Origin: Thermoanaerobaculia bacterium
Lineage (GTDB): Bacteria > Acidobacteriota > Thermoanaerobaculia > Multivoradales > JAIOJS01
Length of the DNA stretch: 64,000 nucleotides
Assembly (NCBI GenBank): GCA_963806095.1
Contig: CAWDWV010000002.1
Location: forward strand, 1,054,281-1,118,280
Reading direction: 5' to 3'
Part shown: one piece after another, positions 1 through 64,000 of the stretch
Position numbering within the stretch: position 1 is the stretch's first letter
Layout of the letters: the number at the start of each line of letters is the position of its first letter
The notes under the pieces: generated by a model
Told to the model about the DNA's origin: nothing
Database searches by the model: none
The model's input: only the letters and a program-made list of their open reading frames with translations
Translations under genes and position numbers: made by a program

Positions 1-1552
1 CAATACACGGAGAGTCCGCGCTACCTGCGCCTGCACGAGGCCGACAACGTGGCCGTCATCGTCAACGACGGCGGCGTTTCGGCCGGCACGGTGTTCGGCG
101 ACGGCCTGCGCGTCCGCGACGCGATTCCGCAATCCCACAAGGTGGCGCTGCGGCCGATCGCCGAGGGCGAGGCGGTGCTGCGTTACGGGCAGGTCATCGG
201 CACGGCGCGGCGCGCCATCCCCGAAGGCAGCTGGGTCAAGGAAGCCGACCTCGTCATGCCGACGCCGCCGGCGCTCGACTCGCTGCCGCGGTGCACCGAC
301 GTGCCGCCCGACGCTCCGCCGCTCGAGGGGTACACCTTCGAGGGCTACAAGAACGCCGACGGGAGCGTCGGCACCCGCAACCTCCTCGGCATCACGACGA
401 CCGTGCAGTGCGTCACCGGTGTGCTGGACCACGCCGTCAAGAGGATCCGCGCCGAGCTCCTGCCGCGGTACCCGAACGTCGACGACGTGGTCGCCCTGAG
501 CCACGACTTCGGCTGTGGGGTCGCGTTCGACACGCCCGACGTCCAGATCCCGATCCGCACGGTGCGCAACCTCGCTCGCAACCCGAACCTGGGCGGCCAG
601 GCCCTGGTCGTCGGCCTGGGATGCGAGATGTTGCAGCCCGCGCAGGTCATCGCCGAGCGAGATGCTGGAGGTAGCGGCCTCGATCTCGACGAACCCTGGC
701 TCTACCGGCTGCAGGATTCACAACACGGCTTCGGCGAGATGATCGAGCGGATCATGGCGCTGGCCGAGCGACGCCTGCACAAGCTCGACCAGCGGCGTCG
801 CGAGACCTGCCCGGCCTCCGCCCTGGTGCTGGGAATGCAATGCGGCGGCAGCGATGCCTTCTCCGGCATCACGGCGAACCCGGCCCTCGGCTTCGCCTCC
901 GACCTGCTCGTGCGCGCCGGCGCGACGGTGATGTTCTCCGAGGTCACCGAGGTCCGCGACGCCGTGCACCTGCTCAGCGCCCGCGCCAAGGACGAGGAGG
1001 TGGCGCAGGCCTTGATCCGCGAGATGGACTGGTACGACCGCTACCTGGAGCGTGGCCACAGCGACCGCAGCGCCAACACCTCGCCGGGCAACAAGGTCGG
1101 CGGCCTGTCCAACATCGTGGAGAAGGCGCTCGGCTCCATCGCCAAGTCCGGCCGCTCGGCGATCAGCGGCGTGATCGGCCCGGGCGAACGCGCCGAGAGG
1201 AGCGGTCTGCTGTTCTGCGCCACCCCGGCCGGCGACTTCGTCTGCGGCACGCTGCAACTGGCTGCCGGCATGAACCTCCACGTGTTCACCACCGGGCGTG
1301 GCACGCCCTACGGACTGGCGATGGTGCCGGTGATCAAGGTCAGCACGCGCACCGAGCTGGCGCAGCGCTGGCCCGACCTGATCGACGTCGACGCCGGCCG
1401 GATCGCCAGCGGCCAGCAGCAGCGTCGAGGAGCTCGGCTGGGAGCTGTTCCACTACTACCTCGACGTCGCCAGCGGCCGGAAGAAGACCTGGGCCGAAGT
1501 GCACCGGATCCACAACGACCTGGCGCTCTTCAACCCCGCGCCGCTCACCTGA
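1..1552 (+). CDS. uxaA: Altronate dehydratase (UxaA family, SAF + UxaA C-terminal domains). 5' end lies outside the window. One frameshift near 1420-1424.
   Basis: The translation matches UxaA throughout ([10 protein letters not shown]... SAF N-terminus; [33 protein letters not shown]). The natural C-terminus ...[26 protein letters not shown]...stop at 1550-1552 is in the +1 frame relative to the upstream part. The six-frame ORF that runs on to 3159 is a read-through artefact. Confidence 0.75.
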
Positions 1553-1653
1553 GATCGCGCCGCAGGACCCTCGCGAGCCATCGCGGTGGCTACGCTCCGC
1601 CGCGTTTCAGCGCGAGTCGGCCCGGCCGGCACGCGGCACCCCGATCGTTCGTG

Positions 1654-3159
1654 ATGCAATGGGCGGCAATCGTGCGGCGTGTCCTCATCTTCGTTGCGAC
1701 GCTCGTCTGTGGCGCGGTTCTTGGCCTGACGTCCGCCTTCCTCTGGTCCTCCAGTCGCGGCGTGCAGCCGGAAACCTGGCATCGCCTGCGACCGGCGGCC
1801 GAGCTCACGGCTGAGAACGCCGGTGAGATCGTCGATCTCGCCGCCTACCGCCGCCTCGAGGATCGACTCTTCGACGAGACGCGGAGCGCGCTGGCGCGAG
1901 GGGTGAGCCGGTTCCCGGCCTTCAGCCGCTTCGACCCCGGGAGCCCGACGAATCCCGCGCGCTTCGGCCGCGACTGGAATCGCACCTTCGAGCTCGGCCC
2001 CACGCGGGCGCCGGCGGGCGAGGCGCTGCTGCTGCACGGCCTTTCCGATTCGCCCTACAGCCTGCGCGCGGTCGGCGAGCTCCTCGCTGCCCAGGGTTTT
2101 CACGTCGTCGGCCTGCGCATCCCCGGGCACGGCGCGGTGCCGGGCGGGCTGGCGGCGGCGCGGCGCGACGACTGGCGGGCAGCGGTGCGTCTCGGCGTCG
2201 GAGCGACCGGAGCGCGGGCCCGGGAGAAGGGCGTGCCGTTCGTCGTCGTCGGCTACTCGAACGGCTCGGCGCTGGCGCTCGACTACACGCTGACCGCGCT
2301 CGAGAAGGGCGAGGGCCCGGTCCCGGACCGCCTCGTCTTCCTCTCGCCGGCGTTCGCCGTCACGCCCGCGGCGGCGTGGGCGCGTTGGCCGCACCGGCTT
2401 AGCCGGGTCCCCGGACTCTCGAAGCTCGCCTGGACCTCGATCGAGCCCGAGTTCGACCCCTTCAAGTTCAACTCGTTCCCGGTGCTCGCCGGCGCCGAGA
2501 TCCACGAGCTGACGCTCGAGATCGAGGCGACGATGATCAGGCTGGAGGCCAGGAAAGACGGCCGCGCGCTGCCGCCCATCCTGGCGCTGCAATCGGTGGT
2601 CGACGCGACGGTGCCGCCGATCGCGTCGCTGACGCGGCTCTTCTCCCACACGCGCGGCAACCAGTCCGCGACCGAGCTCGTGCTCTTCGACGCCAACCGC
2701 GCCGCGGGCATCCGCGCCGTGCTCTCTCCGGCCGTCGACGAGCTACTCGCCCTGGCCAGGCCTGGTCGCTCGTTTCCGTTCCGCATCACGCTGATCACCA
2801 ACGCCGGCACCGGCACCGCGACGGTCGAAGCAGTCTCCCGGGCGCCGGGAGAGACTGCGGAGACGCGCCTACCGCTCGGGCTCGCCTGGCCGACGGGGAC
2901 CTACTCCCTGTCGCACGTTGCCGTGCCGTTTCCGCCCGACGATCCCGCCTATGGAATGGAGTCGTCCCCCGTCGGGCCGCCCTTCCCGTTCGGCGCCCTG
3001 AACCTCAGGGGCGAACGCGGCGCGCTGTTGATCCCGGACCAGCTCCTCATGCGCCTGCGCAGCAATCCGTTCATGGCGGTGGTCGAAGCGAAGATCGTGG
3101 CGTTCGTCGCGGCCGGCGACTCGCCCATCGCCGGCGCGGCCATCGCCGCGGCGCGGTAG
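1654..3159 (+). CDS. Alpha/beta hydrolase-fold protein (membrane-anchored, lipase/esterase-like)
   Basis: ATG at 1654 is followed by a hydrophobic N-terminal segment ([16 protein letters not shown]). HGLSDSPYS and the [10 protein letters not shown] nucleophile elbow (GxSxG) indicate a serine hydrolase. It sits in the same frame as the upstream uxaA remnant but is a separate gene. Confidence 0.6.
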
Positions 3160-3200
3160 CGCCCCCCTCGCCGGATCACGGTGTTCCGACCGCGCTCGCG

Positions 3201-4130
3201 TCAGCGATCGCGGGTGGCGAGGCCGACGACCCGTCGGCGCAGCGGCGCGAGCTGTTCCACCGGCGGCAAGGACGTGGGCACCAGCGTTGCCTGGTCGAGC
3301 ATCTCTCCCCGCCGCCAGAAGCCGTCCAGGATCTCGACTGCCCGGGGTGAGCTCGTGGGCATCACGACGGTGGCGGTGAGCTCTCGATCGCTCACCATCT
3401 TCGCCCCTTCGTCGGGGAGGCCGTCACAGCCCACGATCGGGATGGTGCCGAGTCCGTCCGCGCCTCTCTCGGCTTCGTGACGCTGGAGGGCGCGGCGGAC
3501 ACCAAGCGCCATCGCGTCGTTCTGACTGACGATGAGGTCCACCTCGCGCGCTCTCTTGGCGCCGAAGCGCAGCCAGTCGCTCAGTGCCTGGTCCGCTCGT
3601 TCCGCTTGCCACTTGCCTTCGACGACGTGGACGTCGAGCCGACTGCCCACGACCTCCCGGAACCCCTTCTCACGGCTCACCGCCGACGGCGCGTTGTGGG
3701 CACCGAGGATGAGCAGCACCGTGCCTCCCTCGGGAAGCAGCCGCAAGCTCTGTCGCCCCTGGATGCGGCCGATCTCCGTCTGGTCCGGCGCCACCGCTGC
3801 GAGCAGCCGCTCCGGGAACTGCCGCTTCAGGCCCTCCAGGTACCTGGGTATCCGGTTGAGGACCACGCAGTCCACGCCGCCCTTGGCCAGCGCGCTCACC
3901 GCGTTCTCCATCTCGTCGCCGGCCACCAGGAGCAGGAGCACCCCGTCCGGCCGGGGATCGGCCCGCAGGACCTCGTAGCACTGACCCATCTGTCGCATGA
4001 GCGAGCCATCGGCGAACCGGGGCTCGATGAAGCCCAGTCCGCGCTCGCGGGCGGCCGAGCGGGCGCTCTCCACCAGCAGCTGTTGATAGGCGTTGTCGGC
4101 GTCGGCGAGCAACAACTGGATCCGTCGCAT
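3201..4130 (-). CDS. Periplasmic-binding-fold (LacI-type sugar-binding) domain protein with no HTH
   Basis: The protein begins MRRIQLLLADADNAYQQ... and has the typical PBP type I/LacI C-terminal domain pattern (VDCVVLNRIP, GAHNAPSAVSREKGF, DLIVSQNDAMALG). No DNA-binding helix-turn-helix is detected. It is convergent with uxaA (sugar-acid metabolism). Confidence 0.55.
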   Translation of the reverse strand: MRRIQLLLADADNAYQQLLVESARSAARERGLGFIEPRFADGSLMRQMGQCYEVLRADPRPDGVLLLLVAGDEMENAVSALAKGGVDCVVLNRIPRYLEGLKRQFPERLLAAVAPDQTEIGRIQGRQSLRLLPEGGTVLLILGAHNAPSAVSREKGFREVVGSRLDVHVVEGKWQAERADQALSDWLRFGAKRAREVDLIVSQNDAMALGVRRALQRHEAERGADGLGTIPIVGCDGLPDEGAKMVSDRELTATVVMPTSSPRAVEILDGFWRRGEMLDQATLVPTSLPPVEQLAPLRRRVVGLATRDR

Positions 4131-4262
4131 CGCGGTAAAGGTACCATCGCTGCCAACGGGTGGCAGCCACGTGGGGCCTCGGCGCTCACCGAACGGTAGG
4201 GCGCGCTCGGCGCGCGCCATTCGCGGGATGCGAGTCGCCGATTGGCGGGCGCGGAGCCCACC

Positions 4263-5348
4263 CTACAGTCGCGACGGCAACACCTCGGGCGGCAGCGTCG
4301 CCGCGCCTTCGATCAACGCCCGCGCCGCGACCCGTCCGATCTCCCAGCTGGCGCCGAGACCGTAGCCGCCCAGGCCCGCCAGCCACCAGAACGCCGGCAG
4401 GCGCGGGTCGGGGCCGATCACGGGCAAGGCGTCGGGCGCCTTGGTGCGGAAGCACGACCACGCGCGCTCGACCGGCGACTCCGCCAGCGCCGGCGCCAGC
4501 CGCCGCAGCCCTTCGCGCAGCCGCTCCTCGACGCCCGGCGACACCGTCTCGGCGAGCTCGGCCGCCGGCTCCTCGTCGCACATGCAGGAGAGCGTGCCTT
4601 CGCCGTCGCGGCGGAAATAGAGATCCCATGCGAGATGCCAGACGTATGGCAGTCCGAGGGGCAACTCGACGCGGTGTAGGAAGAGATGACGCTTGTGAGG
4701 AACGAGAGGCAGCGGCGCGGCACCGGCGCAGGCGGCGAGCTGCGCCGCCCACGCGCCGCCGGCGTTGACCAGTCGCTCGGCCTCCACGGGTCCGGCGCTG
4801 GTCTCGACGCGGAACGGACCGTCGCCGGCGATCGCGGTCACCTCGACGCCGCACGCGACCTCGACACCACGCTCGCGCGCGCCGTCGAGGTAGAAGGCGA
4901 GCAGCCGGTGCGGGTCGAGCACGCCGTCGCCCGGCGTGAAGAGCGCGGCGGCGAAGCCGGCGCCGTCGACCCACGGCACCCGCGCGCGCACGGCGTCGGC
5001 CGCCACCACCTCGCTCGCCACCGCGTCGTCGCGCCGCGCGGCGAATTCCGCCTCGGCACCGAGCAGCAGCGAGCCACAGCGCTCGAAGCCCACCGCGCCG
5101 GCGCGTTCGGCGTAGGCGTAGGCGCGGGCGCTCGCGGCAGTGAGCCGCCGCACCAGCGGCTCGGCGACCGACTGCAACACCAGCCGCGCGTTGCGGCCCG
5201 AAGCGTGCGCGCCCGGCCGCGGCGCGCGTTCGACCAACAGCACCGACGGCGGCGAGCCGCGGCGCGGCTCCCCCGCGCCGGCGAGGTGGTAGACGAGCGC
5301 CGCACCGGCCACGCCACCGCCCACCACCAGCACGTCCACGCGCTTCAC
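4263..5348 (-). CDS. FAD-dependent oxidoreductase (DAO family; glycine/D-amino-acid oxidase-like)
   Basis: N-terminal dinucleotide-binding motif VLVVGGGVAGAALVYHL. DAO-like C-terminus (GLGGYGLGASWEIG). Clean 361-aa ORF. Confidence 0.75.
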   Translation of the reverse strand: MKRVDVLVVGGGVAGAALVYHLAGAGEPRRGSPPSVLLVERAPRPGAHASGRNARLVLQSVAEPLVRRLTAASARAYAYAERAGAVGFERCGSLLLGAEAEFAARRDDAVASEVVAADAVRARVPWVDGAGFAAALFTPGDGVLDPHRLLAFYLDGARERGVEVACGVEVTAIAGDGPFRVETSAGPVEAERLVNAGGAWAAQLAACAGAAPLPLVPHKRHLFLHRVELPLGLPYVWHLAWDLYFRRDGEGTLSCMCDEEPAAELAETVSPGVEERLREGLRRLAPALAESPVERAWSCFRTKAPDALPVIGPDPRLPAFWWLAGLGGYGLGASWEIGRVAARALIEGAATLPPEVLPSRL

Positions 5349-5445
5349 CGGCCAAGGTTACCCGCCCCCTGCTTCGCGTACCGGAGCGCCGCCGAGCCTG
5401 GCCCGGCTACCCGCCGGAGCGCCCGTCACCCCGCATGTAGAATCC

Positions 5446-8400
5446 ATGAAACGCCATGAAACATCGCGGCGCGAGCAGCTTGCCGGCATTCGACGGCGGG
5501 GCCCCCTGTCCACGGTGAGTCAGGGCCTCATCGTCCGCTGCCCGGCGTGCGGCTCCCGCCTGCGCCTGCAGCCCGGCCGCGAGCTGCCCGACCGCTTCAA
5601 GGTGCGGTGCTCGTCGTGCGCCAAGCCGTTCCTGGTGCGGCGTAAGGACGAGGGACAGCGCCCGCCGGTCGACCCGCTCGACAACACGCTCACCGGCGAG
5701 AAGGTGCCGTCCTCGCCGGCTCTCGACGACCAGGCGACCCACGTCCACGACGCGCACCACCAGCTCACCGCTTCGCCTCCGTCCGTCGCTCCCCGCTCGC
5801 CGTTGCCGCCGTCGCAGCCCTCGCTGCAGCGCCCGGCTCCGGCGCCCTCGCCGCCGCCCACGCCTGCTGCCGCCTCCCGCCACACCATCGCCGGCGGCGG
5901 CGAGCAGCCGAGGAAGCTCGGCTCCACCTTCCTCCCCGGCGAGCTGGTGGCCGGCCGCTACCGCATCGAGCGCTTCATCGCCAAGGGCGGCATGGGCGAG
6001 GTCTACGACGCCTTCGACACCGCCCTCGGCGACCACGTGGCGCTGAAGACCATCCGCCCCGACGTCGCCCACGACGAGTCGGCGCTCGAGCGGTTCAAGC
6101 GCGAGATCCACCTGGCGCGCCAGGTCACCCACCGCAACGTCTGCCGCATCCACGACCTCGGCTCGCACTCTTCCGAGTCGCCGGTCGCAGCGCTCTACCC
6201 GCGCGGCGAGATCCTCTTCGTCAGCATGGAGCTGCTGCGCGGCGAGACGCTCGCCGAGCGCATCACCGAGAAGGGGCCGATGAGCGAGGCCGAGGCGCTG
6301 CCGATCCTGCGCCAGATGGCCGCCGCCCTCGACGCCGCCCACAAGGCGGGGATCGTCCACCGCGACTTCAAGAGCGCCAACGTGGTGCTGGTGCAGGGCG
6401 ACGGCGAGACCCGCGCCGTGGTCACCGACTTCGGCCTCGCCCGCGCCTCGCACCGCGAGTCGGGTGCCACGCTGACCGTCGCCGGCGCGGTGATGGGCTC
6501 GCCCGCCTACATGGCGCCCGAGCAGGTCGAAGGCAGCGGCACGACGCCGGCGGTGGACGTCTACGCGCTCGGCATCGTCGTCTTCGAGATGGTCACCGGC
6601 CGGCTGCCGTTCCGGGGCGAGAGCCCGCTGTCGACGGCGATCAAGCGGCTCACCGAGGCGCCGCCGAAGCCGAGCGAGCTCAAGCCCGGCCTCGACCCGC
6701 GGTGGGATGCGGGCATCCTGCGCGCGCTCGCCCGCAAGCCCGAGGAGCGCTTCAAGAGCGCCGGCGACTTCCTGTCGGCGGTCGACCCGTCGCCGATAGC
6801 CGCCGCCCTCGGCACCGCCGGCATCACCCGCAAGCGGCTCTTCCTCGCCGTCGCCGCCGGTTTCCTCGTCGCCCTGGCGCTGGTCGCCAACTTCTACGTC
6901 TGGCAGCGGCGCGCCGCCAACCAGGAGGGGCGGCTCGAAGTGCCGACGACGGCGCGGCCCGCGGTGGCCGTGCTCGGGCTCAAGAACGTCACCGCCGACC
7001 AAGGGCTCGACTGGCTGTCGACGGGGCTCCCCGAGATGCTCGCGTCCGAGCTCTCCGGCGGCGGCAGGGTGCGTCTCATCCCCAGCGAGAACGTGGCGCG
7101 GGCGCAGCTCGAGCTGGGCCTCGAGCCCGGCGGCACCTGGGGCAACGACACCCTCGAGCGCGTGCGCCGCAACCTCGGCTCCGACTACGTGGTGACCGGC
7201 TCGTACACAGCGCTCGGCGGCGGTCAGAACGGCCAGAACGGCCAACTCCGCCTCGACCTGCGGCTGCAGGACACGTCGACGTCCGGCAACTCCACCGCCG
7301 TCGCCGTGTCGGGGCCGCGCGAGGCCGTCTTCCAACTCGTCTCGCAGGCGGGCGCGAAGCTGCGCGAGGCGCTGCACCTGGAGTCCGGCGGCGCCCGCTG
7401 GTCGACCACCAACCCCGAAGCGGCACGCCTCTATGCCCAGGGCGTCGAGAAGCTGCACCGCTTCGATGCGCAGGGCGCCAGCGAGCTGCTGCAGCAGGCG
7501 GTGGCGGCGGACGCGCGTGACCCGCGCGCGCACTCGGCGCTCGCTTCCGCGTACACGGCGCTCGGCTATGTCGAGAAGGCGCGCGAGGAGGCGCGACAGG
7601 CGGTCGAGCTCTCGGCCGCGCTGCCCGAGACCGAGCGGCAGGAGGTGCGCGCGCAGTACCTCGAGGCGGCCGGCGATTGGGCCGGCGCGGCGCGCGCCTG
7701 GGACGAGATCTGGCGCCGCCAGCCCGACGACCTCGAGTACGGCCTCAAGCTGGCTCAGGCGTTGACGGCAGCCGGCGAGCCGGCGCGCGCCCTCGACGTC
7801 GCGGGCGTCCTGCGGCACCTGCCCTCGGTGGCGGCAGACGACGTGCGCATCTACTTCGCCGAGGCGAGCGCCGCCGGCGCGCTCGGTCAGTCGAAGGTGC
7901 AGCAGCAGGCGGCGGCGAAGGCGGCCGAGGTCGCCGCGACGCAGGGGGCGCGACTGCTGCGCGCCCGCGCTCTGCTCTACGAAGGGTGGGCGCTGCGCAA
8001 CCTCGGCAACCCCGAGCGCGCTCAGGGGGTCACGGCGGAAGCCGAGGGGCTCTTCCAACAGGCCGGCGACGAGTCGGGGGTGGCGAAGGCGCGGGTGCAG
8101 CGCGGGATCCTGCTCTTCGACCAGGGCGACCTCGACACCGCCCGTCGCAGCTTCGAGAAGGCGCTCGCCACCTACCGCCAGCTCGGCGACAAGGGGAACG
8201 AGGCGCAGGCGCTCAACAACCTCGCGTTGGTGCTCAAGAGCCAGGGTGACGTGCAAGCGGCGCTCGACCTCTACGGGCAGTCGCGCGCGCTGTCGCAGGA
8301 AACCGGCAACCGCGTCGGTGTGGCGAGCGCGGAGAACAACATCGGCGCCGTCGCCTCCAAGCGCGGCGACCTCGCCGGCGCGCTCGCCGCCTTCGACCAC

Positions 8401-9300
8401 GCCGCCTCGCTCGCCAAGCAGGTGCACGACAAGACCCTCGAGGCGAGCTCGATCTCCAACGCCGCGGCGACGCTGCGGCGGCTGGGCCGCCTCGCCGAGG
8501 CTGAGACCCGCCACCGCCAGGCGCTGCAGCTGCGGCGGCAGCTCGGGCAGGCCTTCGCCGAGGCCGGCTCGCTCACCGACCTCGCCGCAGTGCAGTTGGA
8601 CCGCGGCGACCTGACGCCGGCGGCCACCACCTACCAGCAGGCGCTGGACCTGGCGCGGAAGACCGGCAACCACCGCTTCGAGGCCTTCGCGCTCGCCGGG
8701 CTCGGCCAGGTGCGGCTCGAGGCGGGAGACCTGGCGGAGGCGGAGAAGCTGCACCGCGAGGCGCTGAAGCTGCGCGAAGGGGGCGGCGACCAGAGCACCG
8801 CCGCCGAGAGCCGCCTCGCCCTCGCCACCGTCGCCTTCGAGCAGGGGCGCTTCGCCGAGGCCGAGGAGCTGGCGCGGGCGGCGCAAGAGCGCTTCGCCGC
8901 CGAAGGCGCCGTCGACCTCGTCGCCTGGGCGCAGGCCGTGCGCGGCCGGGCGATGGCGTTCAGCGAGCGCCAAGCCGAGGGGCAGGAGCTGGTGACCGCC
9001 GCGCTGCAGCGCGCCGAGAAGAGCGAGGACCTGCGCGTGCGTTGCGAGGTGCGGCTCGCCGCCGCCCGCGTCAACGCCCGCACCGGCTCGGTGGCGCAGG
9101 CCGGGGAGCTCGCCGCCGCGGCCGAGGCCGCAGCGGGCAAGGCCGGGCTGCTGCCCGTGCAGCTCGAGGCGCAGCTGCTCCAGGGCCAGCTCGCCCAGGC
9201 GTCGGGGGACGCGGCGCGCGGCGCCCAGCTGCTCGCGGCGGTGCGCGCGCGGGCGCAGCGGTCGGGGCTCGGTCTGCTGAGCAAGAAGGCCAGCGGCTAG
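5446..9300 (+). CDS. Ser/Thr protein kinase with N-terminal MJ0042-type zinc ribbon, a transmembrane segment and a C-terminal TPR array
   Basis: CPACGS...CSSCAKPF zinc ribbon. Kinase motifs are present (GGMGEVYDA, VALKTIRP, HRDFKSANVVL, DFGLAR, SPAYMAPEQ). A hydrophobic segment LFLAVAAGFLVALALVANFYVW follows, then about 10 TPR-like repeats. There are no frameshifts across 3.85 kb. Confidence 0.85.
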   Translation: MKRHETSRREQLAGIRRRGPLSTVSQGLIVRCPACGSRLRLQPGRELPDRFKVRCSSCAKPFLVRRKDEGQRPPVDPLDNTLTGEKVPSSPALDDQATHVHDAHHQLTASPPSVAPRSPLPPSQPSLQRPAPAPSPPPTPAAASRHTIAGGGEQPRKLGSTFLPGELVAGRYRIERFIAKGGMGEVYDAFDTALGDHVALKTIRPDVAHDESALERFKREIHLARQVTHRNVCRIHDLGSHSSESPVAALYPRGEILFVSMELLRGETLAERITEKGPMSEAEALPILRQMAAALDAAHKAGIVHRDFKSANVVLVQGDGETRAVVTDFGLARASHRESGATLTVAGAVMGSPAYMAPEQVEGSGTTPAVDVYALGIVVFEMVTGRLPFRGESPLSTAIKRLTEAPPKPSELKPGLDPRWDAGILRALARKPEERFKSAGDFLSAVDPSPIAAALGTAGITRKRLFLAVAAGFLVALALVANFYVWQRRAANQEGRLEVPTTARPAVAVLGLKNVTADQGLDWLSTGLPEMLASELSGGGRVRLIPSENVARAQLELGLEPGGTWGNDTLERVRRNLGSDYVVTGSYTALGGGQNGQNGQLRLDLRLQDTSTSGNSTAVAVSGPREAVFQLVSQAGAKLREALHLESGGARWSTTNPEAARLYAQGVEKLHRFDAQGASELLQQAVAADARDPRAHSALASAYTALGYVEKAREEARQAVELSAALPETERQEVRAQYLEAAGDWAGAARAWDEIWRRQPDDLEYGLKLAQALTAAGEPARALDVAGVLRHLPSVAADDVRIYFAEASAAGALGQSKVQQQAAAKAAEVAATQGARLLRARALLYEGWALRNLGNPERAQGVTAEAEGLFQQAGDESGVAKARVQRGILLFDQGDLDTARRSFEKALATYRQLGDKGNEAQALNNLALVLKSQGDVQAALDLYGQSRALSQETGNRVGVASAENNIGAVASKRGDLAGALAAFDHAASLAKQVHDKTLEASSISNAAATLRRLGRLAEAETRHRQALQLRRQLGQAFAEAGSLTDLAAVQLDRGDLTPAATTYQQALDLARKTGNHRFEAFALAGLGQVRLEAGDLAEAEKLHREALKLREGGGDQSTAAESRLALATVAFEQGRFAEAEELARAAQERFAAEGAVDLVAWAQAVRGRAMAFSERQAEGQELVTAALQRAEKSEDLRVRCEVRLAAARVNARTGSVAQAGELAAAAEAAAGKAGLLPVQLEAQLLQGQLAQASGDAARGAQLLAAVRARAQRSGLGLLSKKASG

Positions 9301-9340
9301 CGTCGCGGGCGTTCACAGACCTGCCCAAGGGCGGGCGGAA

Positions 9341-10633
9341 ATGGAATCCCCTACCCGTTATCTGCGGCCGTCAGCGGCGGGACGCGCCGCGCTGAAGAAG
9401 CTCGGCGCGAATTACCCGGATCCGGTGAAATGGATTCATCAGGAGCAAAGGCTCAACGATCGGACCTCGAGCACAGAGTACTACTCGATCCAACCCACTT
9501 CGGTTCCGCCCGAATTCTGGCCCGAGCGACAACCGGTCTTTTGGTTACCGGAATTCGAGGCACCGAAGGATCAGTTCCGCCTCTTTCAGAATCCGGCACG
9601 CCCTGTGCCCTGGTACCTCTCGGGATCGCGGCCGGAATTCTATTCCTATCTGGTGCATCCATTGACCGTGCAGTATTTCCTCGATCGCGACATCAAGGGC
9701 GCGCGGTGGAGGAAGCCAAGGTTCCTGGCCACGCCGATGGCGTCCCACCGCACTCTCCTGGTGTGGGATCCACGGTCCGACAGGCCACCTTTCGCGGTCA
9801 AGACGTCGCTCAACCGGTGGATCGCAGGGCAGAATCGAAACGTCAGGCTCAAGGAGGTCGGGCGAAGCGTCGCTGTCTCTTCGCTGCTCGCGGGTCGCGA
9901 GGCAAACCTGAAGGGGCAGGGAATTCTCTTGCTCGACGACCCGGTAGGGCTGATGCCCAAAGGAGCCAATGCCGGCCTGGTGACGAGAGACATACCCTGG
10001 CGACTCGGCGCAGGTGAGGAGATAGTCCCGCTGTTCAGCTTGCTCGCTTCCTCGCGTGGACGTCCACGGATCGTGGACTTGATCGCGGCGAGCCGACTCG
10101 CGCCCTTGGCGTGGGTGGACAAGTTCATTTTTGCCCCACTCGTGTACCAGGCCTACTTCCTCGGCATGACGGAAGGCCTGCTCGGCGAGATGCACGAGCA
10201 GAACGTATTGATGGAATTGCGGGACGGCGTCCCGACGAAGCGGTTCTGGCATCGCGACCTGGGAGGGTTCGTCTTCGATCGCGAGCTGCGCCGTCTCGCC
10301 AATAAGGGATTCGCAGAGCTTCCGGCGGGCATTCAGCAGCGACACCTGGGGCGAGGCCTGGCGGTCTTTCACCTGGTGCTGCGCATGTACTTGCGAGGGT
10401 CCATGGCGTATGCGATCGGCGAGACGCTGCGAAAGCACTTCGAGATCCCGGCCGATAGTGTGGCCGAGCTCTATGACGTCAGGGTGAGCGAGCTCCAGAA
10501 GCTCATCCTTGCCGCAAATGGAATCCGCACGACGAAGAACGCCGAAAAGGACCTCGAGCGGTATCGGACGCGAAAGCTGCCAGGCGGTACCTGGCGTTGG
10601 AAGAGCTTGAGGGAAGCACTTCGAGACTGGTGA
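9341..10633 (+). CDS. Hypothetical protein with weak IucA/IucC (NIS synthetase)-like motifs. Low-GC orphan.
   Basis: Clean 430-aa ORF with markedly lower GC (about 57-58% versus about 72% flanking). It contains ASHRT, AVKTSL and HEQNVLMEL segments that resemble the SxRT / K / HxQN catalytic motifs of IucA/IucC enzymes. It lacks the equivalent of the N-terminal ~150 aa, so the family assignment is tentative. Confidence 0.55.
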   Translation: MESPTRYLRPSAAGRAALKKLGANYPDPVKWIHQEQRLNDRTSSTEYYSIQPTSVPPEFWPERQPVFWLPEFEAPKDQFRLFQNPARPVPWYLSGSRPEFYSYLVHPLTVQYFLDRDIKGARWRKPRFLATPMASHRTLLVWDPRSDRPPFAVKTSLNRWIAGQNRNVRLKEVGRSVAVSSLLAGREANLKGQGILLLDDPVGLMPKGANAGLVTRDIPWRLGAGEEIVPLFSLLASSRGRPRIVDLIAASRLAPLAWVDKFIFAPLVYQAYFLGMTEGLLGEMHEQNVLMELRDGVPTKRFWHRDLGGFVFDRELRRLANKGFAELPAGIQQRHLGRGLAVFHLVLRMYLRGSMAYAIGETLRKHFEIPADSVAELYDVRVSELQKLILAANGIRTTKNAEKDLERYRTRKLPGGTWRWKSLREALRDW

Positions 10634-10869
10634 CCGCGGCGGCCCTCGCGGATGCTCGGGGCCGCCGCATCCACGTGTGGCCGGCGTCGCTCGCTGCGCC
10701 GTCGCCTCGACCGCGCGATTGGCGGCGCCCCCTCGCCCGCTGGGGCGGCAGCGGCGACGGAATATCCGCGCGCCGCTTCGCGTAGCCAGGTAACGCAGGG
10801 AGCGCCGGCTATACTGCCGCCAAGCAACCGCCTCGCATCAGGGCCACCGTCAAACCAGGGAGCCTCCGC

Positions 10870-12357
10870 ATGAGCGCCATCCTCAGCCTGCCCTACGTCC
10901 TCGCCGGCCTGTTCGTCCTCGCCTTCCTCTACATCATCGCCCGCGCCCTCTACAAGAAGGCGGGCCCGGACGAGGCGCTGATCGTCTACGGCCGCCGCAA
11001 GCTGTTCGGGCAGAAGGTGCGCGACGAGGCGGGGCAGGTGGAGAGCTTCCGCATCGTGCGCGGCGGCGGCACCTTCGTGTGGCCCGCCTGGGAAGCGGCG
11101 TCACGGCTCTCGCTCAAGATGATGACCCTCGACATCGACCTCAAGCACGTCTACACGATGGAGGGCATCCCCATCAACGTGCGGGCGGTGGCGCAGGTGA
11201 AGATCGGCAGCGCCATCGACCGCATCCGCCGCGCCGCCGAGGGCTTCCTCGGCATCAACCCCGACCAGATCGCGTCCACCATCAAGGAGACGGTGGCCGG
11301 CCACCTGCGCGGCATCATCGGCACCTTGACCGTCGAGACGCTCTACCGCGACCAGAAGCGCTTCCAGGAGCGCGTCCGCGAGGAGGCCCACGTCGACCTC
11401 GAGGGCATGGGCTTCGAGTTCAAGTCGTTCGTCTTCCAGGAGATCCAGGACGACGAGGGGTACCTCAACGCGCTCGGCCAGCCGAAGATCCAGGAGGCGC
11501 TCAAGAACGCCCGCATCGCCACCGCCAACGCCGACCGCGACGCGCAGGCTCGAGGAGGAGGGGGCCCGCCAGCAGAAGGAGTCAGAAGCGCTTCGACGTC
11601 GACACCGAGATCGCCGACTCCGACAAGTTCCTGTCGCTCAAGAAGGCCTCGATCAAGAAGGAGGTCGACGTCGCCAGCGCGCAGGCCACCAAGGCCGGCG
11701 AGATGGAGATGAAGGTCCAGGACATCAAGATCGCCGAGCAGGAGGTCGAGCGCCGCAAGCTGCAGCTCAACGCCGACGATCCGCGAGCAGGCCGACGCCG
11801 GAAGTTCGAGACCGAGCGGGTCGCCGACGCCGAGCAGTACCGCATCGAGCGCGCCGCCTCGGCCGAGCGCAAGCGCCGCGAGGAGCAGGCGCACGCGCTC
11901 AAGGCCGAGGGCCTCGCCAAGGCCGAGGCCGAGTCGGTGATGCGCCGGAACATCGGTCTCGCCGAGGCCGAGGCGATCGCCGCCAAGGGCAACGCCGAGG
12001 CCGAGGCGCGGCGCAAGCTCGCCGAGGCGCTCAAGCTCTACAACGAGGCCGGCCTCTCGATCGAGGCGCTCAAGGTGCTGCCCGAGATCGCCGCCGCGGT
12101 CGCCGAGCCGCTGTCGCGCGCCGGCGCCACCACCATCATCAGCAACGGCAGCGCCGGCAGCGGCACCGGCGCCGCCAAGCTCTCCGAGGACGTCATGCAG
12201 GTGATGTCGCAGCTCTCGCCGATCATGCAGCAGCTCGCCGGCGTCGACTTGAAGACGCTTCCTGCAGGACGTCTCGAAGCTGCCCGGAGCGGCGACCAAG
12301 GGCCTGCGCGCCGAAGCTCTGCGCGTCGAGCCGATCGTGCCCGAGCCGCGGAAGTAG
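10870..12357 (+). CDS. Flotillin-like SPFH/band-7 protein (YqiK/FloA-type), frameshifted at ~11555-11590 (x2) and ~12263
   Basis: N-terminal TM (LPYVLAGLFVLAFLYII) plus the SPFH core (EALIVYGRRK..., TLDIDLKHVYTMEGIPINVRAVAQVKI). An EA-rich coiled-coil tail (AEAEAIAAKGNAEAEARRKLAEA) follows. The natural C-terminus ...LLQDVSKLPGAATKGLRAEALRVEPIVPEPRK-stop at 12355-12357 is reached only after frame corrections. Confidence 0.7.
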
Positions 12358-12369
12358 CCGGAGCGCACG

Positions 12370-13653
12370 GTGAGCCAGAAAGCGCCGGTGCCCGGGGGCG
12401 ACCTCGCGCAGCTGCTCGCCGCGCTGCGCGGAGCGCCCGATTCGTGGAGCCGTCTCAAGCTGGTGGCGAGCGGCGCCCGCGCGCTCGCCAAGCTGACGCC
12501 GCAGCAGCGCGTCCAGCTGCTGCGGCAGCTCGGCCTGCAGGGAGCCGAGGAGCTGGCCGAAGCGGCGGCGGGCGGCGACGCGCAGACGGCGGCGGCGATG
12601 ACGAGCGCGCTCAAGGCGCTGGAGGCGGACCCGCGCCGGCTGCAGCAGCTCGCCGGAGCGATTGCCGATCCGAGCTCGCGCCGCGCCACGTTGATGGGGC
12701 TCGGCGCACACGTCATCGAGACGGTGACGGCGCCGGCGCCGGCGCCGGCGAAGACGAAGCCGACGGCGACAGGGAAGGCTGGGGCTGCGAGAGGCGGCGG
12801 GCAGTCGCGGACTGTCACCGAGACGGCAGCGGTGCCGCCGAAGCTGCCTCCAATGCCGCCGCAGCAGCCGACGGCGTCCGGCGCCGGGACGCCGCGGTTG
12901 CGCGACGAGCTGGTGGCCGCGGCCACGGCGCTGCTCACCGGAGCGCAGCCCGGCGCACCGCAGCCGCCGGCGCCCCCGGCACAACCGGCGACTCCCGCGC
13001 CGCCCGCCCAGCCGACGACGCCCGCCACGCCACAGCCGGCCACGCCACCGCCGTCGCTGCCGCCGACGCCGCACCCCTCGCCGTCGACTCCGCAGCCGCC
13101 GCCCGCGACCCCGCCGGCGCCGCCACAGCCGATCACGCCGCCGGCGACGCCGCCGTCGCTGCCGCAGCCCGTGCACCCGGTGACGCCGCCGTCGCCGACC
13201 GCGGACTCGACGACGACGCTCGACTCGGTCGCCGCCGCGCCGCAGTCAGCTCAACCGGCGCTGATCGCCACCGAGCTCGCCGCCCCGGAGCAGGCGCGAA
13301 CGGCGGGCACGCGCGTCGCGGCGATCGGCACGCTGCGCGACCTCCGCCGCCGCCTCGCCGGCGGCGAGGCGCTCGCGGCCGACGACGTCTCGACACTCTT
13401 CGCCCAGGAGCTGCCCCAGGGTTGGGCCCGCCGCCGCGCCCTCTCGGCGCTCTTCGCCGAGCGCCGGCCCGACCGGCTCGACGACGCGCTGACGCTGGTC
13501 GGGCAGGTGGGCTCGCCGGGGGACCGGCGGTGGGCGCTCGCCGACCTCGCCTCCAGCCGCGAGTGGGCGGACGGCGACTGGGCGCGTCTCGTCGCCGCCG
13601 CCGCCGGCGACGGCGAGCGTCGTCGCCTCGCCCTGCGCCGCCGCCGGGCGTAG
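12370..13653 (+). CDS. Hypothetical protein with a central Pro/Thr/Ala-rich low-complexity linker
   Basis: GTG start 12 nt after the flotillin stop. The N- and C-terminal regions are globular-looking. They flank about 90 aa of (P/A/T/Q)-rich repeats (PPAPPAQPATPAPPAQPTTPATPQPATPPPSLPPTP...). Confidence 0.5.
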   Translation: MSQKAPVPGGDLAQLLAALRGAPDSWSRLKLVASGARALAKLTPQQRVQLLRQLGLQGAEELAEAAAGGDAQTAAAMTSALKALEADPRRLQQLAGAIADPSSRRATLMGLGAHVIETVTAPAPAPAKTKPTATGKAGAARGGGQSRTVTETAAVPPKLPPMPPQQPTASGAGTPRLRDELVAAATALLTGAQPGAPQPPAPPAQPATPAPPAQPTTPATPQPATPPPSLPPTPHPSPSTPQPPPATPPAPPQPITPPATPPSLPQPVHPVTPPSPTADSTTTLDSVAAAPQSAQPALIATELAAPEQARTAGTRVAAIGTLRDLRRRLAGGEALAADDVSTLFAQELPQGWARRRALSALFAERRPDRLDDALTLVGQVGSPGDRRWALADLASSREWADGDWARLVAAAAGDGERRRLALRRRRA

Positions 13654-13794
13654 ACTCGGCGCATCCCCACCGCGACGGGTCCCGCGCAGCCGCCGTTCGA
13701 CCTCACCCTCGGCGGCGTCACCCCCGGCAAGCTCGGTCCGGCGCGCAGCCTGCGCAGCCGCATCCTCGTCGCCGTCGTCGCCCTCGTCGGGCTG

Positions 13795-15279
13795 GTGCTG
13801 CTCGCCAACATCGCCACCTTCGTGCTCACCAGCCGCGACGTCTCCTCCGCGGGGCTGCGCGGAGCGCTCGGCGAGCTCGGCCCGCGGCTGCTGCTGTTGT
13901 CGCTCGTCTCGCTGCTGCTCGGCACCCTGATCGCCATCGTCCTGTCGCGCCAGATCCTCCGCCCGCTGTCGCAGCTCACCGAGGGCGCCGCGCACTTCAC
14001 CGAAGGGCGTCTCCAGCACCGCATCGACCTCGGCACCGGCGACGAGCTCGAGGTGCTCGCCCGCACCTTCAACCACATGGCCTCGCACCTGGACGCGTTG
14101 ATCGCCGCGCTGGCGGCGGGCAACCGCGCCTTGCAGCAGAGCAACGTCGAGCTGCGCGCGCTCGACCGCCTGAAGAGCGACCTGCTCGCCAACGTCAGCC
14201 ACGAGCTGCGCACGCCGCTGACCTCCCTCAAGGGCTACACCGAGATGCTGCACGAGGAGCTGCTGGGCCCGCTCACCGAGGCGCAACGCGAGGCGCTCGA
14301 GGTCTCAACGCGCAGCATCGACCGCCTGCTCTACATGATCGACGAGATGCTGTCCTACGCCCGCTTCGAGTCGGGCGCGGTGCAGCTGGAGCGCCGCAAC
14401 GTCGACCTTGCGGCGGTGGCGCGCCAAGTGGTCGAAGGCGCCTTCGCCGCCCGCGGCCCGCAGCTCAACCTCCACCTCGACGTCGAGGCGAACCTGCCGG
14501 CGGTCGAGGCCGACGGCCAGCGCATCGCCCAGGTGCTCGAGAACCTGCTCACCAACGCGCTCAAGTTCACCCCCGACAACGGCCGCGTCGAAGTGCGGCT
14601 GTGGCGCGACGGCGGCGAGGTGGTCGCCGAGGTGGCCGACACCGGCATCGGCATCGCGCCCGAGGAGCAGCGCCGCATCTTCGAGCGCTTCTACCAGGTG
14701 CAGTCGTCGAGCACCCGCAAGTACGGCGGCATCGGCCTCGGCCTCGCCATCGTGCGGCAGATCCTCGACGCTCACGGCGCCACCATCGAGCTGGCGAGCG
14801 AGCCGGGCAAGGGCTCGACGTTCCGTTTTCGACTGCCCGTCGCCGCCCACCTCGACGCGCGCACCGGCAGCGGCCCGCGAGTGGCGGTGGTCGACGACGA
14901 CGTCCCCTTCGCGCGCGCCCTCGCCGACCACCTGGAGACCGCCGGCTACCACGCCCGCATAGCGGGCAGCGTCCAGGGCGCCGAGCAGCTGGTGCGCGAG
15001 TGGCAGCCGCGGCTGGTGGTGCTCGACCGCCTGCTCCCCGACGGCGACGGCTTCGACCTCCTCACGCGCTGGCGGCAGACGCTCGACGGCAAGCGGCTGC
15101 CCATCGTCGTCGTCTCGATGCGGCAGGAGGAGCCCCTGGCGCGCCGGCTCGGGGCCGACGGCTACTTGGTGAAGCCGGTCGAGCCGGCGGCGGTGCAGGC
15201 GGAGATCGAGCGCGTCCTATCGGCCATTGCCTCGCCGCCGGAGCAGGCGGTATCGTCGTCTCCGGGCACCACCCCATGA
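13795..15279 (+). CDS. Hybrid sensor histidine kinase (TM-HAMP-HisKA-HATPase_c-REC). N-terminus probably extends upstream to ~13654.
   Basis: HAMP region (ILRPLSQLTEGAAHF...NHMASHL). H-box SHELRTPLTSLKGY. N/G boxes (LTNALKFTP, DTGIGI, GGIGLGLAIV). C-terminal receiver (VAVVDDD...VVLDRLLPDGDGFDLL...LVKP). The in-frame upstream translation RILVAVVALVGLVLL looks like TM1 but has no canonical start codon. Possible indel. Confidence 0.85.
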   Translation: MLLANIATFVLTSRDVSSAGLRGALGELGPRLLLLSLVSLLLGTLIAIVLSRQILRPLSQLTEGAAHFTEGRLQHRIDLGTGDELEVLARTFNHMASHLDALIAALAAGNRALQQSNVELRALDRLKSDLLANVSHELRTPLTSLKGYTEMLHEELLGPLTEAQREALEVSTRSIDRLLYMIDEMLSYARFESGAVQLERRNVDLAAVARQVVEGAFAARGPQLNLHLDVEANLPAVEADGQRIAQVLENLLTNALKFTPDNGRVEVRLWRDGGEVVAEVADTGIGIAPEEQRRIFERFYQVQSSSTRKYGGIGLGLAIVRQILDAHGATIELASEPGKGSTFRFRLPVAAHLDARTGSGPRVAVVDDDVPFARALADHLETAGYHARIAGSVQGAEQLVREWQPRLVVLDRLLPDGDGFDLLTRWRQTLDGKRLPIVVVSMRQEEPLARRLGADGYLVKPVEPAAVQAEIERVLSAIASPPEQAVSSSPGTTP

Positions 15280-15677
15280 ACAGCTACAAGATCCTGGTCG
15301 TCGATGACGAGCCGGACGTGCTGCGGATGCTGCAGGTGGTGCTCGGCAGGCAGGGGCACCAGGTGCTCACCGCCCCGACCGGTCTCGAGGGGCTGGTCAC
15401 CGCGCAGGGCGAGCGGCCGGACCTCGTCCTGCTCGACGTCATGATGGAGGGGATGGACGGCTGGGAGGTGCTCAAGCTGCTCAAGCTCGAGCCCGGCACG
15501 CGCGACATCCCGGTGGTGATGCTGTCGGCGCGCACCGAGCCGCGCGACAAGATCCGCGGCCTGCAGGAAGGCGCCATCGACTACGTGACGAAGCCGTTCT
15601 CGGTGCGCGACCTGGTGCAGACGATCGAGGCGGTGCTCGAGCCGTCGGCCGCGGCGAGCGAAGGACGGAGCAGCTAG
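15276..15677 (+). CDS. Single-domain response regulator (CheY-like REC)
   Basis: MNSYKILVVDDEPDV...DLVLLDVMMEGMDGWEVL...VVMLSA...DYVTKP. The ATG overlaps the HK stop (ATGA). Confidence 0.85.
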   Translation: MNSYKILVVDDEPDVLRMLQVVLGRQGHQVLTAPTGLEGLVTAQGERPDLVLLDVMMEGMDGWEVLKLLKLEPGTRDIPVVMLSARTEPRDKIRGLQEGAIDYVTKPFSVRDLVQTIEAVLEPSAAASEGRSS

Positions 15678-16984
15678 TGGACGACAAGACCCACGAGCTC
15701 TTGCAGATGCGCGCCGAGTGGCTGAAGGTGCGCGGTTACATCTACGACCCCAACACCAGCCTGCCGGCGGTGCCGGCGGTGCTCGAGGACGTGCGGCGGC
15801 GGATCGAGAAGGGCGAGCGCATCGGCGTCATCTACCTCGACGTCTCGGGCGAGGAGTACCTCGAGGAGGTCTATGGCTGGGCCACCTACGACGGCCTGCT
15901 GCAGCAGGTGGCGCAGGCGCTCGCCGAGTGCAAGGGGCCGCTGCTCGGCGACGAAGACGTCGTCGCGCTCGCCGGCGTGCGCAGCGACCAGTTCCTCGTC
16001 TTCGTCGGCCTCGACGACCGCCGCGGCGCGATCGAGCTGGCGCAGCTGCGCGAGCGCGTAGTGAACGAGCTCGGCCGCCGCATCAAGATCCAGGTCGGCA
16101 AAGAGGTGCCGCGCGCCATCGGCCTGCATGCCGCCAGCAGCGTCCTCAAGTACGACGCCACGGTGCGCATCGAACGCTCGATCTACAAGGTGCTCGACGG
16201 CATCCGCATCGAGTGTCACCGCGACCGCGAGGAGAGCATGACGGCGCGGGGCCGCGAGCTGCGGCGGATCCTGCAGTCGCGCGACATCCTCATCCGCTAC
16301 CAGCCCATCGTGCGGCTGGGCGACGGCTCGGTCTTCGGCTACGAAGCGCTGTCGTGCGGCCCCGACGGCGACGTCTTCCAGAACCCCGAGATGCTGTTCT
16401 CGTTCGCCGAAAAGACCGACCAGATCGTGGATTTGGAGCGACTATGTAGGGTGGAGTCGGTGCGCGGCTCGGTGCGGCTGCCGCGGGGGCACAAGCTGTT
16501 TTTGAACTGCTCGGCGCACGGCATCGGCGACGTCGAGGGGCTGTCGACGCACCTGGTGGCGCAGGCGAAAGCGGCGGGGCTGCAGCCGTCGGACGTCGTG
16601 CTCGAGATCACCGAGCGGGTGGCGGTGACGGCGTGGAACGACTTCCGGAAGCGGATCGACGATCTGCGGGCGATGGGGTTCGGCGTCGCGATCGACGACA
16701 TGGGGGCGGGCTACTCGTCGCTGCACTCGGTGGCCGAGGTAGAGCCGGATTTTCTCAAGTTCGACATCGCGCTGGTGCGCGACATCCACCTCTCGCCGAT
16801 CAAGCGCGGCCTGCTCGAGAGCCTGGTGCTGCTGGCGGAGCGCATCGACTCGCAGGTGATCGCCGAGGGCGTGGAGAAGGAAGAGGAGTTCGAGACACTG
16901 CGGGAGATGAACGTGCCCTTCGGGCAGGGGTTTCTGTTCTCGCCGCCGACGACGTTGGCGTTTCATGTGCCGGAGAGCCCGTAA
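15677..16984 (+). CDS. Cyclic-di-GMP phosphodiesterase: degenerate GGDEF-like domain + EAL domain
   Basis: EAL signature residues are present (YEALSCG, DDMGAGYSSL, EGVE, QGFLFS). The N-terminal half aligns to a GGDEF fold, but the GG(D/E)EF site reads RSDQF. The GTG start overlaps the RR stop (TAGTG). Confidence 0.85.
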   Translation: MDDKTHELLQMRAEWLKVRGYIYDPNTSLPAVPAVLEDVRRRIEKGERIGVIYLDVSGEEYLEEVYGWATYDGLLQQVAQALAECKGPLLGDEDVVALAGVRSDQFLVFVGLDDRRGAIELAQLRERVVNELGRRIKIQVGKEVPRAIGLHAASSVLKYDATVRIERSIYKVLDGIRIECHRDREESMTARGRELRRILQSRDILIRYQPIVRLGDGSVFGYEALSCGPDGDVFQNPEMLFSFAEKTDQIVDLERLCRVESVRGSVRLPRGHKLFLNCSAHGIGDVEGLSTHLVAQAKAAGLQPSDVVLEITERVAVTAWNDFRKRIDDLRAMGFGVAIDDMGAGYSSLHSVAEVEPDFLKFDIALVRDIHLSPIKRGLLESLVLLAERIDSQVIAEGVEKEEEFETLREMNVPFGQGFLFSPPTTLAFHVPESP

Positions 16985-17012
16985 CCCGGCAGCCGCTGCG
17001 GGAGGCTTGCAT

Positions 17013-17438
17013 ATGCTGAGGTCGTTCCAACAGGCTCGTCGAGATCGCTTTCTCAGTCTCGCGATAGCCGTCCTCGCCGCGCTGCCTGTCGGCGGCTGCA
17101 ACATCGGCTGCTGGTTCACACCGTGCTCGGTCTCCAGCAGCGTCGTCACGACCGTCCGCGACCCTTCGGGCGCTCCGCTCCGAGGCGTGCGCGTCGAGGT
17201 CGAGGCCCGCTCCGGCGAGACGGACGGCAACGGCTGTGTCGTGGTACCCGGTCGCGCCGCGCGGCCGCACATCCTCTTCCTACGGGCGACGAAAGAGGGT
17301 TACAAGGCTTACGAGGGCAACAAGGCCTGGAACGACTATCGGGTCGAGATCACCCTCGAGCCGCAGCCGTCGGCCGGCGCCAGCACTGCGACCTGGCAAG
17401 TGCCTTCGCCGAGCGACGTTCCCGCCGAGTGCCCCTGA
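17013..17438 (+). CDS. Small lipoprotein (signal peptide + lipobox LPVGGC)
   Basis: MLRSFQQARRDRFLSLAIAVLAALPVGGC is a signal peptidase II-type signal. The C-terminal segment is beta-rich (carboxypeptidase-regulatory-like). Confidence 0.45.
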   Translation: MLRSFQQARRDRFLSLAIAVLAALPVGGCNIGCWFTPCSVSSSVVTTVRDPSGAPLRGVRVEVEARSGETDGNGCVVVPGRAARPHILFLRATKEGYKAYEGNKAWNDYRVEITLEPQPSAGASTATWQVPSPSDVPAECP

Positions 17439-17555
17439 GCCCGCGGAGGCCCTCGGCTCCATCGGCACACCTCGCCGGTGCGGCTGGCTGGGCGGGTCCA
17501 GTGCCGGCCAAGCCGCCCAGCGCCTGGCAGCGCCCTTGCTGACGCGCGTCAGGGC

Positions 17556-18611
17556 ATGAGGATCACGGTGCTTGCCTACGTCGACCCGTCCGACGGGCGC
17601 GACGGGGTGGTCGACGAAGTGAGCGAGGCGTTGCGCGCTCGCCACTCGGTGGAGGTCCTCGAGATCCATGACGACCTCGACCCTCTGATCCACGGCCTGC
17701 GCGAGCAGAGGCCCGATCTCGTCTTCAACCTCTGCGAGATGTTCGGCGACGACGTCCAGGGCGACGCGCGCGTCGCCGCGACGTTGGAGCTGCTGCGCGT
17801 CCCGTTCACCGGCAGCGGCGCCGCCGAGCTGTTCCTGGTCCAGGACAAGGGACTGACCAAGAAGATGCTCGCCTTCGACGGCATCCTCTATCCCAACTTC
17901 GCCGTCTTCTCCGAGAACTCCGACTTCGAGACCGGCGGCAACCTGCGCATGCCGCTGTTCGTCAAGCCGCTGCGCGGGGACGCTTCGATCGGCATCAGCG
18001 GCGCGGATGCGCTGGTCCGCGATTCATCCTCGTTGATGAAGCAGGTGCTTCGCATCCACTCCGAGGAGAAGGACGCGGCGCTCGCCGAGGAGTACATCGA
18101 GGGGCGCGAGCTGTACGTGGCGGTGATCGGCAACCTCGAACCCGAGGCGCTGCCGCCGATCGAGCTCGACCTCTCGGGGCTGCCCGACCACATGCCCCCG
18201 GTGGCCGACAACGCCGTCAAGTTCGACGAGGCGCTCGGCGAGCGTTACGGCATCGAGGCGCGCGTCGCGGAGCTGCCCGACGAGCTGCGAGCGCGGCTGC
18301 AGAAGGTGGCGGTGCAGGCCTACCGCGCGCTGCGCGTGCGCGACTACGGCCGCGTCGACCTGCGGCTCACCGAGGCGGGCGAGATCTACGTGCTCGAGGT
18401 CAACGCCAACTGCTACCTGGAGAAGGAGCAGGAGTTCGCCATGGCGGCGGAGGCCGCGGGGTACGACTACGAGGCGCTGCTCGAGAAGATCGTGCAGCTC
18501 GCGGTCGAACGGCAGGGCGTCCAGCCGCAGCGTCTTCAGCGGCGACGTCGGGACCGCATCGTCAGCGACACCCCGAAGCCCAGCGAGCGCTCAGCCACCG
18601 CGACACGCTGA
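17556..18611 (+). CDS. ATP-grasp family protein (D-alanine--D-alanine ligase-like)
   Basis: MRITVLAYVDPSDG... Ddl-like N-domain. The ATP-grasp core is present (LFVKPLRGDASIGIS, EEYIEGRELYVAVIG, DYGRVDLRLTEAGEIYVLEVNANCYL). Confidence 0.7.
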   Translation: MRITVLAYVDPSDGRDGVVDEVSEALRARHSVEVLEIHDDLDPLIHGLREQRPDLVFNLCEMFGDDVQGDARVAATLELLRVPFTGSGAAELFLVQDKGLTKKMLAFDGILYPNFAVFSENSDFETGGNLRMPLFVKPLRGDASIGISGADALVRDSSSLMKQVLRIHSEEKDAALAEEYIEGRELYVAVIGNLEPEALPPIELDLSGLPDHMPPVADNAVKFDEALGERYGIEARVAELPDELRARLQKVAVQAYRALRVRDYGRVDLRLTEAGEIYVLEVNANCYLEKEQEFAMAAEAAGYDYEALLEKIVQLAVERQGVQPQRLQRRRRDRIVSDTPKPSERSATATR

Positions 18612-18612
18612 T

Positions 18613-18906
18613 CTACCGGCGCCGTTGCCAGGACCGCGGGTGCCGAGAGCTGTGCGTTACCGCGATGACGATCACGTCGCCGTTCCGCAGCCGGTAGAAG
18701 ACCTGGTAGGGGAACCCGGACACGACCGCGCGGCGGATGTCGTTGTGGTGCACCACCGGGAAGGCGCGTGGATGGTCCAGCGCGATGGTCAACGTGTTGG
18801 CGACCGCGTCCGCAAACCGCGTTTCGAGCGCCGGGGATATCGCCCGGTACCAATCGCGCGCTTCCTGGATGTCGAGCTTGGCTGCCGCGCGGTAGCGCAG
18901 GCTCAT
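18613..18906 (-). CDS. parE: Type II toxin, ParE/RelE family
   Basis: MSLRYRAAAKLDIQEARDWY...FPYQVFYRLRNGDVIVIAVTHSSRHP matches the ParE/RelE fold consensus. It overlaps the upstream antitoxin by 4 nt. Confidence 0.7.
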   Translation of the reverse strand: MSLRYRAAAKLDIQEARDWYRAISPALETRFADAVANTLTIALDHPRAFPVVHHNDIRRAVVSGFPYQVFYRLRNGDVIVIAVTHSSRHPRSWQRRR

Positions 18907-19118
18907 GCGCGGGGCTTGCGGAGCCACGCGAGCAGCTCCTCGCCGGGCAGCGCGCCGTCGGGATCGCGATCGTCCTCAGCGATCCGTTCGTCGAGGAGCT
19001 GTTTCTGCCAGTCGGCGAGAGGCTCCTCCAAGAGGCTCAGATGGAGTGACTCCATCAGCGCCGCGCGCTCCTCGGCGGGGAGCTTGAGCGCCTGCTCTTG
19101 GAGCTCGGTCATTGTCAT
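18903..19118 (-). CDS. Type II antitoxin (putative addiction-module component, TIGR02574-like)
   Basis: 71-aa acidic protein (LKLPAEERAALMESLHLSLLEE...). Its stop overlaps the ParE start (ATGA). Confidence 0.6.
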   Translation of the reverse strand: MTMTELQEQALKLPAEERAALMESLHLSLLEEPLADWQKQLLDERIAEDDRDPDGALPGEELLAWLRKPRA

Positions 19119-19142
19119 GTATGTAGTGTACCGAAACGGGGT

Positions 19143-20167
19143 TTACGGCAGGTACGACCCCGTCTGGACGTGGCTCATCGCCAGCGCCGTGACCAGCACC
19201 ACCGCGGCGCGTTCGACGCGCTGCTCGCGGGCGGCCGGGTAGACGAGCTGGAGCTCTTCGGCGCGGCGGCGCATCTGCGCCAGCAGCGCGCGCGTGTGCT
19301 CGGGGAAGTGGCCGGTCCAGCGGTAGACGTCGGCGGGTAGCGCGCGCGCGAGGCCGTCGATCAACGCCGCTGCCGGGCGCGGGTCTTCCGCCAGCCCTCG
19401 CCGCTCGTCGTCGAAGAGCGTCCGCAGCGCGCCGTCCAGCCCCGGCAGCGGGTCACCGCCAGCGTCGCCGTCCGACCTCGCCGTAGAAGTCGCGCAGCGA
19501 GTGGCCGACGGTCGCCGACGTCCTCGTCGAGGTCCTCGTCGGTGACCGCGGGCACCTCGCTGCGCAGCTCCTTCAGCGTGCGGTCGCAGTACTCGAGCTT
19601 CGCCAGCGCGCCACGGCCAGCCCGCGTACTCGCGCCGCCAGTCCAGGCCGCGGCGTCATCCACACCGCGAAGGTCTCCGCCCAGTCCTCGTCGGGGTGCT
19701 TCTGCGCGTACCAGCCGGGCAGGTGGCGGACGTAGCTTGCGGCTGAACGGCTCGGGGCGGTACTCCTCGCGGTAGGGCTGGCTGATGGGGCCGAAGAGCT
19801 CCACCCACTCCGGGCGCTCGTAGAGCCGGTAGGCGTAGTTGACGACGTGCCCCATCTCGTGGCGCAGGTAGCGCAGCACGTCGGCGCGGTCGGCGCCCTC
19901 GACGAAGGCCGGTGCGCTCGTCGTGCAGCGCCGTCAGCTCGGGGCTGCGCGAGGTAGAAGGGGATGGCGATGGCGACGGTGCCGAAGGGCACGCCCCACT
20001 CGGTCGAGAGGTAGGGCCGCGGCCGCACGGCGAGCCCCAGCCGGTCGACCTCGGCGAGGAACTCGTCCACGACCGGCTGCGAGCGGTGTCCCGTCGATGG
20101 CGAGCCCGAGGTCCCGGATCGGCGTGGTGACGTCGTGCGTCTCTTGGAAACCGGTCTCGGCGGCCAT
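19143..20167 (-). pseudogene. Putative zinc-dependent metallopeptidase-like protein (HExxH), split over three or more frames
   Basis: Colinear fragments on the minus strand are spread over three frames: MAAETGFQETHDVTTPIRDLGLAIDG | ...QPVVDEFLAEVDRLGLAVRPRPYLSTEWGVPFGTVAIAIPFYLAQP | LRYLRHEMGHVVNYAYRLYERPEW...EPF | HLPGWYAQKHPDEDWAETFAVWMTP | ...IDGLARALPADVYRWTGHFPEHTRALL. Confidence 0.45.
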
Positions 20168-20240
20168 GGTCCTGGCCGCCGCAACGTGCAAGAGACTTGC
20201 CGCAGCTCGTTGTTGCGCGAGCCGCAGCGCCGCGAAGACG

Positions 20241-20435
20241 TCAGTCTGTTCGCGGGAGGACGACGCTGCGTAGGAGCTCGCTGAGCCGTATGTGGTGTGC
20301 GAGGTCGGCCTCGCGTTCGGCCTCGTCGGGCCAGTCGGGTCGGAGGGCTCTCGCCTGCTCGCGAAGGCTATCGCCGATGCGAAGCTTCGCGGCAGCGTCA
20401 AGGTGCGCGAACTGCCGCAGGTCTTCGGCGCCCAT
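20241..20435 (-). CDS. Hypothetical small protein (64 aa), speculative
   Basis: ORF in the gap between the metallopeptidase-like gene and leuS. High GC3. No recognisable motif. Confidence 0.2.
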   Translation of the reverse strand: MGAEDLRQFAHLDAAAKLRIGDSLREQARALRPDWPDEAEREADLAHHIRLSELLRSVVLPRTD

Positions 20436-20502
20436 GATCGGACTCTACACTGGTCAGACGCTCCACCGCCCCAGGGCCGCCCTTCGTTACAATCCCCCGC
20501 CT

Positions 20503-23063
20503 ATGCGCCGCGAGGTCGAGCCCTACCGCCCCCACGAATTCGAGTCGCGCTGGCAGGACTTCTGGCAGCGCGAGGGGCTCGACCGCACGCCCGAGCCGCC
20601 GCGCGACAAGCGCTACGTCCTCGAGATGCTCGCCCTACCCCTCGGGCGACATCCACATCGGGCACTTCCGCAACTACACGATCGGCGACGTCGTCGCCCG
20701 CTTCGAGCGCATGCGCGGGCACGACGTGCTGCACCCCTTCGGCTGGGACGCCTTCGGGCTGCCGGCGGAGAACGCCGCCATCACCCGCGGCATCCACCCC
20801 GGCGAGTGGACGACGAAGAACATCGAGACCTCGCGCAACACGCTGCGGCAGATGGGGCTCTCCTACGACTGGGAGCGCGAGGTCGTCACCTGCCGCGCCG
20901 ACTACTACAAGTTCACGCAGTGGATGTTCCTGCTGCTGCACCGCCGCGGCCTCGCCTATCGCGCGCGCGCGGCGGTGAACTGGTGCCCGGTGGACCAGAC
21001 GGTGCTCGCCAACGAGCACGTCGTCGACGGCTGCTGCTGGCGGCACCCGGGCGTGCCGGTGGAGAAGCGCGAGCTCGAGCAGTGGTTCTTCCGCATCACC
21101 GAGTACGCGCAGCGGCTGCTCGATGACCTCGACAAGCTCCCCGACTGGCCGGAGAGCACGGTCAAGATGCAGCGCTCGTGGATCGGGCGCAGCGAGGGCG
21201 CCGAGGTGACCTTCCACGTCCCCGGCTGGGCCACCGCCAGCGGCCACGGCGAGGGGATCACGGTGTTCACGACGCGCCCCGACACGCTGTGGGGCGCCAC
21301 CTTCCTCACCCTCGCCCCCGAGCACGCGATGGTGGCCCGCGTGGTCACTCCCGACCAGCGCGCCGAGGTCGATGCCTACGTCACGGCGGCGCGCCGCAAG
21401 ACCGACATCGAGCGCTCCGATCTGACGCGGGAGAAGGACGGCGTCTTCACCGGCGCCTACGCCATCAACCCGGTGACGCACGACCCCATCCCGATCTGGG
21501 TCGCCGACTACGTGCTCGGCGGCTACGGCACCGGCGCCATCATGGGCGTGCCGGCGCACGACGAGCGCGACTTCGCCTTCGCCCGCGCCTACGGGGTGCC
21601 GCTCAAGGTGGTGGTGCAGCCACTGGATCCGCAATCCGGTGGAGAGAAACCCGCGCTGCGGCTCGACGCCGAGACGATGACCGAAGCCTGGTCCGGCGAG
21701 GGAACGATGGTCGACTCGCCGCCGTTCGACGGCACGCCGGCGCCGGAAGGCATCCCGCAGGTGATCGCCTGGCTCGCCGAGCGCGGCATCGGCCGCGCCA
21801 AGGTGCAGTTCCGGCTGCGCGACTGGCTGATCAGCCGCCAGCGCTATTGGGGCTGCCCGATCCCGATGATCCACTGCCAACGAGAGTGCGGCGTCGTGCC
21901 GGTGCCCGAGGAGCAGCTGCCGATCGAGCTGCCGGCGCACGTCGAGAGCTTCATCCCCACCGGGCGCTCGCCGCTCGAGGACGTGCCGGAGTTCATCAAC
22001 ACCACCTGCCCGCAGTGCGGCGGGCCGGCGAAGCGCGACCCCGACACCATGGACACCTTCGTCGACTCGTCGTGGTACATGCTGCGCTACGTCGACGCGA
22101 ACAACGACAGCGAGCCTTTCTCGCGCGAGCGGGCGAAGGAGTGGCTGCCGATCGACCTCTACATCGGCGGCGACGAGCACGCCACCGGCCACCTGCTCTA
22201 CTTCCGCTTCTTCACCAAGGTGCTGTTCGACGCCGGTTGGTTGCCGGTGGAGGAGCCGGTGAGCCGCCTCGTCCACCAGGGCATGGTGGCCGACGCGCAG
22301 GGCGAGACGATGTCGAAGTCGAAGGGGAACGTGGTCTCGCCCGGCGACCTCTTCGCGCGCGACGGCGTCGACGTGCCGCGGCTGGCGATGCTGTTCTTCG
22401 CGCCGTCGGACGCCGAGATCCTGTGGAGCGAGGCGGGCATCGAGGGCACGCGCCGCTTCGTGTACCGGCTGTGGGAGACGATGATCGGCGACCATCGCAG
22501 ACCCGCGCTTCGCGGGCACGGCGGAAGCCGGCGCCGGCATCGACCCCAGCGGACTGTCGAGCGGCGCGCGCGAGGCTTGGCGCCTCGTCCACCGCGCGCT
22601 CGAGCGCACGACGCAGGCTTGCGAGCGCGACCTCGCCTTCAATACCGCCGTCGCCCTCTACATGGAGTGGATCAACGCCGTGCGCCGTGTCGGCGAGCCG
22701 GGGGAGTGGAGCGACGCCGACTTCCCGTCGCTCGCCGCCGCCGTGCGCATCGTGGCGCAGGCGATCGCGCCGCTGGCGCCGCACCTCGGCGAGGAGCTAT
22801 GGCAACGCGTCGGCGGCGAGGGCAGCGTCTTCCGCGCCGGCTGGCCGCAGGTCGACGCCGCCGCCCTGCGCCGCGAAACCGTCGAGGTGCCGGTGCAGGT
22901 CAACGGCAAGCTGCGCAGCCGCATCTACATGGCGCCGGATGCCAGCAAGGAAGAGATGGAGCAGGCGGCGCTCGGCGACGACAAGGTGCGCGAGCTGCTC
23001 GCCGGCAAGCCGCCGCGGCGCGTGATCGTGGTGCCCGGCCGGCTCGTCAACGTCGTCGCGTAG
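20503..23063 (+). CDS. leuS: Leucyl-tRNA synthetase, frameshifted at ~20633 and ~22495
   Basis: [20 protein letters not shown] (HIGH), [32 protein letters not shown] ([12 protein letters not shown]) and the C-terminal anticodon-binding domain. The gene is read across frames 1, 2 and 3. It is essential, so the frameshifts are almost certainly assembly errors. Confidence 0.9.
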
Positions 23064-23069
23064 CTGCGC

Positions 23070-25037
23070 TCAGCCCCGCCGCAGCAGGTAGAACCCGGCG
23101 CGGCCACCCTCGCCCGGGCAGGTGAGCACGGTGAGGCGGCGCGCCGGCGGCAGCGCGAAGCTGACGCCTTCGCCGAGCACGGCGCTGTTGCCGCTGGTGC
23201 TCAGCAGCGCGGCGCCGTCGAGCCACAGCGTCGTCTCGCCGTAGGGCGCGAGCTCGTAGCGGCCGGGGTCGCCCGGGGACTGCTCGCGGGCGAAGGCGAC
23301 GCACGAGGAGGCGACGCGACCGGCGTCGACGAACCCTTCGACGGCGCGCAGCGGCGGCTGCGGCATTCGCGGGTAGGCGGGCCAGTCAGCGAGCGGCGCA
23401 TCTACCGGCGGTGGCAGCGCGCCTGCCGGCACCACCCGCCAGTCGAGGACGAAGCTTCCCGGCGGCGGCTCGACGAGAGCGAAAAGCGCCTGGAAGCCGA
23501 CGTGCAGCGGCCGCGCGCGCGGGTCGTTGCGCAGGCGCGCGAGCAGCCGCGGCGGCGCTCCCGGCAGCGACCAGGCGACGAAGCGGCTGTCGAGCTCGGC
23601 GATCGCGAGCAGCGGCACGTCGGGCGCCTCGCCGGCGAAGAGCGCGCGCTGAGCGGCGGCGGCGCGCGGGAACGGCACCGCCATCGCCGCCGGGTCGAGG
23701 ACGTTCAGGTAGCGCCCCTGCGGCGCCCACAGCAGGTAGAGCGCCGTCTCGCCCCACGGCGACGCCACGGTGGCACCGGCGGGCACGGCGCGCGCGAAGG
23801 CGGCGTAGTCCTTCAGGCGCGTGTTCTCGGGGCCGGGATCGGTGCGCCGCGCGAACCGCGCCAGCTCCTGCGAGGTGCCCGGCACGGCGATGAGCGCGGC
23901 GAGCACGACCGCGGCCGCCAGCGGCAGCGAGCCGCGCCAGGGCAGCCGCACGCGCCCGCCCGGCGCCTCGCCGCGGCTCTTGATGTGGAAGAGCAACCAC
24001 AGCAGCGCGAACGGGAAGGCGTAGATCGAGAAGCGCGAGACGAGCAGGTAGAGGCCGCCGAAGCAGAGCGCGGCGAGACCGAACGCATCGGCGAGGTCGC
24101 GCGCCTGCGCAGCGCCCGCGTCCGCGCGTCCGTCAGGCCGCCGGCTGCGCCAGAGAACCGCGGCCAGCAACCACAAGCCGGCGTTGGCGAGCAGCGTCAC
24201 CTGCGGCGACGGCGGGCCGAGCTCGCTGCCGCTGTCGAGCGTCCCCTTCAACGCGAAGACGTCGAGCGCGGCGAGCTTCCACACCAGCAGGTTGGCGGGG
24301 AACGCGGGGTGCACCAGCAAACCGGCTCCCGTGCCGAGCACCGCGTAGAGAGCGAGCGCCCAATCCCAGCGCCGCCGCGCCCAGCCGGTGAAGACGAAGA
24401 GCAGCAGGAAGAGCCCGAGGAAGGCGTGCCACGCGACGTAGGCGAGCGCGAAGGCGAAGGCGATCGCGCCGAGCAGCCGGTAGCGGCGCGTGCCGGCGGC
24501 GGCGAGGGCGAGCAGCAGCAGCAGCAGCGCCAGCAGCTCCGGCCGCAGCCGCACGAGGCGCCAAAACATCTCCAGCGAGCCGAGGCCGAGGGCCGGCGCC
24601 GCCAGCAGGCCCCACCACCCGGCGGCCTTGACGCCGAGCCCGGCAATCGCCGCCAGCACCAGCGCGTCGAGGAGCGCGAGGGCGAGGCGCCCGCCGGCGA
24701 GCGGGTCACCGTCCGCAGCGAAAGGCGCCAGCGCGAGGTGGAAGAGCAGCACGTTGTCGCTGTAGCCGTAGAGCGTCAGCGCGCTCATCCGCACCTGCGG
24801 CAGCTCGTGCAGCACTCCCTGCTCGGCGGTCGCGCGCGCCACCGCCAGGTGGTACGCGCCGTCGGTGTCGGCGAGCAGTGGATGGCGCTGGTAGAACCCC
24901 CACAGCAACGGCAGGGCGACGACGAAAGTGCCGAACGCCGCTACCCACGGCGCGCGCCGCGGCGCCAGCAGCGAGGCCGCACGGGCCCCTAGCGAAGGCC
25001 CGTGGCCCGCCTCCTGCGTCCCCTGGGCTGGTTGCAC
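23070..25037 (-). CDS. Polytopic integral membrane protein (about 12 TM; glycosyltransferase-39/ArnT-like topology). Hypothetical.
   Basis: 655 aa with many hydrophobic helices ([53 protein letters not shown]...) and a large C-terminal soluble domain. Confidence 0.65.
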
Positions 25038-25149
25038 GGCGGCATCCTAGACCGCCGCAGCCCTTCCGGACTGGCACCGATCTCGCACTCGCAGGAACAC
25101 GTCCAACCGCCGCAAGGCGGGTCGCAATACCGGCAACGGAGGCAATCAG

Positions 25150-25425
25150 ATGACCGCGACCCAAATGTTCCGCAAGCTCATCGATCCCGCCGACCCCGTG
25201 CAGGTCGACGAGTTCTACCAGAATTTCCGGCCCACCATCCCGATGGACCGCGCCCTGCTCTGTCTCGACTGCGATTCGATCTTCGAGGCCGAGGGGACGC
25301 AGAAGTGTCCATCCTGCGGCTCGAGCACGGCGTGGGCGATCGGCCGCGCGCTCAACCGCCCGACGAACGGCCACGCATCCGTAGGGGAGGGGCACCTCGA
25401 GCGCGCCGCCTCGACCCGGCACTGA
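25150..25425 (+). CDS. Small zinc-ribbon protein (CxxC...CxxC)
   Basis: LCLDCDSIFEAEGTQKCPSCGSS. RBS-like GGAGG lies upstream. Somewhat lower GC than its surroundings. Confidence 0.4.
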   Translation: MTATQMFRKLIDPADPVQVDEFYQNFRPTIPMDRALLCLDCDSIFEAEGTQKCPSCGSSTAWAIGRALNRPTNGHASVGEGHLERAASTRH

Positions 25426-25500
25426 AAACTGCACCAGCAAAGCACGGAAGACTGCACTGAGAGCTGCTCCGTGGGGCCGGCGCGGTAGGCTTCCGCCCTG

Positions 25501-26355
25501 ATGGCAGAGCGCCGCCGCAACCGCCGCTGGCCCCGGCAGCTCGAGGTGCGCTTCTGGAAGCAGGGCGAGGAGGGGCAGGGGAGCCGCGCCGTCTCCACCA
25601 ACGTTTCGCGCACCGGCATCTTCGTGCGCACGCAGATGGTGCTGCCCAGCGGCTCGCGAATGCGCCTCGCCATCGGCCACACCGGCCGCAGCTTCACCGT
25701 CGAGGGCGTGGTCATGCGCGCGCTGCGTTCGCCGGCGCACCTGCAGTCGGTGATGCCGTCGGGGATGGGCGTGCGCTTCCTGAGCGCCGAGGAGCTGTTG
25801 GAAGAGCTGCTGCCGGCGATCGACTTCGACGCCGAAGAGCGCATCCCGAGCGGCATGGGAACGACGAAAGGCGCGGCGGTGGAGGAAGCGCCCGTCGAGC
25901 TACCCGAACCGCCATCCGGCGCCTACTCGATGCGGGGCGACGCGCTGACGCCGCCGCCGCGCGAAACCGTGCGCCCGCCGGCGCCGCCATCGACGCCGAC
26001 ACCTCCGCCGCGGTCCGCCGCCGTGGCACCGCCCGCCGGCACGCCGATCGAGCCCACGCAGCTCTACCCGCTGCGCTTCCGCGACCCCGACCAGTTCCGC
26101 CGCGTCTTCGACCGCGACGTCAAGACCGGCGGCCTGTTCATCCAAACCAGCCGCCCGCCGGCGCTCGACGCCGTGATCGTCGTCGAGGTGGGCGTCGAGG
26201 GCCTGGCGGTGCCGCCCATCCGCCTGCAGGCGCGGGTGGTGCATCGCATGGAGCCGCCGCGCGACTCGCCGCCCGGCAACCTGCTCGCCGGCATGGGTGT
26301 GCAGTTCCTCGACGTCGACAGGGCCGTCGAGCAGCTGCGCGCCCTACTGCGCTGA
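25501..26355 (+). CDS. Tandem PilZ-domain protein (putative c-di-GMP receptor)
   Basis: N-terminal PilZ motif RRNRRWPRQLEVRF...STNVSRTGIFVRT. Second copy RFRDPDQFRRVFDRDVKTGGLFIQTS. The two are separated by a Pro-rich linker. Confidence 0.7.
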   Translation: MAERRRNRRWPRQLEVRFWKQGEEGQGSRAVSTNVSRTGIFVRTQMVLPSGSRMRLAIGHTGRSFTVEGVVMRALRSPAHLQSVMPSGMGVRFLSAEELLEELLPAIDFDAEERIPSGMGTTKGAAVEEAPVELPEPPSGAYSMRGDALTPPPRETVRPPAPPSTPTPPPRSAAVAPPAGTPIEPTQLYPLRFRDPDQFRRVFDRDVKTGGLFIQTSRPPALDAVIVVEVGVEGLAVPPIRLQARVVHRMEPPRDSPPGNLLAGMGVQFLDVDRAVEQLRALLR

Positions 26356-26367
26356 AGCCGCGAGGAT

Positions 26368-26386
26368 GGCGGCCGCGGAGGCCGCC
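26368..26386 (+). terminator. GC-rich hairpin (7-bp stem GGCGGCC/GGCCGCC, 5-nt loop) 13 nt after the PilZ stop
   Basis: Perfect inverted repeat. No U-tract follows, as is common in high-GC genomes. Confidence 0.3.
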
Positions 26387-26658
26387 CTACATGCGCGTAG
26401 GGCGGGCTCGGCGCCCGCCATCGGGGTGCGGCGCGAGCGCTCGCTCGCCGTCCCTGCCGCGGCGCGCCGGCGTCCTCTACAGATGGCGGCGCCGCCTGCA
26501 CAGCACCGCGGATTACGGAGCCAAGTTGCTGCGCCGTCAAGAGAAACGGCCGCTGCTCTGCTGTGGCACTGCCGTTGCTCTCGCCGCTCCGCAGCGGGCC
26601 GTGCGCCCGACGCAACGAATCAAGACATGACCCTCGAGAGAGAGGAGAGGAGACGGCG

Positions 26659-27387
26659 ATGAAGCGATCGTGGTGGGTGGGTGGAGCCTTGTTCGTCCTT
26701 CTGGCCGCCGCCGCGCTGCCGGCTGAAGCGCAGCCGCAGCCGTACGGCCGCGGTTACGAGCGCTACGGCAACCAGCAGTCGGTGCGCCTGCGCCTCGGCC
26801 TGTTCACCCCGGAGGGCGACTCCGACTTCTTCGACGAGACGGCCGACGACTTCACGGGCGAGGCCGAGGACTTCGAGGACATCGTCGCCGGCGTCGACTA
26901 CGTCTTCGGCCTGCACCGCCACGTCGGCCTCATGCTCTCGGCCGACTACTTCGAAGGGCAGCAGGACCAGTCCTACCGCAACTTCGAGGACAACCAGGGC
27001 AACCGCATCAGCCATACGACGACGCTGGAGATCTCGCCGATCACCGCCGGAATCGTCGTGCGCCTGGCGCCCGAGCAGTCGCCGGTGATGCCCTACGTCG
27101 GCGCCGGCGGCGGCCTCTACGTCTGGCGCTACGAAGAGTCGGGCGACTTCATCGACTTCGGCGGCGTCACCTTGCCGGTGTTCACCGACACGCTCGAGGA
27201 CGACGGCGCCGCCCTCGGCTACTACGTGATGGCCGGGATCGACGTGCCGCTCTCGCCCTACTTCTCGCTGTTCGCCGAGGGCCGGTGGGACGTCGCCGAC
27301 GACGACCTGGGCGGCGACTTCGCGGAGCTCGGCACCCTCGACCTCTCGGGCCGCCGCGTGATGGGCGGCATCGCCTGGCGTTTTTGA
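26659..27387 (+). CDS. Outer-membrane beta-barrel protein (OmpW/OmpA-like porin family)
   Basis: Strong RBS (AGGAGAGGAGACGGCG-ATG). Signal peptide MKRSWWVGGALFVLLAAAALPAEA. Alternating amphipathic beta-strands. C-terminal ...GGIAWRF with a terminal aromatic residue. Confidence 0.7.
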   Translation: MKRSWWVGGALFVLLAAAALPAEAQPQPYGRGYERYGNQQSVRLRLGLFTPEGDSDFFDETADDFTGEAEDFEDIVAGVDYVFGLHRHVGLMLSADYFEGQQDQSYRNFEDNQGNRISHTTTLEISPITAGIVVRLAPEQSPVMPYVGAGGGLYVWRYEESGDFIDFGGVTLPVFTDTLEDDGAALGYYVMAGIDVPLSPYFSLFAEGRWDVADDDLGGDFAELGTLDLSGRRVMGGIAWRF

Positions 27388-27432
27388 GCGGGTGTTAGAC
27401 TGCCTCCTGGCCGCCGTGCGCGAATGCGCGGC

Positions 27433-27440
27433 GCCAGGAG
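27433..27440 (+). promoter_or_regulatory. Shine-Dalgarno AGGAGG, 8 nt upstream of the 27448 ATG
   Basis: The sequence ccAGGAGGtttctcATG is directly visible. Confidence 0.5.
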
Positions 27441-27447
27441 GTTTCTC

Positions 27448-27890
27448 ATGCCCTACTCCCCCATGCTAGTCAAGCCGATGCGCGAGGAGCTCACCTCCTC
27501 CGGCGTCGAGGAGCTGCTCACCCCCGCCGACGTCGACCGCTGGATGGGCCAGCGCGAAGGCACGGCGCTGCTGATCGTCAACTCGGTGTGCGGCTGCGCG
27601 GCCGGCGCCGCGCGCCCCGGCGTCCGCGCCGCCCTGCAGGGCGCCGCGCTGCCCGACCGCGTGGCCACCGTCTTCGCCGGCCAGGACGTCGAGGCCACCG
27701 CGCAAGGCGCGCGCGTACTTCGCCGACATCCCGCCGCAGCAGCCCGTCGATGGCGCTGTTCAAGGACGGCGAGCTGGTCTACTTCGTGCCGCGCCACCGC
27801 ATCGAGGGACGCAGCGCCCAGGAGCTGGCCGCCGACCTGGCGCAGGCCTTCGAGCGCTGGTGCGTCGCCGAGACGGCCGCCTCCCGGTAG
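27448..27890 (+). CDS. Bacilliredoxin-like protein (YphP/YqiW, DUF1094 family; CGC active-site motif). One frameshift at ~27715.
   Basis: MPYSPMLVKPMREELTSSGVEELLTPADVDRWMGQREGTALLIVNSVCGCAAG... then, in another frame, ...MALFKDGELVYFVPRHRIEGRSAQELAADLAQAFERWC-stop. Confidence 0.6.
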
Positions 27891-27912
27891 TCGCGCGCGA
27901 GTCGGCTACCGC

Positions 27913-28221
27913 GTGGGCACCTTCCACAACGACAAGGGCGAGCTCCACGGCATCACCGTGGTGGTCGACACCGACGGGCCCGAGGTGTTCGTCGGCCGCT
28001 GTCACGAGGTGACGGCGGCCGGCGTCGTGCTGCTCGACGTCGACGTGCACAGCGCCGAGGCGGACGAGGGCGGCGACGCTGGTTTCGACCAGAAGGCGAG
28101 CAAGGCCGCCTGGGTGAGCCGCGCCGCGCGCTTCGGCGTCTGGGGCAGGCACCGCCACCTGGTGGTGCCGCGCGAGAGGGTGGCCTCCATCCGCCGCCTC
28201 GGCGACGTCGCCGCCGAGTAG
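27913..28221 (+). CDS. Hypothetical small protein (GTG start), speculative
   Basis: 102-aa ORF immediately downstream of the bacilliredoxin-like gene. No motif recognised. Confidence 0.3.
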   Translation: MGTFHNDKGELHGITVVVDTDGPEVFVGRCHEVTAAGVVLLDVDVHSAEADEGGDAGFDQKASKAAWVSRAARFGVWGRHRHLVVPRERVASIRRLGDVAAE

Positions 28222-28238
28222 CGAGGGCCGAGGTCCGC

Positions 28239-29905
<1,667 letters not shown>

Positions 29906-29948
29906 AGTAGACGGCGGGTGCGGAGCCCGCCCTGCGGCGGCGGCCCAA

Positions 29949-30761
29949 TCAGAGGATCGTCAACATCCGCTTGGCGCTGTTCCAGCGCGTCTTGCGGCCG
30001 AGCGCCGTCGCCACCGCCACGACGTCGACCCATCCTCGTGCGTCGATGGTCTCGATCGGGATCGAATTGCCGTTGGCGAGCGCAAGCTCGGTGGCCGCGG
30101 CGCCCGGAGCGGGTAGCCCGAGCTTGGCCGCCACCGCGGCGGCAGTGGCGTAGAGGCTCTCGTTGATCAACTGCGCGTCGCCGATCTTCTTGCCCTGGAA
30201 GTCGACGCTGGCGAGCACCGGCGCCTCCACCGGCTCGGCCGCCGTCTCCAGGTTCGACTGCACCAGGGTGCGGAAGAAGGTGCCCACCTGCGAGATGCTC
30301 ATCGCCGGCTCCCAGGGCAGCACCATCGGGTCCCATTTCCCTTCCTGCGCGATGCCGAGCAGCACCTGCACCTCGCCGTGGCCGAGCACCGTCTGCGGCG
30401 TCACTTGTATCGAGTAGGTGCGGCAGAGCTCGGCGGCGACGTCGGCCAGCCGCCGCCACTGCGGCTCGAGCATCGGCGAAGAGCCGGCCTGGAACGGGCT
30501 CTGGCTCGCGCCCGCCATGGCGCAGACGGCGATGCCGATGGAACCGGTGTTGGCACCCTTGGTGTGCGCCGCGTAGACGCCGTTGGCGGTGCTCACGTTG
30601 TCGGCGATGGAGCGGCGGCCGCGCACCACCTTGCCGTCGGCCTCGACGAGGAAGTGGTAGTGCTCCTTGTCGAGCGAGCTCGCCGTGTGGGCGCCGGCCG
30701 TCCAGTGGCAGATGACGCGGCGCATGGAGCAGTTGGGTAACCAGGCGGGGTCGAGGATCAT
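29949..30761 (-). CDS. N-acetylmuramoyl-L-alanine amidase (Amidase_2 / PGRP fold)
   Basis: The VICHWTAGAHTAS...HYHFLV core matches Amidase_2. Clean 270-aa ORF. Confidence 0.7.
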   Translation of the reverse strand: MILDPAWLPNCSMRRVICHWTAGAHTASSLDKEHYHFLVEADGKVVRGRRSIADNVSTANGVYAAHTKGANTGSIGIAVCAMAGASQSPFQAGSSPMLEPQWRRLADVAAELCRTYSIQVTPQTVLGHGEVQVLLGIAQEGKWDPMVLPWEPAMSISQVGTFFRTLVQSNLETAAEPVEAPVLASVDFQGKKIGDAQLINESLYATAAAVAAKLGLPAPGAAATELALANGNSIPIETIDARGWVDVVAVATALGRKTRWNSAKRMLTIL

Positions 30762-30780
30762 CGGCAGCCTCCCGCAGCAG

Positions 30781-31572
30781 CTACATGAGTGACTTGACGT
30801 AGCCGCCGTCGACGGTGATCGCCTGCCCGGTCAAGTACGACGCCGCCGGCGAGCAGAGGAAGGCCACCACCTCGGCGATCTCGTGCGGCTCGGCGAGGCG
30901 CCCGGCCGGCACCGCCGCCGCCCACTCGGCGAGCACCTCCTCGGCCTTGCGGCCGGTACGCAGCGAGGCCGCCTGGGCGAGCTCCTCCTGGCGGTCGGTG
31001 CGCGTGTAGCCGGGGAGCACGGAGTTGACCGTGATGCCGTCGCGCGCCACCTCCTGCGACAGGGTCTTGAGGTAGCCGACCACCGCCGGCCGCAGCGTGT
31101 TGGAGAGCGCCAGGTTCGGGATCGGCTGCCGCGCCGACACCGAATTGAGCGCGACGATCCGCCCCCAGCCGCGCTTGCGCATCCCCGGCAGCACCAGCGA
31201 GCACAGCCGCGGGACGAAGAGCAGGCAGAGGTTGAGGGCCTCCTGCCAATCCTGCTCCTCGAGGTCGACGGCGCGCTTGCTCGGCGGGCCGCCGCCGTTG
31301 GCGACCAGCACGTCCACCGGGCCGACGGTGCCCTCGGTCTGCTGCACCAGCCGCTTGAGCGACTCCGCCGAGCGCACGTCGACGACGACGGCCTCGACCT
31401 GGGCCCCTTCGGCCGCAAGCTCGTTGTGCGCGCGCTCGAGCTTGGCACCGCCGCGGCTCGCGATCACCACCTTGGCGCCGCGCTGCGCCAGCGCCCGCGC
31501 GGTGGCGAACCCCATCCCGCTACTGGCGCCGGTGAGCAGCGCCACCTTCCCCTCCAGGCTCCACTTGCTCAT
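30781..31572 (-). CDS. SDR-family oxidoreductase (3-oxoacyl-ACP reductase-like)
   Basis: [15 protein letters not shown] (TGxxxGxG). NGGG, S...YxxxK region ([29 protein letters not shown]). ITVNSVLPG. Confidence 0.85.
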
Positions 31573-31690
31573 GAGGGTCCTATCCTAGCCCGACTGACCG
31601 AGGCGTTCTCTCGCCGACGCGCGGCGGCGCGGCGTCGGATAGGCTGGCCGCAGCGACTCTGCGTCATCGACCGGAACGGAGGTCATTGTC

Positions 31691-33943
31691 ATGCGCAGGC
31701 CAACCGCCGCGCTCTCCTGGGTGCTCGCCTCGCTCGGCCTTCTCGGCTCCGTCACCAACTCGAGGGCACAACCGATCGCCGCCGATCTCGCCGCGGTCAC
31801 CGCGCCGGCCGCCACCGCGGGCCGCGGCGAGCAGACACCCGGCCTCACCTGGTCGCTCGACCTGCTGGCCAAGCGCAGCGCCACCGCCAAGGCGGCGAGC
31901 CCGGCGCTCGCCGTGGCGGCGGCCTTCCAGCTCTCGCCGCAGCTCGCCGCGATGCGCGATGCCGGGCTGGTGCGCACCGACGGCGATCGCGTGCAGGTCT
32001 GGGGTTGGGTGAAGGGAGACCTCGCAAAAGCGGCGGCCCTGCTGCGCTCCCTGGACGCGGAGGTGGAACGTCAGGAACCGGTGCACCGTCTGCTGCAGGC
32101 GTGGGTGCCGGTCTCGGTGCTCGCGGAGGTCGCCGGGTCGGGGCTCTTCCGCGCCGTCTCGCTGCCCCCCTACGGCGTGGTCAACGCCGGCGCGGTGACT
32201 TCGCAAGGCGACGTGCTGCTCAACGCCGCGCAGCTGCGCGCGACGGCGGGCGTCGACGGCAGCGGCGTGAGCGTCGGCCTCACCTCCGACAGCGTCAAGG
32301 GGATCGCGACGGCGATCGCCTCGGGTGACCTTCCCGTCCTCGGCGGCAACCTCGACCTGACCACCTGCAACACCAAAGGCAACGACCCCACCAGCTTCGC
32401 CTCCGGCGAGGGGACGGCGATGCTGGAGATCGTCCATGACCTCGCGCCGGGTGCCAGGCTGATGTTCGGCAACTGGGGCTTCGGCAGCGCTCTCGACTTC
32501 AACGCCGCCATCGACTGCCTGGCCGCCAACACCGACGTGGTGGTGGACGACATCGGGTTCTTCAACGCCGGCCCCTACGACGGCACCAGCCTGGTGTCGC
32601 AAAACACCAGCGACGAGCTCAACCGCACCGGCAACCGCGTCCGCCTGTACGCCACTTCGGTCGCCAACCAGGCGACGTCGCATTACCAGGAGACCTTCGA
32701 CGACTCCGGCGTCAACCTGACGATCTCCGGCTCGCCCTACCGCATGCACCGCGTCGTCGGCACGGCGAGCACCTCCAATGCCGGCCAGTCGCTGGTCACC
32801 TGCAACGGGGTGCCCTGCTCGAATCCGCTGGTGCTGGCGCAGGGCGCCACCGTCACCGTGTTTCTGCAGTGGAACGACAGCTTCGCCGGCTCGCCGAACG
32901 ACTACGACGTCTTCCTCTACGACCGTGCTTCCGCGACGTTCGTCGCCAGTAGCGACGACAGCCAGAACGGCTCGCAGCCGCCGGTGGAGGCCCTCGCCTT
33001 CACCAACCCCCACGCCAAGGGGACCTTCGACATCCTCATCGGCCGCTTCTCCGGCGTGGCGCGCACCTTCGACATGTTCGTGATCTGCGGCGGCTGCGAC
33101 ACCCTCGCCAACGGCGCCAAGACCAACTTCAACACACTGACCAGCAGCGTGCCCAACCAGGCCGACGCCGCCGGCGGCGTGATCTCCGTGGGGGCGATCA
33201 ACTCGGGCGACCCCAACACCGACGACATCGCCTCCTACAGCAGCCGCGGGCCGACCAACGACGGCCGGATGAAGCCCGACGTCACCGCCATCGACGCCGT
33301 CGCGGTCACCGGCGCCGCCGGCTTCTCGAACCCCTTCTTCGGCACCTCCGCGGCGGCGCCCCATGTGGCGGGCATCGCCGCCCTGCTGCTCGACAAGGCG
33401 CCAGCCCTGTTGGCGGGCGAGCCGGGCGACAACCCCGCCGGCGACCGCACCACGCTGCGCAATGCGATCCTGTCGAGCGCCCACGACCGCGGCGCCGCGG
33501 GCGCCGACAACACCTTCGGCGTCGGTCTCGCCGACGCACTCGCGGCCGGCGCGCTGGTAGGCACGACGAGCGGTCCCTGCGTGCGCGACGCCACCACGGC
33601 CTGCCTGCAGTCGAGCCGCTTCGAGGTGAAGGTGACCTGGGCAACGGCAGCGCCGGCCACCGGCAGCGCGCAGGTGATGAGCTTCGGCGGCCAGCGCACG
33701 GAGAACGACGAGTCGGTGTTCTTCACCTTCTTCTCGGCGACCAACTTCGAGATGGGCGTCAAGGTCCTCAACGCCTGCGTGCCCGTGCTGGGCAACAAGT
33801 ACTGGGTCTTCGTCAGCGGCCTCACCGACCAGGGCTGGACGGTGACCGTGCGCGACACGTTCACCGGTGCGGTCAAGACCTACAGCAACCAGATCGGTCA
33901 CCTCTCGACGACGTTTGCGGACACCGTTGGGTTCGGCTGCTGA
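31691..33943 (+). CDS. Secreted subtilisin-like serine protease (S8 family) with C-terminal beta-sandwich domain
   Basis: Signal peptide MRRPTAALSWVLASLGLLGSVTNSRA. Asp box VGLTSDSV. His region GEGTAMLEIVHDLAPGA. Ser box GTSAAAPHVAGIAALL. No frameshifts over 2.25 kb. Confidence 0.85.
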   Translation: MRRPTAALSWVLASLGLLGSVTNSRAQPIAADLAAVTAPAATAGRGEQTPGLTWSLDLLAKRSATAKAASPALAVAAAFQLSPQLAAMRDAGLVRTDGDRVQVWGWVKGDLAKAAALLRSLDAEVERQEPVHRLLQAWVPVSVLAEVAGSGLFRAVSLPPYGVVNAGAVTSQGDVLLNAAQLRATAGVDGSGVSVGLTSDSVKGIATAIASGDLPVLGGNLDLTTCNTKGNDPTSFASGEGTAMLEIVHDLAPGARLMFGNWGFGSALDFNAAIDCLAANTDVVVDDIGFFNAGPYDGTSLVSQNTSDELNRTGNRVRLYATSVANQATSHYQETFDDSGVNLTISGSPYRMHRVVGTASTSNAGQSLVTCNGVPCSNPLVLAQGATVTVFLQWNDSFAGSPNDYDVFLYDRASATFVASSDDSQNGSQPPVEALAFTNPHAKGTFDILIGRFSGVARTFDMFVICGGCDTLANGAKTNFNTLTSSVPNQADAAGGVISVGAINSGDPNTDDIASYSSRGPTNDGRMKPDVTAIDAVAVTGAAGFSNPFFGTSAAAPHVAGIAALLLDKAPALLAGEPGDNPAGDRTTLRNAILSSAHDRGAAGADNTFGVGLADALAAGALVGTTSGPCVRDATTACLQSSRFEVKVTWATAAPATGSAQVMSFGGQRTENDESVFFTFFSATNFEMGVKVLNACVPVLGNKYWVFVSGLTDQGWTVTVRDTFTGAVKTYSNQIGHLSTTFADTVGFGC

Positions 33944-33994
33944 GCCCGGAACCTGCTGGCGGCAGGGCTCCAGCAGGGGCGTAGAATCGAAGCG

Positions 33995-34552
33995 ATGAGC
34001 CTGCCGCTCGCGCGCTACCGCTTCACGGTCGACGACTACTACCGCCTCGCGCAGGCCGGCATCCTCGGCGAGGACGACCGGGTCGAGCTGATCGAGGGGG
34101 AGATCGTGATGATGACGCCGATCGGCAGCCGGCACGCAGCCTGTGTGACCGGGATCGACCACCTATTCCGCGTCCTCGGCGAGCAGGTGGTCGTGCGCGT
34201 GCAGTGCCCTGTACGGCTCGACGATCTGAGCGAGCCGGAGCCCGACCTTTGCCTCGCGCGGCCGCGGGCCGACTTCTATTCCGACGCGCACCCGGGTCCT
34301 CCCGACGTGCTGTCGCTGATCGAGGTCGGCGATTCGTCGATCGGTTATGACCGCGGAATCAAGCTGCCTCTCTACGCCCGGAGCGGGATTGCCGCAGTGT
34401 GGATCCTCGATCTCGCCCGCGGCCTCGTAGAGGCCTACAGTGGCCCTTCGCCCGACGGCTACCTCGAGCGCCGCACCTTTCGATCCGGCGACCGGCTCGA
34501 GGTTCCCGGCACCGACGTCTCGATCGACGCCGGTCAGCTCTTCCCGATCTGA
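33995..34552 (+). CDS. Uma2-family (DUF820) putative restriction-endonuclease-like protein
   Basis: MSLPLARYRFTVDDYYRLAQAGIL...RVELIEGEIVMMTP...PDLCLA...VLSLIEVGDSS is the canonical Uma2/PD-(D/E)xK-like pattern. Confidence 0.8.
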   Translation: MSLPLARYRFTVDDYYRLAQAGILGEDDRVELIEGEIVMMTPIGSRHAACVTGIDHLFRVLGEQVVVRVQCPVRLDDLSEPEPDLCLARPRADFYSDAHPGPPDVLSLIEVGDSSIGYDRGIKLPLYARSGIAAVWILDLARGLVEAYSGPSPDGYLERRTFRSGDRLEVPGTDVSIDAGQLFPI

Positions 34553-34555
34553 CCC

Positions 34556-35431
34556 TCAGCCGATCCGGTTGCCTTCCTCGTCGTAGACGTAGACGCCCTT
34601 GCCGCTCTTCCTCCCCAGGCGCCCCGCCTTGACGTACTGCGCCAGCAGGTTGGCCGGCCGATACGTCTCGCCGAGCGTCGCGTGCAGGTGCTGCAGGATC
34701 GAGTAGCGCACGTCGAGCCCCACCAGGTCGACCATCTCGAACGGTCCCATCGGGTGGTTGAGGCCGAGCTTGAGCGCTTTGTCGATGTCCTCGGCGGAGG
34801 CGACGCCGGTCTCCAGCATGCGGAAGGCCTCGTTGCCGATGAGCGCGTTGATGCGCGAGGTCACGAAGCCGGGCGCCTCGCGGACCACCACCACCTCCTT
34901 GCCCATGCGCGCCGCCACCTCGCCCATGGCGGCGAGCGTCGCCTCGCTGGTCTCCAGGCCGCGCACCAGCTCGACGAGCTTCATCAGGTGCACGGGGTTG
35001 AAGAAGTGCATGCCGGCGAAGCGGTCGGCGCGCCCGGAGGCGGCGGCGATCTCGGTGATCGACAGGCCGGAGGTGTTGGAGGCGAAGAGCGCCTCGGCGG
35101 GGCAGGCCTTCGCCACGGCGGCGAAGGTCTCCACCTTGAGCGCCATCTGCTCGGGCACCGCCTCGATGACGAGGTCGGCTTCGGCGACGGCGGTGTCGAG
35201 ATCGGTCTGGAAGGCGAGGCGGCCTAGCGTCGCCTCGGCGTCCGCAGGCGTCACCTTGCCCAGCTTGACGCCCTTCTCGAGCGTGCGCTGCACGTTCTGG
35301 CGCGCCTTGTCGAGCATGCCGGCGGCGACGTCGAACAGCTGCGTCGCGTAGCCGCCCTGCGCCGCCACCTGGGCGATGCCCCGCCCCATGGTGCCCGCGC
35401 CGAGCACCGCGATGGTCGCGATCGATCTCAT
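34556..35431 (-). CDS. hbd: 3-hydroxyacyl-CoA (3-hydroxybutyryl-CoA) dehydrogenase
   Basis: IAVLGAGTMGRGIAQV Rossmann motif. NTSGLSITEIAA. HFFNPVHLMKLVELVRG. C-terminal dimerisation domain. Confidence 0.85.
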   Translation of the reverse strand: MRSIATIAVLGAGTMGRGIAQVAAQGGYATQLFDVAAGMLDKARQNVQRTLEKGVKLGKVTPADAEATLGRLAFQTDLDTAVAEADLVIEAVPEQMALKVETFAAVAKACPAEALFASNTSGLSITEIAAASGRADRFAGMHFFNPVHLMKLVELVRGLETSEATLAAMGEVAARMGKEVVVVREAPGFVTSRINALIGNEAFRMLETGVASAEDIDKALKLGLNHPMGPFEMVDLVGLDVRYSILQHLHATLGETYRPANLLAQYVKAGRLGRKSGKGVYVYDEEGNRIG

Positions 35432-35441
35432 GTGGTTCCCT

Positions 35442-36101
35442 CTAGGAAACGGGGATGGGGTGCATCCCGGTCGATTTCTCCGCCAGCGTGCGCAGCTCGT
35501 CGGCGATGGCGAGGGTGTTGCGCGCCGCGGCGGCGGCGAGCTCCTGGAGCTCGGCCGTCGTGCACAGCTTCTCGAGGATGTCGCGCGCCAGCTCGTGGTG
35601 CTTGATCTCCTCGGGCTGGATGACGTCGCGGTAGAGGCGCGCCGTCTCGGCGTCGCCGGCGGTGTCGCACAGCGTGATGAACTGCGCGTTGCGCACCTTG
35701 GCGATCGCCTCGCGCGCGAAGGGGCCGGCGGAGACGCGCTCGACGGTGGAGCGCAGGCCGCGCAGGTACTGGTAGAGCGGGCTGTACCCCTCGGCCAGCG
35801 GCTCGAAGGCGCCGAGGTCCTCGCCCAGCTCGGCGAGGCGGCCGCAGATGAGCGCGTAGTGCTTCATCTCGTCGCCGCACTGCTCGGCAAGCAGCAGCTT
35901 GACGTCGATCTCGGGGGTGGTGGGCATCCACAGCCCGGCGAGCTCGCTCGCTTCGAGCTCGCTCTTCAAGGCGAGCCGCAGCAGCGTGCGCACCTCCACC
36001 TGCCCCTCGGACTCCGCCTCGAGGGTCTCCTGCTCGCCGAGGCGGGCGAAGAGCGCCTCCATCTCGGCCACCAGCCCGGCGACGAACTCCTTGCCGTCCA
36101 T
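35442..36101 (-). CDS. Ferritin-like diiron-carboxylate domain protein (rubrerythrin/DUF455-like). Hypothetical.
   Basis: Two ExxH-type motifs (GDEMKHY, PEEIKHHELA) in a four-helix-bundle-like 219-aa protein. Confidence 0.55.
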   Translation of the reverse strand: MDGKEFVAGLVAEMEALFARLGEQETLEAESEGQVEVRTLLRLALKSELEASELAGLWMPTTPEIDVKLLLAEQCGDEMKHYALICGRLAELGEDLGAFEPLAEGYSPLYQYLRGLRSTVERVSAGPFAREAIAKVRNAQFITLCDTAGDAETARLYRDVIQPEEIKHHELARDILEKLCTTAELQELAAAAARNTLAIADELRTLAEKSTGMHPIPVS

Positions 36102-36109
36102 GACCGCGA

Positions 36110-37027
36110 TTGTATGCCGCGCGATATGCTGTCCCCATCGTGCGGCAACGCTCCTGGTGGTGGGCGGCGACGATGGCGAGCTTCGCGCTCGCGGCGGCGT
36201 CCGTGCCGCTTGCCGCCGCCGGCAGCGTGCCTGGTGGCGACGACGCCACTTCGGTGGTGACGCCGGCGATCCCCGACGCGCTGGTCGCCCAGCTGCTGCT
36301 GCTCTCCGACGACGCCTGCGAGGTGCTCTACGTGCCGGGCACGCTCGACCGCGCGGCGCACGTGGAGACCTTGCTGCGCGGCCTGGCGGTGGGTGCCGCC
36401 CGGCGGACCCGGCACCCGGCGCGCCTCGTGGGCGTCGTGCTCCCCCGCGAGGAGTGGCAGCAGGCGAAGCTGCCGTGCGTCTACGGCATCCCCTGCCGCG
36501 CCGGCGCGCGAGTGGTGGTGTTCCCCGCTGCCGGCGACGCCGGCACGGTGGCGTTGTGGCACGGGCTGCTCGGCGCGCTGCCGCGGCTCGCGGGCATGCC
36601 GCTCATGGGCACCGCCGAGGAGGCGGCGAGCCTGGCTCCCGCCGACGCGCTCGCCGGCCTGCTGGCGGCGCGCGACCTCGTCGTCGCGGCGGGGCTCGCC
36701 GGCGACGAGCCGTGGGTGACCGACGTCATCGCCCACGCGACGACCCTCGACGCCGCGCGGCAGGCGCGCTCGGGCCGCGCCGAGGACCTCGACGGCTTCT
36801 GGGGCACCATCCTGCAGCGCTACGGGCCGCTGGGGATGGAGCCGGCCGACCCGCAGGCGGTCGAGCTGCGACGTCAGGCGAAGCTCTTCCTCGCCGCGCA
36901 CGCCCTGCTCGGCTCGGACGGCGCGCTGCCGGCGCGCAGGCTGCGCAAGCTGCAGGAGAAGGGCGGCGGCACCATCCGCGGTGCCGATTTCCGCGCCACC
37001 TGGCCGGTAGCGCTGGGCGGCCTGTAG
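36110..37027 (+). CDS. Hypothetical protein (possible signal peptide if it starts at internal ATG ~36173), translationally coupled to fadJ
   Basis: Clean 305-aa ORF. Its stop overlaps the GTG start of the downstream enoyl-CoA hydratase/HAD gene. No recognisable domain. Confidence 0.45.
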   Translation: MYAARYAVPIVRQRSWWWAATMASFALAAASVPLAAAGSVPGGDDATSVVTPAIPDALVAQLLLLSDDACEVLYVPGTLDRAAHVETLLRGLAVGAARRTRHPARLVGVVLPREEWQQAKLPCVYGIPCRAGARVVVFPAAGDAGTVALWHGLLGALPRLAGMPLMGTAEEAASLAPADALAGLLAARDLVVAAGLAGDEPWVTDVIAHATTLDAARQARSGRAEDLDGFWGTILQRYGPLGMEPADPQAVELRRQAKLFLAAHALLGSDGALPARRLRKLQEKGGGTIRGADFRATWPVALGGL

Positions 37028-39177
37028 TGAGCGCATCCGCGGGCCTCGCCACCCTCACCATCCGCGACGGCGTCGCCTGGCTGCTCTTCGACGCTCCCGG
37101 CAAGCGCGTCAACACGCTGTCGCAGCGCTTGATGGGCTGGTTCGACGAGCAGCTCGCCGCGCTCGAGAAGCAGCCGCTGCGCGGCCTGGTGCTGCGCTCG
37201 ACCAAGCCCGACACGTTCATCGCCGGCGCCGACATCGAGGAGATCGAGCAGCTTTCGGATCGTGCCCAGGTGCGCGAGCTGCTACGCCGCGGCCACGAGC
37301 TGTTCGGGCGCGTCGCCGCGCTCCCTTTCCCGACGGTGGCGGCGATCCACGGCGCTTGCATGGGCGGCGGGACCGAGCTCTCGCTCTGCTGCGACTGGCG
37401 GGTGGCGACCGAGCACGAGAAGACCAAGCTCGGGCTGCCGGAGGTGCAGCTCGGCCTGATCCCCGGCCTCGGCGGCACGCAGCGGCTGCCGCGCCTCGTC
37501 GGCGTGCCGGCGGCGCTCGACATGATCCTCACCGGCCGCCAGGTGTCGGCCTCGCGAGCGCGCAAGATCGGCCTCGTCGACGAGACCTGCCACCCGGCGA
37601 TCCTCGACCGCGTGGCGGTGTCGTTGCTCGACCGCGGCAAACGCCGCGGCGGGGCGTCGAAGGTGGGGCTCGGCGGCCGCGTCGCCGACCTCGTCGCCCG
37701 CTCGCCCTTGGGCGGCCGGCTGGTCTACGACAAGGCGCGCGCCGGCGTGCTCGAGAAGACCGGCGGCCACTACCCGGCGCCGCTGCGCGCCGTCGACGTG
37801 GTGGAGAAGGGGCTGCGGCTGCCGCTCGCGCAGGGGCTGCAGGTGGAGGCCGACGCCTTCGTCGAGCTGGTGGTGAGCGAGACCGCCAAGAGCCTGATCG
37901 GCATCTTCTTCATGAAGAACCGCGTCGAGAGCAAGGCGGCCGAGCTCGCCAAGGCGGCACGGCCGGTGCCGCGCGTCGGCGTGCTGGGCGCCGGCTTGAT
38001 GGGCGCCGGCATCGCGCAGGGGATCGCCCACCGCGGCACGCCGGTGGTGCTCAAGGACAAGGACCTCGCTTCCCTCGCCCGCGGCATGAAGTACTGCGCC
38101 GAGCGCGAGGGCGAGCTGGTCGTGCGGCGGCGGCAGACCGACGTCGAGGCGCGCGAGGCGATGGCGCGCCTGCACCCGACGATCGAGTACGAGCCGATGC
38201 GCCACCTCGACTTCGTCGTCGAGGCGGTGTTCGAGGACGTCGCCGTCAAGCACCAGGTGATCCGCGAGGTGGAGGAGGTGGCGCCGTCCGGTAACGACGG
38301 AAAACCGGCGTTGATCTTCGCCTCCAACACCTCGACCATCCCCATCGCCGAGCTGGCGCAGGGCAGCGCGCGGCCGGCGCAGGTGGTGGGCATGCACTTC
38401 TTCTCGCCGGTGCACAAGATGCCGCTCGTCGAGGTCATCCGCCACCCGGCGACGGCGCCCGAGGTGGTGGCGACGACGGTGGCGCTCGGCCGCGCCATGG
38501 GCAAGACGGTGATCGTCGTCGACGACGGCCCGGGCTTCTTCACCAGCCGCGTGCTGGCGCCGTTCCTCAACGAGGCGGTCTGGTGCCTGGTCGAGGGGGC
38601 TACCATCGAGGAGGTCGACGGCGCGCTCAAGGCCTGGGGGTGGCCGGCGGGCGGCCTGCAGCTGCTCGACGAGGTGGGCATCGACGTCGCCTACCACGCC
38701 GGCCAGGTGCTGATCGCGCGGCTCGGCGACCGCATCGACGCGCCGGCGGCGTTCCGCAAGCTGATCGACGACGGCCGCAAGGGGAGGAAAGCCGGCAAGG
38801 GCTTCTACCGCTACGACGGCAAGGGCAAGGGCAAGGACAAGGAGCCCGACCCGGCGGTGTACGAGCTGCTCGGCTGGCAGCCGCGGCCGTTGCCGGCGGG
38901 CGACATCGCCGAGCGCTGCTGGCTGCAGATGCTCAACGAGGTGGCCCGCACCATCGAGGAGCGCATCGTCACCGACCCCGACGTGGTCGACGTCGGCGTC
39001 ATCTTCGGCCTCGGCTTCCCGCCCTTCCGCGGCGGCATCCTGCGCGAAGCCGACCGCGTCGGCCTCGACGAGATCGTGCGCCGCCTCGACGCCTACGCCG
39101 TGAAACACGGAAAGCGGCTGGAGCCGGCGCCCCTGCTGCGCGAGATGGCGAAGCGCGGCGAGCGTTTCCACGCCTGA
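37027..39177 (+). CDS. fadJ: Fatty-acid oxidation complex alpha subunit (enoyl-CoA hydratase + 3-hydroxyacyl-CoA dehydrogenase)
   Basis: Crotonase fold (AAIHGACMGGGTELSLCCD, GLPEVQLGLIPGLGGTQRLPRLVG). 3HCDH NAD-binding (VGVLGAGLMGAGIAQG, FASNTSTIPIAELA, HFFSPVHKMPLVEV). No frameshifts over 2.1 kb. Confidence 0.85.
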   Translation: MSASAGLATLTIRDGVAWLLFDAPGKRVNTLSQRLMGWFDEQLAALEKQPLRGLVLRSTKPDTFIAGADIEEIEQLSDRAQVRELLRRGHELFGRVAALPFPTVAAIHGACMGGGTELSLCCDWRVATEHEKTKLGLPEVQLGLIPGLGGTQRLPRLVGVPAALDMILTGRQVSASRARKIGLVDETCHPAILDRVAVSLLDRGKRRGGASKVGLGGRVADLVARSPLGGRLVYDKARAGVLEKTGGHYPAPLRAVDVVEKGLRLPLAQGLQVEADAFVELVVSETAKSLIGIFFMKNRVESKAAELAKAARPVPRVGVLGAGLMGAGIAQGIAHRGTPVVLKDKDLASLARGMKYCAEREGELVVRRRQTDVEAREAMARLHPTIEYEPMRHLDFVVEAVFEDVAVKHQVIREVEEVAPSGNDGKPALIFASNTSTIPIAELAQGSARPAQVVGMHFFSPVHKMPLVEVIRHPATAPEVVATTVALGRAMGKTVIVVDDGPGFFTSRVLAPFLNEAVWCLVEGATIEEVDGALKAWGWPAGGLQLLDEVGIDVAYHAGQVLIARLGDRIDAPAAFRKLIDDGRKGRKAGKGFYRYDGKGKGKDKEPDPAVYELLGWQPRPLPAGDIAERCWLQMLNEVARTIEERIVTDPDVVDVGVIFGLGFPPFRGGILREADRVGLDEIVRRLDAYAVKHGKRLEPAPLLREMAKRGERFHA

Positions 39178-39210
39178 GCGGAGCGCCGCGGCGACGAGCG
39201 CGACCCGGCG

Positions 39211-40554
39211 ATGACGGAGCGGCGCGACGCGGTCGTGGTGGGCGGTGGGGTGTCGGGGCTTACCGCGGGCTTCCACTTGGCGCGGGCCGGGCTCGCGGTG
39301 ACCCTGCTCGAGGCGACGGAGCGGCTGGGCGGCGTGCTCGAGACGCGGCGCGAGGGCGAGTGGCTGGTCGAGCTCGGGCCCAACACCGTCGCGGAGCGGC
39401 CGCCGCTGGCGGAGCTGATCGAGCTGGCGGGGCTGGCCGGGGAACGGCTCGCGGCATCGCCTGCGGCCTCGCGGCGCTTTCTCTGGCGGCGGGAGGCGCT
39501 CCACCCGTTGCCGCAGTCGCCGGGGCAGCTGCTCGGCTCGTCGCTGCTGTCGTGGCGGGGCAAGGCGGCGCTGGCGCGCGAGCCGTGGGCGGCGGCGCCG
39601 CGTGATGACGGGCGCGAGGAGTCGGTGGCCGACTTCGTCCGGCGCCGCTTCGGCGCCGAGGCGCTGGAGGTGTTCGCGGCGCCGTTCGTCGCCGGCATCT
39701 ACGCGGGCGATCCCGAGCGGCTGTCGATGCGCTGGACGCTGCCGCGGCTGCTCGCGTTCGAGCGCGAGCACGGCAGCGTGCTGCGCGGCGCCCGCGCGGC
39801 GAGGCGCGGCGGCGCGGCGGGGCTGCGGCAGCCGGTGGTGAGCTTCCGCGGCGGCCTCGCCACGCTCACCGATCGCCTTGCCGCCGCGATTCCGGACGTG
39901 CGCCGCGGCGCGCGCGTCGACGCCGTGCGGCGTGACGGCGACGGCTTCGTCGTCGAGAGCACCGCCGGCGCCTTCGCCGCGCCGCACGTCGTTGTCGCGG
40001 TGCCGGCGCCGCAGACCTCCTGCCTGCTCTTTCCCGCCAGCGACGGCCGCAGCGCTGCTCTCGCCGAGCTGCCCTACGCGCCGGTCGCCGTCGTCGCGCT
40101 CGGCTACCGGCGCGAGGATCTGGCGCACCCCCTCGACGGCTTCGGCTTCCTCGCCGCCCCCACCTCGGGGCTGCGCCTGCTCGGCTGCCTCTTCAGCTCC
40201 AGCCTCTTCGCCGACCGTACGCCGCCCGGCCACGTGCTGCTGACCTGCTTCCTCGGTGGCCGCACCGCGCCGGAGCTCGTCGAGCTCGACGAAATCGAGC
40301 TGGTAAGGCTGGTCCGCGAGGATGTAGGCCGCACCCTCGGCGCCCGTGGCGAGCCGGCATTCACCGCCGTCCGCAAGACGCAACGCGCAATCCCCCAGTA
40401 CGAGATCGGTCACCGGCGCTTCGTCGACCTCGCCGCCGAGCTCGAGACGGCGCTCCCGGGCCTCCACCTCGCCGGCAACTGGCTGCACGGCGCCGGCGTC
40501 GCCGACTGCGTCGAGCACGCCACCGCGATCACTGCGCAGATTCGCAGATCCTGA
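39211..40554 (+). CDS. hemY: Protoporphyrinogen/coproporphyrinogen oxidase-like FAD amine oxidase (HemY/PPOX family)
   Basis: DAVVVGGGVSGLTAGFHL...VTLLEATERLGGVLET. Typical PPOX architecture and length (447 aa). Confidence 0.7.
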   Translation: MTERRDAVVVGGGVSGLTAGFHLARAGLAVTLLEATERLGGVLETRREGEWLVELGPNTVAERPPLAELIELAGLAGERLAASPAASRRFLWRREALHPLPQSPGQLLGSSLLSWRGKAALAREPWAAAPRDDGREESVADFVRRRFGAEALEVFAAPFVAGIYAGDPERLSMRWTLPRLLAFEREHGSVLRGARAARRGGAAGLRQPVVSFRGGLATLTDRLAAAIPDVRRGARVDAVRRDGDGFVVESTAGAFAAPHVVVAVPAPQTSCLLFPASDGRSAALAELPYAPVAVVALGYRREDLAHPLDGFGFLAAPTSGLRLLGCLFSSSLFADRTPPGHVLLTCFLGGRTAPELVELDEIELVRLVREDVGRTLGARGEPAFTAVRKTQRAIPQYEIGHRRFVDLAAELETALPGLHLAGNWLHGAGVADCVEHATAITAQIRRS

Positions 40555-40567
40555 TATGCTTTTCTGC

Positions 40568-40807
40568 ATGAGAACGACTCTCGATCTCGACGACGAGCTG
40601 GTGAAGGAGATCAAGCGGCGAGCCGCCGACTCCGGCCGGACGCTGACAGCGGTCATCGAGGACACGCTGCGCGAAGGGCTGCGCCCGCGCGAGAAACAGG
40701 GTAAGCCCTATCGACTGCGCATTCCGATCGTCAAGGGAAAGCTCCTTCCCGGCGTGGACCTCAACGACCGTGATTCTCTCTACGACATCATGGACGGACT
40801 GCGCTGA
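40568..40807 (+). CDS. vapB: Type II antitoxin, VapB-like (ribbon-helix-helix)
   Basis: MRTTLDLDDELVKEIKRRAADSGRTLTAVIEDTLRE is a classic RHH antitoxin N-terminus. Its stop overlaps the downstream PIN gene. Confidence 0.65.
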   Translation: MRTTLDLDDELVKEIKRRAADSGRTLTAVIEDTLREGLRPREKQGKPYRLRIPIVKGKLLPGVDLNDRDSLYDIMDGLR

Positions 40808-41262
40808 TCGCCGTCGACACCAACGTCCTCGTCTACGGCCATCGCGGCGAGAGCGAGCACCACGGCACGGCGTTGGCCCGCCTCGCCGCGCTGACGGAAG
40901 GCGATGTTCCTTGGGGGCTCCCCGTCTTCTGCCTTGGTGAGTTCACGCGGGTGGTCACCCACGCCAGGGTGTTCGCTCCGCCCTCAACGCTGAAGGAAGC
41001 CGTCGCGGCACTTGACGGGTTCATGGCGAGCCCGTCCGTGAGGATCCTCATGCCCGGTCCCCGCTTCGCAAGGATCTTCGCCGAGTGCCTGCTTGCGGCC
41101 GACGCGCGCGGCAACCTCGCCTTCGATGCTCAGATCGCCGCGGTCTGCCTCGAGCATGGCGCGCGCGAGATCCTGACGTTCGATCGCGACTTCGCCAGGT
41201 TCCCGCAGCTCTCGATGGTGCCGCTTTCCGTTCTCGGTTCAGCTTCCGGCGCTGGCTCCTAG
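40804..41262 (+). CDS. vapC: Type II toxin, VapC (PIN-domain ribonuclease). Start codon non-canonical or lost by indel.
   Basis: LIAVDTNVLVY...(acidic PIN residues)...ILTFDRDFARF. In-frame reading begins with CTG/ATC after the vapB stop. No ATG/GTG is available. Confidence 0.6.
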   Translation: MIAVDTNVLVYGHRGESEHHGTALARLAALTEGDVPWGLPVFCLGEFTRVVTHARVFAPPSTLKEAVAALDGFMASPSVRILMPGPRFARIFAECLLAADARGNLAFDAQIAAVCLEHGAREILTFDRDFARFPQLSMVPLSVLGSASGAGS

Positions 41263-42044
41263 CACCACCTGGATCGGCGCCGACAAGTCCGGCCCGCTCG
41301 CCGAGTCGATGAGGAAGCGCTGCCCGTCAGGCGACGCCACGTACGGCGAGGCCCCCCTCAGGATCGACCGCCGGATGCGCGTCGCGAACAGCTCGCGCGG
41401 CGTGCCGGCGTTGAAGGCGCCCGCGTTCGGCGTCACCGCAACCGCCATCAGCCGCAGGTCGGGCGCCAGGTAGTAGAGCTCGCGGCCGTCGCGCCGCCAC
41501 TGCGGCAGATGGCCGCCCGCCGTCGACACCTGCCACTTGGCGGCCGAGGGCGGCATCGTCTGCACGTAGACCTCGCTGCGCCCCGACTCGTCGGAGACGT
41601 AGGCGATGAAGCGGCCGTCGGGCGAGAAGCGCGGCTGCAGCTCGTCGGCGTCGCTCTGGAGCAGCACCCGCGGCGCGAGTTGCGGCAGCGCCAGCACCCA
41701 GACGTCGGACTTGGCGCGCGGGTCGCGGCGGGTGAAGGCGAGCAGCCGGCCGTCGCGCGACCAGTCCTCGGGGAAGTCCCACAGCTCCGAGCGCAGCAGC
41801 GCGGTCTCCTCGCCCGAGCCGTCGGTCGCCTGTTGGGGTGCGAGAGCGAGGAGATCGCCCGCGCCTCGCGCTCGAGGCGGCTGCGGCGGTCGGCGTCGGC
41901 GGCGAAGGCGCGCGGCAACACCTTGATCGCCACCGTGCGGTCCAGCCGCGTGTCGCGGGCGCGGTAGACCTCGCCCATGCCGCCGGCGCCGAGCAGCGCA
42001 TTGAGCTCGTAGGGCCCGAGCCGGGTCCCGTTCGGCAGGGTCAT
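41239..42044 (-). pseudogene. Remnant of a Ser/Thr kinase - PD40/TolB beta-propeller gene (kinase catalytic core missing)
   Basis: The N-terminal fragment has kinase subdomains I-III only ([22 protein letters not shown]...VAIKVL...SHPN). After a frame change at ~41810-41835 come PD40 repeats ([23 protein letters not shown]...). The HRD, DFG and APE motifs are absent. Confidence 0.5.
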
Positions 42045-42154
42045 GTGTTTGGAGCGGCGAGTATAGCGGTCGCCGCCGGCATGGCACTTTGCTTGCTCGT
42101 AGGAAAGCGCTGACGGGCAATGGAGCCCGTCACCTGACGAGAGGAGGGTGCCCC

Positions 42155-42709
42155 ATGCAGATGGACTCGCTTCAGAAGCTCTACGAGGAGCAGCTCAAGG
42201 ACCTGCACAGCACGGAGCGGCAGATCATCCAGGCGCTGCCGAAGATGATCAAGGCCGCCGAGGACGAGGAGCTGAGCGCGACGCTCGACGAGCACCTCGC
42301 GGTCACCAAGGAGCAGCTCGCCCGTCTCGATTCGATCTTCGAGAAGCTCGGCAAGCGCGGCACCGGCAAGAAGTGCAAGGGGATGGAAGGCATCCTCGAG
42401 GAAGGCAAGGAGCTGCTCGACAAGGACGCCGACGCCGACGTGCTCGACGCCGGCATCATCGCCGCGGCGCAACACGTCGAGCACTACGAGATCGCCGGCT
42501 ACGGCACGGTGGCCGCCTACGCGCGGCTTCTCGGCGACAAGGATGCCGAGAAGCTGCTCCGCCGGAGCCTCGACGAGGAGAAGGAGGCCGACGAGAAGCT
42601 CAGCAAGCTCGCCGAGCGGCGCCTCAACCTCGAGGCCGACGGCGGCGGCAGCCTGCTGTCGTCGGGCAAGGGCGGCAACGGCGGCAACCGGTTGGTGCGA
42701 GTGCAGTGA
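42155..42709 (+). CDS. DUF892/YciF-family ferritin-like stress protein
   Basis: Strong [46 protein letters not shown]...[12 protein letters not shown] matches YciE/YciF. Confidence 0.75.
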
Positions 42710-42763
42710 GCTGCTGATCGCGACCGGCGTGGCGGCTCGCGCCGCGCCGGCGCGGCTGGCGCC

Positions 42764-43549
42764 TCAGCGTTTGGCCAGCGCCGTCCGCGCGGCCTCGCCC
42801 GCCGGCGTCAGCTCGAAGAGGTGCGACGGCGGCTTCGTCTCGTCGAGCGCGAGCAGCCGCACGCGGACGGGCGGGCGGCTGCCGACGAGGTCCTTGGCCA
42901 CGGTCACGGCCGGAATGGGCCGGGCGCCCGGGCGCCACTCGGACAGCTCGACCACGCGCGCCACGCGGCCGTTGGCGAGCCGGTAGTCGATGCGCACCGG
43001 CCGTCGCGTGCCTGCGCGCACGACGTAGGAGGCTCGCGGGTAGGGCAGGTCGACACGCTTGCTACGCAGGGCGAAGGTAACCAGCTCGGCGGAACCGGCG
43101 CCTTGTCGCGTCACGTCCTCGAGCGTGAAGTCGCGCGCGAAGCTCAGACCGACGAGCTCCTGCAGACTGATGCCGGCGGCGAGGCGGCTGGCGGTGCCGA
43201 GCTTGACCGGCCGCGCGCCGCGCGCGAGCAGCCAAGTGCCCTCGGGGCGCTGCAGGAACGCCTTGCCGTTCTGCTTGGGATCGAGGAAGCGCACCAGCGC
43301 CAGGTTGCCGTCGCGCCACACCTCGAAGCTCGCGGCGCCGGGGCCGGCGAGCGGCTCGACCCGTACCTCGGAGTGGAACGCCGCGGGCATCGCGCCGCCG
43401 AGGTCTGCGGCGGCCAGCAGCTCGCGATCGCCAGCGGTGGGCGGTGCGGCTGCCGCGGGCGCGACGAGCACGAGCGCTGCCAGGACGGCGGCGAGCGCCA
43501 GCGCGAGCCAGCGAAGCCCCAGGCGCAACGGACGGCGGTGGTCGCACAC
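42764..43549 (-). CDS. Secreted LolA-like / outer-membrane-lipoprotein-sorting-fold protein, co-oriented downstream of the ECF sigma. Hypothetical.
   Basis: GTG start with signal peptide (LRLGLRWLALALAAVLAALVLVAPAAAA). Beta-rich. The upstream part of the long six-frame ORF overlaps the sigma gene and is not coding. Confidence 0.45.
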   Translation of the reverse strand: MCDHRRPLRLGLRWLALALAAVLAALVLVAPAAAAPPTAGDRELLAAADLGGAMPAAFHSEVRVEPLAGPGAASFEVWRDGNLALVRFLDPKQNGKAFLQRPEGTWLLARGARPVKLGTASRLAAGISLQELVGLSFARDFTLEDVTRQGAGSAELVTFALRSKRVDLPYPRASYVVRAGTRRPVRIDYRLANGRVARVVELSEWRPGARPIPAVTVAKDLVGSRPPVRVRLLALDETKPPSHLFELTPAGEAARTALAKR

Positions 43550-43595
43550 GTACCAAACAACGTGGCGCCGCCGGCGGGGATTCCGCCCCCCCCGA

Positions 43596-44186
43596 TCAAC
43601 CGGGCTCGGGCGCGGCGTCGCCGCGAGCCAGCTCCTTCTGCAGGAACGCTCGCGCCGCCCGCGTGTCGCGCTTGACGGTGGGCTCGGAGACGCCGAGCAG
43701 CTCGGCGATCTCGGCCACTTCCAGGCCGCCGAAGAAGCGCAGCTCCACCACCTGGGCGAGCCTCTCGTCGAGCGCGGCGAGGCGTTGTAGCGAACGGTCG
43801 ATGTCGAGCAGCTGCTCGGCCTGGTCGTCGACGGCCAGCGGGCCGCCGGCCAGGGCGTCGACCGGCACGTGCTCGGCGCCGGCGCCGCGGCGGTCGGCAA
43901 GGCGCGCGCGGGCATGGTCGATCACGACCTGGCGCATCGCCCGCGCGGCGGTGGCGAAGAAGTGCTTGCGGTTCTCGAAGCTCATGGCCCTGCCGGCGAA
44001 GAGCTTGAGGTAGGCCTCGTGCACCAGCGCCCCGGTGTTGAGCGTGGCGCCTCGCCGGTGGCGGGCCAGCTCGGCGCGGGCGATACGCTGCAGGTCGGCA
44101 TAGACGATCTCCAGGGCCCGCGCCTGGCGTACCGGGTCGCTGTCGGCGCCGAGCGCCCGCGTCAGGTCGGTCTCGCTCTTGGCCAC
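43596..44186 (-). CDS. ECF-type RNA polymerase sigma factor (STK-associated ECF43-like subgroup suspected)
   Basis: Sigma-2 region (LVHEAYLKLF, FFATAARAMRQVVIDHAR). Sigma-4 HTH (VVELRFFGGLEVAEIAELLGVSEPTVKRDTRAARAFL). Confidence 0.85.
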   Translation of the reverse strand: MAKSETDLTRALGADSDPVRQARALEIVYADLQRIARAELARHRRGATLNTGALVHEAYLKLFAGRAMSFENRKHFFATAARAMRQVVIDHARARLADRRGAGAEHVPVDALAGGPLAVDDQAEQLLDIDRSLQRLAALDERLAQVVELRFFGGLEVAEIAELLGVSEPTVKRDTRAARAFLQKELARGDAAPEPG

Positions 44187-44306
44187 TCTGTTTGCCCATC
44201 CTAGTCCTGGAGCGCTCGCCGGTGAGCCGCGCCATCTCCGGATCGCGCGGATGCCCTACGTGGACGAGCGTCGCTGAAGGCGCCCCAAACCCGAAAGGAA
44301 CCCGCC

Positions 44307-44615
44307 ATGAAGAAGCTGATCGTCGGTACGGTGCTGGCACTCGCGGTCGCAACCTTCCTGCCCCGGGCGGCCTCGGCGGGGATCTGGGAAAACGGCGTCT
44401 GGGGCAACGGCATTTGGGAAAACGGCGTCTGGGGCAACGGCAACTGGTCCAACGGCATCTGGTCCAACGGCGCCAACCCCACCGCCATGAGCGATGGCGC
44501 TGTCCTCCAGGGCGGTCAGCGGCCGGCCGGTCCGCAGTGCACCGAGCGCGGCGTCGACTTCTCGGCGGTGCCGCTCGCCAAGGTGACCGTGAGGCTGCCG
44601 CAGCCGGCACGCTAA
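44307..44615 (+). CDS. Small secreted protein with a six-fold tandem W-x-N-G pentapeptide repeat
   Basis: The signal peptide MKKLIVGTVLALAVATFLPRAASA is followed by GIWENGVWGNGIWENGVWGNGNWSNGIWSNG. The underlying DNA is a 15-nt periodic repeat (ggcatttgggaaaacggcgtctggggcaac x2...). Confidence 0.55.
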   Translation: MKKLIVGTVLALAVATFLPRAASAGIWENGVWGNGIWENGVWGNGNWSNGIWSNGANPTAMSDGAVLQGGQRPAGPQCTERGVDFSAVPLAKVTVRLPQPAR

Positions 44616-44643
44616 GCCGGCGCCGTCGATCGGAGCGGCTGCC

Positions 44644-45465
44644 ATGCGCAACCGGGTGCGTTCCGCCGCGGCTCTCGCCCTGGTTGCTTCGCTGGCACTT
44701 TTCTCGGCATCCACTCCCGCGGCGGCTGAGGTCGCCGCTTCCGCGCTGGTGCCCGAGCTCGCCGTCGAGGGCACGGCGTTTGTCCTACGCCAGCCCGACG
44801 GCACCGAGCTGCGCGGCGCCCAGTTGGTCGGCGCCGAGCTCGACCTCGGCGAGGGCGTCACGGTGCGTATCGACGCGGTGCGCCGCGACCCCGGCGACAA
44901 GAGCGGCGAGACGCTGCTGCACGCGCTGTCCACGCGCGATGCCGACGGCGCCTGGGTGCCGCTCTGCGACCCCGACCGCGAGAGTAGGCGCGAGGGCTTC
45001 CCGATCCCCGGCCGCTGGGACGACGCCGGCCGTTACCACGCCGACGGCGGCCACTTCGCCCTCACTTGCACCAGCGGCGCCCAGGCGAAGTGCGTTCGCT
45101 TCGGCTACAAGCCGTGGAAGCCGGCGCCCGACGGCGCTTCGCTGGTGCCGCTCTACGAAGCGTGCGTCCACATGGTGCGCGCCGACTACTGCGGCGACGG
45201 CGTCGCGACGACGCGCGAGGGCACCCAGATCGACATCTACGACCGCCACGGCGTGCAGCGGCCCGAGTCGGGGCCGGAGCTCCGCTTCGAGGCGGGGTGG
45301 GCGCCCACCGGCGCCGTCTGCGTGGCGCACACGCGCATCCCCGACAACCTCACGCTCGAGCAGCTCGCAAAGAGCTGCCCGCGCCTCGCCGCGGCGCTGG
45401 GCGAACGCTGCACCGAGGAGACGGCGGCGAAGCTCGGCGCCGTGCTCTTCAACCGCTCGCGGTAG
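44644..45465 (+). CDS. Secreted Cys-rich protein with an ADYCGDG motif (ADYC-domain-like). Hypothetical.
   Basis: Signal peptide (AAALALVASLALFSASTPAAA). Several conserved Cys (LTCTSGAQAKCVRFGY...YEACVHMVRADYCGDG...VCVAH...KSCP...RCTEE). Confidence 0.55.
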   Translation: MRNRVRSAAALALVASLALFSASTPAAAEVAASALVPELAVEGTAFVLRQPDGTELRGAQLVGAELDLGEGVTVRIDAVRRDPGDKSGETLLHALSTRDADGAWVPLCDPDRESRREGFPIPGRWDDAGRYHADGGHFALTCTSGAQAKCVRFGYKPWKPAPDGASLVPLYEACVHMVRADYCGDGVATTREGTQIDIYDRHGVQRPESGPELRFEAGWAPTGAVCVAHTRIPDNLTLEQLAKSCPRLAAALGERCTEETAAKLGAVLFNRSR

Positions 45466-45483
45466 CATCGCTCCACCACCGTC

Positions 45484-48018
<2,535 letters not shown>

Positions 48019-48044
48019 GGGCACGGGCCGCAACGCAACGCAGC

Positions 48045-48123
48045 CGTCATCGCGAGCGAAGCGAAGCGATCTCGATGCTGCGAGATTCGAGATCGCTTCG
48101 TCGCCGCGCTCGTCGCGATGACG
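48045..48123. terminator. Long compound hairpin between convergent genes, likely a bidirectional terminator
   Basis: Inner perfect 13-bp stem GAAGCGATCTCGA/TCGAGATCGCTTC with an 11-nt loop. It nests inside an outer imperfect stem CGTCATCGCGAGCG...CGCTCGTCGCGATGACG. Confidence 0.4.
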
Positions 48124-48141
48124 GGACCTCGTCTTGCCGCC

Positions 48142-49382
48142 TCAGACCGAGGTGAGCGCCTCGGCCACTCGCAGCCGCGTCGCGCGAGCGATGGGCACCA
48201 CGGCGGCGAGCGTCAGCACCACCAGCATCAGCGCCACGCGTGCCGGCGAACGCCGCGGGCACCAGCGCCAGCTCGACGTCGATCGGCTCGACGGCGCCGG
48301 GCGGCGGCGGCATCTGCAGGTGCGAGGCGTTGATCGCCTAGCGTCACGCCCCACCCCAGCAGGCAGCCCAGCGCGCCACCGAGGAGGCCGAGCCACAGCG
48401 CCTCGAGCAGCACGATGGCGGCGAGCTGCGCGCGGCTGGTGCCGATGGCGCGCAGCGTGCCGAGCTCGCGCGTGCGCTCGAGCACGGCCATCAGCAAGGT
48501 GTTGGAGGCGCTGAGCACCACGAGCACCAGGATCACCGCGCCGAGGAACCAGAAGATCCCGAGGTAGAGGTTGCGCACCTGCTGGTAGAAGGGCGCCCGC
48601 GCCTGCCAGTCGACGACGGCGAGCGGCGGCCGGTGCGCGGCGACGGCGCGCTCGACGGCGCGCTTGCCGAGCTCGAGCGGCACGCCGTCGCGCAGCATCA
48701 CCAGCAGGTCGGAGACGCCGGCGCTCTGCAGCAGCCGCTGGGCCGTCGCCAGGTGGAGCTTGACGAAGCGGGTGTCGAGGTCCTGCACGCCGGTGGTGAG
48801 GACGCCCGCGACGCGCACGTCGAGGGCGTTGAGCGAGCCGTCGGGCGTCAGCGCCAGCAGGGTGACGACGTCGCCCGGGCGCACGCCGAGCGAGGCGGCG
48901 AGGCCGCGGGCGAGCAGCGCCGCGTCGTCGCCTTCGGCGGGCGCGGTCACGGGCAGCGCGCTCCCGGCCCGCAGTCGGGTGGTGAACCCCATCGCCCGCT
49001 CGCGCTCGGGCTCGACGCCCACCGCCACGAAGGAGGCGCTCTTGCCGGCCGGCGTCGACGCCACGCCCATCATCTGGACGTTGGCGCCGACCGCCGACAC
49101 CTGCGGCAGCGTCTGCAACCGCGCGCGCAGGTCCTGCCAGTCGGCCAGCGCGTCGCTGACCGGCCGGTCGAGTTGCCCCGCCGCCGCCACGGAGGCCTCC
49201 GCGACCTCGAGGTGGGCGAGGCCGCCGCGCACCAGCGCCCCTTCGAGGCCGCGGAAGTTGAAGAGGATGAAGCCGGCGGTGAGCACCAGCGCCGCGGTGC
49301 CGGTGGCGACGACCAGCAGCGAGATGAACGTCCGCCGCCCGTTGCGCGCCAGGTTGCGCAGCGCCATCAGCGCCCACCTCAT
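48142..49382 (-). CDS. ABC transporter permease, FtsX/LolE/MacB-like. Frameshifted near the 3' end (~48200-48330).
   Basis: [34 protein letters not shown]... then a large periplasmic loop. The C-terminal 4-TM bundle ([41 protein letters not shown]...) carries the FtsX signature. The C-terminus ...[31 protein letters not shown] is recovered in a third frame. Confidence 0.7.
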
Positions 49383-50086
49383 CGCTCGTCCCCCACCACC
49401 GCGCCGTCGCGCAGCCGCACCCGCCGCGGCAGCCGCGCCAGCACGGCCGGATCGTGGGTCGCCACCACCAGCGTGGCGCCGCTCTCGCGGTTCCAGCGCA
49501 GCAACAGGTCGAGCACCAGCTCGCCGTTGGCGGAGTCGAGGTTGCCGGTGGGCTCGTCGGCGAGCACCGCCAGCGGCTCGTGGACCAGCGCGCGCGCGAT
49601 CGCCACCCGCTGCCGCTCGCCGCCGGAGAGCTGGTCGGGGCGATGCGCGCCACGCTCGCCGAGCCCCACTGCCTCGAGCGCCGCCTCCGCCCGCCGCCGC
49701 CGCTCCTTCGCGCGCGTGCCGGCGATCCACAGCGGGTACTCGACGTTCTCGCGCGCCGTCAGCACCGGCACCAGGTTGAAGGTCTGGAAGACGAATCCGA
49801 GCTGGTGTCGGCGGATACGCGTCCGCTCGCCCTCGGAGAGCGCGCCGAGGTCGCGCCCGGCCAGTTGCACCGCGCCTTCGTCAGGCACGTCGAGCCCGCC
49901 GAAGAGGTTGAGCAGCGTCGTCTTGCCGCTCCCCGACGGCCCGGCGAGCGCCACCACCTCGCCGCGCCGCACTTCCAGGTCCACGCCGCGCAACGCCGGC
50001 ACCGGCACCTTGCCGAGCCGGTAGTGCTTGACGACGCCGCGCGCCGCGAAGAGTGGCTCCGCCGCGCCGTCGAAGCCCGCGGTCAT
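49379..50086 (-). CDS. ABC transporter ATP-binding protein (LolD/MacB-type)
   Basis: Walker [11 protein letters not shown]-loop. Signature [15 protein letters not shown]. Walker [15 protein letters not shown]-loop VATHD. Its start overlaps the amidase stop, and its stop overlaps the permease start. Confidence 0.85.
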
Positions 50087-51780
50087 GCGGGAGAGAGCGG
50101 CGCCGTGAGCAGGAACTTCGGCGGCCGCCTCGCCTTGGTCGCCTGCTCGAAGGCGTAGGCGAGCTCGAGCAGCGTCGGCTCGCTCCACGCCGGCCCCATG
50201 AAGGAGATGCCAAGCGGCAGCCCGACGCGACCAGCCGGCGGGGACGGTGACGTTGGGGTAGCCGGCGACGGCCGCCAGCGAGGAGCTGCCGCCCGTGCCG
50301 CTGTCACCGTTGACGAGGTCGATGAGCCAGGCGGGGCCGCCGCTGGGCGCCACGATGGCGTCGAGCTTGTGCTTGGCGAGCGCGGCGTCGAGCCCGTCCG
50401 TGCGCGCAGCCTTGCGGCACGTCGCGCGGGCGTCGAGGTACGTCTGCTCGGTGAGCGGCCCCTTCTTCTGCGCCGCGATGAACGATGTCCTGGCCGAAGT
50501 AGGGCAGCACCCGTGTCCTTGTGCGCGTCGTTGAAGGCGATCGCCTCCGCGAGCGACTTGACGGGCGCCGCCGGGCCGAGCTCCGCGAGATAGCGGTCGA
50601 GGTCGGCCTTGAACTCGTAGAGCAGCACCTCGAGCTCGGCGTCGCGCAGCTTGCTGGTGTCGAGCTCCACCGGGTCGACGATCTCGGCGCCGGCGTTCCT
50701 TCAGCGCCGCGAGCGCTTCGGTCGAGCACGGCGTCGACGCTGCGGGTTGTCCTCGAGCGAAGCGGGGCGGAAGACGCCGATGCGCGCGCCGCGCAGGCCG
50801 TCCGGGTCGAGGAACTGCGTGTAGTCGGGGTGCGCCTTGCCGCGCTCGCCGCGGTCGCCTCGTCGCGCGGGTCGACGCCGGCGAGCGCGCCGAGCAGCAC
50901 CGCCACGTCGGCCACCGTGCGCGCCATCGGACCGGCGGTGTCCTGGCTGTGGGCGATGGGGATGATGCCGGCGCGGCTCGACAGGCCGAGGGTGGGCTTG
51001 ATGCCGACGATGCCGCAGCGCGAGGCGGGGGAGACGATCGAGCCGTCGGTCTCGCGTGCCGACGCCGCGGCGCAGAGGTTGGCCGCGGCCGCCACCGCCG
51101 AGCCCGAGCTGGAGCCGGACGGGTTGCGGTCCAGCGCGTAGGGGTTGCGGCACTGGCCGCCACGGCTGCTCCAGCCGCTGGTCGAGCGGCGCGGAGCGGA
51201 AGTTGGCCCACTCGGAGAGGTTGGCCTTGCCGAGCAGCACGGCGCCCGCCTCCCGCAGCCGGGCGGCGATGAAGGCGTCGCGCGGCGGGATCGAGCCGGC
51301 GAGGGCCAGCGAGCCGGCGGTGGTGGTCATGCGGTCGTGCGTGCCGATGTTGTCCTTGAGCAGGATGGGGATGCCGTGCAGCGGCCCGCGCGGCCCCTTC
51401 TCGCGCCGCTCGCGTCGAGCGCCGTCGGCGACCGCGGGCGCGTCGGGATCGACCTCGATCACCGCCCGCAGCTGCGGCCCCTGCGTGTTGAGCGCGTCGA
51501 TGCGCGCCAGGTAGGCGGCGACCAGGGCGCCCGCCGTGAAGCGGCCGGAGACCATGCCCTCCTGCAGCTGGGCGATGGTGAGCTCCTCGAGCTCGAAGGG
51601 CGGCGCGGCGGGTGCCGTGACGGGCGCGTCGCTGGTGGCCGCGGCGGCGGTCTCGGCGGCGGCAGCCGACGCAGCGAGCCCGGCGCCGCCGAGCACCAGC
51701 GTGCCGCCGGCGACTCCGGCCTTGACGAAGTCCCGCCGCGAGAGCGCTTCCCGGTCGCCGTCCTTCGTCCTGGTCGTCAC
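50083..51780 (-). CDS. Amidase-signature (AS) family amidase with Tat signal. Three or more frameshifts.
   Basis: Tat motif SRRDFVKAGVAGG. AS-family motifs are spread over frames (GPLHGIPILLKDNI, KANLSEWANFRS | GGSSSGSAVAVAANLCAAASARETDGSIVSPAS...GIVGIKPTLG | ...LGISFMGPAWSEPTLLELAYAFEQ). Confidence 0.7.
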
Positions 51781-51832
51781 CGTGATCCCCCTTCCTGTCG
51801 TTCGGCCGGGTGGATCCTACGACGACTGACGA

Positions 51833-51862
51833 CGAGGGAGCGGCGCCATCGCCGCTCCCTCG
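51833..51862 (-). terminator. Perfect 13-bp-stem hairpin (CGAGGGAGCGGCG-CCAT-CGCCGCTCCCTCG) 50 nt downstream of the lipoprotein gene
   Basis: Inverted repeat directly visible. Positioned after the stop of the minus-strand gene ending at 51914. Confidence 0.45.
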
Positions 51863-51913
51863 TAATGCGCCCACCGTCGAGGCGCTCGCGGCGCCGGCCC
51901 TGGCGCGGGCGCC

Positions 51914-52546
51914 TCAGTTGTCGATCTCGGCCTTGATCGTCTGCGCCACGATCGAGCCGTCGGCCTGGCGGGCGCCGCGCCCCTCGACACGCGGGGCGCG
52001 GTTGGCCGCCACCGCGCCGGCGAGCGCCGGCAGCGTGCGCAGGTCGCCGCGGGCGCTCCACTGCGTCTGCGCGTTGACGACGACGTTGGTGCCGGTGGCG
52101 AGGACGATGACGTCTCCCCGCACGGCGAGGACGGTAGCCTCGAACTCCGTGCCGCCGCGTGGGGCGCGAGGCTGCTGCGGGTTGTCGTCGCCGCCGCGGC
52201 CGCGACGGCCGCGCCGCCGCTGGTTGTCGTTGTCGTCGTTGCCGCCGCGGCCGCCGTTGCGGCCCTGGTCGGCGGTGCCATCGTCGTTGCCGCCGCCGCC
52301 GCCACCTCCGTTGTCGTCGGCAGAACCAGTGTCGGAGCTACCATCGTCGTCGCCGCCGTGGCGTTTGGCGATGAGGTCGTCGCTAGCCACCGAGGCAGTC
52401 GCGCTGGAGGCCGGGAAGGACTTGGCAGCGGAGTCGAAGGCGATGGTGGGCTCGGTCGGGCTCGAAGATGCCGGGGAGCAGGCGCCGAGCGCGCCGGCGG
52501 CGAGGGCGAGGGAGGCGACGAGCAGTAGCGGTCGATGCTGATTCAT
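51914..52546 (-). CDS. Lipoprotein with Gly/Asp/Asn-rich low-complexity region and C-terminal beta domain (DUF5666-like). Hypothetical.
   Basis: Signal peptide and lipobox LVASLALAAGALGAC. GGDDDGSSDTGSADDNGGGGGGGNDDGTADQGRNGGRGGNDDNDNQ. Confidence 0.55.
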   Translation of the reverse strand: MNQHRPLLLVASLALAAGALGACSPASSSPTEPTIAFDSAAKSFPASSATASVASDDLIAKRHGGDDDGSSDTGSADDNGGGGGGGNDDGTADQGRNGGRGGNDDNDNQRRRGRRGRGGDDNPQQPRAPRGGTEFEATVLAVRGDVIVLATGTNVVVNAQTQWSARGDLRTLPALAGAVAANRAPRVEGRGARQADGSIVAQTIKAEIDN

Positions 52547-55284
52547 GGCAGCTCCTCAGTCAGCGGGCGGCGGCGGGTGGGCCGGGCGCCGGGTTTGCCG
52601 TTCACATTGTTGAGACATCCGGGATCGCTGGCGGGAACAGCTCGGCGCAAGATCGTGGTGAAAACGGCCGCCGCGGCGCTGCTCCTTGCGACCACCGCCT
52701 CCGCTGCCGCGCCCGCCGCTCGCGCCGCCACCTTCGAGCAGGCGGTGGAGCTGCACGCCGCGGGGCACTCGCGCGAGGCGCTCGCCGTGTACCACGCGGT
52801 GGCGCGCTCGCAAGCGCCGCCCGAGGAGCGCGCGGCGGCGCTCAACAACGCCTGCGTGCTCGCCGGCGAGCTCGGCGACCAGGCGGCCGCGCTTGCCGAC
52901 TGCGAGGCGGCGTTGCGGCTGCGGCGGACGCTCGGCGACCCCGCGGCGGTGGCGGAGACGGCCAACAACCTGGCGCTGGTGCTCGAGGTGACCGGCCGCC
53001 CCGAGGCGGCGGAGGAGCGCTACCGCGAGGCGCTGGCGATCAACCGCAAGCTCGGCGATCGCGAATCGGTGGTGGTCAACCTCGGCAACCTCGGCGCGCT
53101 GGCGGTGGCGACAGGGCGCTACTCGGCGGCGATGCGGCTCTACGACGAGGCGGCGGCGACCGCCGCCGCTGCCGCGCCCGCGCCGTGGGCGGCGGAGCAG
53201 CTGCGGGCGGCGCGCATCAACCAGGGTGTCGTGCTCGAGAAGGTCGGCGAGTACCGGCAGGCGGTGGCGCTCTACAAGCGGCTGCTGGCGGAGGAGGGCG
53301 GCAACCGTGACGACGCCGGCGAACGCGGCGGCGACGCGCGGCAGCGGGCGGCGTTACTCGTCAACGCCGGCGTCATCTACCGCAACCTCGACGATGCGAG
53401 CAGTGCCCTCGCCGCTTTCGACGAGGCGGCCGCCGTCTACCGCCGGCTCGGCGACGTCGTCGGGATCTCCAACGCCGAGCTCAATCGCGCCCTCGCCCTC
53501 CACCTCAACCTCGGCCGCCCGCGCGCGGCCGAGGCGGCGTATCGCGAGGCGCTCGCGCTCGCCGAGCGCGGCGGCGATCGCGGCGAGGAGGTGCAGGACC
53601 TCTTCTACCTCGGCCGCTTCCTGCTCGAGCGCGCCCAGCAGGGCGGGGGCGACGCGGGTGCGCTCGCCGAGGCCGAGGCGCTGTTCGAGCGCTGCCTCGC
53701 AGTGGCGCGGAAGAGCGGCTCGGCCGAGGGGCGCTGGTCGGCGCTCGAAGGGCTGGGGCGTACCGCAGCTGCGCGCGGCGACCTCGACGACGCGCTCGGC
53801 CGGTTGGAGGCGGCGCTCGCCGAGATCGAGCGCGTGCGCGCGCAGCTCGCCCAGCCCCGCTGGCGGGCCGGCTACTTCGGCGACAAGCGTGCCGTCTACG
53901 CCGCCACCGTCGCGGTGCTGGCGCGGCTGCACGCGCAACGGCCGGCTACCGGCTACGGGCGTCGCGCCTTCGCCGTCGTGCAGCGCGCTAAGGCCCGCGA
54001 CCTGCTCGACGCGCTGGGTGCGGCCGGCAAGCCGGCGCCGCCGCGCACCGCCGACGAGCTGCGCCTCGCGCTGCGCGGCGACGTGGCGATCGAGTACTTC
54101 GTCGGCGAGGGGCGGCTGTACCGTTGGGTGCTGCGCGGCGGTGGGCTCGAGCTCGCCGACCTCGGCGAGGCGGCCTCGGTGCTGAAGGCCGTGGCTCACG
54201 TGCACCGCGCGCTCGCGGTCGGCGGCGAGCCAGCGGCGGCGGACGTCGCCGCGCTTTCCGCGTCGCTGTTGCCCACGCCGATGCCACTGCCGGCGCGCGG
54301 CGGCCAGTTGCGCATCGCACCCGACGGGCTGCTGCACTACCTACCGTTCGAGCTGTTGCGACCCGCGGGTAGCCCGCCGCTGGTGGAGCTCGCTACCGTC
54401 TCCTACCTACCCAGCGCGTCGACGCTCGTGCGCGTCGGCGCGCCGACGCCGAGCGAGGGCGACGTGCGCTTGGCGGCGTTCGCGGCGGCGGATCCCGGCG
54501 CTTCCTCTGGAGCCTCACCGGGCACGGCGAACGCAAGCGCGCCCGCTCCGCTGCCGCCGCTCGCCGCCGCGGCGCGCGAGGTCCGGGCCATCGCCGAGCT
54601 GCTCGGCGGTCGCAGCGCCCTCTTCACCGGCGCACGCGGCGACCGAGGCGAGCTTCCGCGCGGCGATGCGCCGGCGGCCGCGCGGTGCTCCACGTCGCCA
54701 CCCACGCGGTCGTCGAAGAGCCTCCCGGCCGCGGCGCCGCCATCCAGCTCGTCCCCGCCGGTGACGACGACGGCCGTCTGACGCCGCCCGAGATCGCCGC
54801 CGCCGGCGCTGCGGCGCGGTTGACCGTGCTCGCCGCCTGCCGAACGGCGCTCGTCTCGCCCGGCGACGAAGGAAGCTCGCTCGCCTCGCTCACCGGCGCG
54901 GTGCTCGCGGCGGGTAGCCCGGCCGTCGTCGCCACCCTGTGGGACGTCGACGACGAGGCGACCGCCGCGTTCATGGAGCAGCTCTACGCCCAGCTCGCGC
55001 TCGGGCTGCCGCCGGCAGAGGCGCTGCGGCGCGCCAAGGCGAGACTGCGCGCCGTGCGCGGTTGGGACCGGCCGGCGCTGTGGGCCGCCTACGTGCTCGT
55101 CGGCGACGGCCGCCCGGTCGTCGACTCGCCGTGGCGGCGCGCCTCGGCGTGGGCCCTGGCCTCGTCGCTCGGTCGCGCGGCGGTGGCGACGGTCGCCCTG
55201 CTGACGGCCGCCGCCCTCGCCTGGACTTTCCGCCGGCGCCGTTCGAGGCTCAGCGCAGCTCGAGCGAGCCGGACTCGAAGCTGA
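52535..55284 (+). CDS. TPR-repeat + CHAT-domain (caspase-like peptidase) protein with C-terminal TM. One frameshift ~54680-54690. Start codon uncertain.
   Basis: N-terminal signal-like segment (VKTAAAALLLATTASAAAPAARA). About 9 TPR repeats. CHAT motifs VLHVATHAVV (His) and LAACRTA...GAVLAAGSPAVVATLWDVDD (Cys). C-terminal TM AAVATVALLTAAALAW. Confidence 0.7.
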
Positions 55285-56330
55285 CCGCCAGCTTCTTGTT
55301 GCGCTTGCCGAGCAGCCAGGTCCCCGCGCGGTCGATGGTTACCGCCGAATCGCCCAGCGGCGCCGACGCGCTGATGGGCAGCGCCACGTCGACGATCCTG
55401 CCGGGCACGGAGTTGAGCGCGCCGTTGGGCGACTGGAAGCTGACCACCAGCTCGCCGGGCACCGAGCGGACGATGCGGAAGGTCGCCTTGCCGTAGCGCG
55501 GGTCCATGCGCACCTGCGGCGGCCCGCCCTGGACGGCGGCGTTCCAGCGCAGCGTCACCTGGCCGCCGAAGACGGCGAACGCCTCCTCGGTCTCGACCCC
55601 CATCTCGGCGGTCTCGCCGCGCTCCACCTCGTCGCCCTCGGCCTCCAACTCGTAGGGCGCCCGCGCCGAGCGGACGCGCAGCTCGGCGTGGATCGGCTCG
55701 ATGCTCACCGCCGCGCCCGTGGGGTCGGTGAGCCCCGTCGCCACGGGGTCGATCTCGAGGGCGTAGACGCTGCCCGGTGCGCGCCGTACGGTCGAGCCGC
55801 ATGAAGATCACCGCCAAGGGCCCGTCGGCGGCGTTGACGCCGTTCGAGCTGGAGCTGAACTGCAGCCCGACGCTCTGCGAGTCGGCGCCGTTGCTGGTGG
55901 TGGCGCTGGTCACCGCGTCGTTGCCGGTGCTGAAGACGACGCCGCGGATGAAGGTGAGCGGCCGCACCGGCTGCGCCACGGCCTCGGCGGTGATGCCGAG
56001 CGCCTTGGCGGGCGGCCGGCGGACGCGCACGGTGATGCGCCCCTGGCGCAACGGCCGCGCGGCGTAGGTGCGGATGACGAGCGCCACCATGCCGCCGGGC
56101 TTGCCGACGGCGTCGTTGAGCCGCAGCTTGAGCTCGCCGCCGCCGCTGCCGCCGTCGTCCTCGTCGTCGTCGCCACCGCCGTGCTTGACCACACCGCCGG
56201 CGAAGCCTTGCCCGCTCCAGGCGGTGCCCGGGGCGCCGAGCGCCAGCAGCAGCAGGAACGCCATCAACGCCGCGAGGGACCGCGGCAGCTTGCTCGTCGT
56301 CATCGTCGCCCTTCTCGTCGCATCGCTCAT
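55250..56330 (-). CDS. Secreted protein with two beta-sandwich (cohesin-like?) repeats. Last gene of the ECF sigma operon. One frameshift at ~55760.
   Basis: ATG overlaps the anti-sigma stop (ATGA). Signal peptide LPRSLAALMAFLLLLALGAPGTAWS. Acidic G/D tract. Two similar ~120-aa segments. Confidence 0.5.
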
Positions 56331-57137
56331 CGCGTGCCCTCCGCGGCGTCGGTCTCTTCCGGCAGCGGCCGGACCCGGAAGCGTGCCGGCGCCGACCTGC
56401 CGAGCGTCGACCCGTCCGCCGCCAGCGCCTCGACCGTCCATTCGTAGCTCACCGCTCGCTGCAAACTGCTTTGCGACCTCAGTGAGCAGGCGGGCCGCCG
56501 GTGCGCTCGTCCGATGCTGCCACAGCGGTGTGCCGTCGACCGTGACCAGCCGCACCCGGTAGCCCGCCGCGCCGGCGACCGGCCGCCAGCGCAGCTCGGC
56601 CGGCGGCTCCGCCAACTCGCCGAGCGGCGCCGACGGCTCGACCTCGCCGCCGCGAACCACCCCGCCCCGCGGCGGCTCCGGTAACGCCGGCGGCCGCTCG
56701 TAGAGCGTCCGCAGGGTCAACCCGGCCGCCACGACCAGCACGGCCGCCGCGGCGAGCCGCGTCCACGTCCGCACCGCTCCCCGCCCACGGAAGGGAACGA
56801 CGCGAGCCGGTGCCGGCATTCCCGAAGGCGCTGCGACCGGGCGCTGCCCGGCGCGCGGCTCGCCGCGCAGCCGCGCCATCACCCACTCGACGTCGATCGC
56901 CGACACGCCGGTCTCGCCGGCGTCGAAGGCTCGCGCCAGCTCGCGCTCGGCGCTGCAGGTCGGGCAGCCGTCGGCGTGCGCATCGAGGCGACGGCGCTCC
57001 TCCGGCGCCAGCGCGGCCATCTCCGCGGCGAGGTAGGCCTCGGGCGGTGGGCACCCGGGTGCTGCCGGGGCGCCGTCGGCGTAGGCGTCGCGCAGCCAGT
57101 CGGCGAGCGCGCGGCGAGTCGACGGGGAGTCGCTCAC
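56327..57137 (-). CDS. Zinc-finger (HxxxCxxC) anti-sigma factor, single-pass membrane. One frameshift at ~56440.
   Basis: GTG start overlaps the sigma stop (GTGA). It is preceded by AGGGAGGA. DAHADGCPTC zinc motif. TM LAAAAVLVVAAGL. The C-terminal domain ends ...YEWTVEALAADGSTLGRSAPARFRVRPLPEETDAAEGTR-stop in a shifted frame. Confidence 0.6.
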
Positions 57138-57727
57138 CGCGGTCCTCCCTGCCGAGCCAGCCAGGCGCCGAAGCGGCGCTCGAGCTTGCGCCGGCCGCCC
57201 ACCACGTAGGCCTTGGCGCCCGAGCGGTTGGGCAGCGCCAGCAGCTCGGTGATCGCCGGCAGCGTCATGCCGTCCACGTAGTGCAGGTAGAGCACCTTGG
57301 CTTCCAGCGGATCGAGGTCGTCGCGCATGGCGTCGCGCAGGGCGGCAGCCACCTCGGCGTTGCCGACGACGGTCTCGGCGTCCGGGTTGGGATCGGCGGG
57401 CTCGGCGGCCGCCTCGTCGAGGCTGTCGGCTTGCCTTCGTCGCGCCGCCTCGCCGCGGTTGATGGCGACGCGGCGGGCAACGGTGTAGAGCCAGGTCGAG
57501 AAGCGGCTCTCGCCGCGAAACGAGCCCAGCCGCTCGTGCACGCGCAGGAACACCTCCTGGGCAAGGTCGGCGGCGTCGTCGCGGTTGCCGCAGAAGCGCA
57601 GGCACCAGGCCGCCACTTGGCGATGGTAGCGGGCAAAGAGGGCGTCGCGCGCCGCGGCGGCCCCGCCGTCACCGCTGGCGCTGGCGGCGGTGATGAGCTG
57701 TTCGTCGCTGAGTTGATCGAAGTCCAT
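57134..57727 (-). CDS. ECF-type RNA polymerase sigma factor
   Basis: Sigma-2 (AADLAQEVFLRVHERLGSFRGESRFSTWLYTVARRVAIN). Sigma-4 (LEAKVLYLHYVDGMTLPAITELLALPNRSGAKAYV). Confidence 0.85.
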   Translation of the reverse strand: MDFDQLSDEQLITAASASGDGGAAAARDALFARYHRQVAAWCLRFCGNRDDAADLAQEVFLRVHERLGSFRGESRFSTWLYTVARRVAINRGEAARRRQADSLDEAAAEPADPNPDAETVVGNAEVAAALRDAMRDDLDPLEAKVLYLHYVDGMTLPAITELLALPNRSGAKAYVVGGRRKLERRFGAWLARQGGPR

Positions 57728-57913
57728 CCGGGCGCGCGCTGCGCGGCGCAAGAATAGCGGGGCAGGGCCGCCATCGCGCTGTGCGGTGGGGTGGGCCTAG
57801 GTGCCCGCCGGGGTGGGTGCCCGCACGTCGCCTCGTCTGGCATCGACTATTGAGACAGTGCCGGACGGCGCGCAGGAACAGCCTCCGGTAGAAGCGCATC
57901 TCGTTGCGCCAGA

Positions 57914-58831
57914 ATGTCGCCGATGCGGTTCCTCCACCTCGCCCCGGCCGCCAAGGAGCGGGCGATCCGGCGCTCCGGGCTTGCCGGTGGCCGCGCCTCG
58001 ATCTCGGACGAGGCCGGCGCCGCGCTCGTGCTCGCGCGCGCCGTTTATGCGATGCCGGTGGTGCCGGACTTCTGGACCTCGCACCAGTGGACGCGCGAGC
58101 TGCGCCGTCGCAACGGCGAGCGTCTGGTCGCCGTGCACTTCCGGCTGGCCGACGAAGAGCTCGTGCACGTCGGCCGCTTCGCGCAGCCGCACCGCCTCGT
58201 CGCCGCCGCGGCCGCGGCGCGCTGGGTGATGGACAACCCCGACGGCGCCGAGGTGGTGGTGCCGCGCAGCGTCGCACGGCGCGAGGTGGTCGCCGTGCGC
58301 GAAGCGCCGCAGCTCGTCGGCTGGGTGCAGAGTCCCGACGAGAAGGACCCTTTTGGGTGCGTCTGCGCCGGCTGTCTGCCGCCCGGCTCGCCCGACCTGA
58401 TGCGCCGCGTGCGCGGGGCCTTTCGCGACAGCCTCGACCGCGTGCGGCGCGCCGGCGACGACGAGAACGCGCTGGTCGACGGCCTCAGCCGCCTGCAGAT
58501 GCCGCTCGAGCGCGCCCGCGGCCGGATCGCGCCCGCCTCGGTGCTCGCCTACGCGCGCTCGCCGAGCGTGCGGGCGCGCCGGCAGGTGGCGTGGCTGCTC
58601 GGCTTCTTCCGTGCGCGGCAAGTGGAAGAGACGCTGCTCGCGCTCGCCGGTGACGGCGACGAAGAGGTCCGCGATTCCGCCATCGACTCGCTGCGCCGCG
58701 CCGGCGGCGCCGCGCGCGCCCGCGCGCTGCTCGCCGATGCGCCCGCCGAGCTCGGCGCCAAGCTGGAGGAGCTGGTCGAGCTCGAAGCGAGCCCGCTCCT
58801 CCCGCGGAAGAAGCGGCGCCGCCGCGGTTAG
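57914..58831 (+). CDS. Hypothetical protein with C-terminal HEAT/armadillo-like repeats
   Basis: Clean 305-aa ORF. ARRQVAWLLGFF...EEVRDSAIDSLRRAGG resembles HEAT repeats. Confidence 0.45.
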   Translation: MSPMRFLHLAPAAKERAIRRSGLAGGRASISDEAGAALVLARAVYAMPVVPDFWTSHQWTRELRRRNGERLVAVHFRLADEELVHVGRFAQPHRLVAAAAAARWVMDNPDGAEVVVPRSVARREVVAVREAPQLVGWVQSPDEKDPFGCVCAGCLPPGSPDLMRRVRGAFRDSLDRVRRAGDDENALVDGLSRLQMPLERARGRIAPASVLAYARSPSVRARRQVAWLLGFFRARQVEETLLALAGDGDEEVRDSAIDSLRRAGGAARARALLADAPAELGAKLEELVELEASPLLPRKKRRRRG

Positions 58832-58992
58832 TGGCCTGTACCACCCGAATCGAAAGCACCTGGCTTGCCCTCGACGACGTGGGCGGCGTTGCGCTCCCTG
58901 CGCCATAGAACGAGGCTATGACTCGGTCGCGCGCCTTGCCCACGCCGCCGATGGCGGCGCCATCTGCTTCCGACTCGGGTGGTACAGGCCAC
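58831..58992. repeat. ~160-bp element bounded by 22-bp terminal inverted repeats (GTGGCCTGTACCACCCGAATCG / CGACTCGGGTGGTACAGGCCAC). It fills the gap between two convergent stop codons.
   Basis: The two arms match 21 of 22 positions. An internal 7-bp hairpin (CGCCGCC-GAT-GGCGGCG) is present. Confidence 0.5.
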
Positions 58993-60275
58993 TAGAGCAG
59001 CCGGCGCGGCGGGATCACCACGTTCGCGAGCAGGATGCCGGTGGCGAGGGCGATCGCCACCAGGGTGGTGGTGAACGCGGTCTGCACGCCCGAAAGCACG
59101 TCGCGCTCGAGCAGCGCCGCCAGGCTGCGGAAGCCGAGGCTCCCCGGCACCAGCACGATCAACCCGGGTACCTGCATCACCGCCGCCGGCCGCCGCAGCA
59201 GCCGCGCGTAGAGGTTGGCGCCGATGCCGACCAGCAGCGCGCCGACGAAGGCGCCGAGCTGCGGACCCAACAGTTGGGCGCCGAGCCGCACGCCCTCGAT
59301 GGCGAGCACGCCGGCGAGCAGCACCCAACCGACGTCGCGCGGCCGCGCGCGCAGCAGCACGGTGAAGGAGAGGCCGGCGGCGACGAGCGCGGCCCACCGC
59401 CACACCTCGCCGAGCGGCACCGCGTCGACGCGCGGCGGGTGGCCACCGACGAGTGTGGCGCCGAGCTGCGCCCCCACGGCGACGCCGAGGGCGATGGCGA
59501 AGAACAGCGCCACCGCGCCGGCGAGCCGGGCGCTGCCGGAGACGAGCTGGCGGCTGGCGAGCTCGCTGATCGACACGGTGAGCGTGAGCCCGGGCACCAG
59601 CACGATGAGCCCGGCGAGGGTGACGAGGAAGGCCGACAGCGGCGGCAGCGTCGCGGCGGCGACCGTGGCGACGAGCGACGCCAGCAGCGCGGCCAGCGGC
59701 TCGAAGAGCCGTCCCAGCGCCACGGCGCGGGCGGCGACCGACGCCAGCACGCCGGTGAGCAGGCCGACGCCCGTCGCCGCCACGATCTCGCGCACCCCAC
59801 CGCCGAGGAACTGCGCCGCGGCGCCGGAGGCGAGCGCGAACGACAGCGTGGTGAGCAGCGCGCCGTAGCGCGGCGCCGCGGCGTCGAAGCGCCGCAGCGC
59901 CGCCGCTGCCTCGCGCGGCTGCAGCTTGCCCTCGGCGAGATGGCCGATCAGCTCGTCGAGGTCCGACATGCGCTCGAGGTTGACGTCGCCCGGCTGCACG
60001 CGCTCGAGGATGGTGCTGCGGACGCCCTGCGCGTCGGTGAAGCTCGCGAACAGCGCCGTCGGTGTGGAGAAGAACTGCCCGACGATCCCCAGCCGCCGCG
60101 ACGCCGCCTCCATCCCCTCCTCGATGCGGTGCGCCGGGCTGCCGGCGGCGTGCAGCGCGCGGCCCAGCCGCATCACCAGCTCCGGCGGATCGGTCGCGTC
60201 GGGCCCGCCCGGCGGCGTGGTGCGTGGAGCCGGCTGCGCCACCAGGGCGCCGAAGGGAGTGTCGTCGACGGCCAT
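58992..60275 (-). CDS. Threonine/serine exporter family protein (ThrE; DUF1212 + DUF3815)
   Basis: N-terminal cytoplasmic domain (LVMRLGRALHAAGSPAHRIEEGMEAASRRLG), then about 10 TM helices. The six-frame ORF extends 115 codons further upstream in Arg/Ser/Pro-rich junk, so the start was taken at the MAVDD ATG. Confidence 0.7.
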   Translation of the reverse strand: MAVDDTPFGALVAQPAPRTTPPGGPDATDPPELVMRLGRALHAAGSPAHRIEEGMEAASRRLGIVGQFFSTPTALFASFTDAQGVRSTILERVQPGDVNLERMSDLDELIGHLAEGKLQPREAAAALRRFDAAAPRYGALLTTLSFALASGAAAQFLGGGVREIVAATGVGLLTGVLASVAARAVALGRLFEPLAALLASLVATVAAATLPPLSAFLVTLAGLIVLVPGLTLTVSISELASRQLVSGSARLAGAVALFFAIALGVAVGAQLGATLVGGHPPRVDAVPLGEVWRWAALVAAGLSFTVLLRARPRDVGWVLLAGVLAIEGVRLGAQLLGPQLGAFVGALLVGIGANLYARLLRRPAAVMQVPGLIVLVPGSLGFRSLAALLERDVLSGVQTAFTTTLVAIALATGILLANVVIPPRRLL

Positions 60276-60297
60276 GGCCGGCGCCTCGTGCCCGCGC

Positions 60298-61275
60298 TCA
60301 GCGCGCGACACGTACGGATGTGACGGCGCCCCAGCGGCGGTCCAGCGCCGCCTCGAGCTTCTTGCGCTCGACGTCGGGCAGCGCCTCGCGCCGCGCGCCG
60401 ATCTCGCGCCCGGCGGCCGTGAGATCGCGCTCGTCGAGGGCCCCGGCGATGCGCTGCTGCAGCTCGTAGTAGGCGGGCGAGGCCTCGCCGCACAGCTCGT
60501 GCAGGAAGGCGTAGCTCTGCCGGTGCACCGGGCAGGGGCCGTGGCGGCGGATCGCCTCCTGGTGCTCGGCCGTGCAGTACCCCTTGTGGCGCGCGAAGCC
60601 GTAGGTCGGGTAGCGGGCATCGAGCTCCACCATCAGCGCGTCGCGGTGCACCTTGGCGACGATCGAGGCGGCGGCGATGGAGAAGTTGATGCCGTCCCCC
60701 TTGTTGAACGGGTTCTGCGGCATCGCCAGCCCCGGCACCTGGCGGGCGTCGACGAGCACGTGCTGCGGCACCATCGGCAGCGCCTCGACGGCACGCCGCA
60801 TCGCCTGCAGGGCGGCCTGGTAGATGTTGATGCGGTCGATCTCCTCGACGTCGGCGGCGCCGATGGCGACGCCCTCGGCCTTGGCGCGGATCTCCACCGC
60901 CAGCCGCTCGCGGGTCTCGCGGTCGAGCTTCTTGCTGTCGTCGACGCCGTCGATCTCGACGCCGGGTGGGAACACGACCGCCGCTGCGATCACCGGGCCG
61001 GCGAGCGGCCCGACGCCCACCTCGTCGACACCGGCGATGAAGCGCACGCCGGTGCGCCACAGCACGCGCTCGAAGTTGAGCAGCGCGTCGAGGTGCAGGC
61101 GGCGCTGCTTCTCTCCGTCGACGCGGCGGCGGAGCGACTCGTAGAGGGCGCGCACGCCGCGCCGCGGGTCGCGGCCGATCTTCTTGAGCGCCTGCGGCGA
61201 GACGTCGCCGCCGCGCTTGGCGATCCACTCGCGCAGCTCGGGGAGCGACATCTTGGCGGGGTCGAAGGCGGCCAT
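60298..61275 (-). CDS. rnhB: Ribonuclease HII with N- and C-terminal extensions
   Basis: The core FIAGVDEVGVGPLAGPVIAAAVVF...DDSKKL...GFARHKGYCTAEH matches RNase HII. About 80 aa N-terminal and 60 aa C-terminal sequence lie beyond the usual ~200-aa enzyme. Confidence 0.8.
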   Translation of the reverse strand: MAAFDPAKMSLPELREWIAKRGGDVSPQALKKIGRDPRRGVRALYESLRRRVDGEKQRRLHLDALLNFERVLWRTGVRFIAGVDEVGVGPLAGPVIAAAVVFPPGVEIDGVDDSKKLDRETRERLAVEIRAKAEGVAIGAADVEEIDRINIYQAALQAMRRAVEALPMVPQHVLVDARQVPGLAMPQNPFNKGDGINFSIAAASIVAKVHRDALMVELDARYPTYGFARHKGYCTAEHQEAIRRHGPCPVHRQSYAFLHELCGEASPAYYELQQRIAGALDERDLTAAGREIGARREALPDVERKKLEAALDRRWGAVTSVRVAR

Positions 61276-61291
61276 CAGCGGGGCGCGGTGC

Positions 61292-62621
61292 TCACTGCGG
61301 TTCAATACTCAGAGGAACGGCGTCAGCATACCCGCCATGCGGTCGCCCATGCGGTGCAGCCTGCCGCGGCTGCGCCACTGCTCGAGCTTGACCTCGCGGC
61401 TGTCGACGCAGGTCGGCCTCGAAGGCCTGCGCCAGCCGCTCTCCCACCTCGTCGTCGAGCGTCACCAGGTTGCACTCGGCGTTGAACTGGAAGGAGCGGA
61501 AGTCGAGGTTGGTCGAGCCCACCACGGTGCAGAAGCGGTCGGCGACCAGCGTCTTGGCGTGCAGCAGCGCGCGCTGGTACTCGAAGATGCGCACACCCTT
61601 GCTTCAGCAGCCGCGAGTACCAGCCGTGCCCGGCGTGGAGCAGGATCTGGACGTCGGTCTTGCCGGGCAGCAGCAGTCGCACGTCGACGCCGCGGGCGGC
61701 GGCGCGGGCCGAGGATGGCCACCGCGACGTGGCCGGGGGCGAAGTAGGCGTTGGTGAGCCACAGCGTCTTCTCGGCGGCGGCGCCGATGGCGGCGAGGGT
61801 GGCAGCCGTCTCGATATGCCCGCGCCCCGGCCGCGAGTCGAGCACCAGCGAGCGCGCCGGGGCCTTCGGGGTTGGCGGGCGGCGGCGTCACCGGCAGCGC
61901 GGCGCCGCGGGAACGTTCCCAGCCTTCGGCGAAGACCACCGCCAGGTCCCACGCCGACCGGCCCCTCGATGCGCACGTGGGTGTCGCGCATGGCGCCGGG
62001 CGCGACGCGCTTCTTGCGCAGGGTGAACGACGAGTACTCGTCGGCGATGTTCATGCCGCCGGTGAAACCGACCTCGCGGTCGATGACGAGGATCTTCCTG
62101 TGGTCGCGGAAGGCGTGCCACCAGAGGTCGGGGAAGAGGCGGTGGAAGAGGTGCACCTCGATGCCGTCGGCCTGCATCTGCTTCCAGAAGGCGTCGGCGG
62201 TGGAGAAGGAGCCGATGGCGTCGGCGAGCACGCACACCCGCACGCCGCGCTTGGCGGCGGCGGTGAGCGCCTGCGCGAAGCGCTTGCCGGTCGAGTCGTC
62301 GGTGAAGATGTAGAACTCGACCAGCACCTCCTGCTGCGCCGCGCCGATGGCGGCGAGCATCGACTGCGTGGCCTGCTCGCCGTCGCAGTACACGTCGATG
62401 CGGTTGCCGCCCCACACCGTTTCGCCGCCGTCGATGCGGGAGAGCAGCGCCGGAAAGGCGGGGTCGCGCAAGCCTTTGGGGAGCGCGCGCACGAGCCGCC
62501 CCACCTTCAGCGGCCGCAGCTCCCCCGGCAAGATCCGCCCCGGCAGCGGCCGCAGGAACGCCTTGAGGGAGCGGGGCTTACGGGTGACCCGGTGCGGCGG
62601 CGGCGCGGTCGGCTGGACCAA
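61292..62621 (-). CDS. cls: Cardiolipin synthase / phospholipase-D family (two HKD motifs). Three or more frameshifts.
   Basis: First PLD half (GNRIDVYCDGEQATQSMLAAIGAAQQEVLVEFYIFTDDSTGKRF, HRKILVIDREVGFTGGMNIADEY). The second HKD is in another frame (HAKTLVADRFCTVVGSTNLDFRSFQFNAECNLV). Confidence 0.65.
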
Positions 62622-64000
62622 GCGCGGCGATCGTAGCAGGGGTGCGAGGGCGCGGCCCTCGCACCCCTGCTACGCAGGCTGGCGAATAAAACCTAGAACG
62701 GTACCTTTTGCCCGTGTACCGGAGCTCGTGCCCGTGCACCGGCAGCTCGGGCAGCGGCCAGCCGAGCTCGGTCTGTAGGGCGCGGGCGAGGGCGGCGCGG
62801 GCGGGGTCTTCGCCGTGGTTGAGGAAGACGCGGCGCGGCGGGGCGGGGAGGGCGCGGCCCCAGCGCAGCAGCTCGTCGCGGTCGGCGTGGGCGGAGAGCA
62901 TGTCGAGGCGGCGCACTTGCGCCCGCACCGGCACTTCGCGGCCGTGGATGGAGAGCGCCTCGGCGCCGTCGAGCAGCGCGCGGCCGCGGGTGCCGGCGCC
63001 CTGGAAGCCGACGATGAGGACGGAGTTGCGCGCGTCGCCTAGGCGGTGCTCGAGGTGGTGGAGGATGCGGCCGCCGTTCATCATGCCGCTGCCGGCGATG
63101 ACGACGATCTGCTCGCGCCGGTTGAGCGCCTGCGACTGCTCGCGCGTGCGGCAGCGGGCGAAGCGCTCGATGGCGAAGGGGCTCTTGTCGGCGCCGACCA
63201 GCGCCGCGAGGTCCTCGTCATGCTCGCCGGGGAACTCCTTGTAGAGCTCGGTGGCGCTGACCGCCATCGGGCTGTCGAGGAAGACGCGCTCGGCGGGGAG
63301 GCGCCCGGCGTCGGCGAGCTGGGCGAGGTGGTAGAGCAGGTCTTGCGTGCGGCCGAGCGCGAAGGCGGGGATGAGCACGGCGCCGCCGCGGGCGAAGGTC
63401 TCGTCGATGGCGGCGCCCAGCGCCTCGCGCGCGTCCGCCGTGGAGTGGCGGCGGTCGCCGTAGGTCGACTCGAGGAGCAGCGTGTCGGGCGGCGCCGCCG
63501 GCGGCTCGGGGTCGCGCAGGACGGGCACGTCGTAGCGGCCGACGTCGCCGGAGAAGCACCAGGTGCGGCGCTCGCCGTCGCCGCCCTTGGCGGTGAGCTC
63601 GACGGTGGCGGCGCCGAGCAGGTGGCCGGCGCGGCGCAGCCGCACCGAGACGCCGGGCAGCACCTCGAAGGGTTCGTCGAAGGCGACGCGGTGGATCTGC
63701 GACAGCGCCTGCTTGGCGTCCTCGTCGCGGTAGAGCGGAGTCGGCTCGACGTGGCGCGAGAAGCCCTTGCGGCGCGCGAAGCCGGCCTCTTCCTCCTGCA
63801 GCTTGGCGGCGTCGCGCAGCACCAGCGAGGTGAGGCCGCGGCTGGGGCGGCTGCAGTAGATCGGGCCGCGGTAGCCGCGCGCGGCGAGCAGCGGCAGCCG
63901 GCCGCTGTGGTCGAGGTGGGCATGGGTGATCACCACCGCGTCGAGGTCGTGCGGCGCGAACGGGAAGGGCTCGCGGTTGCGCTGCTCGAGCTCGACGCCG
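62578..64000 (-). CDS. MBL-fold hydrolase with beta-CASP domain (RNA-processing exonuclease-like). N-terminus lies beyond the window end.
   Basis: HxHxDH motif (VVITHAHLDHSG). Beta-CASP motifs (LLLESTYGDRRH, IPAFALGRTQDLLYHL, LSAHADRDELLRW). The translation continues upstream of 63936 (FPFAPHDLDAVV...) to position 64000 without a stop. Confidence 0.75.
   Translation of the reverse strand, partial: GVELEQRNREPFPFAPHDLDAVVITHAHLDHSGRLPLLAARGYRGPIYCSRPSRGLTSLVLRDAAKLQEEEAGFARRKGFSRHVEPTPLYRDEDAKQALSQIHRVAFDEPFEVLPGVSVRLRRAGHLLGAATVELTAKGGDGERRTWCFSGDVGRYDVPVLRDPEPPAAPPDTLLLESTYGDRRHSTADAREALGAAIDETFARGGAVLIPAFALGRTQDLLYHLAQLADAGRLPAERVFLDSPMAVSATELYKEFPGEHDEDLAALVGADKSPFAIERFARCRTREQSQALNRREQIVVIAGSGMMNGGRILHHLEHRLGDARNSVLIVGFQGAGTRGRALLDGAEALSIHGREVPVRAQVRRLDMLSAHADRDELLRWGRALPAPPRRVFLNHGEDPARAALARALQTELGWPLPELPVHGHELRYTGKRYRSRFYSPACVAGVRGPRPRTPATIAALGPADRAAAAPGHP

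Follow-up and report, generated by a model that had tools for sequence, protein, structure and literature searches.

The window (the whole 64-kb stretch of DNA that was analysed) contains an intact gene, here called mini-NIS, located between a gene for a Ser/Thr protein kinase that carries a TPR array and a flotillin gene (Table 1). The mini-NIS gene starts 40 bp past the kinase stop codon, and the two genes are likely to be co-transcribed. Scanning for promoters and terminators gave nothing above shuffled sequences, with no promoter-like site in 9100-10900, and the hairpins after the mini-NIS stop codon folded no better than shuffles (z = -0.63). No tRNA gene was found in the 64-kb window, and no Rfam family was detected. 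The interrupted flotillin gene passes through frames 2, 3, 1 and 2 when compared by tblastn with the intact flotillin of the related contig L019. An antisense ORF (9545-10438) overlaps mini-NIS and was treated as a by-product of the GC-rich sequence. The many PD-T4-6 matches of the kinase reflect generic kinase-domain similarity and were not taken as a sign of a defence gene.

Table 1. Features between the kinase and flotillin genes, in window coordinates
Feature	Position	Strand	Basis and remarks
Ser/Thr protein kinase with TPR array, left border of the slot	5446..9300	+	1284 aa; Pfam Pkinase, TPR_12
Inserted cassette	9301..10795	+	40-bp leader, mini-NIS and ~160-bp trailer; blastn homology breakpoints
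mini-NIS gene	9341..10633	+	430 aa, intact ORF; predicted thumb-less IucA/IucC-superfamily (NIS synthetase-like) ligase
A134-S135-H136-R137-T138, SxRT phosphate-binding motif	9740..9754	+	Predicted; aligned to AcsD 'ASPTASIRT'
K154-T-S156-L ... R166, lysine and ATP-binding-loop arginine	9800..9838	+	Aligned to AsbB and AcsD
R216, arginine of the 'R(D/E)xP' motif	9986..9988	+	Aligned to 'WRENP' of AlcC/IucC; invariant in A4
H285-E-Q287-N288, putative catalytic His and Mg2+/phosphate ligands	10193..10204	+	Alignments; invariant
R305-D306, predicted Mg2+-binding aspartate	10253..10258	+	Alignments; D306 invariant
Flotillin upstream block, right border of the slot	10796..10869	+	Contains CCGGCTATACTGC
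Flotillin/Band_7 gene	10870..12340	+	Pfam Band_7; three +1 indels interrupt the reading frame here

No other 1.3-kb stretch of the window is as poor in GC as the mini-NIS gene, which lies about 4 SD under the mean, and its GC content is 61.4% (not about 57%, as given in the first-pass annotation) versus 72.8% for the remaining window. Its GC1/2/3 values are 0.63/0.46/0.75, the last of which gives a z of -5.5 against the 22 other window genes (mean GC3 0.927, sd 0.032), and its codon-usage distance from the window genes reaches a z of 8.1, in agreement with the foreign composition that had been proposed for this ORF. It had also been described as an orphan, a label that does not apply to a tightly conserved family with 183 hits at 66-100% identity, the close homologues, over 180 in number, ranging from 66 to 87%, and with relatives in 472 clusters at 50% identity (E<=1e-3).

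As a single sequence, the mini-NIS protein remained under the Pfam gathering thresholds of IucA_IucC (20.5 versus 25 bits) and FhuF (23.2 versus 25.2 bits), FhuF being its best single-sequence Pfam match (E 1e-4), and an NCBIfam scan gave no match. Looking up the exact protein sequence among contigs likewise gave no record. The profile of the broad mini-NIS family (alignment A4, with superfamily relatives at 22-29% identity) matched AsbB (E 1.2e-19), AcsD (9e-14), IucC (1e-10) and IucA (1e-8), as well as SbnC, AlcC, DesD, DfoC and NcdF, with E-values from 1e-19 to 2e-5 for the first four enzymes together with SbnC, AlcC and DesD. Some distant family members exceed the Pfam thresholds by themselves (P0122, 44 bits; P0136, 55 bits). 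The AF2 model of mini-NIS, of moderate confidence (pLDDT 71.8), contains the finger and palm domains, and the best 50 Foldseek matches of this model in the PDB were all NIS synthetases (probability 1.0; query-normalised TM-score 0.37-0.61), with 12-18% identity to any solved enzyme. Taken together, these data confirm the IucA/IucC relationship that had been suggested: mini-NIS is a member of the IucA/IucC (NIS synthetase) superfamily, within which it represents a short branch of about 430-450 aa. Searches of the literature for NIS homologues that are short or not linked to siderophores, and for IucA/IucC proteins of Acidobacteria, found nothing.

In DesD, the ATP phosphates and Mg2+ are held by S275, R277, K291, R303, R370, H440, E442, N443 and D460, residues that all NIS types have in common (PMC9356276). 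Their mini-NIS counterparts, mapped by HMMER alignments, are S135, R137, K154, R166, R216, H285, Q287, N288 and D306, each of them either invariant or conserved at 90% or more across an alignment spanning 22-87% identity, and identical in the five high-GC copies of the gene. The ASxRT, KTSL and HEQN segments pointed out earlier are indeed all present, and they align with these catalytic residues. The ASHRT motif corresponds to 'SIRT' of AcsD and to S275/R277/T278 of DesD, with S135 and R137 invariant or nearly so in alignments A1 and A4. KTSL occupies residues 154-157 (nt 9800-9811); K154 and R166, the counterparts of DesD K291/R303 and AcsD 'KGSLNVRITNCVR', are invariant in the superfamily alignment at 22-29% identity, and the low-confidence segment of the AF2 model (residues 158-181) matches the flexible AB loop of DesD (PMC9356276). 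R216 is probably the counterpart of DesD R370, as extrapolated from a 20-residue numbering offset. HEQN corresponds to H440/E442/N443 of DesD and 'HLQN' of AcsD, DesD E442 being replaced by Q287, a glutamine also found at this position in IucC, AsbB and AcsD, and R305-D306 corresponds to DesD D460 and AcsD 'RDFEG'.

NIS synthetases have the domain order thumb-finger-palm, and in the canonical enzymes the thumb is part of the dimer interface (PMC9356276). The mini-NIS protein lacks this three-domain architecture of about 580-620 aa: the profile alignments begin at residue 125 of IucA and residue 187 of AcsD (family positions 23 and 61), so that about 100-126 residues corresponding to the thumb region are missing from the N terminus. 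The first-pass annotation was right about the truncation but overestimated it, the missing part being about one-fifth rather than one-third of the full-length enzyme. None of the nine characterised NIS synthetases matched above (chains of 576-787 aa) is without the N-terminal region. Because the thumb is part of the canonical dimer interface, its loss could alter or abolish the canonical NIS mechanism.

Some related contigs lack the mini-NIS cassette (Table 1) or hold another insert in its place. Window positions 9292-10856 correspond by blastn to only 132 bp in contig L022, an empty site with flanks collinear on both sides, and positions 9291-10795 correspond to 2623 bp in contig L024, from a sister lineage, where a low-GC gene encodes a CHAT protein that matches PADLOC BovA (Borvo) with an E-value of 3e-44. 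Four related high-GC contigs (L018, L019, L103 and L104) carry mini-NIS in the same kinase/flotillin slot. The kinase flank is collinear with L018, L019, L022, L024 and L103, and the flotillin upstream block is conserved in all five aligned loci, the empty site included. The kinase/flotillin intergenic slot is a variable one, occupied by mini-NIS, by a Borvo-like gene or by neither among close relatives, and mini-NIS is absent from 44 flotillin loci that are more distant and extend 1.6 kb or more upstream. Only short chance-level matches turned up when the cassette borders were searched for att-like direct repeats, in agreement with the earlier statement that the flanks carry no attachment repeats, and neither an adjacent tRNA gene nor a recombinase gene in the mini-NIS cassette was found. 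The sequence GGAAT is common to both cassette junctions and the empty site and is too short to count. Close mini-NIS homologues were not found on known plasmids or phages in the collections searched, which yielded canonical IucA/IucC genes only (up to 31% identity), and no PADLOC model matched mini-NIS at E<=0.01.

When compared with L018 and L019, mini-NIS showed dN/dS values of 0.20-0.24 and dS values of 0.35-0.50 versus 0.31-0.53 for the kinase flank; the gene is kept under purifying selection and diverges in step with its flanks. Its GC content is 10-13 points under that of the flanks in these two contigs, and its GC3 is depressed (0.72-0.84) in the high-GC lineages; in nine loci of Blastocatellia/Pyrinomonadaceae type the GC of the gene equals that of the flanks. 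The high-GC copies, 66-75% identical to Pyrinomonadaceae mini-NIS, form a monophyletic clade in 100/100 NJ bootstraps, nested in Pyrinomonadaceae/Blastocatellia in 88/100, and the nearest labelled relative of the high-GC group is a Thermoanaerobaculia MAG. Atypical composition, an empty site (L022) and a phylogeny discordant with that of the host, all of them marks of a horizontally acquired gene, are present. The empty site, the alternative cargo of L024 and the nested phylogeny support the horizontal acquisition of mini-NIS. Of the recent acquisition proposed in the first-pass annotation, the foreign origin stands and the recency does not, since the gene has the same slot and depressed GC in L018, L019, L103 and L104, with dS values like those of the flanks where measured (L018 and L019); conservation at this position with similar GC in close relatives was precisely the finding that the annotation had named as contrary to its own proposal.

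Polarised third-position changes on the terminal branches revealed no net GC gain in mini-NIS (W>S 24, S>W 22), and in the flanks an excess of S>W changes, as is usual for recent mutations. Because there is no net W>S gain, the reading of an ongoing amelioration rests on the GC3 differences between lineages (0.72-0.84), a spread that probably represents partial amelioration but may instead represent selection for low GC3. By these comparisons, the gene has its native home in Pyrinomonadaceae/Blastocatellia (~53% GC), from which a single copy, without its module partners, moved into the ancestor of a ~72%-GC Acidobacteriota group and entered the intergenic slot between the kinase-TPR and flotillin genes, followed by vertical inheritance, purifying selection and partial amelioration (GC3 0.72-0.84 versus 0.93-0.99 in the flanks).

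In the 12 Blastocatellia/Pyrinomonadaceae neighbourhoods examined, a conserved module surrounds mini-NIS, which has native GC, is syntenic in every locus examined and stands among housekeeping-looking neighbours. Its partners are a peptidase of the M15 (VanX-like) type, the phosphoribosyltransferase PRTase_3 and a HAD phosphatase of the Cof type; a 700-aa neighbour protein had no Pfam, NCBIfam or PADLOC match. PRTase_3 was reportedly defined in Ter-associated 'nucleoside-like metabolite' systems. By tblastn, no homologues of the Blastocatellia module proteins (M15, 700-aa, PRTase_3, D-Glu cyclase, HAD and S9) were found in the window. Among the distant relatives, some are fused to cytidylyltransferase-like domains or tandemly duplicated, lipid-A acyltransferase and MltA genes adjoin, one homologue is embedded in a protein of 1478 aa that has a weak ART-PolyVal match (18.6 bits, under the threshold of 31.2), and another is found on its own beside a Y1 transposase. 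Siderophore genes were found neither in the 12 native loci nor in two distant contexts. In the 64-kb window, the Pfam analysis of the 30 larger ORFs detected no decarboxylase, N-monooxygenase, acyltransferase, exporter, TonB receptor, Fhu-type uptake or iron-regulation gene, which bears out the lack of siderophore neighbours reported earlier, and the co-located tailoring and transport genes that characterise a siderophore biosynthetic cluster are missing from the mini-NIS locus. As the analysis covered 64 kb of the genome, partner genes could be located outside this stretch.

We consider it fairly probable that mini-NIS encodes a functional, cytoplasmic, stand-alone thumb-less ligase of the NIS superfamily that was transferred from Blastocatellia and has been vertically kept since. 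Judging from the sequence, its likely role is that of an ATP-dependent carboxylate-amine/alcohol ligase acting on its own. As the conserved active site suggests, the enzyme would bind Mg-ATP and adenylate a carboxylic acid substrate, and the resulting acyl-adenylate would be attacked by an amine or hydroxyl nucleophile to give an amide or an ester. A classical siderophore is unlikely to be the product, because no tailoring, export or uptake genes are found here or in the donor clade. Nevertheless, a one-enzyme siderophore synthetase of the rhizoferrin/staphyloferrin type, condensing citrate with a di-/polyamine or amino acid and with its transport genes elsewhere, would agree with the superfamily membership, the complete ATP/Mg2+ site and the presence of the citrate users AcsD and AsbB among the best profile matches. 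The absence of tailoring genes is compatible with such a role because, by the account given for Ralstonia pickettii, a single NIS synthetase suffices to make rhizoferrin from primary metabolites (PMC7857480). We regard this role as unlikely, since the window has no TonB-dependent receptor, exporter or iron-regulation gene among its 30 larger ORFs (Pfam), the 12 native neighbourhoods hold the three module partners named above rather than siderophore genes, distant relatives are fused to cytidylyltransferase-like domains or lie beside lipid-A acyltransferase and MltA genes, and all nine matched enzymes keep their N-terminal region. Somewhat less likely still is that the slot is a hotspot of accessory conflict or defence cargo and that the mini-NIS product serves in defence against phages or competitors or in a stress response. 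The Borvo-like gene of L024, the variable occupancy among close relatives, the homologues with the ART-PolyVal match and the Y1 transposase, and the PRTase_3 gene adjoining mini-NIS in the native module all point in that direction; yet the hotspot argument involves one alternative cargo, the ART match is below threshold, neither a PADLOC match nor close homologues on known plasmids or phages were found, and the setting in all Blastocatellia loci examined is syntenic, of native GC and housekeeping-looking.

Two further explanations appear less probable still. That mini-NIS is a catalytically dead remnant, or a ferric-siderophore reductase or binding protein like FhuF, would fit its truncation and its best single-sequence Pfam match. 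FhuF reductases carry a C-terminal Cys-ligated 2Fe-2S cluster, however, and the 430-aa mini-NIS protein has no cysteine and therefore no cluster of this type; moreover, the FhuF Pfam domain (PF06276) is no more than the palm region at the C terminus of NIS synthetases, HxxN motif included, and nucleotide/Mg2+ residues that are invariant at about 25% identity, together with a dN/dS of about 0.2, argue against a dead protein. An equally remote explanation, that of a vertical acidobacterial gene whose low GC is a selectively maintained, gene-specific composition, draws on the similarly depressed GC3 in five lineages and on the lack of a net W>S gain (24 versus 22), but it conflicts with the collinear empty site in L022, the 44 distant flotillin loci without the gene and the nesting of the high-GC copies inside Pyrinomonadaceae, and the GC3 range among the recipients is the one that differing degrees of amelioration predict.

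To our knowledge, NIS synthetases have been described almost only as siderophore enzymes and virulence-linked drug targets. A thumb-less, conserved branch under purifying selection and with no iron-related context suggests that the adenylation scaffold of IucA/IucC serves other reactions that form amides or esters. This would matter for annotation, where such genes are automatically labelled 'siderophore synthetase', and mini-NIS may also be of interest for the engineering of NIS enzymes as biocatalysts (cf. recent oligoamide work). The locus offers a clean natural example of single-gene transfer between classes within Acidobacteriota, of slow or incomplete GC amelioration over a dS of ~0.5, and of an intergenic slot with cargo turnover (mini-NIS, Borvo-like or empty); current understanding is not overturned. 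A bolder and unlikely proposal would make mini-NIS a distinct, widespread family that uses NIS chemistry for a non-siderophore product, with the gene acting in this lineage as an exchangeable single-gene cassette in a hotspot shared with Borvo. If so, the product might be a ribosylated or a D-amino-acid/cell-envelope-linked amide made with the PRTase_3, HAD and M15 partners, the cytidylyltransferase-fused forms might perform envelope modification, and the shared hotspot would hint at a conflict or stress role rather than iron acquisition.

Among known systems, the NIS synthetases AsbB, AcsD, IucA, IucC, AlcC, DesD and SbnC (PF04183 and PF06276) have the finger/palm fold in common with mini-NIS, which is about 150-190 residues shorter than the canonical enzymes. 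The FhuF ferric-siderophore reductase (PF06276) has homology to it in the C-terminal domain, but mini-NIS combines the lack of any cysteine with the full set of adenylation residues. Rhizoferrin synthetases are full-length NIS enzymes in iron-regulated loci with transport genes, whereas mini-NIS is thumb-less and without transport neighbours. The single-enzyme rhizoferrin synthetases (Ralstonia pickettii, FslA type), as portrayed in PMC7857480, resemble mini-NIS in being stand-alone enzymes with no tailoring partners. Finally, the Borvo (BovA, CHAT-domain) cassette of L024 encodes a protein unrelated to mini-NIS, on the opposite strand, but it is likewise a low-GC single-gene insert and occupies the very slot of mini-NIS.

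The mini-NIS gene, which encodes a thumb-less protein of the IucA/IucC superfamily, has a GC content of 0.614 versus 0.728 in the remainder of the window, and this value is the minimum among all 1293-bp windows across the 64 kb (mean 0.726, sd 0.027). The GC content at its three codon positions is 0.63/0.46/0.75, the third-position value (GC3) corresponding to z = -5.5 with respect to 22 other window genes (0.927 ± 0.032), and its synonymous-codon usage lies 8.1 SD away from that of the pooled window genes. Hence, the GC anomaly proposed in the first-pass annotation is real, although the value of about 57% given there was slightly low. The motifs named there were also found in the protein, i.e. 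ASHRT (residues 134-138), KTSL (154-157) and HEQN (285-288).

When the single sequence was compared with Pfam, the matches to FhuF (23.2 bits, cut-off 25.2) and IucA_IucC (20.5 bits, cut-off 25) were sub-threshold, and phmmer gave weak matches to AlcC and DesD. The link to the NIS synthetases became solid once a family-based model and profile were added. An AlphaFold2 model was derived from an alignment of 61 members of the family (pLDDT 71.8), and its top 50 PDB matches were exclusively NIS synthetases (AsbB, IucC, IucA, AlcC, DesD, DfoC, AcsD, NcdF and SbnC), with probability 1.0 and query-normalised TM-scores of 0.37-0.61, and the A4 profile, made of 63 close and distant family members, matched AsbB (1.2e-19), AcsD (9e-14), IucC (1e-10) and IucA (1e-8), followed by SbnC, AlcC, DesD, DfoC and NcdF. 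FhuF reductases carry a Cys-ligated Fe-S centre, and because the mini-NIS protein contains no cysteine at all, a centre of this kind is excluded for it.

The DesD residues that contact phosphate and Mg2+ (S275, R277, K291, R303, R370, H440, E442, N443 and D460) are common to all NIS types (PMC9356276), and we mapped their mini-NIS counterparts by HMMER alignments. At a 20-residue numbering offset, H285, N288 and D306 map exactly to DesD H440, N443 and D460, and extrapolation of the same offset would make R216 the equivalent of R370. The mapped residues are exactly the (nearly) invariant columns of the superfamily alignment (22-29% identity), and the active-site residues are identical in all five high-GC copies and in two divergent Pyrinomonadaceae copies. 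The lowest model confidence, at residues 158-181, coincides with the ATP-binding loop, which is disordered in NIS structures without ligand (PMC9356276). The first aligned residue is 125 in IucA (family position 23) and 187 in AcsD (family position 61), indicating that about 100-126 N-terminal residues are absent from the family, and according to the thumb-finger-palm domain order of NIS enzymes (PMC9356276) these correspond to the thumb. Taken together, sequence, fold and active site all place mini-NIS in the IucA/IucC superfamily, and the early structural guess was right in kind, the protein being a predicted truncated NIS-type adenylating ligase with an intact active site.

Features of the window, of related loci and of the mini-NIS protein
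Feature	Position	Strand	Remarks
Apparent dehydratase-hydrolase fusion	49-3159	+	1036 aa; complete galactarate/altronate dehydratase (SAF, GD_AH_second, GD_AH_C) and C-terminal alpha/beta-hydrolase (Hydrolase_4)
Ser/Thr kinase-TPR gene	5446-9300	+	1284 aa, kinase and TPR array
mini-NIS ORF	9341-10633	+	430 aa, without interruption
Flotillin/Band_7 gene	10870-12340		+1 insertions near 11546, 11584 and ~12253
Proline-rich protein	12370-13653	+	427 aa, no Pfam domain, directly 3' of flotillin
ATP-grasp gene	17478-18611	+	D-Ala-D-Ala-ligase family, 7 kb downstream of mini-NIS
Second kinase-TPR gene	45484-48018	+	PADLOC PD-T4-6 matches, E 7e-87
TPR + CHAT-domain protein	52535-54781	+	748 aa, native GC (GC3 0.91)
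S135-x-R137-T138	mini-NIS protein		aligned to AcsD 'SIRT'
K154...R166	mini-NIS protein		aligned to AcsD 'KGSLNVRITNCVR'
R216	mini-NIS protein		aligned to 'WRENP' arginine
H285-E-Q287-N288	mini-NIS protein		aligned to 'HLQN' / 'HGEN'
R305-D306	mini-NIS protein		aligned to 'RDFEG'
mini-NIS copy	L018		GC3 0.72
mini-NIS copy	L019		GC3 0.75
mini-NIS copy	L104		GC3 0.81
mini-NIS copy	L103		GC3 0.84
CHAT protein	L024:3318-5621	-	767 aa, opposite strand to mini-NIS; PADLOC BovA (Borvo) match, E 3e-44
Native module	L001:9195-17622		also in L002-L014 and L020 (Blastocatellia and Pyrinomonadaceae)
S9 peptidase	native module	reverse	
M15 (VanX-like) peptidase	native module		
PRTase_3 phosphoribosyltransferase	native module		one or two copies; immediately upstream of mini-NIS in seven loci
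Cof-type HAD-IIB phosphatase	native module		directly downstream of mini-NIS in 6/7 of the PRTase_3-adjacent loci
700-aa protein	native module		no known domain; variable
D-glutamate-cyclase-family hydro-lyase	native module		variable
Two glycosyltransferases	native module	reverse	

The gene had been described as an orphan, which was not borne out by the searches. Among 5.8 billion proteins, 183 matches were obtained by word-indexed searching, the best 120 of them full length (~430-450 aa) with 66-100% identity. When HMMER was run exhaustively against 1.84 billion cluster representatives, 472 clusters passed E<=1e-3, and 42 clusters passed E<=1e-30. In named sources the homologues are called 'hypothetical' or, automatically, 'IucA/IucC family', and no description of the short family was found in the literature searched. 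A scan of reference genomes placed the close family in Acidobacteriota, within Pyrinomonadaceae and Blastocatellia, and two distant, named members come from Bdellovibrionales-type MAGs.

The nearest relative, P0002 (87% identity), is encoded in a MAG labelled Thermoanaerobaculia on contig L018, which shares 88.7% DNA identity with the window across 5.8 kb and the gene order kinase, mini-NIS, flotillin. The same arrangement was observed in L019 (80% identity), L103 (77%) and L104 (77%), and at each of these four loci the GC3 of mini-NIS is low with respect to that of the flanking genes (0.89-0.99). Among the window, L018 and L019, the dS values of mini-NIS (0.35-0.50) are in step with those of the kinase flank (0.31-0.53), indicating that their common ancestor already carried the gene, and its dN/dS of 0.20-0.24 reveals that it is under purifying selection. 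Since both the slot and the depressed GC are common to relatives, the earlier view of a recent acquisition does not hold by the criterion that the first-pass annotation itself had set.

As for the origin of the gene, mini-NIS has a GC content of 0.50-0.56, at most 0.04 off its flanks, in nine loci of Blastocatellia/Pyrinomonadaceae type, as judged from those with an organism label. The high-GC copies form a monophyletic group (100/100) in an NJ tree for which distant homologues served as root, and 88/100 bootstraps place this group within the Pyrinomonadaceae/Blastocatellia radiation. The gene was present in 0/80 flotillin-orthologue loci recovered from metagenomes, about 46 of which extend 1.6 kb or more upstream, and kinase-flotillin synteny was found in two of these loci, L022 and L024. 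L022 is an empty site, harboring 132 bp in place of window positions 9292-10856 between two flanks that are both collinear with those of the window (79% and 86% DNA identity). In L024 the slot contains 2.6 kb of GC 0.55-0.60 with a Borvo-like CHAT gene, so that it behaves as a cargo-exchange hotspot. The closest relative of L019, which has mini-NIS, is L024 (both flanking proteins 93% identical), and the flotillins of L022 and L018 share 95% identity; hence slot occupancy turns over among close relatives. The window itself also encodes a TPR and CHAT-domain protein.

These observations are most simply explained if a Blastocatellia-type donor passed on one gene in a single transfer, after which the gene descended vertically, was partly ameliorated and was now and then lost or replaced. 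Polarised synonymous third-position changes on the terminal branches of mini-NIS give no net GC gain (24 W>S and 22 S>W), and in the flanks recent S>W changes are in excess and distort the same count; selection for lower GC3 may therefore also play a part.

Within the window, the kinase gene stops 40 bp before the mini-NIS start, and flotillin follows 236 bp downstream. Neither a sigma-70-like promoter nor an intrinsic terminator scored above shuffles around mini-NIS, and the gene is probably expressed via read-through from the kinase gene. No att-like repeats were found at the cassette flanks (9301-10795), no Rfam family in the region and no tRNA in the 64 kb. A Pfam scan of 30 larger ORFs distributed over the window turned up the dehydratase-hydrolase fusion, which appears uncommon, a sugar-binding protein, a DAO oxidoreductase, a hybrid histidine kinase, an EAL/GGDEF protein, a Ddl-like ATP-grasp, LeuRS, fatty-acid oxidation enzymes and others, and no siderophore tailoring, export or uptake genes among them. 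By comparison with the intact L019 and L024 orthologues, the flotillin gene is broken by three insertions (frame 2 -> 3 -> 1 -> 2), reflecting either long-read assembly errors or gene decay, beside an intact mini-NIS ORF. The N-terminal ~120 residues of the adjacent proline-rich protein share 85-90% identity with their counterparts in L021, L022 and L024, which suggests a conserved flotillin-associated partner. The very strong PD-T4-6 matches of the kinase domain in the second kinase-TPR protein most likely reflect generic kinase similarity.

The native context was analyzed in L001 and 12 further Blastocatellia-type loci, the latter including the M15 peptidase in 12/12, PRTase_3 in 11/12 and the HAD phosphatase in 10/12. 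The gene order of this module is rearranged among sublineages, and the window contains no homologue of any of the partners. Two of the native partners, the M15 peptidase, which is D-Ala-D-Ala-dipeptidase-like, and the D-Glu cyclase homologue, recall the ATP-grasp gene of the D-Ala-D-Ala-ligase family in the window, but this is probably a coincidence. Among distant relatives, P0124 and P0129 are fusions with a cytidylyltransferase-like domain at the N-terminus, P0122 and P0136 are tandem double domains (842-937 aa), and the 1478-aa P0241 contains the mini-NIS domain and a weak ART-PolyVal match. One cytidylyltransferase-like fusion is flanked by a lipid-A-type acyltransferase and MltA, and one short form occurs on its own next to a Y1 transposase. 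Such surroundings suggest a role in the chemistry of small molecules or of the cell envelope and not in iron acquisition.

We propose that mini-NIS works like an NIS synthetase, in which case it would adenylate a carboxylate in a Mg-ATP-dependent reaction, an amine or hydroxyl nucleophile would then attack the acyl-adenylate, and the enzyme would be self-sufficient in this lineage, its product presumably not being a siderophore. The main alternative, a one-enzyme siderophore synthetase, has a precedent in rhizoferrin, for which a single NIS enzyme suffices (PMC7857480), but we consider it less likely, as none of the contexts examined includes an iron-related gene alongside the family. The slot shared with the Borvo-like gene suggests a role in defence or conflict and is the only pointer in that direction, whereas PADLOC gave no support for mini-NIS itself.

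The short family is of moderate value for enzyme-family annotation, and the locus provides a tidy case in which a single gene was transferred long ago into a slot of variable content. In contrast to canonical NIS synthetases, which have a three-domain architecture and a siderophore gene context, mini-NIS lacks both the thumb and such a context.

Follow-up and report, generated by a model that had tools for sequence, protein, structure and literature searches.

The response-regulator phosphodiesterases RocR and PvrR of Pseudomonas aeruginosa, VieA of Vibrio cholerae and RavR of Xanthomonas share a REC-(GGDEF)-EAL architecture, through which a histidine kinase controls c-di-GMP hydrolysis via a receiver coupled to the EAL enzyme. 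Among the kinases themselves, the intramembrane-sensing class in Mascher's definition comprises the LiaS, BceS and DesK types, with a BceAB-type transporter or a LiaF-like protein as partner. Flotillins, for their part, are encoded in FloT/FloA operons, where the SPFH protein, of the FloT type, is anchored in the membrane by its N-terminus, contains an EA-rich coiled coil and is accompanied by an NfeD partner (YuaF/YqiJ), and the association of a flotillin with a kinase has a precedent in FloT and KinC of Bacillus subtilis. A stand-alone receiver linked to a phosphodiesterase is described in Caulobacter crescentus, where ClpXP degrades PdeA with CpdR as its adaptor (PMC8973945).

The locus described here lies in a stretch of 64,000 nucleotides from a Thermoanaerobaculia (Acidobacteriota) genome; this whole stretch is referred to as the window. 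It comprises five consecutive plus-strand genes between positions 10870 and 16984: a FloT-like flotillin (10870-12357), a Pro-rich protein (PRO, 12370-13653), a hybrid histidine kinase (HK, 13654-15279), a single-domain response regulator (RR, 15276-15677) and a protein with a degenerate GGDEF-like and an EAL domain (GGDEF*-EAL, 15677-16984), predicted to be a c-di-GMP phosphodiesterase. The co-directional, closely spaced arrangement reported in the initial annotation was confirmed from the sequence and the Pfam matches. The intergenic gaps range from -4 to 12 nt, with 12 nt between flotillin and PRO, an ATGA at 15276-15279 in which the RR start overlaps the HK stop, and a TAGTG at 15675-15679 in which the GTG start of the EAL gene overlaps the RR stop. 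Such co-directionality and short overlaps are unremarkable in bacterial operons and represent no statistical anomaly. In this genus the packing of the five genes is tight and their co-transcription plausible; a promoter and terminator scan returned 0 promoters and 3 terminator-like sites, none of them inside the block, all at chance level and therefore uninformative. The comparative data suggest, with a probability of about 0.75, that the block consists of two independent, separately conserved modules, flotillin-PRO (module A) and HK-RR-GGDEF*-EAL (module B), this figure covering the explanation as a whole, that is, two modules, a reduced HK and assembly errors in the flotillin gene.

Conservation of the neighbourhood was assessed at 57 genome loci, taken as informative because 7 kb or more of sequence precedes the EAL gene in them. 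The HK-RR-EAL trio is found in 44 of them, from several phyla, and is kept down to 35% EAL identity (Thermoanaerobaculia, Vicinamibacteria, WOR-3, TA06 and others). Forty-one of the 44 triads have no flotillin nearby; at these 41 loci tblastn gave no SPFH-like match even at E<=10, and the idea that SPFH proteins had been overlooked by a strict threshold was rejected after this search. Flotillin and PRO precede the cassette only in those relatives whose EAL identity is 85% or more (L001-L005, L084-L090) and are absent at 71% (L006). A universal upstream partner of the cassette was also discarded, the clustered upstream ORFs showing only subclade-specific neighbours. As for module A, at least 6 other loci, with flotillins 70-81% identical, carry the flotillin-PRO pair followed by unrelated genes or without HK, RR or EAL. 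For example, the pair is followed by AhpC/redoxins in L080 and L102 (flotillin 77% identical) and by a CHAT-STAND gene in L082 and L083, no HK, RR or EAL match occurs in the 2-8 kb downstream of it in L097, L100, L095 and L096, and in L081 a PRO fragment precedes SecD. The initial annotation had made its proposal of a flotillin-associated, microdomain-gated system depend on conservation of the flotillin-HK-RR-EAL linkage in relatives. This linkage fails below 85% EAL identity, and the proposal is not supported, since both modules are conserved apart and adjacent in one genus-level clade only. The two modules would have become neighbours in the ancestor of that Thermoanaerobaculia clade.

The flotillin assignment made in the initial annotation holds for the frame-corrected protein, which combines a Band_7/SPFH domain (Pfam, E=1.5e-24), a Flot coiled-coil domain (28.6 bits, cutoff 27) and a hydrophobic N-terminus, read directly from the sequence, that corresponds to a membrane-anchoring helix. 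The NCBIfam FloT model is matched over positions 7-476 of 477 with 323.6 bits, below its equivalog cutoff of 700. The locus thus resembles the FloT/FloA operons in its FloT-like SPFH protein with N-terminal anchor and EA-rich coiled coil, and these together with flotillin-KinC in the presence of a kinase gene nearby, although here the kinase neighbourhood is not conserved. A further difference is that no NfeD homologue is present and that a lineage-specific protein, PRO, takes the place of this usual partner beside flotillin. In PRO, two helical domains, one N-terminal (aa 8-120) and one C-terminal (aa 305-427), flank about 185 residues of disordered Pro-rich linker, and there is no TM segment. 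This layout draws on the alignment of the family and on an AF2 model in which both helical domains are confident (pLDDT of about 88 and 93). The protein has no match in Pfam or NCBIfam, and a Foldseek comparison of the model with the PDB returned nothing at E<=0.001 and nothing below E=2.7. The family comprises 25 protein clusters, all named ones from Thermoanaerobaculia, and its gene lies directly 3' of flotillin in L080, L083, L091, L092 and L097-L100. These observations indicate that PRO is a soluble, lineage-specific flotillin partner, separate from any known family.

The kinase had been described as intramembrane-sensing. Its open frame encodes TM1 (13762-13827, hydrophobic segment I37-L58), an extracytoplasmic loop of 20 aa (13828-13887, T59-R78 of the open frame) and TM2 (13888-13944, hydrophobic segment L79-L97), followed by HAMP (13939-14091), HisKA (14173-14376), HATPase_c (14512-14844) and REC (14881-15207) domains, all above the Pfam cutoffs, as expected for a hybrid HK. 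Direct reading of the translation (SHELRTP, DTGIGI, GGIGLGL and LVVLDRLLP...VKP) shows that the H-, N-, G1- and G2-box and REC residues are all present. As read from the open frame, two TM helices, a 20-aa spacer and the HAMP domain that follows recall LiaS-like kinases; the intramembrane-sensing definition limits the input domain to two TM helices with a spacer under 25 aa. However, in this case the spacer arises from a recent 137-aa deletion in a periplasmic-sensing family, and neither a BceAB-type transporter nor a LiaF-like protein is found among the neighbouring genes, which besides the block encode a CarboxypepD_reg-like and an ATP-grasp protein. Moreover, no ATG, GTG or TTG precedes TM1, a lack observed in five genomes, and the first canonical start is the GTG at 13795, in the middle of TM1.

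A comparison of about 45 HK orthologues reveals a TM1-TM2 distance of roughly 80-170 aa, being about 140-170 aa in Acidobacteriota, where the orthologues inspected share the periplasmic motif CxAYETYYxSGYSKFREL...PYVEEWGRHRYS; this periplasmic domain has no Pfam match. The alignments indicate that the long periplasmic-sensor HK is the ancestral form, which would sense through this conserved domain of roughly 140-170 aa. Against its L004 orthologue, the window HK is short of 137 residues in the periplasmic part and of about 114 at the C-terminus, and the 137-aa in-frame deletion is one and the same in the window, L001, L084-L086, L088 and L089. L003, L004 and L090 have the flotillin-PRO adjacency with a full periplasmic-sensor HK; the kinase's own ATG and the intergenic spacer, which L003 and L004 retain, have been deleted in the window lineage. 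In the sister species L002 and L005 the HK is wholly absent while flotillin, PRO, RR and EAL are kept, and there RR and EAL must function without this kinase. Displacement of the sensor or the C-terminal extension to another part of the window was considered and rejected, as tblastn found no remnant within it. In the window lineage the kinase would have shed its periplasmic sensor and a C-terminal pseudo-receiver extension, together with its start codon and the intergenic spacer; what remains is a minimised TM-loop-TM-HAMP-DHp-CA-REC protein that now abuts the PRO stop codon, and the sister species would have deleted the kinase completely. This genus offers a clear snapshot of stepwise kinase erosion (sensor domain, then start codon, then whole gene) during which the downstream RR-phosphodiesterase pair was kept throughout. 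The open frame shows the two hydrophobic segments and the 20-aa loop of the intramembrane-sensing claim, but the kinase would be a deletion derivative of a periplasmic-sensing HK and not part of a dedicated lineage. As a product of reductive evolution, the short loop is no evidence for a flotillin-coupled intramembrane sensor.

Two of the genes could be read as non-functional. The flotillin frame is interrupted in this genome by 1-nt insertions at 11546, 11584, 11777 and 12256 and a 1-nt deletion at about 11799, called against intact orthologues of 86-93% identity. Five frame-breaking single-base indels within 710 bp, none in homopolymers, would fit a genuine pseudogene, in which case this genome would have no flotillin scaffold. 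This is quite improbable, because the indels are specific to the window among the 7 relatives compared, all with intact genes (489-494 aa in L084-L086), including the closest ones at 93% nucleotide identity, and the same style of isolated single-base insertions appears in patches within other conserved genes at 19.1-20.2 kb and 28.3-29.7 kb, about 20 of them in the 1.4 kb of the latter, where relatives keep intact ORFs with GC3 of 0.93-0.96. In addition, insertions far outnumber deletions, the opposite of the usual bacterial deletion bias, and the source is a single 4.36-Mb contig, typical of long-read assembly. As the five flotillin frameshifts are confined to the window and fall in one patch among several with insertion errors, they are probably consensus errors of the assembly; as a practical warning, such patches mimic pseudogenes here. 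The kinase, on the other hand, could be a decaying relic without productive translation, with RR and EAL working independently of it, through cross-phosphorylation by another kinase or in unphosphorylated form. The lack of an ATG, GTG or TTG upstream of TM1, three separate deletions within the gene and its disappearance from L002 and L005, with RR and EAL still under purifying selection (EAL dN/dS 0.15-0.26), point in this direction. Nonetheless, 7 independent contigs carry the ORF, of about 526 codons, intact, the box and REC residues are complete, and dN/dS against L001 is 0.32, like that of the neighbouring genes, at a dS of about 0.35, where neutral decay should have brought stops or frameshifts, which makes a relic unlikely. 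These values indicate that the short HK is still under purifying selection, and therefore it is probably produced from a non-canonical or internal start. The FLOT_C rows of the dN/dS comparison were left aside, as they had been read in the wrong frame across the frameshifted stretch.

Other readings give the deletion a function. With its start region gone, HK expression is formally dependent on the flotillin-PRO transcript, and this loss could reflect a newly evolved coupling instead of decay. Flotillin and PRO would scaffold the sensor-less kinase in membrane microdomains and gate RR phosphorylation and c-di-GMP hydrolysis, operon fusion and sensor loss marking a switch to flotillin-dependent input in this genus. 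The tight co-directional packing of the five genes, a kinase that lost its own start and spacer and now directly follows PRO, the purifying selection on its short form and the precedent of FloT-KinC are consistent with such gating. However, the two modules are neighbours in one narrow clade only, and each is found alone outside it; within the clade, L003, L004 and L090 combine this adjacency with a full sensor and L002 and L005 keep it without any HK, and therefore the arrangement does not behave as one selected unit. Neither did a literature search link flotillin to a c-di-GMP two-component system, nothing relevant being found for flotillin, c-di-GMP and histidine kinase together. Gating by flotillin is thus improbable. 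A more specific form of coupling is suggested by the junction itself, as the PRO stop TAG (13651-13653) reads in frame into the HK N-terminus in the window and likewise in L001, L084, L085 and L086. The junction exists in two variants, differing by 21 nt, with the in-frame relation kept in both, and the stretch that separates the TAG from the first canonical start continues to encode TM1, positively flanked and conserved with the orthologues. After the operon-fusing deletion, readthrough of the TAG at a low level might yield a PRO-HK fusion in which the PRO domains, being cytoplasmic, tether the kinase to flotillin assemblies, or termination-reinitiation might make HK synthesis depend on PRO. 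Flotillin or PRO would in that case replace the lost periplasmic domain as input, and c-di-GMP turnover would be raft-gated in this genus only. Such coupling is highly improbable. If true, a flotillin-gated c-di-GMP switch would newly connect the membrane microdomains of bacteria with second-messenger signalling, although the comparative evidence argues against it.

Under the preferred reading of two separate modules, the output of the kinase would lie within its own cassette. RR is encoded immediately upstream of the EAL gene in 56/69 loci, and of the 10 relatives of the GGDEF* domain that have an N-terminal extension, 7 are REC-(GGDEF*)-EAL fusions. The REC of these fusions is 39-50% identical to the window RR in four of them and about 25% in two, with no match in one, compared with 23-34% to the HK's own REC. 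Among the 120 homologues listed (79-482 aa), none is long enough to carry a fused REC. Because of the 39-50% identity, RR appears to control the phosphodiesterase directly, and the natural fusions provide a Rosetta-stone argument for direct RR-EAL interaction. Judging from the sequences, the HK would phosphorylate the stand-alone REC, and phosphorylated REC would bind the GGDEF*-EAL protein and alter c-di-GMP hydrolysis, as suggested by the strict RR-EAL adjacency and the fusions. A two-component system with a c-di-GMP phosphodiesterase as output, also part of the initial annotation, therefore gains support from these fusions and from the trio conserved down to 35% EAL identity.

This control by an HK through a receiver coupled to an EAL enzyme would be shared with RocR, PvrR, VieA and RavR. 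However, the receiver is fused in those proteins, whereas here and at about 50 orthologous loci it is a separate protein (133 aa), encoded with a 1-nt overlap, and therefore control must be intermolecular. None of the cassette proteins reaches an NCBIfam equivalog cutoff (78.8 bits for the PvrR model against a cutoff of 580); as fused relatives exist, the RR/EAL pair would be a split variant that works like the REC-GGDEF-EAL family and not a member of it. In the CpdR-PdeA system, too, the receiver stands alone, and its phosphorylation state settles what becomes of a phosphodiesterase whose GGDEF is degenerate. Control there is proteolytic, of which no evidence is seen here, and the fusions point here to direct allosteric control and not to an adaptor function. 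Also, cpdR and pdeA, unlike the RR and EAL genes, are not known to be adjacent or overlapping. The HK-RR-GGDEF*-EAL cassette is an ordinary but uncharacterised signalling unit, widely conserved in Acidobacteriota, WOR-3 and related phyla, in which a stand-alone and not a fused receiver appears to control the phosphodiesterase; a literature search on single-domain RR and EAL found nothing relevant.

The residues of both proteins agree with these roles. RR matches Response_reg (Pfam, E=1.9e-28), and at least 98% of 53 cassette orthologues carry the consensus residue at each of D10, D11, D54 and K106. In the downstream protein, the GGDEF-like domain (15743-16135, Pfam 24.2 bits) is degenerate, as initially annotated, its motif reading RSDQF in the window and RGDEF or RGEEF in the orthologues, so that the window protein lacks the GG(D/E)EF of active diguanylate cyclases. 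Profile matches to the GGDEF-EAL tandem structures of MorA, RbdA and LapD span residues 23-428. In the EAL domain (16253-16948, Pfam E=1.9e-48), E223, N277, E310/E313, D340/D341, K361, E397/E400 and Q417 are invariant in the family alignment, the catalytic residues align to those of BlrP1 and TBD1265, and loop 6 (DxGxGYSSL) is intact, which places the domain in the catalytically competent class by its residues and is consistent with the predicted phosphodiesterase activity. The Arg of the EALxR motif, which contacts the substrate phosphate, is missing throughout the family of this EAL protein, which reads EALS[C/S/A]GP where BlrP1 and TBD1265 have EAL(I/V)R; without it, EAL activity or substrate affinity may be atypical.

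The last three of five consecutive plus-strand genes lying between 10870 and 16984 form a cassette of a known type of signaling system, in a split version that is moreover truncated in the window. In order, the five encode a FloT-like flotillin (Band_7, E = 1.5e-24; Flot domain, 28.6 bits), a Pro-rich protein of 427 aa (PRO), a hybrid histidine kinase (HK; HAMP, HisKA, HATPase_c, and REC), a single-domain response regulator of 133 aa (RR), and a GGDEF-like/EAL protein of 435 aa (EAL protein). The spacing between flotillin and PRO is 12 nt. The GC content of the window is 72%, and the records of homologous proteins carry the name Thermoanaerobaculia (Acidobacteriota), from MAGs. The initial annotation is largely correct in its observation. 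All five genes are present as claimed, and the overlaps ATGA (15276-15279) and TAGTG (15675-15679) are exact.

A profile search with the EAL protein in species-representative genomes gave 79 loci, which were then searched by tblastn with all window proteins. HK-RR-EAL is found in identical order and orientation in 44 of the 57 loci having at least 7 kb of upstream sequence, with EAL identities from 91% down to 35%, in Thermoanaerobaculia, Vicinamibacteria, WOR-3, TA06, and others. Also, in 56 of 69 loci, the EAL gene is directly preceded by the RR gene. In Vicinamibacteria, the cassettes (L032, L035, L038, L040, L048, L050, L056, L058, L060, L061, and L078, numbers denoting loci of relatives' genomes) comprise an HK with two receivers, then RR, the EAL gene, and another EAL paralogue with about 30% identity; upstream lies a divergently oriented gene, also conserved, whose product resembles, by eye only, a T2SSE_N/MshEN-type domain protein.

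The linkage to flotillin is not conserved beyond close relatives. Among the 44 triads, flotillin and PRO are adjacent only in L001, L003, and L004, whereas L002 and L005 have flotillin-PRO-RR-EAL with the kinase absent. Flotillin is missing at L006 (71% EAL identity) and at lower identities, and its search in the other 74 loci gave nothing better than E = 8.6, with two marginal matches at chance level. Conversely, PRO belongs to a small family (25 clusters) and lies directly 3' of flotillin wherever upstream sequence suffices (L080/L102, L083, L091, L092, and L097-L100), these flotillins being 70-81% identical to that of the window. In such loci outside the clade of the window, PRO is followed by genes for AhpC/redoxins or a CHAT-STAND protein, and HK, RR, or EAL was not found within 2-8 kb 3' of PRO in the remaining flotillin-PRO loci. 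In L081, only a PRO fragment is present, at a contig end, and then SecD. The occurrence of the cassette without flotillin, and of flotillin-PRO without the cassette, indicates two separate modules, which adjoin in a single clade at the genus level, made up of the window, L001-L005, and L084-L090. Synteny in this clade extends to the upstream Ser/Thr kinase, and within so narrow a group it is uninformative on function. On present evidence, the microdomain-gated c-di-GMP turnover proposed from the position of flotillin is not borne out, its adjacency being confined to the genus-level clade, and a literature link from flotillin to a c-di-GMP two-component system was not found.

Regarding PRO itself (12370-13653), Pfam and NCBIfam gave no family, and an identical protein is recorded on one contig of 4.36 Mb. 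A model obtained with AF2 from 15 homologues predicts two confident all-helical domains (residues 8-120 and 305-427), with some 185 aa of disordered, Pro-rich linker between them; no transmembrane segment was found, nor any significant match of the predicted structure in the PDB. PRO is a lineage-specific flotillin partner, in the position usually held by NfeD.

The kinase had been described as intramembrane-sensing. In about 45 HK orthologues, the distance between TM1 and TM2 is roughly 80-170 aa, being about 140-170 aa in Acidobacteriota and shorter in the WOR-3 type. Inspection of the Acidobacteriota orthologues L003-L012, L021, and L048 showed the inter-TM stretch to be conserved, with the motif ...CxAYETYYxSGYSKFREL...PYVEEWGRHRYS..., and no Pfam family was found for it. 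A clean in-frame deletion of 137 residues, common to the window, L001, L084-L086, L088, and L089, leaves a loop of 20 aa between the TM helices. The short loop stands, but as a product of reductive evolution from a periplasmic sensor kinase. For the HK to qualify as intramembrane-sensing, TM1 must be translated, and the partners typical of that group of kinases are all absent. The window lineage is also devoid of the C-terminal extension (about 114 aa beyond the receiver). All catalytic boxes of the kinase are present.

Moreover, this lineage has lost the HK ATG and the spacer of 50-130 nt, both present in the long-form clade members L003 and L004, so that the sequence coding for the HK N-terminus now follows the PRO stop TAG (13651-13653) in frame. 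The first ATG, GTG, or TTG is GTG 13795, halfway through TM1, leaving as candidate starts CTG, ATC, ACG, this internal GTG, or readthrough. The PRO-HK junction is alike in L001, L084, L085, and L086, with two variants differing by exactly 21 nt. In L002 and L005, the HK is entirely deleted, placing RR next after PRO, about 60-100 nt 3' of it. Nonetheless, the ORF of the short HK is unbroken in seven contigs and has a dN/dS of 0.32 (lineages with dS of about 0.35), close to that of neighboring genes, so it is probably still expressed, via a non-canonical or internal start. A coupling of the sensor-less HK to PRO or flotillin through operon fusion and the in-frame TAG, in the window genus, is highly improbable.

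The flotillin frame raises another alternative, a true pseudogene in the window genome, which we consider unlikely. The ORF is in frame 1 at both ends and in other frames in between, and comparison at the DNA level with seven uninterrupted orthologues, each of another assembly (86-93% identity), places four 1-nt insertions at 11546, 11584, 11777, and 12256 and one 1-nt deletion at about 11799. These indels are all window-specific, the flotillin of the closest relatives being unbroken (489-494 aa). Similar isolated, non-homopolymer single-base insertions, called against 1-4 relatives, are patchy elsewhere in the window: at least eight at 19145-20202 (minus strand), in a Peptidase_Mx-like gene; others at 20631-20635 and 22485-22523; and about 20 at 28.3-29.7 kb (28327-29665, plus strand). 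Among the conserved genes scrambled in the window but intact in L003 and L004 are the Peptidase_Mx-like one and another encoding about 553 aa; in relatives, the patch regions are single ORFs with a GC3 of 0.93-0.96, whereas a coherent frame is absent in the window. The large excess of insertions over deletions and their patchy clustering on a 4.36-Mb contig have the look of a long-read consensus left unpolished, not of gene decay, and any pseudogene call within the window requires read support.

With respect to the output, the RR retains the acidic pocket, the acceptor Asp54, and Lys106, each consensus residue being present in at least 98% of 53 orthologues. The EAL protein has an N-terminal GGDEF-homologous, degenerate domain (GGDEF*; RSDQF), and its EAL domain keeps E223, N277, E310/E313, D340/D341, K361, E397/E400, Q417, and loop 6. 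Across the family (alignment A1), EALS[C/S/A]GP (16343-16363) replaces EALxR, with all metal-binding and catalytic residues kept; because the Arg is missing family-wide, substrate binding may be altered and affinity unusual. An exhaustive search with GGDEF* alone as query for N-terminally extended relatives revealed extensions of 125-170 aa, and seven of the ten extended relatives scanned are REC-(GGDEF*)-EAL fusions. In four of the seven, the fused receiver is 39-50% identical to the stand-alone RR, two are about 25% identical, and one gives no match; the HK's own fused receiver shares only 23-34% identity with them. These fusions, along with the recurrent triad, support the two-component system with a predicted phosphodiesterase output claimed in the initial annotation. 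In the proposed mechanism, the HK would phosphorylate the stand-alone RR, and RR~P would alter the phosphodiesterase activity of the GGDEF*-EAL protein by docking on it, in the manner of the cis-acting receiver of the fusions. The receiver fused to the HK is missing from many orthologues. It probably serves as a modulatory sink for phosphate and not in a relay, and no Hpt is present. In the long-form HK of L004, Glu occupies the phospho-acceptor position (LVVLERLLP), where the window has Asp; this domain may be a pseudo-receiver in some species.

The cassette resembles in its predicted working the REC-EAL and REC-GGDEF-EAL response regulators RocR, PvrR, VieA, and RavR, but differs from them in that the receiver is stably split from the EAL protein. 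In Caulobacter, the single-domain regulator CpdR acts on the GGDEF*-EAL phosphodiesterase PdeA through proteolysis (PMC8973945), a precedent for the pairing proposed in the cassette.

Finally, the surroundings of the block vary. The interval that separates flotillin from the Ser/Thr kinase-TPR gene (window, 9341-10633; L084/L085, 3728-5057; L086, 2526-4700), where local GC falls to 67%, holds a 430-aa protein with weak IucA/FhuF-like matches in the window, L084, and L085, and, in L086, a CHAT protein encoded in the opposite orientation, and spans only about 120 nt in L003. Between the EAL and ATP-grasp genes, a defense-like island of 6-7 kb (DUF4145, AbiJ_NTD4, DUF6602, and NPCBM) is present in L084 (11308-19034), L085 (11308-17317), and L001 (11305-18154) and absent from the window. 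In the latter, the genes for a ParE-family toxin (PF05016, E = 7.5e-9) and an Unstab_antitox antitoxin (PF09720, E = 7.8e-10) overlap on the minus strand at 18613-19118, between the ATP-grasp and Peptidase_Mx-like genes.

Follow-up and report, generated by a model that had tools for sequence, protein, structure and literature searches.

On the forward strand of the Thermoanaerobaculia DNA analysed here (64,000 nucleotides in all, referred to as the window), a short open reading frame encodes a putative signal peptide followed by six tandem pentapeptides of the Trp-x-Asn-Gly type. Is it a gene, is its repeat related to any described one, and what would an exported protein of this kind serve?

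The small gene and its product

44294..44300, + strand: ribosome-binding site AAAGGAA, 6 nt before the ATG, read off the sequence
44307..44615, + strand: small repeat-protein gene, ATG start, 102 amino acids plus stop
44307..44378, + strand: Sec-type signal peptide, residues 1-24, n-h-c layout with a predicted cut after A-S-A, kept in homologues
44382..44471, + strand: six 15-nt units, IWENG VWGNG IWENG VWGNG NWSNG IWSNG, residues 26-55, located with Tandem Repeats Finder
44535..44612, + strand: conserved C-terminal tail QCTERGVDFSAVPLAKVTVRLPQPAR, residues 77-102, defined by the alignment of homologues

The product of 44307..44615 reads MKKLIVGTVLALAVATFLPRAASA (residues 1-24), then a Gly, the six pentapeptides and ANPTAMSD...QCTERGVDFSAVPLAKVTVRLPQPAR. 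The signal peptide, assigned by eye, is composed of MKK, a 15-residue hydrophobic core and A-S-A, with the Gly placed after the cut. The mature protein would have 78 amino acids after the predicted cleavage, a 30-residue array being followed by a tail that ends in ...VTVRLPQPAR. An earlier reading of the letters, the sequence-only reading, had described a small exported protein with a Sec signal ahead of six tandem Trp-x-Asn-Gly pentapeptides on a 15-nt period. The signal, as seen by eye and as kept in homologues, agrees with that description, and so do the translation and Tandem Repeats Finder, which reported a 15-nt period in 6.0 copies (44382..44471, score 96) and also a 30-nt super-period in 2.9 copies (score 120). 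The periodicity N-G-hydrophobic-W-x proposed there is exact in its period but not in its composition, as unit 5 has Asn at the hydrophobic position. The remainder after the repeats, given there as 55 residues, is in fact 47 amino acids long (residues 56-102) and has a single Cys, C78.

When all six frames of the window were inspected, only one W-x-N-G array was found, that of 44307..44615. In this reading frame GC reaches 88% at third codon positions but 63% at first and 55% at second ones, a pattern that a coding frame would be expected to show in the window DNA, which is 72.6% GC. A lipoprotein reading of the product was rejected: its signal peptide has no Cys, and therefore the small protein is not a lipoprotein. 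The presence of a known C-terminal sorting signal was likewise rejected, the C-terminus being devoid of a hydrophobic segment. An Rfam scan of the window gave no match.

Homologues and selection

A search of 5.8 billion proteins gave 19 homologues of the small protein, with identities of 46-100%. A protein identical to the product of the reading frame is on record (P0002), and one homologue, from a Thermoanaerobaculia MAG, is annotated as a hypothetical protein. The homologues have from 3 to about 12 pentapeptides, and in a MAFFT alignment the differences in repeat number correspond to whole units in 16 of the 19, part-unit gaps being present in P0006, P0014 and P0017. Both the signal peptide and the C-terminal block QCTERGVD[F/L]SAVPLAKVTVRLPQPAR are kept across the alignment, and there is little or no variation at tail residues C78, D84, S86, A87, V88, A91, L97 and P98. 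Besides the members with Trp units (W-type), there are homologues, P0016, P0018 and P0147, whose units are of an L/F-type (NGIRL NGITL QGVKF NGISL) and whose signal peptide and tail are as in the W-type members.

Selection was evaluated by the Nei-Gojobori method from the DNA of six loci. Among W-type members the repeats are under strong purifying selection, on which the sequence-only reading had made its proposal depend, with dN/dS of 0.02-0.15 at dS of 1.1-1.3. For the signal peptide, the window gave 0.23-0.37 with four of the five homologues compared and 0.74 with L002b, a paralogue with classical units; over all pairs, the values were 0.10-0.48 among the five close members and 0.52-0.96 with L002b. 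In the tail, dN/dS was 0.18-0.35 between the window and L004, L006 and L002b, and 0.52 and 0.74 against L020 and L002a, respectively. Since the repeats are under purifying selection and 19 homologues keep the frame, the open reading frame 44307..44615 is, on these comparisons, a real conserved gene for a small exported protein.

A different picture was obtained when the repeats of W-type members were compared with those of L/F-type relatives: dN/dS rose to 2.7-2.8 at a dS of only 0.23-0.31, and the flanks of the same genes remain constrained. Read with the proviso that the alignment of units is here partly arbitrary, this contrast suggests that one unit type was exchanged for the other in a discrete switch, with either type conserved from then on. 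An origin of one unit type from the other by frameshift was rejected, as the codons differ by substitutions only.

Pairing with an ADYC gene

The gene that follows is on the same strand, with 28 nt from the stop of the small gene (44615) to its start (44644).

44644..45465, + strand: ADYC-domain protein, 273 amino acids, with its own signal peptide; PF20032 at E = 3.6e-49, full-length, a typical single-domain member

In the alignment of ADYC proteins there are eight invariant Cys and a conserved segment, RADYCGDGxATTRDGTxIDIYD, together with invariant Asp, Glu, Tyr and Trp residues; the eight Cys would fit an oxidising compartment. The AlphaFold2 model of the ADYC protein is confident (pLDDT 86). 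Foldseek found no neighbour of this model in the PDB (best E = 0.14), the sequence gave nothing significant against the PDB, and similarity to any enzyme was detected neither by sequence nor by Foldseek.

The arrangement recurs. The order small gene-ADYC gene is the same as in the window in six related loci (L001, L004, L005, L007, L008 and L009), and in L006 the sigma factor gene and the small gene are present, the contig ending before the next gene can be identified. In L002 and L003 the slot before the ADYC gene is taken by a 135-residue paralogue with L/F-type units and a tail as in the W-type protein; the W-type copy lies beyond the sigma factor gene and does not adjoin the ADYC gene. Moreover, in cultured Tahibacter and Luteimonas and in a Lysobacterales MAG an unannotated small reading frame ends 1-3 nt before the ADYC start, and each of these frames encodes a signal peptide and NG pentapeptides. 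The distance from stop to start is 1-3 nt in L007, L008, L009, L022 and L025, and 12-28 nt in L004, L002 and the window. The shortest distances suggest that the small gene is often translationally coupled to the ADYC gene, with coupled, stoichiometric synthesis of the two products.

In addition, 80 ADYC loci of GTDB species genomes, out of 277 relatives, were surveyed; the taxa include Lysobacterales, Rhizobiales, Acetobacteraceae, Thermoanaerobaculia and Methylomirabilis. A partner was counted when a same-strand reading frame just upstream contained at least four NG-type units of period 5. Such a frame was present in 60 of the 80 loci, and in the other 20 the script found no clear upstream repeat frame. 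The motif h-x-[LMV]-[PA] stands near the end of 40 of the 60 partner proteins and a final Arg or Lys closes 43 of them, in a C-terminal motif count that was not scored uniformly across the 60. Tails follow patterns such as DWSAVPLxxVxVRLPxxR, IAVELPxxxR or VQVRLPPAR; that of the window, VTVRLPQPAR, agrees with the pattern h-x-h-x-L-P-x(2-4)-R, and a Mesorhizobium group has a different, longer tail. The small protein of the window fits the group in its signal peptide, in the x-x-x-N-G register, in its tail and in its same-strand upstream position. By these shared features it is a member of a family, so far undescribed, of small signal-peptide proteins with NG pentapeptides, [L/I/V]-x-[L/F]-N-G, whose genes lie almost always just upstream of PF20032 genes.

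A chimeric query did not reveal any fusion of the repeats with ADYC: the best 120 matches were stand-alone ADYC proteins of ~260 amino acids, covering ~66% of the query, and therefore there is no Rosetta-stone support for a complex of the two proteins. That the small protein is itself an ADYC protein was rejected, since P0216, a related lipoprotein with W repeats, gave a probability of 0.4% when compared with ADYC by hhalign. The sequence-only reading covered neither the ADYC pairing nor the sigma factor/kinase cassette described below. Literature searches with 'ADYC domain', PF20032 and the repeat strings retrieved no relevant paper; among papers on pentapeptide repeats none was judged relevant from title and abstract, and pentapeptide proteins are not mentioned in the searched text of the ECF classification paper. 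As no paper was found to mention ADYC or PF20032, the pairing appears undescribed so far.

Relation of the Trp unit to pentapeptide repeats

A strict period of five residues is common to the small protein and to the pentapeptide repeat proteins (PF00805 clan; the right-handed quadrilateral β-helix of Rfr, Qnr and MfpA), and in both Gly occupies the last position of the unit. The characterised members Qnr and MfpA are cytoplasmic DNA mimics. Where PF00805-type proteins have a central Leu/Phe, the small protein has Glu, Ser or Gly, and the position before it, which normally faces outward, is taken by a Trp; a bulky residue (Ile/Val) stands at i-2 instead of Ala, and Asn is located at i+1 and not at i-1. 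The array has six units only and is exported by a predicted Sec signal. Unlike the consensus A-[D/N]-[L/F]-x-x, the sequence falls below detection by the Pfam model: the small protein matched none of PF00805, PF13576 and PF13599 even at E <= 10. The window unit would thus have lost the canonical hydrophobic centre and gained an aromatic residue one position earlier.

The homologues place this unit nearer to the classical ones. P0018, which one source names 'YjbI with pentapeptide repeats', and P0147 score marginally on PF00805; in P0147 the score is 22.5 bits against a cut-off of 20.2, with no single stretch passing. P0006 and P0013 combine the two unit types within a single chain and do not depart from the N-G register (IWENG...VWSNG TNLQG ISLNG). 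In the 60 ADYC partner proteins position 1 of the unit is Leu, Ile or Val, position 2 Ser, Thr, Arg or Ala, position 3 Leu, Phe or Met, and positions 4-5 Asn-Gly; the window protein has Trp at position 2 and Glu, Gly or Ser at position 3, with Asn-Gly kept in six of six units. Because close homologues carry h-x-[L/F]-N-G units and mixed chains exist, the h-W-x-N-G unit is, by sequence, a derived state of a pentapeptide-repeat-like array and not an unrelated invention. The sequence-only reading had known of no characterised family with the unit. This holds to the extent that neither the unit nor the small protein matched any Pfam, NCBIfam, PHROG or PADLOC model or PDB sequence, and it fails in that the protein appears as a W-substituted member of a pentapeptide-repeat-like family. 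What that reading had named as fatal to it, that homologues would belong to a known pentapeptide-repeat family, has largely come about with the PF00805 scores of P0018 and P0147.

Arrays with Trp at position 2 were also found in ADYC partners of two alphaproteobacterial genomes (L027 and L057) and of a second Thermoanaerobaculia locus (L020). W-type units are rare among the partner proteins surveyed, and from their presence in these three loci it seems likely that the state arose more than once.

The Trp unit recurs outside the family too. Searched with a profile, 1.84 billion representatives yielded 1892 matches at E <= 0.001, most of them on the repeat only. One group consists of long low-GC proteins in which G-[T/I/V]-W-x-[N/D] units abound; the gene of one of them is located on a T4-like phage contig, with uvsW on one side and other phage genes on the other (Gp23 and UvsY are present). 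The second group consists of high-GC lipoproteins in which 10-25 N-G-[I/L/F]-[W/F]-x units precede a Cys-rich 'LLQYIYACAMP' domain. As in the window unit, Trp or Phe is the second residue after Gly in both groups, whereas their flanking domains and contexts are unrelated to those of the window protein (the lipoproteins have a lipobox). Since the likeness is confined to the repeats, it may be convergent outside the ADYC-partner family. The phage and lipoprotein W-repeat proteins had no Pfam match, and searches of PDB sequences with the family profile and with the phage W-repeat protein gave nothing significant; the Trp unit, as far as these comparisons go, is therefore a recurrent repeat type absent from the databases, with no model of its own.

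Regarding the fold, AlphaFold2 modelling of the small protein from the 19-sequence alignment returned a pLDDT of 46 throughout, tail included, a pTM of 0.16 and no strands; the model therefore says nothing on the fold and speaks neither for nor against the β-solenoid or Trp ladder suggested by the sequence-only reading. Six units amount to 1.5 turns of a four-sided pentapeptide helix and are too few for a stable one.

The sigma factor/kinase cassette and its candidate promoter

In the window the pair is located between two genes of regulatory type, and a promoter-like motif precedes it.

42764..43549, - strand: LolA-like exported protein, ~261 amino acids, GTG start, downstream of the sigma factor gene; weak PF17131 match, E = 1.3e-4, below the cut-off
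43596..44186, - strand: ECF sigma factor of the kinase-associated type, divergent; TIGR02999 at 186 bits against a cut-off of 126, PF07638 at E = 1.8e-40
44234..44261, + strand: putative ECF-type promoter ATCTCCG-N14-CCTACGT, one mismatch to the family motif
45484..48018, + strand: Hanks-type Ser/Thr kinase, 844 amino acids; Pkinase at E = 2.1e-39, TPR_12 at E = 2e-25

ECF43 sigma factors are activated through phosphorylation by a kinase, as in the pairs EcfK/PknS and EcfP/PknT; signalling by PknS requires its periplasmic TPR domain, for which no ligand is known, and the consensus of ECF43 region 2.2 is QTTA (PMC13147305). The window cassette resembles these systems, EcfK-PknS of Xanthomonas citri and EcfP-PknT of Vibrio parahaemolyticus, in several respects: (i) its sigma factor likewise passes TIGR02999; (ii) its kinase, made up of an N-terminal extension, the kinase domain, a hydrophobic segment and C-terminal TPR repeats, has the layout described for PknS (PMC13147305), and (iii) it has no anti-sigma gene, no anti-sigma domain being detected in the neighbours scanned. 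It differs in that region 2.2 of the sigma factor, LNTGALVHEAY, reads NTGA against the QTTA of ECF43, of which one Thr is retained, and in that two exported proteins stand between the sigma factor and the kinase, whose genes are 1.3 kb apart; the account of EcfK-PknS mentions neither a small repeat protein nor an ADYC gene (PMC13147305). At the locus PADLOC returned generic kinase matches only. As for the LolA-like gene, a minus-strand gene of similar size lies beside the sigma factor gene in L001, and a 261-residue protein with a matching N-terminus is encoded in L020, with no sigma factor gene nearby.

In Thermoanaerobaculia and Lysobacterales the pair is placed between an ECF43-like sigma factor gene and a PknS-like TPR kinase gene. 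Among the 80 ADYC loci surveyed, tblastn found the sigma factor and kinase flanking the pair in 14, all of them Lysobacterales; in the alphaproteobacterial loci no sigma factor or kinase gene was found within 4 kb, nor do these loci have a common third gene beside the pair. With the regulatory genes in only 14 of 80 loci and no other common neighbour, the conserved core is therefore, on gene order, the two-gene pair, and control by sigma factor and kinase is lineage-specific.

Alignment of intergenic regions yielded the family motif ATC[CT]C[CT]G-N14-[CGT]GTA[CT]GT. The window has a single match, 44234-44261, with one mismatch, where 0.13 would be expected by chance. Nineteen exact copies were found in 16 related loci from two phyla, all on the gene strand, and 16 of the 19 are just upstream of a small repeat gene. 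Of the three others, one stands before the second small gene of L025 and two, those of L014 and L019, are located ~2.3 kb upstream. In a Tahibacter MAG there are two small genes in tandem, and both have the motif in front. The second copy of L014 precedes the gene of a 461-residue exported protein and then the sigma factor gene, as expected if the sigma factor were autoregulated. From this distribution we infer that 44234-44261 is the cognate ECF promoter. We know of no published ECF43 promoter consensus with which to compare it, and a sigma-70 promoter scan gave no match.

Proposed working and alternatives

With moderate confidence we propose that the small protein is an exported partner of the ADYC protein, induced by the sigma factor/kinase pair. 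By analogy with EcfK/PknS and EcfP/PknT, the transmembrane kinase would phosphorylate, and so activate, the ECF43-like sigma factor, which would fire the motif at 44234-44261, the small, ADYC and kinase genes being transcribed as one unit. Both the small protein and the ADYC protein would leave the cytoplasm by Sec and would cooperate outside it, most likely as a complex held by the conserved C-terminal tail. The repeat array would then be a solenoid-like or extended module of variable length, whose surface chemistry (Trp versus Leu/Phe) would have been re-tuned in this lineage.

A different assignment would make the small protein an extracytoplasmic ligand of the kinase, with its tail or its Trp array bound by the TPR domain in an autocrine loop that includes the sigma factor and the self-induced promoter. 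Peptide C-termini are common ligands of TPR domains, and 43 of the 60 family members end in Arg or Lys. The TPR region of the window kinase is C-terminal, beyond the hydrophobic segment, and the small gene is the first of the presumed sigma-dependent operon to which the kinase gene belongs; in PknS, the corresponding domain is required for signalling and its ligand is unknown (PMC13147305). Yet 46 of the 60 repeat-bearing ADYC loci, most of them with related tails, have no sigma factor or kinase gene within 4 kb. The repeats and tails at these loci accompany ADYC with no kinase, and therefore the conserved features cannot serve the kinase only; moreover, the W-type protein of L020 adjoins ADYC where there is no kinase. 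We regard this assignment as unlikely.

Equally improbable in our estimation is that the protein acts by itself, as an exported structural or binding protein (for example, a Trp ladder on glycan, peptidoglycan or membrane) that is co-expressed with ADYC but not bound to it. Trp residues at regular spacing are a usual trait of surfaces that bind carbohydrates or interfaces, similar G-h-W-x-[N/D] arrays exist in unrelated phage proteins and lipoproteins, and the repeat number ranges from 3 to more than 20. However, most family members keep the position and the tail with no Trp array, and the 1-3 nt gaps to the ADYC gene suggest coupled, stoichiometric synthesis.

The small protein might instead be a substrate or precursor, with ADYC as the enzyme that cleaves or modifies the Asn-Gly array and so sets free peptides or a mature product. 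Its units are repeated and nearly identical, Asn-Gly is chemically labile, and the adjoining ADYC protein is uncharacterised, conserved and provided with invariant Asp, Glu, Tyr and Trp. This is nevertheless quite improbable: the cassette has no known RiPP enzyme, protease or transporter domain, ADYC shows no enzyme similarity detectable by sequence or Foldseek, and relatives have widely different units but a conserved tail, the opposite of a conserved core peptide. The modified peptide precursor suggested by the sequence-only reading finds no RiPP-type enzyme nearby, the neighbours being the sigma factor, the ADYC protein, the kinase and the LolA-like protein; the lanthionine-synthetase matches of the kinase are far below their cut-offs (86 bits against 650), and the N-terminus of the small protein is a Sec signal, not a RiPP leader. 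Finally, high-GC DNA yields many long spurious reading frames, several of which overlap the locus, but a chance frame across a DNA tandem repeat has a negligible probability when the frame is preserved through changes of repeat number in 19 homologues, the most distant at 46% identity, GC3 is 88%, dN/dS is well below 1 at saturating dS, and ribosome-binding site, signal peptide and synteny are conserved.

A bolder extension of the partnership between the small protein and ADYC would hold that h-W-x-N-G defines a distinct solenoid class, a pentapeptide helix bearing an external Trp ladder, arisen repeatedly from ordinary units, in phage proteins and lipoproteins too, and that the small protein and ADYC form a two-component extracytoplasmic module, both output and periplasmic co-sensor of PknS-type TPR kinases. 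We consider it unlikely.

Implications

The interchange of W and L/F units in otherwise conserved proteins, with each type strongly constrained and dN/dS above 2 across the switch, constitutes a natural experiment on the re-coding of a pentapeptide repeat. The Trp unit common to phage proteins and lipoproteins suggests, in addition, that the domain databases lack a repeat class. Because it is not yet known what signal the periplasmic TPR domain senses in ECF43/PknS-type systems, the two exported proteins and the promoter-like element found in such a cassette are concrete candidates for its output or for a co-sensor; should the small protein and ADYC prove to be a co-sensor module, they would provide the missing ligand side of ECF43 signalling. 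The ADYC domain, known from hundreds of proteins of Proteobacteria, Acidobacteriota and other phyla, gains a constant partner that had gone unannotated, and the two would make up an exported two-gene module open to co-expression tests.

Other genes of the window

The model that AlphaFold2 gave for the ADYC protein, encoded directly downstream of the small repeat protein, was confident (pLDDT 86), and a Foldseek search with it returned no neighbour in the PDB. The protein carries eight invariant cysteines together with an Asp-rich segment, RADYCGDGxATTRDGTxIDIYD, which looks like a metal-binding loop. A literature search on the ADYC domain found nothing. This gene and three further features of the window are the following:

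44644-45465, ADYC protein
42764-43549, minus strand, LolA-like exported protein (weak PF17131 match, GTG start)
5932-6813, plus strand, second Ser/Thr kinase domain (tblastn, 31% identity)
41832-42029, minus strand, short kinase-like fragment (tblastn, 41% over 69 aa)

The LolA-like gene lies directly downstream of the ECF43-like sigma gene. A minus-strand gene of similar size adjoins the sigma gene in the related locus L001, and locus L020 encodes a 261-aa protein whose N-terminus (MCDHRRPL...) matches that of the LolA-like protein, with no sigma gene nearby.

Other proteins with pentapeptide units

Proteins encoded upstream of ADYC in Mesorhizobium (loci L032-L034, L038, L039, L041, L043, L044, L046, L058 and L060) contain few and degenerate N-[S/G/A] units, followed by a long and different tail with recurring S[V/I][V/I]DPN motifs and the C-terminal end …NHDRPTPSPRR.

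The repeat-profile search (1.84 billion representative proteins, E <= 0.001) retrieved high-GC lipoproteins (P0176, P0216, P0219, P0223, P0234, P0238, P0240 and P0273) in which a lipobox cysteine is present and 10-25 N-G-[I/L/F]-[W/F]-[Q/S/T] units precede a conserved Cys-rich domain reading …YARQLLQYIYxCAMP…DTxLDP…. They had no match in Pfam or NCBIfam, and hhalign, run with P0216, detected no relationship to ADYC.

The same search also retrieved long low-GC proteins (P0140, P0141, P0144, P0166, P0183 and others) made up of G-[T/I/V]-W-x-[N/D/K] pentapeptides, up to about 60 of them, with no Pfam match. P0140 (L091:5329-7407) adjoins genes for Gp23, UvsY and UvsW on a T4-like phage contig, and its N-terminal part, like that of P0141, weakly matches phrog_20946. 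Many shorter proteins of this low-GC type share an N-terminal CPxWL motif and a C-terminal IGCKxKTIxEWDxFF domain.

Duplicated small genes and promoter-like motifs

Two small NG-repeat genes stand in tandem ahead of the ADYC gene in a Tahibacter MAG (L025:3154-3924), and the promoter-like motif recurs in front of each one:

L025, 3225-3551, first small NG-repeat gene
L025, 3640-3924, second small NG-repeat gene

In locus L002 (2548-3971) the W-type protein P0017 is encoded convergently to the sigma gene, on the same contig as an L/F-type paralogue that directly precedes the ADYC gene; therefore both unit types coexist in one genome.

Two loci, L014 (1125-3415) and L019 (1316), have a further copy of the motif about 2.3 kb upstream. 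Downstream of the L014 copy come first a gene for an exported protein of 461 aa and then the sigma gene, an arrangement that suggests autoregulation and an additional member of the regulon.
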